From: an uncultured virus (IMG/VR IMGVR_UViG_2724679563_000003)
Taxonomy: Duplodnaviria > Heunggongvirae > Uroviricota > Caudoviricetes
Length of the DNA stretch: 35,222 nucleotides
Direction: 5' to 3' (one strand)
IMG/VR virus record: IMGVR_UViG_2724679563_000003
Location: 124,001-159,222 of that record
This document shows, piece by piece, positions 1 to 35,222 of this stretch. How positions within the stretch are numbered: the stretch's first letter is position 1; each line of letters opens with the position of its first letter. Under the pieces are notes generated by a model. That model saw only the letters and a program-made list of their open reading frames with translations, made no database searches and had not been told where the DNA came from. A program made the position numbers and the translations under genes.

Positions 1-518
1 AAATTATTTTGCCTTTTCCTTATCTGTGAATTTTCTTTTTCCTGAAAATATATGTAATTATCATTGATATTGTTCTCAATTATTGCCATCATGTAATTAA
101 TTTTATTTCTTTCATTTTTAAATTGTTTGTTATTAAAAACCCATTCTATTTTATCTGATTGAGATAAAAATGTATCTAATATAACTTCATATTTATAACC
201 TTCTTTTGATTTTACAACCCTTCCAATCCCCTTTTGCATCACAGTACCATTTCTTAAATCTTGTAACCTTGTAATTAAATAATTAGGTAATAATTGTTCA
301 TTTGTATATCCTAATATTATTTTGATATGATTATATAATTCATCAAACCATTTTAATTCATTAGATTTAAACTCCATTAAATCATCATATTCTTTTTCAC
401 ATTGTTTATGTATCTTTGTTTTTTTTTCTTTACCTTTTGAATTTATATCTATTTTAATTATTAAATCTTCCTTTTTTATAGCTTCTCCACAATATTTACA
501 CTTTGGTAGTCTTGGCAA
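1..518 (-). CDS. Partial (3' end beyond window) phage replication-region protein with N-terminal CxxC; YorH-like by position
   Basis: Not in ORF track. GGAGG SD at 526-530, TTG start at 518, open frame MPRLPKCKYCGEAIKKEDL... to window edge; lies downstream of the YorG-like NTPase as yorH does in SPbeta (synteny inference). Confidence 0.7.
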   Translation of the reverse strand, partial: MPRLPKCKYCGEAIKKEDLIIKIDINSKGKEKKTKIHKQCEKEYDDLMEFKSNELKWFDELYNHIKIILGYTNEQLLPNYLITRLQDLRNGTVMQKGIGRVVKSKEGYKYEVILDTFLSQSDKIEWVFNNKQFKNERNKINYMMAIIENNINDNYIYFQEKENSQIRKRQNN

Positions 519-541
519 TCCTATCCCTCCTTTTTATAAAT

Positions 542-564
542 AAGAGGGATTTTAAATCCCTCTT
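542..564. terminator. Intergenic hairpin (possible terminator or mRNA-stabilising stem)
   Basis: aagagggattt-t-aaatccctctt perfect inverted repeat between the 570 stop and the SD of the next gene; only a short U-run follows. Confidence 0.45.
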
Positions 565-569
565 TATAC

Positions 570-1640
570 TTATGAAATTAACTCATACATATTTTCTACT
601 ATTTCTCTATGTGATTCATTTAACTCATCTAAGGATTCTATTTCTGCTTCTTGTACATATTCTTGCATCTTTAGTTTAGCACCATCTCCCAAATCTCCAA
701 ATCCTTCCTTGATTTTAGAAACCATATCTTCTATTGATGCTTTTTTAGTATATTCTTTAGCTTTTTCCTCTGATTCTTTTTGTTGTTTTTTAGCCATTTC
801 TTCTATTTCTTCATTGGATACAGTTTTTAGTATAGATGATTTAACACCTTGTCCAAAAGCTTTTAAATAATTTTCTACTGAATATGATAATTTCGTAGGT
901 AAATCTGTAAACCTACCCCCACAATCTATTGCTCCATCACTTCTAAAATGCATATTTACTTTGCTTTTTGCTGTTCTTTTCTTTGCATCTTGTATAGAAT
1001 CATTTACTTCTTTTTCAACTACTAAATATGTAATCATATCCGCCATATCTTCAAAAACATTTGCATAATCATTCGTTAAATTACAACTTAATTGCATATA
1101 TTCTTGTTCTTCACCTAATACAGCTCCTGTATTTTTCTTTTTAAGTTTTGTATGTCCAATAAGAAATAAACCATATCCTCCATTGTGTAATCTATCTAAA
1201 GAATTTCTCATTAAATCAATACAATAATCTTTTCCTCTATTAAATCCTCCAAATGCTTCATTAAGTGTTTTAACTATTTTTCCATCTTTCTTTTTGGAAT
1301 CTTTCAATGTTTTATCTCTAGCCATTTTAAAGAAATAATCTATAGTATCTATCGCAATAAACCTATAACTTATTTTTTCTCTATCTTCTACAAATTCTTC
1401 TACATAATCCTCCCAATCATCCCAATCTTCTATTTTTTCAGCATGTAAACCATCTAGTGCTTTAAACCCATTTTCAAAGCCTGCTAAAAATCCTTTTGAC
1501 ATATCACCATCATAATGCTTATGTACTAAATCTCTAAACAAAGTTGATTTACCAGTCTTTTTTTCTCCTAGTATTAAATGAATATAGTCCTCTAATCTTA
1601 CTTTTACCTCTACAGGTTTAACATTACTTAATCTTCCCAT
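570..1640 (-). CDS. Sak4-like / AAA_24 P-loop NTPase (phage annealing/recombination protein; SPbeta YorG-like)
   Basis: Walker A GEKKTGKST, Walker B IAIDTID, GGFNRG and LIGHTK segments, terminal GGRF typical of AAA_24; SD GGAGG. Confidence 0.8.
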   Translation of the reverse strand: MGRLSNVKPVEVKVRLEDYIHLILGEKKTGKSTLFRDLVHKHYDGDMSKGFLAGFENGFKALDGLHAEKIEDWDDWEDYVEEFVEDREKISYRFIAIDTIDYFFKMARDKTLKDSKKKDGKIVKTLNEAFGGFNRGKDYCIDLMRNSLDRLHNGGYGLFLIGHTKLKKKNTGAVLGEEQEYMQLSCNLTNDYANVFEDMADMITYLVVEKEVNDSIQDAKKRTAKSKVNMHFRSDGAIDCGGRFTDLPTKLSYSVENYLKAFGQGVKSSILKTVSNEEIEEMAKKQQKESEEKAKEYTKKASIEDMVSKIKEGFGDLGDGAKLKMQEYVQEAEIESLDELNESHREIVENMYELIS

Positions 1641-1693
1641 GTAACAAACTCCTCCTTATATATTATAGAATTACTTTATATTCACAAATCGAC

Positions 1694-2965
1694 TTATTTA
1701 AACATAGCATCAAATGATTTTGTAACATCTGATTTTAATTTTTCTTCTTTCTTTTCTTGTTCTTCTTTGATTTCTTCTTTTACTTCGTTTATTTTATTTT
1801 CTATTGTTGGTGGTATTAAATCTTCTACTGTTAAATCTTCCATCAATGTTTTATTTTCTTCGCCTAAAGGCATAACTAATTTTAATTCCTTTATTTTATC
1901 ACCTACTGAACTACCTCTCATTTGCTTTATAGCTTGTTCAAGAGTGATAAAACCTAATTTAACTCTTTTTTGAAGGTCTTTTGATAAATCCTTTTCTGTT
2001 AATTCTGCTTCTTCATTACCTTCAAATATTAAATATCTCCATTGAGTTAAATACACTTTTTCTTTCTTAGCACTTTCAAATACATCTACTAAATACTCTA
2101 CTCTTGCTTTTATATCTTCATTTTCCCAATCAACATTTGGACTTGAAAAATCTAATATGTAATTTACAGGAACAGGAGTTATTACTTTGTCATTATTTTT
2201 ATAAGTTCTATGTCCTTGTATATAATATTTTTTTGATTTCTTAAAATCAGATTTGTCAAACCCATCTTTTTCAAAATAAAAATTAGTTGTTCCCTCTGCT
2301 GTGTTTTCTTCATCATCTTTAGCTACCCTTATTTGATCTATTATTCTATTAAATCTAGTTTTTAATTGATTATCATGCTGACTTATGTATTGATTTATTT
2401 CAGTATGTCCATATATGTATATTTTTTGACCATTTTTGAGATGTTTTTTAACATAATCTATAGCATCTCCAGCAAATATAAATTCTTTGTTTTTATAAAT
2501 TATTTTTCCATCCTCATCTGTTTTTGGTTGGCTCACTATATTACCATTCCCATCATCTACTCCAATGGTTTCAGGTTCTAATGATACTCTTATTCTATTA
2601 TAATAAGGAACTTTATCTATCATTTCTTGTTCAAATCTCTTTTCAAATGGTATATTATCTTCTACCCATTTATCTTCTTGCATTTCTCCATTATATACCC
2701 AATTTTGTTTTTTATTAGGCTTGCCCTTCTTATCTAAACCTGTTTCATTCTTTGTTTTTTCTATTGTTTCATCTGACCAAAAACCAGCTTCCAACTCAAC
2801 ATATATCTTATTTAAATCTGAAACCTTTACTCCTAGATTTAATCTCTTCTTCATCCATCCATTCTTTCCTAATGGCTCTGTTTTAACATATCTGTCCATA
2901 TCCTTATTAATCATTGCTTCTCCGATTAACACAAAGTTCTCCTTAACTTGATTTAAATTTGCCAT
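1694..2965 (-). CDS. Phage replication-region protein, YorF-like (possible ssDNA-binding OB-fold protein)
   Basis: Long acidic beta-rich ORF directly upstream of the Sak4-like gene; start moved to ATG 2965 (AGGGG SD at 2976-2980). Function is synteny inference. Confidence 0.5.
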   Translation of the reverse strand: MANLNQVKENFVLIGEAMINKDMDRYVKTEPLGKNGWMKKRLNLGVKVSDLNKIYVELEAGFWSDETIEKTKNETGLDKKGKPNKKQNWVYNGEMQEDKWVEDNIPFEKRFEQEMIDKVPYYNRIRVSLEPETIGVDDGNGNIVSQPKTDEDGKIIYKNKEFIFAGDAIDYVKKHLKNGQKIYIYGHTEINQYISQHDNQLKTRFNRIIDQIRVAKDDEENTAEGTTNFYFEKDGFDKSDFKKSKKYYIQGHRTYKNNDKVITPVPVNYILDFSSPNVDWENEDIKARVEYLVDVFESAKKEKVYLTQWRYLIFEGNEEAELTEKDLSKDLQKRVKLGFITLEQAIKQMRGSSVGDKIKELKLVMPLGEENKTLMEDLTVEDLIPPTIENKINEVKEEIKEEQEKKEEKLKSDVTKSFDAMFK

Positions 2966-3036
2966 ATATGTATTTCCCCTTTCAATTTTCAAGAATATTT
3001 TATTAAATTATTTTATTTTAGTATTAATTTTTTATA

Positions 3037-3219
3037 TTATAAGGTCTTTAAATATTGTATATCTTCTAATCTAAACATTTCAATTAAGTCCATATTGTTT
3101 TCAATAATAAAAGTATTACATTGAATATCAATTAGCTTACCTTTAAAACATTCTTCACTACATGTTTGTACTTTTATTATATGCCCTATATCCTTTTTAA
3201 AAGTATTTTCTCCAATCAT
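3037..3219 (-). CDS. Hypothetical protein (small beta-barrel-like)
   Basis: ORF with AAGGA SD, on the coding strand. Confidence 0.6.
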   Translation of the reverse strand: MIGENTFKKDIGHIIKVQTCSEECFKGKLIDIQCNTFIIENNMDLIEMFRLEDIQYLKTL

Positions 3220-3342
3220 TTTTATTTCCTTTCTTTAATTTTCTTTATAAGTCAGTTTGGATAAAATTCATGCTTTATCTACTTTGTATTTATAGGTGGA
3301 CTATTCACTCTTTTAATCACTTTCCATCTTTGATTTGAAACT

Positions 3343-3852
3343 TTAATATGTATCACATCCTTTAATATTTTCTAGAGCTATCCCTAATTTATCAGCATTT
3401 ATTGTAACTGTATCTACCCAATCTTTAATCTTATAAGTACAGTAAATAGTGTTTTTATAATTCACATATTCTTTTGGTACAGATATTTCTTTATTACCTT
3501 TTGTATCTATTTGTAGTATCTTAGCATTATCTTCAAATTCTACATAAACCTTACTATCTTTTAATGGTATATTTTTTAGAATTATAATACCATTTTTTAT
3601 TAAATATTCTTCTTTAATAACATACATTTCTTCCAATCGTTGTTTTACGTCCATATCTCTTGTATCTTCTATTATGTTACTACACACTCTCTTTATTTCG
3701 TCTAAAGTAGTAATTTTTATTATTTTATTTTCAAAGTCTGAAATCACACATTTGTTATCGTTAATGTATTTAATTTTATATTTATTTTCTTGTTTATCTG
3801 TAATTAATAAGTCTTCAATGTCCATTTCAAACATTCCATTTGATATAACCAT
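3343..3852 (-). CDS. Hypothetical protein
   Basis: 169 aa ORF, AAGGTGA SD. Confidence 0.7.
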   Translation of the reverse strand: MVISNGMFEMDIEDLLITDKQENKYKIKYINDNKCVISDFENKIIKITTLDEIKRVCSNIIEDTRDMDVKQRLEEMYVIKEEYLIKNGIIILKNIPLKDSKVYVEFEDNAKILQIDTKGNKEISVPKEYVNYKNTIYCTYKIKDWVDTVTINADKLGIALENIKGCDTY

Positions 3853-3895
3853 TTACTCACCTTCTCAATATTGTATCAAATTGTTTTATGTTTGC

Positions 3896-4180
3896 TTATT
3901 CTTTATTCATATGTACATTTATTAAATCATTGTTTGGGAAATATGTAGTGAACCCTTTAGCTTCTAAATACTTTTTCAGATTCATAAAATTTTCCTCGGT
4001 CTTTTTAAAGTCTCCATAGTTATTTATATCTAGCTCAAAATAGTCATCGTTCCTTTCTAAGCTCTTAATAAAGTCTTTTTCTATTTGTTTTAATAACTTT
4101 TCATTTTTCTTTTCATAATCTTCTTTAAATTTATCTTTTGCTTTCTTTTGAATGAAATTCAATTCCTCTAAGTTCAACAT
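3896..4180 (-). CDS. Hypothetical protein
   Basis: 94 aa ORF, GGAGG SD. Confidence 0.7.
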   Translation of the reverse strand: MLNLEELNFIQKKAKDKFKEDYEKKNEKLLKQIEKDFIKSLERNDDYFELDINNYGDFKKTEENFMNLKKYLEAKGFTTYFPNNDLINVHMNKE

Positions 4181-4193
4181 TTTTATTACCTCC

Positions 4194-4862
4194 TTATTTT
4201 ATATCATTTAGTTTTTGTGTTGCTTTTAAATATTGTTTTATCTTAGCGTCATAATAGGTGATTTTCATTATTTTTACTCTACTTTCTCCTTTTAGTCGTT
4301 TTTCAGATTTTGTACCATCCTGTAAAATAACAGTTAACATATCATTTTCGATTTCTACTATTATATTTTCATATTTATTTTCTATTTCATTAAATGTTGT
4401 TGCTTTATATTCTTCTTTAGCTTTTCTAACTAATTCTATATCTTCTGGATTAACATATAAAGGATTTAATTCATCTAGTTGTATTAAGACTTTATCCATT
4501 CCTTCACAATACTCTAGGAATTTACATTCTTTATCTGATAATGATTTATATTCGCCATCTATTATTCTTATTACATCATTTTTGTTTAATTTTCTGATAT
4601 CTGTAACTATTTCTTTTTTATTTTCCTTATTCATTTTTGACACAGTTTTATGATTAGTACTCTTATTATCTTCTTTATTAATTCTTTTTATCATATCATT
4701 TAGATCAATATGAAAAGTATTGTTAATTTTATTTTCTTTTGCTCGTTCCTTTGTATCTTTCTTCTTTCTTGAATCTTCTTGACTTGCATAGTTTTGATAA
4801 CTATTTCTATCTTTCTCACATTCTTTTGTTATTTCTTCAAGTATCACATCTAATAAATTCAT
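4194..4862 (-). CDS. Hypothetical protein
   Basis: 222 aa ORF, GGAGG SD, downstream of a sigma-A-type promoter. Confidence 0.75.
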   Translation of the reverse strand: MNLLDVILEEITKECEKDRNSYQNYASQEDSRKKKDTKERAKENKINNTFHIDLNDMIKRINKEDNKSTNHKTVSKMNKENKKEIVTDIRKLNKNDVIRIIDGEYKSLSDKECKFLEYCEGMDKVLIQLDELNPLYVNPEDIELVRKAKEEYKATTFNEIENKYENIIVEIENDMLTVILQDGTKSEKRLKGESRVKIMKITYYDAKIKQYLKATQKLNDIK

Positions 4863-4917
4863 AACTTTAAATCCCTCCGTTTAATTAATTGTTGTTTTTC
4901 ATTTATCTTACTATTTT

Positions 4918-4946
4918 AGTATATCATGTTATTTTAATCTTGTCAA
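4918..4946 (-). promoter_or_regulatory. Sigma-A promoter
   Basis: TTGACA (4941-4946), 17 bp, TG-n-TATACT (4918-4923); near-match operator box overlaps the -35. Confidence 0.75.
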
Positions 4947-5013
4947 ATTGTTTTGTATTTGTGATATTTTTTAAGATAAATCCTACAAATCAATGCGTTT
5001 ATCTTATAAATAT

Positions 5014-5042
5014 ATATTACCAAATTATTTTACATTTGTCAA
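5014..5042 (-). promoter_or_regulatory. Sigma-A promoter (tandem, upstream of the previous one)
   Basis: TTGACA (5037-5042), 17 bp, TG-n-TAATAT; operator box 5022-5032 lies in the spacer. Confidence 0.6.
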
Positions 5043-5055
5043 ATTCTATTTTTTA

Positions 5056-5403
5056 TTAAATAGCTACCCATTTATTAACTATTATTGTCTCTTCTTTTTG
5101 TTCTACCATATATGGTTTTTTATAATCATAGTAATAATCACTATAGTACGAACCAGTTCTGTTTACATCTTGTTTAATATATAAATTCAAAGGTTTATCA
5201 ATTTTCCAAGCACACTCCTTATTAGCAGTACCTATTCTAAATACATTTGAACTATATTCATACTTCCCTTCACTAATCCAATCTTCCTCTTCTATTTGTT
5301 CTAACGCATATGTAACCCCCTCTATTTCAAAGTTGTCACAGCATTCTAAATTTTCACTTCCACACTCATCTACAATTCTTTTACCTATTTCTTGTAAATT
5401 CAT
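5056..5403 (-). CDS. Hypothetical phage protein (RTGSYYSDYYY motif)
   Basis: Start moved to ATG 5403 behind GGAGG SD. Confidence 0.7.
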   Translation of the reverse strand: MNLQEIGKRIVDECGSENLECCDNFEIEGVTYALEQIEEEDWISEGKYEYSSNVFRIGTANKECAWKIDKPLNLYIKQDVNRTGSYYSDYYYDYKKPYMVEQKEETIIVNKWVAI

Positions 5404-5434
5404 AACGAATCCTCCTTTTATATTATATAGCCTC

Positions 5435-6256
5435 TTATTCGGCTGCATTAAAATTAATCTCCAATAGTTTTCGACTACTTAAATAATCACATAAGTGTAC
5501 GAATTTCTGCATTTCTGTTACAGGCTTATCTAAAACTTCTTGCTTTGTTCTAAAATCCATTACCCATTCACCCATATGGGTAGCAATACAATCACATATA
5601 ATATTTACATCTTCCTTAGGTAATGCATTTTGATTCATTTTTTTTATGAAATCACTAGCTACAATAGGATGTTTTATTTCATATTTACCACCTTCTAAGC
5701 CTTGTTTAAAGGTATCATGTAGAATAATAGAAGATAACATCAAGGATTTTTCTCTATTGTTAAAGTTCCCACATATAGTATTATTTCTAAATAATTCTAA
5801 AGCTATTAATCCTGATGACAAAGTGTGTCTTAACAAACCACCTTTTCCTAAAGAATACGTAGGATGATGCCTTCCTAAAGTAGATGCTGGTTCAATATAA
5901 AAATAGTTTGGTACTTTATTTAGAACTTCTATTGTAAAGTTATATATATCTTCTGGTAAAGTTTTTAATAAAGGATTAAATATACTCCATTTACAATCAT
6001 TATATAACTTAACTTCTTTTTTAGTATAATTTAGATCAACTTCTTCATCTATGTTTAAATTATCTGCTCCAAACAATTCTATTAGTTTATGTATAGATTC
6101 TTGTGAAAGTTCCCATTCTTTTGTTTCAAAATGATAATGTCTAGGTTTAATTGTTTTTATCCCTTTAATTATATCGAGATTGTAAAAGAAGCTAACAAAT
6201 AAACTTTTATCACAATCATTTATTTTTTCACTGTTATTTAATTTTATAGTAATCAT
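5435..6256 (-). CDS. HD-domain phosphohydrolase (YhaM-like) with N-terminal HARP-like domain
   Basis: HHP...GGLLRHT...ILHDTFK...HP...THMG...HLCD metal-binding pattern; N-terminal FVSFFYN..IIKGIKTI..RHY....KEW resembles HARP. Confidence 0.7.
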   Translation of the reverse strand: MITIKLNNSEKINDCDKSLFVSFFYNLDIIKGIKTIKPRHYHFETKEWELSQESIHKLIELFGADNLNIDEEVDLNYTKKEVKLYNDCKWSIFNPLLKTLPEDIYNFTIEVLNKVPNYFYIEPASTLGRHHPTYSLGKGGLLRHTLSSGLIALELFRNNTICGNFNNREKSLMLSSIILHDTFKQGLEGGKYEIKHPIVASDFIKKMNQNALPKEDVNIICDCIATHMGEWVMDFRTKQEVLDKPVTEMQKFVHLCDYLSSRKLLEINFNAAE

Positions 6257-6330
6257 ATAAAGTTCTCTTCCTTCCTTTATTATTATTAAATTATTTTAAA
6301 TTCAACTTTGCATAAAAACTAGATTTTAAA

Positions 6331-8031
6331 TTAACTTATTTTCTTGTTATGTAATTTCAAATAATCCTCGTAATACATCCATTTTAAATTTTCTCCTGTA
6401 ATTGGATGTATACCTGTTGATTTTCTTTCTCCTTTGCAGCACGAACTCACTTTGCTTTTAGTCAATAAATATTTTTTTTCAGCACTTACTATAGAATTAA
6501 AAATTTCATTAGTAGTTAAACAAATTATAGTTCTGGCATTTTTACCACCGACCTTTCGACTATTACTTCTTATTTCTTGCTTAGGATTATAATTGCACCA
6601 ATTAATTTTACTTCCGATTTTTAAATATCGTATGACAGTACCTCTTGATAATTTAGATTTTATAGCTATATCTTTTGTGCTATGTATTCCATTTTCCCAA
6701 TATGTACAAATTTCTTTTACTCTATTTGATAAAGCAAACTTTTCACATTCATACCAATTTATTTTATTTAAATTAAAAATCTTAGACAATTGAGATTTTA
6801 ATAAATTTTGTTTTATTATATCCAATCCTATATTACTAGTATTAATTACTATGTATTTTTCATGTTTCACACCATTAGCTACAGCTAAGTCTTTTTTTAA
6901 TCTATCATTTTGTTGTTCTAATTCTAAAGAACGACCTCTGCCTGTATATCTATAATGTTGACCTCCATGTGTTTCTATTATACAATTTATTGATGGTATA
7001 AAAAAATCATACCTTTTATTTCCATTCAGTTTAGAATTTTGACATTTAATATTTTTACTCCATTCAAACTCTTTTTCTATTTCAAATTCTATATGTAGTT
7101 GATTTAAAACATTAAAAACAAATTTTTCACCATAAGATTTTCCATCGCTACATTTTGAACAAGAAAATCCGTATATGTATAAGTGACTTATTTTCATCTT
7201 TTTTTTATATCCACAATCTGGACACATCATTAAAATTTTTTTATTACTCGAATAACTATATTTATAAATGTCTTCTATATTTACAAAATATTTTGTTAAA
7301 TACGGATGCGTTGTAGCAATGTCATTTATTCCTCTTACTACTTTTCTACAAGGAATACAACATACAGGGCATATACCTCTATTATCTTTTAAATGAGCTT
7401 CTGATGTTTTTCCAATATAACCACATTTTAAACATTTATAGTTATATCCTTTCCGAGGAGCTTGTTCCCCATTTTTCACTTTAATATAATTTATAATTTT
7501 TACACCTTTAACAATATCTTCTTTATTATATATGTATTCATCTGTTCTTTTTCCTAATATAACATTTAACTTACCTGTTAACAGTGTTTGTGTTGTAATC
7601 ATAAAAGTTTTACTATTATAAATAATTTTTAATTGTTGATTTTTCGAATCATAATTTAATACTTTTAATTCTCCTATTATATCTTCACATTTAAATTTAA
7701 TTTTTTTATTAATAGAGTTTGTCCAATTAACACCTTGTTTTGTGTTACCAACTTCACTAACATCTATATATCCGTTTTCAGTAGTTATTTTTGGGTTTAA
7801 AGTTATTAATTTGCTTATTTTATTTTCTATTAAACTTGCTCTATCTATAAAATTTAAATTTTTATTATACATCAAGCAAATTTTTCTTCCATCATAACTA
7901 ATTATTTTAAATTCGCCATTAATATTATCATAAATAAATGGAATTATTGATCCTATTGAATTTTTCCAATCTATTATTTCTTTTCCCAATCTATATTTTT
8001 TAGGTAAATTATTTAAAAATACTTTTTTCAT
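6331..8031 (-). CDS. Free-standing homing-endonuclease-like protein: zinc ribbons, VSR/DUF559-like PD-(D/E)xK nuclease, C-terminal NUMOD1-like HTH
   Basis: CLKCG/CPVC/CPDCG/CSKC pairs; SYGEKF...RYDFFIP..NCIIETHGGQHY...NDRLK; C-terminal ICLTTNEIFNSIVSA...VSSCCKG. Confidence 0.75.
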   Translation of the reverse strand: MKKVFLNNLPKKYRLGKEIIDWKNSIGSIIPFIYDNINGEFKIISYDGRKICLMYNKNLNFIDRASLIENKISKLITLNPKITTENGYIDVSEVGNTKQGVNWTNSINKKIKFKCEDIIGELKVLNYDSKNQQLKIIYNSKTFMITTQTLLTGKLNVILGKRTDEYIYNKEDIVKGVKIINYIKVKNGEQAPRKGYNYKCLKCGYIGKTSEAHLKDNRGICPVCCIPCRKVVRGINDIATTHPYLTKYFVNIEDIYKYSYSSNKKILMMCPDCGYKKKMKISHLYIYGFSCSKCSDGKSYGEKFVFNVLNQLHIEFEIEKEFEWSKNIKCQNSKLNGNKRYDFFIPSINCIIETHGGQHYRYTGRGRSLELEQQNDRLKKDLAVANGVKHEKYIVINTSNIGLDIIKQNLLKSQLSKIFNLNKINWYECEKFALSNRVKEICTYWENGIHSTKDIAIKSKLSRGTVIRYLKIGSKINWCNYNPKQEIRSNSRKVGGKNARTIICLTTNEIFNSIVSAEKKYLLTKSKVSSCCKGERKSTGIHPITGENLKWMYYEDYLKLHNKKIS

Positions 8032-8041
8032 TTTATACCTA

Positions 8042-8087
8042 CTCCTTTAGGAGGTGTAGCTACACTTTATTACTTGCAAGTTCTCCT
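8042..8087 (-). promoter_or_regulatory. Structured translational leader of the endonuclease gene
   Basis: On the mRNA: AGGAG (8083-87), palindrome ACTTGCAAGT (8072-81), palindrome GTGTAGCTACAC (8054-65), CTCCT (8049-53), true SD AGGAG (8042-46). Confidence 0.55.
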
Positions 8088-8140
8088 TTTGTTTTATCGA
8101 ATTATTTTTTATTTATGATAAAATGTTTATTTTAAATTAT

Positions 8141-8168
8141 TGTTTGCAATATCTTTGAATTACGAATT
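8141..8168. repeat. 28-bp dif-like (11-6-11) site S1
   Basis: TGTTTGCAATA-TCTTTG-AATTACGAATT; overlaps stop codon 8167-8169. Confidence 0.6.
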
Positions 8169-8376
8169 AATCAACACCTACTTCTTTTACAGTTCTTTTA
8201 TTTACATTTACATAAAATTCTTTATCATTATTTCTTTGAATATTTTCAGCAATATCCACTATATCATCAGTCATTTCAACACATTCTATTGCATATTCCC
8301 TATCTTCATAATCATTCATTGGTACTCTAACCACACCTTTAATTAAAACTTTCATTTCATAATATTTTTTACTCAT
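8167..8376 (-). CDS. Small hypothetical protein (cassette-like)
   Basis: 69 aa, AAGGG SD, bounded by S1 and S2. Confidence 0.7.
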   Translation of the reverse strand: MSKKYYEMKVLIKGVVRVPMNDYEDREYAIECVEMTDDIVDIAENIQRNNDKEFYVNVNKRTVKEVGVD

Positions 8377-8389
8377 TTAATCAACCCTT

Positions 8390-8417
8390 TCTCCGCAATA
8401 TCTTTGAAATGTGTCAC
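8390..8417. repeat. 28-bp dif-like site S2
   Basis: TCTCCGCAATA-TCTTTG-AAATGTGTCAC; shares 14 bp gcaatatctttgaa with S1; touches stop codon 8417-8419. Confidence 0.6.
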
Positions 8418-8575
8418 TAACTTTCCCTATTATTAGGAATATCAACCGTTGTTGAAATTGTTGGCTGTCTATCTATAATATTTTTCAAACAAATCATTAA
8501 ATTAGCCTGTTGCATGAACTCTAAATCGTTACATTTTATTTCTTCAAAAAGTTTATCAGCATCTATAAATCTCAT
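8417..8575 (-). CDS. Small phage protein of the MR(L/F)IDAD type
   Basis: Start moved to ATG 8575 behind AAGGAG SD; MRFIDADKLFEEI...IIDRQPT. Confidence 0.7.
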   Translation of the reverse strand: MRFIDADKLFEEIKCNDLEFMQQANLMICLKNIIDRQPTISTTVDIPNNRES

Positions 8576-8592
8576 TTTCTTAGCTCCTTTCT

Positions 8593-8620
8593 TATTCACA
8601 ATATAATCAAATTGGGAATT
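8593..8620. repeat. 28-bp dif-like site S3
   Basis: TATTCACAATA-TAATCA-AATTGGGAATT; overlaps stop codon 8619-8621 in the same register as S1. Confidence 0.55.
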
Positions 8621-8780
8621 ATTCCTCGTATTCAAAGTCATAACAATCATGGTCTAAGACTTCAACTATCCCATTTTTATCTTTAATAATTTCGTGACCT
8701 TCTAAACAAATCCAATTACTTTTTTTATCTTCACAAACACAATTTTTACAATCCAAACAATCATTTTTATTAATACTCAT
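8619..8780 (-). CDS. Small Cys-rich protein (53 aa)
   Basis: Not in track; GGAGG SD; MSINKNDCLDCKNCVCEDKKSNWICLEGH...DCYDFEYEE. Confidence 0.65.
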   Translation of the reverse strand: MSINKNDCLDCKNCVCEDKKSNWICLEGHEIIKDKNGIVEVLDHDCYDFEYEE

Positions 8781-8793
8781 ACTTCCTCCGTTT

Positions 8794-8821
8794 ATTTTAT
8801 CTTTATTTCAAACTGCGAATT
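8794..8821. repeat. 28-bp dif-like site S4 (left arm degenerate)
   Basis: ATTTTATCTTT-ATTTCA-AACTGCGAATT; overlaps stop codon 8820-8822 in the same register as S1 and S3. Confidence 0.45.
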
Positions 8822-8966
8822 AATTGCTTCTGTCTTTTGATCGAAATATCTCACATTTCTTTATATAATTGCAAGGCGTTCTACTTCCCATAATACCTAA
8901 TATTTGTCTACAATTATCGTCTTTATCTCTAAAAAAACAAATATCACATTTTTCTCTTTGCTCCAT
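8820..8966 (-). CDS. Small Cys-rich protein (48 aa)
   Basis: Not in track; GGAGG SD; MEQREKCDICFFRDKDDNCRQ...PCNYIKKCEIF. Confidence 0.65.
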   Translation of the reverse strand: MEQREKCDICFFRDKDDNCRQILGIMGSRTPCNYIKKCEIFRSKDRSN

Positions 8967-9051
8967 TATTAACCTCCCAACTGTTTTTCATGATTCTATT
9001 CGTTTTACTTTCCATTGTTAAATTGTTTTATGTTCATATAAAATCCTCATT

Positions 9052-9684
9052 TTAACTAAAATTGATAAATTGAAATTCTTCGTTATTATTACTTTCTTCA
9101 CTATAGCTATTTATGTCTGTATCAAAATCTAATCTTTTATATGTAAACCCTATTACATCACACCAATCTATATTATGTATTTCTAAGTTATATAATAAGC
9201 AGTCATATAAATTTCTTTCAATGCCCATTACACCTATATGAACTTCCTTAATTTTAAATTTTTCAATAAACATAGCTGCTATTTTACTACATTCATTTAA
9301 ATTTTCACTTAGCTTTATAGAATAACATTTTTCTTCCATTCTATCTTTTATGCTTATATATGTATAATATCCTCGGTATTCTCTTCCTGTTGATATATCC
9401 ATTATTAATTCATTTGATTTATTATTTAGTCGTTTTACTTTTCTTTCTTCTTTTTTCAGTAATTCTTTCTTTTCCTTCTCCCATTGATTAAAATATTCTT
9501 GTTCATTTGGGTTAAGTAATTTTTTAGGACATCCACCACACTCATTCCTATTATGATTACAACCCCAACAAGGATTTTCACCTCTTTGGATCAATCCCAT
9601 TATTAATACTCCTGTTAGTTTGCATTTTGATGGTACATATCCTTGTTTAATACACAATTCTCTTAAAGTATCATTGTTCTCCAT
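9052..9684 (-). CDS. Hypothetical protein with Cys-rich N-terminus
   Basis: 210 aa; C..C..CWGC....CGGC; GAGGGG SD. Confidence 0.75.
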   Translation of the reverse strand: MENNDTLRELCIKQGYVPSKCKLTGVLIMGLIQRGENPCWGCNHNRNECGGCPKKLLNPNEQEYFNQWEKEKKELLKKEERKVKRLNNKSNELIMDISTGREYRGYYTYISIKDRMEEKCYSIKLSENLNECSKIAAMFIEKFKIKEVHIGVMGIERNLYDCLLYNLEIHNIDWCDVIGFTYKRLDFDTDINSYSEESNNNEEFQFINFS

Positions 9685-9705
9685 TTAAAATATCCCCTCT
9701 TTAAT

Positions 9706-10218
9706 TTATTTTGTATTTTTCATTAAAGTGTCAAATAATTTTTCTAATTCTTCATAAGAAGTATTGTCTAAGAATTGCATATGTTTATCCCTATCTTCTT
9801 CACTTAATTCTTTCATACTTCTTATAGCATTTTTTAATATATGTCTATAAAATTCTTTAGATTCTTCTTTTTTAAACTCTGCTTTTCTCTTATTATAATC
9901 AGCTTTAAATTCATCTGATGTATTTTTGTCTGTAATTATAAACCATTTACCTTCTCTAAATCCTCTTTCTACTACTTTATAAGAAGTTAAATTAGAATTT
10001 TTAATCTCATCATATCTTATGTATTGTCCTATTTCATCATCTTTATTTTTACCAAACAATATTTCATGTTTACTACCTTCTGTTTCTACTACGAATTTCT
10101 TTTTTAGTAAATTCCAAATTACATAATCGACATCTACTGATTCTAACTCTTTGTAATACCAAATTGGATATTCATTTCTTTCTACAAACTTCTTATTTAT
10201 TGTTTCTTCAGTATTCAT
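9706..10218 (-). CDS. Hypothetical protein
   Basis: 170 aa, AGGGG SD. Confidence 0.75.
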   Translation of the reverse strand: MNTEETINKKFVERNEYPIWYYKELESVDVDYVIWNLLKKKFVVETEGSKHEILFGKNKDDEIGQYIRYDEIKNSNLTSYKVVERGFREGKWFIITDKNTSDEFKADYNKRKAEFKKEESKEFYRHILKNAIRSMKELSEEDRDKHMQFLDNTSYEELEKLFDTLMKNTK

Positions 10219-10272
10219 CTAATCGCCCCTTTTGCATTATCATTTATTAAATTATTTTAAATTAATGAAATT

Positions 10273-10512
10273 TTAATTTTCCTTATCAATTGTCATTATG
10301 TCTAAATATTTTTTTATGTCTTCTTCTGATACCCCAATTTCACTTGCAGTTTTAAATATTTCTCTAAACATTTTTTCTGTACTATAGTCGAAGTAATCTT
10401 TGTATATTATCTCAACCTTTGATTTGTTATGTATACAATATTTACAAAAATCACTCCTTTTATCTGTTTTACAAATATCAAATTTTTCACAGTTTATTAT
10501 CATATTAATCAT
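10273..10512 (-). CDS. Small Cys-containing hypothetical protein
   Basis: 79 aa (start may be ATG 10503); CxxxxxC...CKYC. Confidence 0.65.
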   Translation of the reverse strand: MINMIINCEKFDICKTDKRSDFCKYCIHNKSKVEIIYKDYFDYSTEKMFREIFKTASEIGVSEEDIKKYLDIMTIDKEN

Positions 10513-10798
10513 CTTCCTTTTTAAAATAATTTACTATCCCTTTAATTAGCAATAATAAATTTAAAATAGGTGTCATATATACTAAAAATATAAAAAAGTA
10601 ACCTATTAATGGATTAGACATACTAGTATTTATTAATCCATTAACAAAATTGGTCAACTTTTCATTATTCAGTTCCTCTAAACTTTCTTGTATTGAGTTA
10701 AAAGCTTCAAATGGGTCTATGTTTTGATTCATATTATTTATTTTATTTATTATAAAAGCCATTGCTCCTATTACAATATTTAAAGTAAGTAAACTCAT
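10505..10798 (-). CDS. Hypothetical membrane protein
   Basis: Two hydrophobic segments; AGGGGTG SD. Confidence 0.65.
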   Translation of the reverse strand: MSLLTLNIVIGAMAFIINKINNMNQNIDPFEAFNSIQESLEELNNEKLTNFVNGLINTSMSNPLIGYFFIFLVYMTPILNLLLLIKGIVNYFKKEDD

Positions 10799-10879
10799 AT
10801 TCTCACCCCTTTAAAACATCACTTTTGACATTTATTATACATTAAAATCTCATTTTAATAAAATAATGGTTTTAACCTG

Positions 10880-11314
10880 TTACTTTTTCTTTTTATGTCT
10901 TTCTATCTGTGCTTTACTTATTCTTTCATATGCACACTTCGGACAGCGAGTGCCTCGAAGGAAATTATCTGGAACTACATCCCACTCATCATAGCCACAT
11001 ATATTATGTTTCATTCTTATCTTTTCATTGCTTTTTTTATATTTGCCAATTACAGTATATTCATCACCAACCAATTCATGAACTTCCTCTACAAACTTTT
11101 GGTGTGATTTTTTCCCACCTCTATGGCATTTAGGACAGCGAGTTGATTGTAAAAACTTGTTAGGGATTACATCCCATTCATGTTCGCATTTATTATGTTT
11201 CATTGTTATTTTTATATCACCTTTTATATACTTACCAAGTACACTATATTCGTCACCTACTAAATCATAAACTTCCTTTTGAAATTGTTCTTGTGTTTTA
11301 CATGTTTTCATCAA
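10880..11314 (-). CDS. Tandem zinc-ribbon (DUF723/CapR-like) repeat protein, no nuclease domain
   Basis: Two ~65 aa repeats K(T/S).E.F..EV..LVGDEY.V.GKY.....KI.MKHN.C..EWDV.P..FL..TRCPKC. Confidence 0.7.
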   Translation of the reverse strand: MMKTCKTQEQFQKEVYDLVGDEYSVLGKYIKGDIKITMKHNKCEHEWDVIPNKFLQSTRCPKCHRGGKKSHQKFVEEVHELVGDEYTVIGKYKKSNEKIRMKHNICGYDEWDVVPDNFLRGTRCPKCAYERISKAQIERHKKKK

Positions 11315-11385
11315 TTAAGCCTGCTTTCTATTTTGATATATTTTAATTATAAAACACAGTTATTTTTTATACTATATACATTTCA

Positions 11386-11928
11386 TTATTTAAGATGAAA
11401 TAACTTTAGCAATTTATTTTTAATTTTCTTATTCTCTTTTTCTTCTAATAATTGTTGTAATTCAATTTCTAATTCTTTATATTTCTCTTTGTATTTTTGT
11501 TCAGCTTTTTCTATAGTTTTATCAAAATATTCTTTATCATTATTTATAAATTCAATAGTATCATTGGTATAATAAATAATATTCCCATTCTCATAACTTA
11601 CTTTATCAATAGTAATTTTATTATTTTTATTAATTTGTATTTCATCGCCTTTGAATAACTGAATAGGAATCTCTATATCTAACCTATGTAAAACATATTC
11701 ATGATATATCTTACAAGTAGGTACTATATAATATATATTATCACCAAATTTACCACTTGCTTTTATATTGTATTTCATTTTATCTATTTTATATTTTAAA
11801 TATTTTATTCTTTTATCATCGTATGTTTTACAAGAATAAGGACATGTATCAAATTCTCTCTTTATTTTATTATCTAAAATACGTGGATCAAATACAACTG
11901 TATCTTTAATCCCTTTGACAATAATCAT
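11386..11928 (-). CDS. Hypothetical protein with C-terminal coiled coil
   Basis: 180 aa ORF, AAGGAG upstream. Confidence 0.7.
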   Translation of the reverse strand: MIIVKGIKDTVVFDPRILDNKIKREFDTCPYSCKTYDDKRIKYLKYKIDKMKYNIKASGKFGDNIYYIVPTCKIYHEYVLHRLDIEIPIQLFKGDEIQINKNNKITIDKVSYENGNIIYYTNDTIEFINNDKEYFDKTIEKAEQKYKEKYKELEIELQQLLEEKENKKIKNKLLKLFHLK

Positions 11929-12253
11929 ATTTTATCTTCTCCTTATACCATTTAACTATATCTGTATCGTTCCTCCTATTAAACCAAGCTCTTAATACGT
12001 AAATATTATCTTTCATATGATAATAATCTACATATACACCTTCTTTATCTTTTTGAAAATCTATATCATATTCCCAACCATTTTCTTTCATTTCTTTAAT
12101 ATGTTTATCTCTGTCATCTTCTGTATTATATAAATAAACTATTTCTTCATCTCCAAATACATCCACATTATTTCTATAAAGAATTTTTCCTTTCTCTTTT
12201 AAATAGTTAACAATAATTTTAGCTGATTCTAAATTTACCATATTGAAACACAA
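11906..12253 (-). CDS. Hypothetical protein
   Basis: 115 aa ORF (true start may be ATG 12241). Confidence 0.65.
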   Translation of the reverse strand: MCFNMVNLESAKIIVNYLKEKGKILYRNNVDVFGDEEIVYLYNTEDDRDKHIKEMKENGWEYDIDFQKDKEGVYVDYYHMKDNIYVLRAWFNRRNDTDIVKWYKEKIKYDYCQRD

Positions 12254-12319
12254 CCTTTTAAATTATTTTATATTTTTTATTCAATTAATTGCTCATGTTT
12301 TCTTATTCTCTATCATCTA

Positions 12320-12625
12320 TCAATCTTTATCCCAATTTATAGTATATTCATTAACTTCAAAAGCAAATTTCCCATTTGTTTTAAGTAGAATTTCTTTTAA
12401 AGTCAAATCTTCATATTCTCCATTTCCACAACCATTACTTATATCCGAACTTTCAAATTTATCTGTTAATATATCATCAATAAATTTAAAATCTAACCAT
12501 TCCCAACCACAAGGATGTCCATTTTCTACTGGTACTGCTATTCCTTCACCAAAAACCTCATTCGCACAACTATAGATATCTAATATTGTTATATTATCAT
12601 TAAAATCTAATTCATTTCTTTTCAA
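12320..12625 (-). CDS. Hypothetical phage protein
   Basis: TTG start behind GGGAG SD; acidic 101 aa. Confidence 0.7.
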   Translation of the reverse strand: MKRNELDFNDNITILDIYSCANEVFGEGIAVPVENGHPCGWEWLDFKFIDDILTDKFESSDISNGCGNGEYEDLTLKEILLKTNGKFAFEVNEYTINWDKD

Positions 12626-12661
12626 TTTTACTCCCTTCTTTCACTTTTTCTTAAATTCAAA

Positions 12662-12931
12662 TTATATATAATTTAATATTCTTTTTAAATCTTTTTTCAT
12701 CTGATTTAAATATTCTTCATCTTTGCACTCTTTTTCTTTATTATGTCCGCTCATAACATATTCTTCTGTATACTTTAAAATAGCTTCTCCATTTAAACCT
12801 TCTGTGGCTCTTATTCTATATATAGTAAATCCCATAAACTCATCAATATTAAATGGACTCCAAACTAATCCATTCTTGTCTTTGTTGAATTCTTTTATAT
12901 TTTTTAATTCTTTGTATTGTATTTTTTTCAT
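12662..12931 (-). CDS. Hypothetical protein
   Basis: 89 aa, AAGGAG SD. Confidence 0.7.
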   Translation of the reverse strand: MKKIQYKELKNIKEFNKDKNGLVWSPFNIDEFMGFTIYRIRATEGLNGEAILKYTEEYVMSGHNKEKECKDEEYLNQMKKDLKRILNYI

Positions 12932-12975
12932 AATGATTCTCCTTAATTTTATTATCTATCTATTTATATTACAAA

Positions 12976-13284
12976 TTAACAAATTTCATATCTATAAAGA
13001 TTCTCTTTTAAATACTTATTAAAAAATTCTATGCTACAAATATGAACACACCAATCACAATAGATTATATATTTATTTTCACATTGTTCTTTTAAATATT
13101 CTTTAGCTTGTATTATAAATGCTTTTTGCATTTTTCCTATATCATTATGTGAAAAATCATCTTCCCAATCATAATCACGTAAAAAATTATTGGCTTTATT
13201 ATTTAATAATTTTTTATCTCTAACCATTTCTTTTAATTTGTCCATTTCATCTTCTATAATATCTTCAAACATAATCATAGTCAC
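12976..13284 (-). CDS. Hypothetical protein
   Basis: ~100 aa, GGAGGTG SD (start probably a downstream ATG). Confidence 0.7.
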   Translation of the reverse strand: MTMIMFEDIIEDEMDKLKEMVRDKKLLNNKANNFLRDYDWEDDFSHNDIGKMQKAFIIQAKEYLKEQCENKYIIYCDWCVHICSIEFFNKYLKENLYRYEIC

Positions 13285-13331
13285 CTCCCTACATATTAAT
13301 TTTAATAAAACAAGTGTTTTAAATTATTTTA

Positions 13332-13817
13332 CTATGGATTTTCTTTTTCTAAATACAATTGATAAATAACATCATTTTCTTCATCAATTTCTGAGTATTT
13401 AATTGTATAAAAATCTAAAATATTAACTTTATCAATTGTATTATCATATAAATCATTATCCATATGTTTCTCAATATTTTTAACAGTATCTTTCATATAA
13501 TGTTTAGCTACCTCAAATGCAAACAATTTAGCTACAAAAACTTTATAATATTCATTTAAGCCACATTCATGATAATAACAATCTGTATCTTGGAAAAGAT
13601 AGTCTTGCCCATTATACCCAAAATGGCTACAGCCATCCCATTTAATTGAACAAGTAGCTAAAAAATCTTCTTCTCCAACTTCATTTGTAGATACATTCCA
13701 TGATGTTGTTAATGTTATAAATCCACCAAAACTATGTGTCCAATCATGCACTTGTCTTACTATTGCTATTGGATAGCCTCTTTTATCAATCAATTCTGCT
13801 TTTATCATAAGCAACAC
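13332..13817 (-). CDS. Hypothetical phage protein (IKWDGCSH...YYHECG motif)
   Basis: 161 aa ORF with SD. Confidence 0.7.
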   Translation of the reverse strand: MLLMIKAELIDKRGYPIAIVRQVHDWTHSFGGFITLTTSWNVSTNEVGEEDFLATCSIKWDGCSHFGYNGQDYLFQDTDCYYHECGLNEYYKVFVAKLFAFEVAKHYMKDTVKNIEKHMDNDLYDNTIDKVNILDFYTIKYSEIDEENDVIYQLYLEKENP

Positions 13818-13828
13818 CTTCCTTTAAC

Positions 13829-13978
13829 TTATTTTACAATCTCAAAATAACTTTCAAATAATGTATATTGTTCATCATTATCATCTTTTAAACAAACGCA
13901 TTCTCCTGCACAGCCCAGTAATTCATATGTTCTGCCCACTGTAAATCCTTTGACCTCTTTAATACATTTTAATTTCAT
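13829..13978 (-). CDS. Small SH3-like hypothetical protein (49 aa)
   Basis: Not in track; GAGGAG SD; MKLKCIKEVKGFTVGRTYEL...DDNDE....YFE. Confidence 0.7.
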   Translation of the reverse strand: MKLKCIKEVKGFTVGRTYELLGCAGECVCLKDDNDEQYTLFESYFEIVK

Positions 13979-13995
13979 CTTTATCTCCTCTTAAA

Positions 13996-14220
13996 CTATT
14001 TATCATATACTGTCTTATAACAATCAAATGTAATTCCCTCATCATTTGTTTTCTTTAAACAACATTCTTCATTATCTAATAGACATATATTATTTTTATA
14101 ATGCTCACAATAAATTGCTTTGTTATCTGATAATTTTATTTTTCTATTGGTGCTTAAATTCTCAATTTTGTTTTTCTTAACTTTTTTTAATATCTGATTT
14201 AATATTTTAATGATTATCAT
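13996..14220 (-). CDS. Small Cys-containing hypothetical protein
   Basis: AAGGAG at 14221-14226 suggests a start near 14220 rather than 14259; CEHY....CLL....CC...C. Confidence 0.55.
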   Translation of the reverse strand: MIIIKILNQILKKVKKNKIENLSTNRKIKLSDNKAIYCEHYKNNICLLDNEECCLKKTNDEGITFDCYKTVYDK

Positions 14221-14230
14221 CTCCTTAACT

Positions 14231-14332
14231 TTATTTGCAAAATACTTTTGCTGCCACACCTATAATTAATAATAACATAGCTAAAGGTGGATAGATGAAT
14301 AATAATATTAAAAATAATACAAACTAAAACAT
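14231..14332 (-). pseudogene. Tiny membrane-peptide gene with in-frame TAG at codon 3
   Basis: AAAGGAGA SD, then ATG TTT TAG followed by FVLFLILLFIYPPLAMLLLIIGVAAKVFCK and TAA. Confidence 0.5.
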
Positions 14333-14467
14333 TATTAATTTCTCCTTTCGTTTTCTTATGTAAATTTTTATGTTTCAATAATAATTTTATATTACTTATT
14401 CACCTATTAGTCTTAATAAAATTCAAAATTTATATCATTTTTATATATTCAAATATTTATTATTTGT

Positions 14468-15691
14468 TTATTTTGAAGCTTTAAAATTATATATTGGTTT
14501 AATAATATCTATAATATCAACAGTTTCTTTTATATTTTCTATAATTTCCTCTATGTTTTTATAAACCATAGGAGATTCATCTATTGTGTCTTGATTAACT
14601 GACGTTGAATATATCCCTTCCATTGATTTTTTATATTCTTCCATTGACACTAATTCTTTAGCCTTATTTCTACTCATTAACCTTCCTGCTCCATGAGGTG
14701 CTGAATAGTTCCATTCTTTATTCCCTTTTCCTACAGCTAAAATACTACCATCTCTCATATTAATAGGTATTAATATTTTCTCGTTCTTATAAGCTGAGAT
14801 ACTACCTTTACGAATTATATTGTCTTTAAAATTAATATAATTATGAACTGTTTCAAAGTGATTAAAGTTGTTTAATCTTTGGTTAAATAATTTATTTAAA
14901 ATAATATCAGCCATAGTTTTTCTATTTAAAGAAGCATATTCTTGACATATTTTCATGTCGTGTAGATACTTATCTCTAAACTCTCCTTTTAAATAACACA
15001 ATTCTTTTTTATATTGAGCTGTTGAAGTAGTATATTTATCTTTTAATTTTTTTAATTCATCTTGAATCAAATGCTTTTTCCCATTGATTTTATATTCTTT
15101 TATTATTCTATCTTTTTCTTTATAATAATCTTCTTTACCGCTACACATATCTATTGCTATATTTTGATAATATTCTGCTACTTGTTTGCCTAAATTTCTA
15201 CTTCCAGAATGAATTACTAAATATGAATTATTATTTTTATCTTTATTTACTTCAATAAAGTGATTTCCTCCTCCAAGTGTACCAATACTTTTTTCTAACC
15301 TTCTTGTATCTTTTAGATTTCTATAACAATATAAGTTTTGTAATTTTGAAAACTTTATTTTTCTTTCTTGATGTACTTCCATCCCTGAAGGAATATACTT
15401 ATAAATAATATCATCTAGTTCTTTTAAATTTATATTTATGTTTTCTAATTCTACTGTTAGCATTCCACATCCAATATCAACACCAACAATATTTGGAATT
15501 ACTTTATTCCCCAAATCTGCTGTAAACCCTATCACACAGCCTTTCCCACTATGGCAATCAGGCATTATTCTTATCTTACTATCTTTTGTGAAATCTTGAT
15601 TACATAATTCTAAAATTTGCTCTTTAGCACTTTCTTCAATATTATTTGTATATATATTAGCTTTTGAATATCTTCCTTGTATTATTTGCAT
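14468..15691 (-). CDS. rtcB: RtcB-family RNA 3'-phosphate/5'-OH ligase
   Basis: MPDCHSGKGCVIG, VGVDIGCG, GTLGGGNHFIE, IHSGSR, HNY, IIRKG, APHGAGR, DESPMVYK: full RtcB motif set. Confidence 0.95.
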   Translation of the reverse strand: MQIIQGRYSKANIYTNNIEESAKEQILELCNQDFTKDSKIRIMPDCHSGKGCVIGFTADLGNKVIPNIVGVDIGCGMLTVELENININLKELDDIIYKYIPSGMEVHQERKIKFSKLQNLYCYRNLKDTRRLEKSIGTLGGGNHFIEVNKDKNNNSYLVIHSGSRNLGKQVAEYYQNIAIDMCSGKEDYYKEKDRIIKEYKINGKKHLIQDELKKLKDKYTTSTAQYKKELCYLKGEFRDKYLHDMKICQEYASLNRKTMADIILNKLFNQRLNNFNHFETVHNYINFKDNIIRKGSISAYKNEKILIPINMRDGSILAVGKGNKEWNYSAPHGAGRLMSRNKAKELVSMEEYKKSMEGIYSTSVNQDTIDESPMVYKNIEEIIENIKETVDIIDIIKPIYNFKASK

Positions 15692-15715
15692 TTTATCACC
15701 CCTCTTACAATTTAT

Positions 15716-15744
15716 ACTTTATCAAATTATTTTATATTAGTCAA
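15716..15744 (-). promoter_or_regulatory. Sigma-A promoter of rtcB
   Basis: TTGACT (15739-44), 17 bp, TG-n-TAAAGT (15716-21); operator box 15724-34 in the spacer. Confidence 0.6.
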
Positions 15745-15766
15745 GTATAAAATGTAAATAAAAGAA

Positions 15767-16045
15767 CTATTTTACATGATAGTCTTTAACAAAAGCTGTG
15801 ATTAAATCACATTGTTTTTCTACAGTTTTTAAAAATACATCTTTATCCCTTATCCATTTATCTAATTCCTGTTGTTTTACTGGAATAGGATTCTGTATTA
15901 TATTCATTAGATCACACATCGTTTGACTTGTAGTTAGAACTGATTCTGCTAAAGATACCCTTATGTTATTTATCTGTTCATACTCCCCTCCATACAATTC
16001 CTTCATATCTTTCGTTATATCATATCCATATTCATGTTTACTCAT
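15767..16045 (-). CDS. Hypothetical protein
   Basis: 92 aa, GGAGG SD. Confidence 0.7.
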   Translation of the reverse strand: MSKHEYGYDITKDMKELYGGEYEQINNIRVSLAESVLTTSQTMCDLMNIIQNPIPVKQQELDKWIRDKDVFLKTVEKQCDLITAFVKDYHVK

Positions 16046-16070
16046 TTATATATCCTCCTATTTTACTAAA

Positions 16071-16616
16071 TTATTTTATTTCCCTCATTTCTACTACACT
16101 AACCATTGGTATAATTTCTAAAGCTCCATTCTCATTTTCTAAAAAGAATCTACCTGTAAATGGATTATCATAATTAATTAGAGTACCCTTTATACAATTA
16201 ACTTGTCCTAAGCCATTTATAGCATTTTTATATTTTCCACCTTTATAATAAACTATTTCATACTTTTTATTACAAAATGGTAAATCATTTTCTTCCTTCT
16301 TTTTATTATATGTATTGTCATCTAATATTTTATTAATATTATTTCTTACAACAATTAACTCATCTTCTTTTAAATCCATTTGTGCCATTTTATATTTTTT
16401 TACCTCTTTATTATCTCCGTCTTGTCTAATTGAAATAGTAAAACGTCTATCTTTGTTTGAATTATTGCTATTTAATTTTGATTCGTGCAAAAATAAATTT
16501 TGCTTTTTATAGTTAAAATATTCTTTAGTTAAAAGATTAAAACTTATATAAAGACCTTCTTTACTAAAAGCAACTGATGGCTTTCCATTCTCTTTTATTT
16601 TATAATTAACTTCCAT
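16071..16616 (-). CDS. Hypothetical protein
   Basis: 181 aa, GGAGG SD. Confidence 0.75.
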   Translation of the reverse strand: MEVNYKIKENGKPSVAFSKEGLYISFNLLTKEYFNYKKQNLFLHESKLNSNNSNKDRRFTISIRQDGDNKEVKKYKMAQMDLKEDELIVVRNNINKILDDNTYNKKKEENDLPFCNKKYEIVYYKGGKYKNAINGLGQVNCIKGTLINYDNPFTGRFFLENENGALEIIPMVSVVEMREIK

Positions 16617-16656
16617 TTAATGTTCCTCCTTATATTATTATAAAAACAAAATTTTA

Positions 16657-16833
16657 TTAAAATATTTGGCGAATCTTCCAAATGCAAATTAATGCTATAC
16701 AATATAAAATAGCTGTTAAAAGAAATCTATATCTTACTTGTTTTACTGTTTTGTCTCCTATTGATGATATAAAAGTTATAAATACAAAGCTTAAAATTCC
16801 TATTATCATATCTATAATATTTGTTAAATTCAT
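16657..16833 (-). CDS. Small two-helix membrane protein (58 aa)
   Basis: Not in track; AAAGGA SD; MNLTNIIDMIIGILSFVFITFISS...FLLTAILYCIALICIW. Confidence 0.6.
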   Translation of the reverse strand: MNLTNIIDMIIGILSFVFITFISSIGDKTVKQVRYRFLLTAILYCIALICIWKIRQIF

Positions 16834-16863
16834 TTAATTTTTCCTTTCTTTATGTTTATTAAA

Positions 16864-16938
16864 TTATTTTACAACTGACCTCCCATAAAATAAGCCTATA
16901 AAAAATCCAATTAACAAAACAAATATGTATTTATACAA
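16864..16938 (-). CDS. Possible 24-aa single-TM peptide
   Basis: GAGGTG SD, TTG start, MYKYIFVLLIGFFIGLFYGRSVVK. Confidence 0.4.
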   Translation of the reverse strand: MYKYIFVLLIGFFIGLFYGRSVVK

Positions 16939-16953
16939 AGATTATATCACCTC

Positions 16954-16981
16954 TCTTCACTTAATTTTTGAATTGTTACTT
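16954..16981. repeat. 28-bp dif-like site S6
   Basis: TCTTCACTTAA-TTTTTG-AATTGTTACTT; overlaps stop codon 16980-16982 in the S1/S3/S4 register. Confidence 0.45.
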
Positions 16982-17327
16982 ATGGTGTTTCTATTCTTAC
17001 GCAGATACATTTCACCCAACCATATTCAGCAACTTCTTTTTCCGATGCTTTTGCCACTTCTTCATCTGTCATGTTTTCATCCCAATCACCATTATCCATT
17101 GCATCTTCAATAAGTTGTTCTGCATCTTCAGACCTGAAATATATCCTTTCCTCATCACACCAATATTCATCAACTTTAGCTTCTCCCCATGAACCTAGCC
17201 ATGAACAATAATCATCACTTGCACAAACCTCATAATTCACCATAGGCACTATTTCTAATTCATGATTTTCATTTATTAAATTTATAAGAGTTTTAATGTT
17301 TGCTTGTTGATTTTCTATTTTTTTCAT
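16980..17327 (-). CDS. Acidic hypothetical phage protein
   Basis: 115 aa, GGAGGG SD; LINENHELEIVPMVNYEVCASDD..SWLGSWG. Confidence 0.8.
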   Translation of the reverse strand: MKKIENQQANIKTLINLINENHELEIVPMVNYEVCASDDYCSWLGSWGEAKVDEYWCDEERIYFRSEDAEQLIEDAMDNGDWDENMTDEEVAKASEKEVAEYGWVKCICVRIETP

Positions 17328-17347
17328 ATACTTATTCCCTCCAATTT

Positions 17348-17375
17348 AATTCGCCTTAAATTCATATTATCCCCT
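17348..17375. repeat. 28-bp dif-like site S7
   Basis: AATTCGCCTTA-AATTCA-TATTATCCCCT; immediately upstream of the SD of 16980..17327. Confidence 0.4.
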
Positions 17376-17456
17376 TATAGAATTATTAAATTATTTTAAA
17401 TTGCTTTAAAAGTATTATTTTATTCATACTTCTTTCTAAATATTTCCTATAATCTT

Positions 17457-17485
17457 ATGATACTACCTTATTATTATTTTGTCAA
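17457..17485 (-). promoter_or_regulatory. Sigma-A promoter
   Basis: TTGACA (17480-85), 17 bp, TATCAT (17457-62); operator box 17484-94 overlaps the -35. Confidence 0.7.
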
Positions 17486-17496
17486 ATTATTTTATA

Positions 17497-19122
17497 TTAT
17501 TGCAACATTAATATTTGATTAGGTTTATATATGTAATAATCTGTATTTCTCATAGTCTTTTTATAACTTTCTTTCCCCTCAAACTCATCAATCACTTGTT
17601 TTTCCTTCTCAGACATATCTTCATATTTACATTTACCATAAGAAAAAGGCAACCATCCTTTTTTACAACTCCCGAAAATATTGAATTTTTTTAGTAATTC
17701 CTCATTCAAAAATGTTAAATGAGTAGTGCCTTTTTTATATGTATTTATTTTAAAATATTTGGTTTCTATATTTTTAGTTTGTCTCTCCTTTTCTGCCTCA
17801 TCTAATATTTCTTTTAAATTTGTATTCTCTGTTTTTCCTCCATCTAAGTAATCAAAAACATGCTCTATATCTTTTAATTTCTCATAAAATTTATATCCAT
17901 AATCCAATCTATCACCTAGTATCCCATAAGCAGACAAAGGAACTATTATGCGTTTATTAATTTTAAATGCAGAATTACTACTCCAACCATTGTAATAATG
18001 AATATTTTTACTACATTCCTTATACCAACTATATTGACTAGAAAACTCTTCGAATAAGCTTAAAATTGTGTCCTCTACCCCTTTGACTACATTTTGATTC
18101 ATCTGCTTTTGTAATTCTTTTATATTATATAAACTAAAATCGTAATCTTGTAATTCAGTTAATTTTTGTCTAAATTCATTTAATAAGTTTGATGTTAATA
18201 ATTTTGTGAATTTTTCATTACTAAATAAAGCTTCCCAGTATTTATATCTAACCTTTTTTACATAAGCATTTGTCAAAGTATCATCTTGTATGGTATTATC
18301 ATATTTTTCTCCATTAATTGATAAATGCAAAATAGAATCATTAAAACAACTATCTTTTTTAAAACTCTTTAATACCAAAGGTCGTAAATTATAATATTCA
18401 TTTATTAATTTTATTCCTGCCTTTATTTCAAAGTTGTATTGTTGAACTATCCCTGTTAAGAAATCTCCATCAATTAACGCATTATTATTTTGTTGGTTTT
18501 GTTTATTAATCATTTCTTCTTGTTTTAGTTTTTCTAATATAACGCTATCTTTGTTTTTATTTTTTATCTTTACTTTTATTAATGCGACTTCTACATTAGT
18601 CTTTCTTTCTGCATTGATAAATTCTTCTTGTAAATACTCTATATTTGCATTATATTTGTTTAATCTTTTTAATAATACTTTTCTCAAATTACTATATGGA
18701 TTTTTTATAGTTTCTGCATTAATTAAACAAATAAGCCTACCACCATTTTCTATCAATTCTAATGCTTTAGCTAGATGATTATCTCCTTGAGAAAACGGAA
18801 AATTAGCTACAATTAAATCATATTTCTTAAATCCATTATAAGTTAAAAAATCATTATGAATAACTCTGAACCCTTTTCCTTTTAATATCATTTGTAAATT
18901 TTCATCAATTTCAATACAATCTATGTCATATTTAATGTCTTTGCTACTAAAAAAATCATTTCTTCTTTGTACCTTTTTCTTTTCTTTTATTATTTCAACT
19001 ATATCGCCTTTCCCCGCAGATGGCTCTAATATTGTTTTTACTTCTCTAAAATCTATATCTTCTAACATTTTATTTATTAATTTTTTAGGTGTTGGATAAA
19101 AATCCTTATTATTTTTAAACAT
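17497..19122 (-). CDS. DUF4942-type class I SAM-dependent (amino) DNA methyltransferase
   Basis: DFYPTP, motif I ILEPSAGKG, CIEID, DFL, motif IV variant ANFPF; C-terminal YFKINTYKKGTTHLTF....LKKFN typical of DUF4942. Confidence 0.8.
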   Translation of the reverse strand: MFKNNKDFYPTPKKLINKMLEDIDFREVKTILEPSAGKGDIVEIIKEKKKVQRRNDFFSSKDIKYDIDCIEIDENLQMILKGKGFRVIHNDFLTYNGFKKYDLIVANFPFSQGDNHLAKALELIENGGRLICLINAETIKNPYSNLRKVLLKRLNKYNANIEYLQEEFINAERKTNVEVALIKVKIKNKNKDSVILEKLKQEEMINKQNQQNNNALIDGDFLTGIVQQYNFEIKAGIKLINEYYNLRPLVLKSFKKDSCFNDSILHLSINGEKYDNTIQDDTLTNAYVKKVRYKYWEALFSNEKFTKLLTSNLLNEFRQKLTELQDYDFSLYNIKELQKQMNQNVVKGVEDTILSLFEEFSSQYSWYKECSKNIHYYNGWSSNSAFKINKRIIVPLSAYGILGDRLDYGYKFYEKLKDIEHVFDYLDGGKTENTNLKEILDEAEKERQTKNIETKYFKINTYKKGTTHLTFLNEELLKKFNIFGSCKKGWLPFSYGKCKYEDMSEKEKQVIDEFEGKESYKKTMRNTDYYIYKPNQILMLQ

Positions 19123-19195
19123 TGATTTTGCCCCTTTGTAAAATTATTTTAAATTAATCAGTAATAAAATTTTATCTTTTGTTTGTTGTGTTTAT

Positions 19196-20110
19196 TTATC
19201 CAATTTCTATTTCATTCGCATATTTTTTCATGTCTTCATCAAGAATATGGGTATACACTTGTGTTGTTGTTATTCTTTTATGCCCTAAAGCTTTTTGTAC
19301 ATATCTTATATTCTTACTTTCTTTTGCTGAAATAGTCGCAAAACTATGTCTTAATTTATGTGCGGTTATATTTTTATCTATATTAGCTATTTTACAACAC
19401 TTCTTAATTACATTATTAGCTTGTGTATCGCTAATATTAAATAACTTACCATTTATTACACCTTCATAATCAATATATCCTCTTATGGCTTCTCTAGTAA
19501 GATTATTTACATACAAAAATCTTTCTTCGTTTCCCTTACCTGATTCTATTCTTATTTGATCTTCGGATATATCTTTCATTTTCAAATCTAGTATTTCACT
19601 TATTCTAAGACCACAATTCAACAATATAGCTATCATACAATAATTTCTTTTTTCTTTTAGACTTCCGTCTTTTGTTGCATTAAGCAATCTTTTACACTCC
19701 TCTACTGTTAAAAATATAGGCTGCGTTTGCTTTAGTTTAGGAGATTCTAGTTCTCTTGTTGGATTTTCTTTTATTACTTTCACTTTTGTTTCTAAATAAT
19801 TAAAGAATGATTTTAATGTAGCTATTTTTCTAGCTCTTGATTTTTCACTGTTCTTTCTTTCATTCTGTAGGTAATAAACAAAATTATATAAATCTTGTAA
19901 TGTTATAGATTGTATTTGATTATCTATTATATCTGATATATCAATGTTTTGAAATTTAATATCTTCTGATACTAAATCTTTATCTAATTTATACCATCTA
20001 AAAAACATTCTTAAATCTACTTCATATCCATCTATTGTATTTTGGCTTTTATTTTTTATACCTTTTAAATATTTGAAAAAATCTTTAACTCTTTCAGGTA
20101 ATTCATTCAT
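19196..20110 (-). CDS. XerC/XerD-like tyrosine recombinase, catalytically intact
   Basis: N-terminal SAM-like domain (SQNTIDGY..DL, SRARKIATLKSFF); GLRISE (R), SGKG (K), AHKLRHSF (HxxR), LGH, TTQVY (Y). Confidence 0.92.
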   Translation of the reverse strand: MNELPERVKDFFKYLKGIKNKSQNTIDGYEVDLRMFFRWYKLDKDLVSEDIKFQNIDISDIIDNQIQSITLQDLYNFVYYLQNERKNSEKSRARKIATLKSFFNYLETKVKVIKENPTRELESPKLKQTQPIFLTVEECKRLLNATKDGSLKEKRNYCMIAILLNCGLRISEILDLKMKDISEDQIRIESGKGNEERFLYVNNLTREAIRGYIDYEGVINGKLFNISDTQANNVIKKCCKIANIDKNITAHKLRHSFATISAKESKNIRYVQKALGHKRITTTQVYTHILDEDMKKYANEIEIG

Positions 20111-20121
20111 TTAAGAACAAC

Positions 20122-20215
20122 TCCTTGTAATTTTTATTTGTTAAATTATTTTATATTAATATAGTAACATGTATTAGAAAAAATTACAAGGATTATTTGA
20201 AAATTTCCTTGTAAT
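20122..20215 (-). promoter_or_regulatory. Recombinase promoter/leader with triple TCCTTGTAAT repeat, plus terminator of the upstream gene
   Basis: TTGTAA (20184-89), 17 bp, TG-n-TACTAT (20161-66); repeats at 20122-35, 20179-92 (inverted) and 20206-15; the last two form a hairpin followed by a U-run on the mRNA. Confidence 0.6.
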
Positions 20216-20236
20216 AATATGGATAAAAGTAACTTT

Positions 20237-21298
20237 TTATATTAAATCTGCTTTTTTCAATGCATTCTCCCATGAGTCAAATCTATTAATTATAGAATAA
20301 TATTGTTTTACATCTTTAGCTTTAGGTATTTTCCCTAATTGAAGATATTTTGTATTTATTATATTTAATAAATCCTCATCACTATACTTTTTATTACGAT
20401 TAAGTATATCTTCTTTATTAAACCCTGCTTCTACTAATGCATTTTCCCAAGTACCAAAATTCTTAACAAATATATGTTTATGTGAAAAATCTGACATACT
20501 AGGTATTTTCCCTAATTCTTGAGTTTTCTCTTTTATCATATTTAACAAATCTTTTTTTGTATATGTTTTTTTGTATTTTTTTAATTCTTTATTATCAAAC
20601 CCTGCCTTTTTTAAAGCATTATCCCAACCATTAAACCTTCTAATTATAATTGTATAATTTTCAACTTGATAGGACTTTGGTATTTCTCCTAACTCATTAT
20701 ATTTATTTTTAATTTTTTGTAATAAGTCTTCATCACTATATTTTTTCTTTTTTTCATTACTTTTTATTTTCTTTTTCTCTGATTTTATTTCAATTCCTGC
20801 TAATTTCAAAGCATCATTCCATGAATCAAAATTTTTATATACTTCATATTGTAATTCAAATTCTGCCCTTTTGGGTATTCGACCTAATTCATTACATTTA
20901 CATCTTATTAATTCTAAAAGTTCTTCTCGCGTAAATTCTTTATTCTTTTTTAATATTTGGATATCTTTATAACCTGCTAAAATTAATGCATTATTCCATG
21001 AGCCGAACCTTTTAGATATTATCCTACATTGTTTTATTTCTTTTAAATAAGGTATCCTTCCTAATTCTTTAGTTTTACTTCGTATTATGTTTAATAACTC
21101 ATCATCGGTATACTGATCTCTAGATTTATAAATTTCTTCTTTCGTATAACCTGCTTGTTTCAATGCGTTATCCCAAGTCCCGAATTCTTTAACAATTGTT
21201 ATATAAGATTTTACCTCAGCAGTTTTTGGAATCCGACCTAACTCTTTTGTTTTAATCCTTATTTTTTCTAATAGTTCTTCGCTTGAATATTTTCTCAA
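20237..21298 (-). CDS. Protein of six tandem homing-endonuclease-associated (HNH_repeat-like) HTH repeats, no nuclease domain
   Basis: Six ~60 aa units Y(S/T)xE(E/D)LL..I..K..ELGxIP.......I...FGxWxNAL..AG; TTG start behind GAGGTG. Confidence 0.8.
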   Translation of the reverse strand: MRKYSSEELLEKIRIKTKELGRIPKTAEVKSYITIVKEFGTWDNALKQAGYTKEEIYKSRDQYTDDELLNIIRSKTKELGRIPYLKEIKQCRIISKRFGSWNNALILAGYKDIQILKKNKEFTREELLELIRCKCNELGRIPKRAEFELQYEVYKNFDSWNDALKLAGIEIKSEKKKIKSNEKKKKYSDEDLLQKIKNKYNELGEIPKSYQVENYTIIIRRFNGWDNALKKAGFDNKELKKYKKTYTKKDLLNMIKEKTQELGKIPSMSDFSHKHIFVKNFGTWENALVEAGFNKEDILNRNKKYSDEDLLNIINTKYLQLGKIPKAKDVKQYYSIINRFDSWENALKKADLI

Positions 21299-21371
21299 TT
21301 AAATCACCTCGATAAAATATTATCATTAATAATATATTCACCAAGGTTTTGTGTTCTTATACTTAATATAA

Positions 21372-21662
21372 TTAATTTTCAGTCTTCTTAATTGTTAATT
21401 CTAACCCTAAAGCAGAAACATATCTTAAAAACACATCTAATGTCGGAGAATTATCTATCTTCTCTAAACGTGAAACCATCTGTTGAGTTAATCCGCTTCT
21501 TTCTGCAACTTCTCTCTGAGTTATTTTAGCAGACTTTCTAAATTCGACTAATGATTTAATTAACTGATATTGAGCATTAGCCTGTTTCATATAAATTTCT
21601 AATTCAGGATTATTCTGAATAGCTTTTTCAATTTCTTCCTCAGGATTTATTTTGTGAAACAT
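21372..21662 (-). CDS. XRE-family HTH protein, HigA-like antitoxin architecture
   Basis: RKSAKITQREVAERSGLTQQMVSRLEK....PTLD...RYVSALG preceded by an N-terminal helical extension. Confidence 0.8.
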   Translation of the reverse strand: MFHKINPEEEIEKAIQNNPELEIYMKQANAQYQLIKSLVEFRKSAKITQREVAERSGLTQQMVSRLEKIDNSPTLDVFLRYVSALGLELTIKKTEN

Positions 21663-21675
21663 ATTTTACACCTTC

Positions 21676-21736
21676 TTTGATGTTATTTATACTTAATATA
21701 ACATCAAATCAAATTTTTGTCAACAATTCTATTGTT
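21676..21736 (-). promoter_or_regulatory. Sigma-A promoter with overlapping inverted-repeat operators
   Basis: TTGACA (21718-23), 17 bp, TATATT (21695-700); IR tttgatgttat (21676-86)/ataacatcaaa (21698-708); IR aacaat-tct-attgtt (21722-36). Confidence 0.7.
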
Positions 21737-21820
21737 TTTTCTTTATTTATGATTTCTATTTCATCTAATTCATAATCGTCAGGATGGATAATAGAAGTCA
21801 TTTTTTAATTAAATAAATTT

Positions 21821-22192
21821 TTAATTATTATTTATTTTAGATTTTATAATAACTATGGCAGTTAATGAAATATTTATTATTATAGAAATTATATTTATTA
21901 TTGGTATAAAAGATATTATAAATATAATTATATAAAACAATATGAAATCACTTAATCCCAAGAAAGAAAACCTAATTCTAAAACCACCTTTTCCTAAGCT
22001 ATCATCATCTTTTTCAGTTTCTATAATTATAAAATGTTTATGTTTTTTCTTCATTAATTTTATATCATCTTCATTATAGTTTTTATCTTTTAAAAGATAT
22101 TTTTTAGAAATTATTATACTTATTAAATTAACTAAAAAATAAAAGATTCCATTTATTAATAAATATTGATTCATTATCATCTTCCTTTGCAA
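21821..22192 (-). CDS. Hypothetical membrane protein
   Basis: N- and C-terminal hydrophobic segments. Confidence 0.65.
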   Translation of the reverse strand: MQRKMIMNQYLLINGIFYFLVNLISIIISKKYLLKDKNYNEDDIKLMKKKHKHFIIIETEKDDDSLGKGGFRIRFSFLGLSDFILFYIIIFIISFIPIINIISIIINISLTAIVIIKSKINNN

Positions 22193-22334
22193 TCAAAAAT
22201 ATTAATATACTTTTTAACTCTTATTTGAACTTTTATAATATTATCTACTATTTTATTTTTAATATACTTTATCATTTCTTCTTAAACCATGATATAAAAT
22301 CAATGATTTATAAAAACTATTATTAAGGAATTGT

Positions 22335-22562
22335 TTAATCTTCAATTCCTTTAATTTCACTTATCCTACCAATCATTTCATATAATTTTGTTTGAGCTGA
22401 TTGTAATTCTCTTAATTGAACGTTGTATTGATTCATTTTATCTAATGATGATATATCTTCATTTTTCATTATTTTTTTTATTTTATTACATATTTTCTCT
22501 TTTTTTATTTCAAGGTTTTCTGCTTCTGTTCTTAACCATTTATCTATATTAACTTTATTCAT
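22335..22562 (-). CDS. Hypothetical coiled-coil protein
   Basis: 75 aa, GGAGG upstream. Confidence 0.7.
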   Translation of the reverse strand: MNKVNIDKWLRTEAENLEIKKEKICNKIKKIMKNEDISSLDKMNQYNVQLRELQSAQTKLYEMIGRISEIKGIED

Positions 22563-22606
22563 ATTAATCCTTAATCCTCCTTGTTTTACTCTATTTTAAA
22601 TTAATT

Positions 22607-23362
22607 TCATAAAATTTGCTCTACATCAAAAACATCTTCTGGAAAGACTAATATTTCTTTTTCATTTCTATCCTCAATATAATCTAATATATCTTCTTGC
22701 CTTATATATCCTTTATAAACCTTTCCATTATAAACCTTTCCATTATCATTAAATCGCTCTGCAAACCATTTAGCGACATCTATATCAATAGTCCATGAAT
22801 ATGCTTCATCATAAGGTGTAGACATATCTCCTTCCCCTCTATAAATAGTAATAATATCTTTATCAAACCAATTTTTATTTACTTCATTATATTCAAAAAT
22901 TTCTTCTAAAAATTCTCTTGATAAGTTATTAAAGCCGTATTCACTAGAAGTGTAAATATTTTTAAACACCTTATATTTTTGTTCATCTGGAATATCATTA
23001 AATAATTCCTCATAAAATAAAAGTCTATATGGCTTATCTATAAGACAAAATAACCTTATATATTCTTTATTTTCAATACATTTTTTATGAATTTCTTCTC
23101 TTTGCTTCATCTGTTCTTCAACTTTAAAGTTAATAAAATAATCTTCACTTATATCATATATCTCTACCAATACAGTATCTTTCAAATAACAATATTTATA
23201 TAGCTTTCCTTCAACTTTATAAAAATCATTTACATCTAAATCAAGTTTATTAATAGTCTTAATAAATTCATTAATCTCATCATCATTTTTATATACTGTT
23301 ATTGGTATTAAACTTAATACATTTGAATGTTCTATCTGAAAAATATTACTTGTAAAATTCAT
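22607..23362 (-). CDS. Putative R-S-E ADP-ribosyltransferase-fold protein
   Basis: C-terminal ITIYRGE...YSWT.D.DVAKWFA...RNEKEILV. Confidence 0.55.
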   Translation of the reverse strand: MNFTSNIFQIEHSNVLSLIPITVYKNDDEINEFIKTINKLDLDVNDFYKVEGKLYKYCYLKDTVLVEIYDISEDYFINFKVEEQMKQREEIHKKCIENKEYIRLFCLIDKPYRLLFYEELFNDIPDEQKYKVFKNIYTSSEYGFNNLSREFLEEIFEYNEVNKNWFDKDIITIYRGEGDMSTPYDEAYSWTIDIDVAKWFAERFNDNGKVYNGKVYKGYIRQEDILDYIEDRNEKEILVFPEDVFDVEQIL

Positions 23363-23391
23363 TATTACTCCTTAAAATTTTAATTGCAACT

Positions 23392-23919
23392 TTAGTCTTC
23401 TTTTTCTAATAATTTCTTAACTCTGTCAATTTCTTCTTGACTATGAACCGTTCCACCTGTATTAAAATCTAAGTACCATTGCAACACTTCTTTTCTTGTT
23501 TGAAGATTATTTATATTAAAACGTAATTGACCAATAGTTCTTAACATAATATCTTTATCCTCAAAATCATTTAAATATGAACCAAACACCTTTAATTCGT
23601 TATTTAGAAATTTTCTTAATGCAGTTAATCTTTGTAATCCGTCTACACAAACCATAGGACTATCATTATCCTTTACAATTCTACAAAAAGAAGGATAATT
23701 AAAATATATAACTCTTGCCGTTTTTCCACCTCTTAAAAAGAATTCGACATATGCAATTTGTTGCTCTTCTGTCCAAACAGCTCCTCTTTGAAAATCAGGA
23801 TTTAATTCTAATCCGTAATCTTCTTCATAATCTTTTAATGTACTTTCTAAATGCTTTAGTCCTATATTTACTTCATAATCTCCATTTTCAGTAAATGGTT
23901 TTATATCACTAAACTTCAT
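23392..23919 (-). CDS. Stand-alone DUF262 (ParB/Srx-like) protein
   Basis: LNPDFQRGAVWT, VDGLQRLTAL, FNTGG motifs; no HNH domain. Confidence 0.85.
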   Translation of the reverse strand: MKFSDIKPFTENGDYEVNIGLKHLESTLKDYEEDYGLELNPDFQRGAVWTEEQQIAYVEFFLRGGKTARVIYFNYPSFCRIVKDNDSPMVCVDGLQRLTALRKFLNNELKVFGSYLNDFEDKDIMLRTIGQLRFNINNLQTRKEVLQWYLDFNTGGTVHSQEEIDRVKKLLEKED

Positions 23920-23992
23920 TTTAATTCCTCCCTTCTTTTAAATCATATTTGTTTTATATTACGTTATAAAATCGTGAATTTATATTAACATA

Positions 23993-24847
23993 TTACTTAT
24001 TTATCTTCATATATTTTTCAATTATACTTTTTGTATTTGGATTACTTTCAAAATACTTTTTTCTTGAAATATGTTTGTCATTTATTCTTAATAAATTTAT
24101 ACAGTTACATTTACTGCATTTTGTTAATAGTAATCCTTTTATCTTATCTATATTTTCATTGTAGTACGGTTTAATTTCTTTTAAAACTTCATTGCAACCT
24201 TCGTTTTTACAATAATCACATTTATTTTTATTATATTCATATGATTGTATTAATCTCTCTAGTAATTGTTTTCTTTTTTGTTCTTCATCAACAATGCTTT
24301 CTTTAACGGTTAATATATTAGAAATACCTATATTTTTACAAATAGAAATTAAATCTAATACATCATAGTATGCCCTATGCTCCTTTGAAGATGGGACATC
24401 TAAAAATTTTTTAACTTTTTGCAAAGATGATAGATCTTCTAAATTATTTATTACTTGATAAGATTTTTGTGCATTAATGTGAACTATATTCTTTAAAAAA
24501 TCATAATTACATTTTTTCACTATACAATTCTGCTTAATTATTTTCATATCATCAGAACCCCATGTAATAATATAAAAATTATCTCCACACAGCTCTTTGA
24601 ATCTATTCATACAAATATTGAAATCAATTCCTTTTTTTAAATCTTTGTCTTCAATTCCTGTTATTCTTTTGACTCTATCATCTACTTTGGTTTGATATCT
24701 GGGTTTAATATAATAGCTCATTTCGCTTTGAGGGTTTAATTGAAAATCTGTTACAATACAAGCAAATTCGATTATTTCAAAAGGCATTATAGCTATTTTA
24801 CTTCCTTTTACTTGGTTATATTCTAAATCTAAAAATACTAAATTCAT
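23993..24847 (-). CDS. DEDDh 3'-5' exonuclease (ERI-1/KapD-like) with C-terminal zinc finger
   Basis: VFLDLEYN, EIIEF, ITGI, TWGSDD, HRAYYD; CDYC...CSKC. Confidence 0.85.
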   Translation of the reverse strand: MNLVFLDLEYNQVKGSKIAIMPFEIIEFACIVTDFQLNPQSEMSYYIKPRYQTKVDDRVKRITGIEDKDLKKGIDFNICMNRFKELCGDNFYIITWGSDDMKIIKQNCIVKKCNYDFLKNIVHINAQKSYQVINNLEDLSSLQKVKKFLDVPSSKEHRAYYDVLDLISICKNIGISNILTVKESIVDEEQKRKQLLERLIQSYEYNKNKCDYCKNEGCNEVLKEIKPYYNENIDKIKGLLLTKCSKCNCINLLRINDKHISRKKYFESNPNTKSIIEKYMKINK

Positions 24848-24907
24848 ATTATATATTCATCCTTTTTAATAATTATATTTTTATCATTAGTATTCCCTAT
24901 TTTATAT

Positions 24908-25180
24908 TTAACTTGTAAATTTGTCAAAATTCTTTAATAAAATTTCTTCTTTTTCTTCTTCTGTATCTATATTTGGATACATTATTGAAAAACTATCTTC
25001 TTCATCTTCTTCATCTTCTGATACATATATTTTTTCAATTATCGCAACTCTTATAATTTCTATATTAGTGTAATAATCTTTATATTCCTCTAACCAATCT
25101 TTAACTTCTTCATCATCTTGTAACCAATCATAGCCATATCCGTCTCCATCAAAATAAGTGGCTAATATTGTTTTATCCAT
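24908..25180 (-). CDS. Acidic hypothetical protein
   Basis: 90 aa, GGAGG SD, D/E-rich. Confidence 0.7.
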   Translation of the reverse strand: MDKTILATYFDGDGYGYDWLQDDEEVKDWLEEYKDYYTNIEIIRVAIIEKIYVSEDEEDEEDSFSIMYPNIDTEEEKEEILLKNFDKFTS

Positions 25181-25222
25181 TTTTTATTCCTCCTTTTTTA
25201 TATAAAATTTTCCTTTTATTGA

Positions 25223-25250
25223 CATTTATAATATCCTCGTATTATGAACT
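25223..25250. repeat. 28-bp dif-like site S5
   Basis: CATTTATAATA-TCCTCG-TATTATGAACT; inner arms ATAATA/TATTAT perfectly inverted; touches stop codon 25250-25252. Confidence 0.55.
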
Positions 25251-25414
25251 TATTTGTCCTTCATTTCTAATTGCTTTTTACATTCAGAACAATGAATTAC
25301 TGCTTTTCCTGTAATTACTCCATTTGTATAAATACAATCTCCCATAAGACTTTCATCTATAGTATCATTGCCTTTAGAACAGCATCCTTTTTCTTTATAA
25401 TATTTACACTTCAT
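25250..25414 (-). CDS. Small Cys-rich protein (54 aa)
   Basis: Not in track; AGGAGTG SD; MKCKYYKEKGCCSKG...DCIY...HCSEC. Confidence 0.65.
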   Translation of the reverse strand: MKCKYYKEKGCCSKGNDTIDESLMGDCIYTNGVITGKAVIHCSECKKQLEMKDK

Positions 25415-25466
25415 ATAATTCACTCCTGCAACTGTTAGTTGTATTGTGTGTTATAAATACTAATTT

Positions 25467-25688
25467 TTATAAACTCACACTATATTCATTTAACATATCT
25501 TCATACATTTTATCATAGTAATCATCTGTACATTTATTACAATTTCCTTTACATTCTGGTCTATTTTCTAAAGCTCCATAACAACAATTATTCATATTAT
25601 TTAATCTTTTTAACGAAACCACTTTTTCTACTAATTCTTCAATATTACTATTTGCTTTATTGATAGTATCTAAAACATGAATGTCCAT
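25467..25688 (-). CDS. Small Cys-rich hypothetical protein
   Basis: 73 aa, GGAGG SD; CC......C...C..C. Confidence 0.7.
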   Translation of the reverse strand: MDIHVLDTINKANSNIEELVEKVVSLKRLNNMNNCCYGALENRPECKGNCNKCTDDYYDKMYEDMLNEYSVSL

Positions 25689-25704
25689 ATTTATATCCTC
25701 CTTT

Positions 25705-25905
25705 TTATTTTAATACATCGTTAATAGTATTATTTAATTCAATTAAGCAATCTTCACATAATCTATGAACAAAATTCCCTATTTGAAGTTTATAAACATA
25801 ATCATAAGGATAGCTTACTTTAACATCATTATTAGTATAATCATACTTTCCTCTATTACAGGTTAAGCAACCACCATCTTTTAAATCCATTTTTTCTATC
25901 TTCAT
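25705..25905 (-). CDS. Small zinc-finger-like hypothetical protein
   Basis: CLTC...LCEDC; GGGAG SD. Confidence 0.7.
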   Translation of the reverse strand: MKIEKMDLKDGGCLTCNRGKYDYTNNDVKVSYPYDYVYKLQIGNFVHRLCEDCLIELNNTINDVLK

Positions 25906-25948
25906 TATATTACACTCCCATTTAAAATAAATTTTTCATCAAAATATT

Positions 25949-26113
25949 TTATTTTACTTTTACATCATTTAGAAAATAATCAGTTATTGGTGTTTGACCT
26001 TTTGTAATTTTTATTCTAATAACTTCTCTTCCTAATTTATCTTTTTCATGTATTTCAACTCTTCCCTCTATTTTATTATTAACTACAACTGTTTTACCTA
26101 TTAATGTATTCAA
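25949..26113 (-). CDS. Small hypothetical protein (54 aa)
   Basis: Not in track; AAGGCGTGA SD, TTG start, MNTLIGKTVVVNNKIEGRV... Confidence 0.55.
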   Translation of the reverse strand: MNTLIGKTVVVNNKIEGRVEIHEKDKLGREVIRIKITKGQTPITDYFLNDVKVK

Positions 26114-26180
26114 TTTTATATCACGCCTTTATTCATATTTTTTATAATATCTCTCTACAAATTAATATAAATTTCTCATT

Positions 26181-26384
26181 TTATCTTACTTTTTTGTTTA
26201 TAGATTCAACATAATTTCTTATCATTTTTTCTGCTGATTTTGAGCCTTTACCAGTTATTTTTTTAGTTGTTTTATTATAAATAGCATCTAAATTTATTTT
26301 ATTGCATATAAAACAAATATCATTTTCCATGCCTATAACATCTATTATTATACCTTCAGATACTTTAATTACATCCTTTTTCAT
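26181..26384 (-). CDS. Hypothetical protein
   Basis: 67 aa, GGAGG SD. Confidence 0.7.
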   Translation of the reverse strand: MKKDVIKVSEGIIIDVIGMENDICFICNKINLDAIYNKTTKKITGKGSKSAEKMIRNYVESINKKVR

Positions 26385-26400
26385 TTATAGTTCCTCCATA

Positions 26401-26619
26401 TTATTTAAAGTGATTTATTGCTTTTCTATACAATAAACATTTTTCATATTTTTCATCATTATCCAATGTACATTCTTGACAAATTTCATTATCATCAAAT
26501 CCCATAAATTTATAATGCGTTTTTGAATCTCCTATAAAATTAATTGGATGATATTCCGCTATAAAAGTTATATTTATCTTATTTTCTATACACTTTTCAG
26601 TTATTTGTACTATTTTCAT
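26401..26619 (-). CDS. Hypothetical protein
   Basis: 72 aa, AGGGG SD. Confidence 0.65.
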   Translation of the reverse strand: MKIVQITEKCIENKINITFIAEYHPINFIGDSKTHYKFMGFDDNEICQECTLDNDEKYEKCLLYRKAINHFK

Positions 26620-26640
26620 ATCCCTATCCCCTTCTTTTAT

Positions 26641-26955
26641 CTAAATAAAATCTAAAACATCTTCTTTATTAAAAACATAATAATTTAAATCTTCTTCATT
26701 TATGCACCATTCCCTATCATCTGTAGTAGCATTTATATCAATATCTGTCATACTTCTAGTTAAATAGATTTTATCTTTATCACTATTACCTTCATATTGC
26801 TCTTTTAATTTTCCTTTAATTCTTTCTATATTCTCATCTACTTTTATAATATAATTTTCATCATTTCCTATATTTTTCAATATAATATCTGCTCCATAAC
26901 CTTTATTTTGTGTCTTTATATCCAACAATCTACATTTGATAAAATTAGGCTTCAT
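26641..26955 (-). CDS. Hypothetical protein
   Basis: 104 aa, AAGGAG SD. Confidence 0.7.
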   Translation of the reverse strand: MKPNFIKCRLLDIKTQNKGYGADIILKNIGNDENYIIKVDENIERIKGKLKEQYEGNSDKDKIYLTRSMTDIDINATTDDREWCINEEDLNYYVFNKEDVLDFI

Positions 26956-27061
26956 TTTGTTTCTCCTTTAAATTTACATTATTAATTATTTTCCAAAAAT
27001 CTATTATTTTCATCCTTATTATACCATATAATTATTTATAATCATGCAAAAAACAAACACT

Positions 27062-27205
27062 TTAATTATAATTTCTTTCAATTTTACTATGTTCTTTTTC
27101 TAATAATTTCTTGAGTTTTTCTGTTTCGCCTTGTTCTATTAAATCTAAAGATTCACTAATAACAACTTCTAATTCGATTTCCCTTTCTGACACATCATAT
27201 CTCAT
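27062..27205 (-). CDS. Small acidic helical protein (47 aa)
   Basis: Not in track; GAGGT SD; MRYDVSEREIELEVVISESLDLIEQGETEKLKKLLEKE. Confidence 0.6.
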   Translation of the reverse strand: MRYDVSEREIELEVVISESLDLIEQGETEKLKKLLEKEHSKIERNYN

Positions 27206-27246
27206 GATTATTACCTCTCTTCTTATTATTTTCAAATTGTTTTATA

Positions 27247-27600
27247 TTATGCTACTAACAATTCATCACCAGATTTACTTAATCCTAATTTTTTATAAGT
27301 TTCCAACAAATTATCTACTGACTTCCTTGGTGCTGTTGACTTATGCGTTTTAAAATTATCCCAAAATAAAACTTCTATCATTTTTGTATCTTCATTTACT
27401 ACCATAACAAATCCACCAAACCTACAAGTGAACTTATTCTTAAATATTCTTTTTCTTTCTACTGCATTTATAACTAGAGCTGTTAGTTTTCTTCTAATTA
27501 TTTCTGATGAAGCATTTCTTCCTTGTTTAGCTTGTTCTTTATAAGTTTTATAAGCTTCTTTTGAGATTGAGTATATTTCTATTCCATTTATAATATCCAT
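27247..27600 (-). CDS. Hypothetical protein, first gene of a strong promoter unit
   Basis: 117 aa, GGGGG SD. Confidence 0.75.
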   Translation of the reverse strand: MDIINGIEIYSISKEAYKTYKEQAKQGRNASSEIIRRKLTALVINAVERKRIFKNKFTCRFGGFVMVVNEDTKMIEVLFWDNFKTHKSTAPRKSVDNLLETYKKLGLSKSGDELLVA

Positions 27601-27641
27601 TTTTATCCCCCTAAATTTTCTTTGTTTTCCTTATATTACTT

Positions 27642-27670
27642 ATTATATATATACAATTATATATTGTCAA
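27642..27670 (-). promoter_or_regulatory. Consensus sigma-A promoter
   Basis: TTGACA (27665-70), 17 bp, TATAAT (27642-47); operator box at 27681-91. Confidence 0.85.
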
Positions 27671-27840
27671 TATATTTATTAAATTATTTTATATTGATAT
27701 AAAATTTCTCATTTATTATAATTATCATTACATCTAAAATGTAAACCAATGATAATTTAATATATCTTATAGTTATAATCCTTAAATGTTTTTAAATTCA
27801 TTAAACAGTTTGAAAACCTTAAACAATAAGCTTTTAATAA

Positions 27841-27909
27841 AAAATTAGTACTAGATTACATTGCTTGTATCAAACCAATTCGTTAACAATGTAATCTAAT
27901 ACTAATTTT
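27841..27909. repeat. 23-bp inverted repeat built from iteron cores at the 3' end of rep
   Basis: aaaattagtactagattacattg (27841-63) / caatgtaatctaatactaatttt (27887-909), 1 mismatch. Confidence 0.8.
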
Positions 27910-29092
27910 ATCCTATAAATTCCTTTACATCATAATTTTCTGATTTTAATCCATCTATTGTAAATTTTAAAACATCTCTAATATCGTTTTTATTCTCTAT
28001 TTTATAATCCACATACCTCAGCAAAGCTTTTACATATTCTTGATTATCCAATCTATAATATTTAGTCCATTCTTTTAGTGTTAATCCTATTTCTTGTAAT
28101 CTATTGATAATTTCTTTTTCATCATTGTATTTATCTAAAAATCTATTTTTGTTTCTTTTATTAATATTAAAAATTAAATTTATACCGTCATTAGTTCTTA
28201 TATCATAATCTTGAATAAATTTCACAGTTGTCAATTCATCTAGGGCATCTTTTATTATTCTGTTATAATAATAAGCTTTTTTCTTATCTATCTCTTCATT
28301 ATTTTCATTTTTGGCAACATCTAAAGACAACATATCATAAAGTTTTATATATGTTAAATATTTTTCATATCCTCTGCTCCATTGATTTAATAATAAATAT
28401 AATTTTTTAGCCACACCTTTGGTTAACATTAAATATTGATTATAATTGTAAATTTTAAAATAATTATTGCATATGTTCTTAAAGAAAAAATCACTAATAG
28501 TTACGCTTTGCATACTTTTTACTTGTTTAGCATCACCTATTTTTTCTCCCTTTTTCTTTCTTTTAGTATAAGAAAAAGATTTATAATCTTCTAATATTCT
28601 AAAACTATCTTCTCCTTCAAAGTCATATATATAGTCACCTGCTTCAACGTCTCTTAATCCTAAGTCACTATATATAGTTGCTTCATTTAAACATTTTACT
28701 GAATTTTCTAGTTTCTTTTTTAAAGCTCCACCATAAGTTTTATACCCTAATTCCTTAGATAATTCTTGATAAGTAAAATGAATTGTCTTAGGTAAGGATA
28801 CTTTTCCTGTAGTTCTATTGTATTCATATTTAAATCCTACGTTTTTTATTAATATTCTAAAAAGGGCTAACAAAACGTCTAATTCAGCTATTGTTGGACA
28901 TCCATGCTCTCCAGAACCAACTACTTTTATACCTCTCCTAACACCATTACTAATCCAATATCTTTCTAATACTTTTACTTTAGTTTTTTTCATCGAAATA
29001 AAAGGTATTACCATCAAATTAGATTCATTTATGCTTTGATTGGATTTCAAACTTATAGTCTCCACTTCTTGTTCTTCTTCTTTTTTATCCAC
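27908..29092 (-). CDS. repA: Plasmid-type replication initiator protein (RepA/RPA-like winged helix)
   Basis: NESNLMVIPF...G.PT..ELDVLLAL...IHFTYQELSKELGY...GG..K.L..S...L; adjacent iterons and DnaA boxes; start moved to GTG 29092 behind AAGGAG. Confidence 0.8.
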   Translation of the reverse strand: MDKKEEEQEVETISLKSNQSINESNLMVIPFISMKKTKVKVLERYWISNGVRRGIKVVGSGEHGCPTIAELDVLLALFRILIKNVGFKYEYNRTTGKVSLPKTIHFTYQELSKELGYKTYGGALKKKLENSVKCLNEATIYSDLGLRDVEAGDYIYDFEGEDSFRILEDYKSFSYTKRKKKGEKIGDAKQVKSMQSVTISDFFFKNICNNYFKIYNYNQYLMLTKGVAKKLYLLLNQWSRGYEKYLTYIKLYDMLSLDVAKNENNEEIDKKKAYYYNRIIKDALDELTTVKFIQDYDIRTNDGINLIFNINKRNKNRFLDKYNDEKEIINRLQEIGLTLKEWTKYYRLDNQEYVKALLRYVDYKIENKNDIRDVLKFTIDGLKSENYDVKEFIG

Positions 29093-29300
29093 AAGTAACA
29101 ACTCCTTAAAAATCAACATTTAAACTTAATTATCAACAGATTTTGTTTATATTTTATCCACAAATTTAAAAACAATGTATTTTAATGATAATTACAATGT
29201 AATCTAATGATAATATATCATACATTTACAATGTAATCTAGTGATAATTTTTCTTTTTACAATGTAATCTAGTGATAATACAATGTAATCTAATGATAAT
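29085..29300. other. Iteron-type replication origin
   Basis: DnaA boxes TTATCCACA at 29085-93 and 29154-62, TTATCAACA at 29130-38; five 21-bp iterons ACAATGTAATCTA(A/G)TGATAAT starting 29172 (degenerate), 29194, 29228, 29259, 29280. Confidence 0.85.
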
Positions 29301-29396
29301 TTTTCTTTCTTATCTATTGATATAACTTGATTTTCAAAAAGTTGTTACATACATAGAACCTTGTTTATTTATTACATAGTATATGTATATAGAGAC

Positions 29397-29437
29397 AGGT
29401 ATAGAAACAGCAATTATTTTTCTCTATTCCTATACCT
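29397..29437. terminator. Imperfect hairpin downstream of the ligase gene
   Basis: aggtatagaaacag...ctattcctatacct arms, between the ligase stop and the origin. Confidence 0.4.
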
Positions 29438-29471
29438 ATATTAATCTATGATATTAATTTATAAAATATTA

Positions 29472-30758
29472 CTAAAAATAACTTGGTTCTATTTTATCAT
29501 TTCTAATACATTTGTAAACTGGGAATCTTAAAGAAATACCTCCATTTTGATTTTTAGTTTCTTCAAAATATTGTACTTCTATTATTTTTTCTATAAAAGC
29601 ATCTTTATTTTCCCAAAACATTTTTCTATCTTCATCTGTATATCCTGAACCAACTTTTACATTATGTCCTTTATAATCTATTATAAAAGCTCCCAAAACC
29701 CCTTCATTTCTTCCTGTACCTTCTTCATAACCTATTATTTTACAATCTGATGAATTCATAATTTTTACTTTCAACAAATCTTTTGTCCTTTTACACTGAT
29801 ATTTACTATCTACCAAATTAATCATAATACCTTCTTCGCCATTTTGTACAGCTATATTTAATAATTCATCTATTTTATTTATATCTTCTCCAACATATAG
29901 CATAGGTACTTCTTTAACCCAGTTCGTTTCTAAGCTCTCTAAGATGTCGTGTAATTGATTTTTTCTTGTTAAAGTATCATTTATAGACACACCTTGTTTA
30001 AATTCGTCTAAAGGCATCATATCGAATATATTAAATATTAAATTAGTTTTCTTAATATCTTTTTTTCTTATAATCTTTTGAGTTTCTTGAAAAAGTTGTT
30101 TACTATCTAAGTTCTTATCATTTTTCAGCAAAATTTCACCATCATATACCATATTATCTTGCAATTGTTTAGCATCTTCTATAATATCAATTAAACCTTC
30201 TATTAGTTGTCCTTGCCTTGAAAATGTTTTTATAGCTCCATTCTCTTTCACTAAAACCATTCTATTTCCATCTAACTTTGTAGTTATTATAAATTTTCCT
30301 TTTACTCTATTTATATTTTCATGATATTTTTCAGCTAACATAACATTAAATTCTGGAATAAAATTCTTATGTATTTTATTTATTGTTTTTGATGTAATTC
30401 CTATTTTTAAAGACTTAGTTACTAATTGTTTTAAAATATCTTGATATTGTAAATCTTGATTATTGATCCAATTTTGAATTACTTTTATATGTTCATCTGT
30501 TCCTGTATTATTTGTTTTTAAAAAATCCATGACATCTATTATTGTATTCAGTTTATTATCTACTTCTAATTTTACTTTTTTATTTAATTTTTTAGTGCTT
30601 ATACCTGTAACTATATAAGGATTATATAAAAAGAAAAGTATGTCTTTTAATAATTGATTGTCTTTGTTTTCTTTTAATATAGTTTCTTTCGCTATTCTAC
30701 TTGAATCATTACCTATGCTTTTTAATATTTCTAAACATTCTTTCAAATTATTTTTCAT
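29472..30758 (-). CDS. ATP-dependent DNA ligase (phage type)
   Basis: Motif I TKLDGNR, FSRQG, YDGE, FNIFD, EGIM, KRT..LLKVK, OB domain VGSGY...SLRFP. Confidence 0.93.
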   Translation of the reverse strand: MKNNLKECLEILKSIGNDSSRIAKETILKENKDNQLLKDILFFLYNPYIVTGISTKKLNKKVKLEVDNKLNTIIDVMDFLKTNNTGTDEHIKVIQNWINNQDLQYQDILKQLVTKSLKIGITSKTINKIHKNFIPEFNVMLAEKYHENINRVKGKFIITTKLDGNRMVLVKENGAIKTFSRQGQLIEGLIDIIEDAKQLQDNMVYDGEILLKNDKNLDSKQLFQETQKIIRKKDIKKTNLIFNIFDMMPLDEFKQGVSINDTLTRKNQLHDILESLETNWVKEVPMLYVGEDINKIDELLNIAVQNGEEGIMINLVDSKYQCKRTKDLLKVKIMNSSDCKIIGYEEGTGRNEGVLGAFIIDYKGHNVKVGSGYTDEDRKMFWENKDAFIEKIIEVQYFEETKNQNGGISLRFPVYKCIRNDKIEPSYF

Positions 30759-30902
30759 ATAAAACCATCCTTTTATTTATATTTTTTTAAATTATTTTAA
30801 TTTGACAATCAAAGCATATTTGAAAAACAAATTATGCTTCAACTATCAAATTGTTTTTATTTACATTTATGGAATATTATTTATTTAACAAATTATAGCT
30901 AA

Positions 30903-31184
30903 TTAATCCCAGTTTTCAATTATTATTTCTTTATTTTCTGTTTCGCTTTCTGTAAAAATACTTATATTACTTATGTCTTCTTCTATATTAACTATATTTT
31001 CCATTTTAATTATGTACTTGTCCATTTCTAAAAATTCATTTTTCCCCAATATCTCTATTCTTTTCAAATTCGTATTGTGTTTATAGCACATATCTTCTAA
31101 AAATTTTTCATCTCCTCCAATTTCAGATATGGTTATTCCATATCCTTTATTTCCTTTTAAATAATTCATTAATTTTACTTCCAT
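30903..31184 (-). CDS. Hypothetical protein
   Basis: Start moved to ATG 31184 behind GGAGG SD. Confidence 0.65.
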   Translation of the reverse strand: MEVKLMNYLKGNKGYGITISEIGGDEKFLEDMCYKHNTNLKRIEILGKNEFLEMDKYIIKMENIVNIEEDISNISIFTESETENKEIIIENWD

Positions 31185-31236
31185 GTAAAAAACCTCCAAT
31201 AAATCCTTTTATTTATTTAAATTGTTCTATTTTATC

Positions 31237-31248
31237 GAACAAGTGTTT
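31237..31248. promoter_or_regulatory. Candidate LexA (SOS) box
   Basis: GAAC-AAGT-GTTT, matching the Firmicutes GAAC-N4-GTTY pattern, downstream of an extended -10 (TG-n-TATAAT, 31266-74). Confidence 0.5.
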
Positions 31249-31484
31249 AGTTTTAATATAGCTTTATTATAACACAAGCTAAATCTAGTAACAATTATTT
31301 TTAAGTATGTTTTTTTAACATATTTTTTATAAAATATGTTAATGAACAAAAATATTTTAACAATATTTTAATGATATTATAATAAAAATTTAACATTATA
31401 TTTTTTAACAAATTTATTTACTTTTTTTTAAATTATTTTGTATAAGTATATAAAAAATAAATATTTTGTCGAATTTAGTATAAA

Positions 31485-31530
31485 AGTTTCCAATTAGTTC
31501 TAAGATAATACATAGAACCAATTGGAGACT
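31485..31530 (-). terminator. Intrinsic terminator after the repressor-like gene
   Basis: 18-bp arms agtttccaattagttcta / tagaaccaattggagact followed by U-rich sequence on the minus strand. Confidence 0.6.
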
Positions 31531-31572
31531 AATACATTTTATATTTCTATTACATAAAATATACTTTAGTTA

Positions 31573-32649
31573 TTAAAAACTTATAATATCATTTTTAAAT
31601 AAATTATATAAATTTTCATAGATATCGTAAAGACGATATCCTGCTTGCAACTTTAGCTTTTCATTTTGCTCAATATATTTAACAAAATCTACTTTTTTTA
31701 ATTTTTGTCCAGCATATTTTTCCTCTGTAAGCTTCACCATTCTATTGACGATGCCTGAATGATATAAGCTTTGAACAGTTATATGTTGTCCATTTATATC
31801 TAAAAAATGCTTAAATATTTTTAATATTCTTGATTGAATTGTTTGACCATAAACTTGTTGTCCGCTATAGTTATTCATTCTAGCATTTAATTGAGCTGTA
31901 GGTGCTATTAAATAAGGAGATTCAACTATATCCGTCATGTCATGTCTTCCAGTACCCTTACCATTTTTAAAATAGTAAGTGTCAGATAATATTGTTTTTT
32001 CAATCTCATCTGAAAGAAATTCATTGCATCTTAATTGTTTAGTTTTTCCTGTATCTTGTTCTATATATTCTAATATTTTATTTTCTTTATCATACTGTTC
32101 TTTTTTAATATTAATCAAATCGGCATGATTAGTGCCTTTTACTCCTTCGTAAATTAACAATGCCATAAGTCTATCTTGTGGGTTTACCAAGTCTTGTACT
32201 GCTTCATACAAAGTTCCTTCAGTGACATACTTTAAATACTTCAGTCTTTTATTTACTAAGCCTTGTATAAATTCTTTTTGAGATATTGTATTTAACAATC
32301 CAATATCCTTTTGGATACCATAATGCTCTGTGCAAAATTTTAAATAGTCTAATATTCGGTTCTTGTATGCTATCGCTGAACTTTCTGAACTAAAAGTCAT
32401 ATTTTCTAATAATTTAGAGATTTCATCAAGTGTAAAGTATTCTATTGTCCTATCTCTATCTATTGTTTCTTCAAACGCTCTTATTTTATAAACCTGATTT
32501 GTATAATTGTCAACGGTTATATCTTGTAAATCTTGTTCATTTTTTAAAAAATTTATATACTCTTTCTTTCTTTCATCTAGCTCTCTAAAATATAATTTAT
32601 TGAGACTAGTGAAATCCCTAATTTTTTCTGACATTTTCGTTCTCACCAC
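31573..32649 (-). CDS. SPbeta YopR/MrpR (SroF)-like master repressor, degenerate tyrosine-recombinase fold
   Basis: NPQDRLMALLIYEGVKG..HADLINIK, TYYFKNG, ITVQSLYHSG..N recall YopR; canonical catalytic R and HxxR replaced. Start may be ATG 32634. Confidence 0.75.
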   Translation of the reverse strand: MVRTKMSEKIRDFTSLNKLYFRELDERKKEYINFLKNEQDLQDITVDNYTNQVYKIRAFEETIDRDRTIEYFTLDEISKLLENMTFSSESSAIAYKNRILDYLKFCTEHYGIQKDIGLLNTISQKEFIQGLVNKRLKYLKYVTEGTLYEAVQDLVNPQDRLMALLIYEGVKGTNHADLINIKKEQYDKENKILEYIEQDTGKTKQLRCNEFLSDEIEKTILSDTYYFKNGKGTGRHDMTDIVESPYLIAPTAQLNARMNNYSGQQVYGQTIQSRILKIFKHFLDINGQHITVQSLYHSGIVNRMVKLTEEKYAGQKLKKVDFVKYIEQNEKLKLQAGYRLYDIYENLYNLFKNDIISF

Positions 32650-34087
32650 TTTCTTCTACTTCGCTCAATATATTTTCTAAATACTCTTCTAGTTTTTTTA
32701 TATTTGTTTTACTCATTTCATTTTTAAAGAGATGCATATCTTCTAATGCACCACCTTTTTTATAATCTATTTTTTTCAAAATTGTGTCTATCTTCTCTAT
32801 CCAATTAGGATCATTAAATAATTTAGCAGCTATATATAAATAACCTCTAAACATATTCATATTTAATTCGTAGCCTTCTTCTTCTGATTTTTTTTCTTTT
32901 AATTTTTTATTCTTCAACATATCTTCTATTGAAAGTTCACGATCCCTTCTTTTATCCTTATGAAAACTTAAAACACAATTGAAAAAATCTTTTAAAAACC
33001 TTTTAACTTTATTTTTTCTTATTAAATCCAGTTCATCAAGCTCAAAATGTTTTAAACCTTCTGCAAAAACATATAGAGGAGTTAGTTTATTTAATGTTTT
33101 TACATCTTTCAATTCTCTCCCTAACTTTCCTGCCAATGGACTTTCTCCTTTATTCATATAATCAGCTATTTCATTTTCTATAGTCTTCTCCATAGCTTTA
33201 GTTAGAGTTTCATCAAGAGGATTTTTCTTGCTTTCTTGGAAAATATATTGTCTAGCTGAACTAGGGTCTAAGTTCATAATTTGAATTCCCATATTTAAAA
33301 AGAATTCTTTACCTTTTCTACGACACATATTTCTAGCTAAACTTCCCCCTGTTGTTCTATGATTTCCATCTATTAAGTTTAGACTAGTATTCTTATTTAT
33401 TTTTATTATAATATCGTATAAACCGTTTTCCTTATCTATTACATGAAAATCTTCTTCTCCATTTGAAGGAACATTTATAGCTATATAAGTAGGTATATAT
33501 TTATCCTGATACATACTTTCAGATATTTCTTTTATGGATTTAGAAAAAACTTTAGCTTTTTCTACATAAGTTCCTCTCCATTCATATTTTTCTGTTTCTC
33601 TTTGACAATTTATGTTATAAAACAGAATGCCTTTCTCTCTTAGGTCTAAAATATAATTAAAGTCATCAACGGTACTATAGATGCCTTCTTTCATAAACTT
33701 AACATTTTTAAAAACTACTGTTTTAAAATCTTGTTCTTCTTCTACAGGTAATACTGAGTTCTTATATTGTCTTATTTCATCTTCTGTAAAATAAAGTTCT
33801 GGATTTAGATCTTTTTGTAATTGTTGTTGGAATTCATTTAATTTAGAAATGAATTCTTCATCTAATAACATTTTGTAAAAGGTTTCTGTTATTAGATAAA
33901 GTTCTCTAGTATCAAGCATATCAATTTGTATATCTTGATTAAAGAGATTATTAATTCTTTCTTCGTTTACTTTTTTCTCTAATTCTTTAATCACAAAAGG
34001 TTTTTTCATTAAAAATTGTTTTAGACTTAGACAGCCTGTTATTTCTCTTATCAATCTATCGTAATTGTAATCTTTGTTTTCTATCAT
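32618..34087 (-). CDS. SPbeta YopQ (SroE)-like DGQHR/DndB-fold protein
   Basis: YNINCQRE, SIKEISESM....YIPTYIAIN, LIDGNHR, ARQYIFQE; overlaps the MrpR-like gene as yopQ-yopR are paired. Confidence 0.7.
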   Translation of the reverse strand: MIENKDYNYDRLIREITGCLSLKQFLMKKPFVIKELEKKVNEERINNLFNQDIQIDMLDTRELYLITETFYKMLLDEEFISKLNEFQQQLQKDLNPELYFTEDEIRQYKNSVLPVEEEQDFKTVVFKNVKFMKEGIYSTVDDFNYILDLREKGILFYNINCQRETEKYEWRGTYVEKAKVFSKSIKEISESMYQDKYIPTYIAINVPSNGEEDFHVIDKENGLYDIIIKINKNTSLNLIDGNHRTTGGSLARNMCRRKGKEFFLNMGIQIMNLDPSSARQYIFQESKKNPLDETLTKAMEKTIENEIADYMNKGESPLAGKLGRELKDVKTLNKLTPLYVFAEGLKHFELDELDLIRKNKVKRFLKDFFNCVLSFHKDKRRDRELSIEDMLKNKKLKEKKSEEEGYELNMNMFRGYLYIAAKLFNDPNWIEKIDTILKKIDYKKGGALEDMHLFKNEMSKTNIKKLEEYLENILSEVEESGENENVRKN

Positions 34088-34123
34088 ATTTTATAAATAC
34101 CTCCCTTTTTTAAACACTTCTAT

Positions 34124-34153
34124 ATTATAACACTAATATACAACAATTTGCAA
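34124..34153 (-). promoter_or_regulatory. Sigma-A promoter of the YopQ/YopR-like pair
   Basis: TTGCAA (34148-53), 18 bp, TG-n-TATAAT (34124-29). Confidence 0.65.
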
Positions 34154-34216
34154 TAACATTATTATTTTTTACCTAAAACATAGAAAAAATTAGAAAATAT
34201 AGGTAAATGCATGTAT

Positions 34217-34669
34217 TTATGCTGATTTATTGGAAAAATCTATCCCTAATTTGGTTTTATCATGCTCCGCTATATGTCTTAGAGCAGAAAAATAATTATA
34301 GAATATCCCTTGTTTATGAAATTTACCTTTTGCATCCTTATTCCTTTTATTTATATGTTGTAATATAAGCAAATTATTTTTAGACGGTTCTATGAACCAT
34401 TCATCTAATATAGATGATACTTTTAAAGTATCATTTGCCCATTGTATTGTTAAATTATATTTACTTATATAATTGTCAATTTGATGCTTTAACAATTTTC
34501 TATTTATTTCAAGTTCATTTTCTGTTGTAATTAGATTTTCTATTGGTATTCTATATCTATTCTTCCCTTTTTCTACTAGAATAAACTCTTTTTTAAATTT
34601 ATTTAAATTTGTTTTTATATATCCTGTTTTTATTTGATTTTCATGTATAAATCTAATTTTATTTTTCAT
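34217..34669 (-). CDS. Hypothetical basic protein
   Basis: 150 aa, GGGAG SD. Confidence 0.7.
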   Translation of the reverse strand: MKNKIRFIHENQIKTGYIKTNLNKFKKEFILVEKGKNRYRIPIENLITTENELEINRKLLKHQIDNYISKYNLTIQWANDTLKVSSILDEWFIEPSKNNLLILQHINKRNKDAKGKFHKQGIFYNYFSALRHIAEHDKTKLGIDFSNKSA

Positions 34670-34715
34670 TTACAATACAACTCCCTTTTAATTTATTTTA
34701 TTTTATAACTAATAT

Positions 34716-35222
34716 TTAAAAATAGCAACAAATTTTAAAATTGTTTTCTTTGTTGCTATCATATTTTTTATTCGTTTTATCATTAAATTTAATTATTTTT
34801 TCATCTTCCTTTAATCTATTAATATTTTTTAAAACTGTTTTATAATCTTTTTTATTTGATAAAGTTAGCAAATATTCATAAGTCTTTATAGATTGTTCTT
34901 TATTGCCTAAGTTCTTATAAATTTCAGCTAATAATTCTAGCATTTTTTTATACTCGAAGTTATATTTATCTCTCTCATCAATAAGAATATATCTAAAAGA
35001 TTTTAGACACAGTAATAATGCATTTTTAAAATTCTTTTGAGAAAGCAATATCTTAACTTTGTAATAATAATAATAAAGAATCATTTGATCCCGTTCTAGT
35101 ATATATATTTGCTTATCTATTAATATTGCTTTATACAAATTTTTTAAATTTTCATTACATTTTTCATACTCCCCCTTATGGTATGTATCTCTTATATTAT
35201 TTTTTAATATAATGTATATCAT
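34716..35222 (-). CDS. TPR-like helical protein, possibly N-terminally truncated by the window
   Basis: KNFKNALLLCLKS and LAEIYKNLGNKEQSIKTYEYLL resemble TPR helices; frame open to window edge. Confidence 0.55.
   Translation of the reverse strand: MIYIILKNNIRDTYHKGEYEKCNENLKNLYKAILIDKQIYILERDQMILYYYYYKVKILLSQKNFKNALLLCLKSFRYILIDERDKYNFEYKKMLELLAEIYKNLGNKEQSIKTYEYLLTLSNKKDYKTVLKNINRLKEDEKIIKFNDKTNKKYDSNKENNFKICCYF

Follow-up and report, generated by a model that had tools for sequence, protein, structure and literature searches.

The four short sites S1 to S4, which separate consecutive tiny genes in an AT-rich phage-plasmid of Clostridium, are intercistronic spacers and represent short forms of a wider bipartite motif family, and the preferred reading of this family, held with a probability of about 0.5, is that of a regulatory linker which would be read as sequence and would double as a short-homology recombination joint. 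A previous sequence-only reading had described the same sites as 28-bp dif-like sites of an integron-like cassette array, possibly driven by a Xer-like recombinase; its observation was partly right, while the mechanism that it proposed proved mostly wrong. In its full layout the linker consists of a stop codon, about 7 nt, a left box YCRYAAT-TWCAAAKA, a variable stretch of 13-17 nt and a right box TGAAATTATTRYGAAG, which is followed by the Shine-Dalgarno sequence (SD)/ribosome-binding site. The linker recurs between small co-directional genes of the phage-plasmid family and, in a longer form, in the pCLK-like plasmids that C. botulinum and C. sporogenes carry (240-267 kb), and is common to these two kinds of large Clostridium replicons.

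The window, that is, the whole stretch of 35,222 nucleotides that was analysed, constitutes the last 35 kb of a 159-kb (159,222 bp) IMG/VR record, termed G000, with a G+C content of 25.5%, and all of its genes are carried by the minus strand. A complete relative (G004) of 199,910 bp possesses terminal repeats and encodes tail proteins and an endolysin, and in PLSDB the same family is present as ~200-kb Clostridium botulinum plasmids, two of which (H3 and H4) are 100% identical to a 1.8-kb query; the element is therefore an AT-rich tailed phage of about 200 kb which is recorded as a Clostridium plasmid too. The four-gene unit is placed in an accessory (hyperplastic) region of this phage-plasmid. 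A search for tRNAs gave none, and a search of a phage collection returned no DNA match and no useful protein match. The genes of the unit and the gene downstream of it are the following.

8820..8966, minus strand: 48-aa Cys-rich gene, the first gene of the four-gene block
8619..8780, minus strand: 53-aa Cys-rich gene
8417..8650, minus strand: 77-aa ORF, with homology to the N-terminal part of proteins of 115-207 aa from pCLK-like plasmids
8167..8376, minus strand: 69-aa gene, with 18 homologues at 65-88% identity and no family match
6331..8031, minus strand: homing-endonuclease-like gene downstream of the block (phrog_4538, 2.3e-85; phrog_9084 homing endonuclease, 7.1e-24)

For the 77-aa ORF the likelier start is at 8575, which probably reduces it to a 52-aa gene. 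The Pfam search with the four tiny genes gave 0 matches, and their sole PHROG match was marginal (E 0.0082). Relatives of the 69-aa gene were not found in the JGI metagenomes, and among the GTDB genomes one was found at a single locus, the Clostridium prophage L165; when 387 genomes of the family of L165 were scored, the gene was present in one, the genome of L165 itself.

Further features were observed in the window around these genes. Within 8035-8080 on the minus strand, shortly before the homing-endonuclease-like gene starts, sits the perfect 12-nt palindrome GTGTAGCTACAC, which is flanked by GGAG...CTCC and followed by AAAGGAG, and which could mask the ribosome-binding site of that gene. 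The gene at 20237-21298 encodes a 353-aa protein built from six copies of the 'homing endonuclease associated repeat' (PF18780, 2.9e-89). The 144-aa protein encoded at 10880-11314 shows treble-clef zinc finger and CapR-homology matches and is related to HNH endonuclease PHROGs, and its gene contains an internal direct repeat of about 175 nt at 73% identity (11299-11127 versus 11110-10935). Adjoining the recombinase gene, the gene at 17497-19122 encodes a protein of 541 aa in which a methyltransferase-like N-terminal part is accompanied by a DUF4942 domain.

The four sites themselves are positioned and built as follows.

8141..8168, minus strand: S1, left box and right arm combined (TAATTCGTAATTCAAAGATATTGCAAAC as read on this strand), following the 69-aa gene
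8390..8417, minus strand: S2, left box alone (TAGTGACACATTTCAAAGATATTGCGG), leading directly into the SD
8593..8620, minus strand: S3, right-half element (CCCAATTTGATTATATTGTGAA), which moves with the downstream 52-aa gene
8794..8821, minus strand: S4, left arm fused to the TTTGAAAT right-box core, the weakest member

Much of what had been described at the level of letters holds: all four site strings are exact at their positions in the window, and on the minus strand each site runs from the stop codon of one gene to just short of the SD of the next. The common register claimed for S1, S3 and S4 was also confirmed, all three reading TAATTC, and the genes that end in these sites are the only ones among the 231 called genes of the 159-kb record in which TAATTC follows the stop in this way. 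S1 and S2 do share their central sequence, which lies within an exact 14-nt repeat GCAATATCTTTGAA; the central sequences of S3 and S4 differ, and those of S1, S3 and S4 are mutually different. The proposed inverted repeat stands for S1 and S3 but not for S2 and S4, each of which holds half a site, and across the 159,222 bp only S1 and S3 come within 2 mismatches of TTCGCAAT-N8-ATTGCGAA. The geometry had been given as 11-6-11, whereas the actual symmetry is 8-8-8.

Taken by themselves, S1 to S4 stand only weakly above chance, because counts of simple patterns across the window are at chance level (12 observed versus 9.5 expected, and 10 versus 7.5) and because the ranks of the sites among the 26,565 pairs of post-stop contexts are mixed: S1-S3 ranks 21, S3-S4 ranks 44 and S1-S4 ranks 530, and the pairs that include S2 rank 7,243 or worse. 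A 15-nt IUPAC pattern does not provide independent evidence, since it was built from the very sites that it recovered, and a scan of IMG/VR with a 16-nt motif, which gave at least 119 stretches of chance-like appearance, was set aside. It is the wider motif family that shows S1 to S4 to be real.

This family exists as a gene-strand-specific and stop-anchored element with constrained box spacing and a variable middle. A sequence-only model was derived from 19 aligned copies, which had been picked by eye from the hits of a loose regular expression, and yielded 59 matches at E<=1 in 599,758 nt, with the 19 training copies counted in; when their orientations were mapped, 58 of these matches fell on the gene strand. 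An ORF stop is located 0-14 nt upstream in 30 of 45 left boxes, as compared with 37 of 900 random positions, and in 14 of those 30 it falls at exactly 7 nt. The remaining 15 left boxes include 12 with a co-directional ORF stop 15-180 nt upstream, and several of the 15 keep a TAA or TAG in register without a long ORF (>=30 aa) ending there. The same anchoring is seen within the phage-plasmid record: of the TTCAAARAW hits, 7 of 21 on the gene strand and 1 of 15 on the other strand are preceded at a distance of 6-8 nt by an ORF stop. TTCAAA occurs 7 times at offset 7 past the stop against 0.92 expected. Additional copies stand behind other genes of G000 and of its relatives, and the model matches the window in two places.

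16954..16982, minus strand: extra left-box copy (model E 0.032), directly after the stop of the gene at 16980-17327
25402..25453, minus strand: long-form element (model E 0.0098)

Conservation within the linker is concentrated in the near-invariant columns T-CAAA-A and TGAAAT(TA), which are separated, box to box, by 22-26 nt (mode 24), and the middle is unconserved and falls into three sequence classes. At four pCLK-like loci almost all spacers of the one-way small-gene arrays hold the linker. Whichever box stands last abuts the SD; the copies lie between co-directional genes, and none was seen at the start of an array. When the element model was applied to 22 genomes of the genus of L165, with 150 of about 9,000 candidates scored per genome, 1 weak match was obtained. 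No description of the linker was found in the literature at the level of titles and abstract openings, and Rfam holds no match to it.

Two other elements were observed on the pCLK-like plasmids, namely a RAGATH-18 RNA within a small-gene array (L172 2966-3026, equal to L174 21466-21526; 57.4 bits against a gathering score of 44.9) and a group II intron at L174 6229-7002.

The arms of the linker form an inverted repeat in the consensus only and vary independently of each other. In the arm columns 65.8% of the cells pair, versus 65.8% after shuffling and 24-42% with the partner slid; the covariation score of 0.039 equals the shuffled value of 0.039, and the arm complementarity within an element is 3.34 versus 3.31 in the control. 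A stable RNA or DNA hairpin was rejected, as the folds of S1 to S4 give z-scores from +1.47 to -0.18 versus shuffles and no covariation is present, and a gene unit bounded by terminal inverted repeats, formed by the upstream right box and the downstream left box, was likewise abandoned (complementarity 3.52 versus 3.33, p 0.135). In Rfam 15 the elements have no match at E<=5 and none at the gathering score. Taken together, the invariant blocks, the absence of covariation and the absence of an Rfam match point to sequence-specific reading and not to a helix, and the boxes would most simply be read by a DNA-bound protein, as a promoter- or operator-type signal that might set the expression of each small gene.

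That no promoters are evident between the units, as had been remarked earlier, agrees with the counts in 7000-11000, where 35 sigma-70-like sites were found versus a background of 31.8 and where the genes are co-oriented; terminator-like sites in the same interval number 0. The layout of the linker might be construed as a promoter in which a weak -35 box and a TG-extended -10 box are separated by 16-20 nt, a weak and tentative reading because the hexamers match at 4/6 each, the spacers are long (most often 18 nt and up to 20 nt in the implied promoter) and the elements were not seen at array starts. The short forms in the window retain one box or a fused pair only.

The stop codon keeps its fixed distance of 7 nt also at copies where no ORF of >=30 aa terminates, which fits a role in translation or RNA, or a cassette boundary, better than an operator. 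An intercistronic signal at the RNA level, rather unlikely on the whole, would act in the polycistronic mRNA, for instance as a site at which a bound protein governs processing or stability, or as a translation signal associated with gene starts in the manner of the SAS/ESAS repeats, and the stop codon would form part of it. Such a signal would suit copies that are strictly gene-strand-specific, anchored to the stop codon at a fixed register, terminated by a box that abuts the SD, and placed between co-directional genes and not at array starts; a known structured RNA, RAGATH-18, also lies within the same arrays, and the ESAS repeats (PMC3203893) are likewise one-orientation imperfect inverted repeats with a variable spacer upstream of non-structural gene starts. 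It is opposed by the structural results, given that neither proposed helix covaries, the hairpins fold no better than shuffles, changes at position 13 of the supposed inner helix are not compensated, and Rfam shows no match even at E<=5.

The second half of the preferred reading, in which the linker would serve as a recombination joint, concerns the exchange of genes between replicons. In two of five IMG/VR relatives (L002 and L004) and in three PLSDB plasmids, the four-gene block (8139-9014) is replaced as a whole by an unrelated block of similar length, the first gene of which likewise ends in an S1-like site. Gene order had been expected to vary, and a fixed order of the four genes was one of the refuting conditions set beforehand by the sequence-only reading; within the phage-plasmid family, the four genes stand together in the same order or are all replaced. 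Each edge of the block lies within a copy of P1, another recurrent motif, which reads (TAT)AAAAYAATTTAA(TAA) and has 44 sense-strand copies and 1 antisense copy in the whole record G000.

9013..9032, minus strand: P1-like motif (CATAAAACAATTTAACAATG), upstream edge of the replaceable four-gene block
8125..8142, minus strand: P1-like motif (CAATAATTTAAAATAAAC), downstream edge, where homology with the other allele resumes

Of 84 homology breakpoints, 12 have a P1 copy no more than 30 nt away, versus 1.4 expected under a null that represents random positions and not intergenic DNA alone. The motif sits 20-40 nt ahead of many start codons, often directly after the preceding stop, and its copies in the window include those at 3011, 6294, 10255, 12266, 13327, 16867, 17394, 20149, 27687 and 30795; it is a candidate phage-specific promoter. 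The relative G004 contains, between S1 and the homing-endonuclease-like gene, an extra 81-aa gene (L005 5612-5857) which is absent from G000 and has no S-like site of its own. The alternative block of the relatives G001 and G003 carries, at L002 4988-5228, what appears to be a decayed DNA methyltransferase, split into ORFs of 39 aa and 29 aa.

Across replicons, single genes change their neighbours at the boxes, and in the window the block moves whole. S1 moves with its upstream gene into an unrelated Clostridium prophage (L165), where the 68%-identical homologue of the 69-aa gene retains an S1-like 3' flank. S3 and right boxes move with the downstream gene: the 52-aa gene together with S3 has homologues of 88-93% nucleotide identity in pCLK-like plasmids, where it forms the N-terminus of longer proteins, the S3 flank likewise stands ahead of the homologues in L174 and L176, and the gene below S3 retains the right box in four plasmids and the window, with a left side that changes. 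The 3' homology of one gene stops right after ...ATAATMCAAA, just past the left box, in three plasmids, the 5' homology of another begins at ACAAAGATTGGAGG, a 20-nt deletion lies between two copies of CAAAGATT, and the G0/G1 divergence point is exactly TTCAAAAAT. In the sequences compared, homology between replicons breaks at or within the boxes, and the breakpoints favour the CAAAGAT core, some also falling at the stop codon and at P1.

As regards the mechanism, general recombination might use the ~15-nt boxes as short homologies, with genes swapped from joint to joint, because the same boxes sit at most gene joints; in the window, the four genes would have moved as one block between two copies of P1 (AAAAYAATTTAA). 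The cassette shuffling that had been proposed survives insofar as the joints are the places where gene content changes between related replicons, but not for the block, the order of which is fixed within the family. Several breakpoints on the same CAAAGAT core would also be expected from a fixed crossover site.

The enzymes and sites of known site-specific systems bear on that last point. The dif-likeness ascribed to S1 to S4 was not borne out: compared with the predicted dif of C. botulinum A ATCC 3502 (group I; Kono 2011, as given in Additional file 2 of PMC3025954), with 18 tries per site (9 shifts x 2 strands), the sites reach at best 12-15 of 28 positions, a score attained by 2-20% of the 28-mers of the record. 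Neighbouring sites of dif modules alternate in orientation, giving C and D modules (PMC13141974); S1 to S4 all have one orientation and 58 of the 59 family matches lie on the gene strand, so that the alternation rule of pdif modules does not hold for them. The recombinase that had been suggested as the driver is the sole tyrosine recombinase near the sites.

19196..20110, minus strand: Xer-like tyrosine recombinase, 10 kb from the sites

This protein scores 112.3 bits, in two stretches, against the integron integrase profile TIGR02249 (cutoff 265), about 190 bits against XerD (cutoff 330) and about 185 against XerC (cutoff 335), and by these profiles it is a generic Xer-like recombinase and not an integron integrase. 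No link between it and the sites was found, and its alleles within the phage-plasmid family are 100% or 68% identical. The description as an integron-like array was not borne out either, in that an integron integrase is lacking and the boxes are conserved in sequence, without attC-like folding or covariation. As a cognate site beside the recombinase the sole candidate was a 10-bp inverted repeat with a T-run at 20183-20215, which was rejected since it reads as a terminator. This repeat is perfect, has a 13-nt loop before the T-run, lies between the gene at 20237-21298 and the recombinase gene, and coincides with a G0/G1 homology breakpoint; it is probably a terminator.

Site-specific cassette exchange is an improbable account of the data as a whole. 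In it a tyrosine recombinase, either the element's own Xer-like enzyme or a Xer protein of the host, would act on an 8-8-8 core TTCRYAAT / TCAAAGAT / ATTGYRAA, and left arms would accompany the gene upstream, right arms the gene downstream. An undescribed cassette system of Clostridium megaplasmids and phage-plasmids, with the boxes as its core sites, is just as doubtful; in such a system TCAAAGAT would be the crossover and single small genes would be exchanged, with the stop codon in the left arm and the ribosome-binding context in the right, an integron-like arrangement lacking IntI and attC folding. The geometry of S1 and S3 suits the 8-8-8 core, the central 8 nt are common to S1 and S2, four of six junction sets break at or beside the CAAAGAT core, and the array gene content differs greatly among related plasmids. 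The stop codon moreover lies within the site, which is also common in integron cassettes. On the other hand, the right arm of most family members is about 25 nt from the core or absent, the central sequences of S1, S3 and S4 differ, other breakpoints fall at the stop codon or at P1, S1 follows its upstream gene and S3 its downstream gene, and the four genes never reorder within the phage-plasmid family. To these must be added that the sites are not dif-like, that the recombinase is not an integron integrase, and that, among the 40 tblastn hits listed, with 97 further records outside the list, no close homologue of the window recombinase occurs in the pCLK-like plasmids, which hold the most copies of the element.

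Chance resemblance, by which S1 to S4 would be ordinary AT-rich spacers with a consensus created by the picking of four sites, is very improbable and already largely refuted by the family data, for although the pattern counts in the window are at chance, unrelated gene pairs score similarly and S2 and S4 match only partially, independent copies exist at other gene ends and in unrelated replicons, the strand bias is near-total, the copies are anchored to stops, and the three genes of 231 with TAATTC ends belong to one group of four neighbours.

These large plasmids and phage-plasmids bear long one-way arrays of tiny genes, arrays that vary by strain, and a shared joint motif anchored to the stop codon offers a practical entry point to their construction and expression, as well as a means to delimit their units automatically. 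If the exchange is site-specific, the boxes would define a new cassette system; if it is not, they would supply a further case, in a new host group, of regulatory repeats that drive modular shuffling.

Among the known systems, the attC site of integrons is a 3' site carried by each co-oriented promoterless gene, with conserved ends, a variable middle and a stop codon inside, in arrays that vary; its structure is conserved instead of its sequence, and it folds into an imperfect hairpin. Each ORF of an integron moves together with its attC site, in an order that varies between relatives. The linker resembles attC arrays in that it follows co-oriented and apparently promoterless small genes, has conserved boxes and a variable middle, and belongs to arrays of varying content, and it differs from them in the lack of an integron integrase or a covarying structure and in the movement of its middle and right box with the downstream gene. 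The pdif sites of Acinetobacter plasmids (PMC13141974) possess distinct XerC and XerD arms and a 6-bp spacer, and recombining sites share identical spacers. Short sites flanking small accessory modules on plasmids are common to pdif and to the linker, whereas the linker sites are all direct, show 8-8-8 symmetry and do not resemble the predicted host dif. The stoperators of Cluster A mycobacteriophages (PMC9283540) are single 13-mers bound by the immunity repressor; both they and the linkers are numerous asymmetric sites in short intergenic spaces, oriented with transcription, yet the linker has two boxes and no candidate binding protein.

Closer parallels are offered by two kinds of phage repeats. 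PeSL cassettes of T4-type phages combine a strong sigma-70 promoter with a terminator stem-loop, occur in hyperplastic small-ORF regions and border indels or replacements between close relatives, recombination between the copies shuffling modules (PMC2839356). P1 at both block edges and at breakpoints, and the boxes at exchange junctions, recall this arrangement, although the linker lacks a terminator, a stable stem and a demonstrated promoter, and the PeSL-type role of bordering the block belongs in the window to P1 and not to S1 to S4. The SAS/ESAS repeats of Cluster K mycobacteriophages (PMC3203893) are short one-orientation repeats placed immediately ahead of the starts of some non-structural genes; about half of these repeats bear an imperfect inverted repeat of variable spacer length, and the repeats, which have no known function, are conserved together with the gene family. 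The linker is similar, by analogy of layout only, in its single orientation, its abutting of the SD or start and its imperfect inverted repeat with a variable spacer, and differs in sequence and host, in a left half locked to the upstream stop, in a spacer of 8 to about 31 nt and in marking gene-exchange joints across replicons. ESAS repeats (PMC3203893) and PeSL cassettes (PMC2839356) are the nearest described counterparts of the linker.
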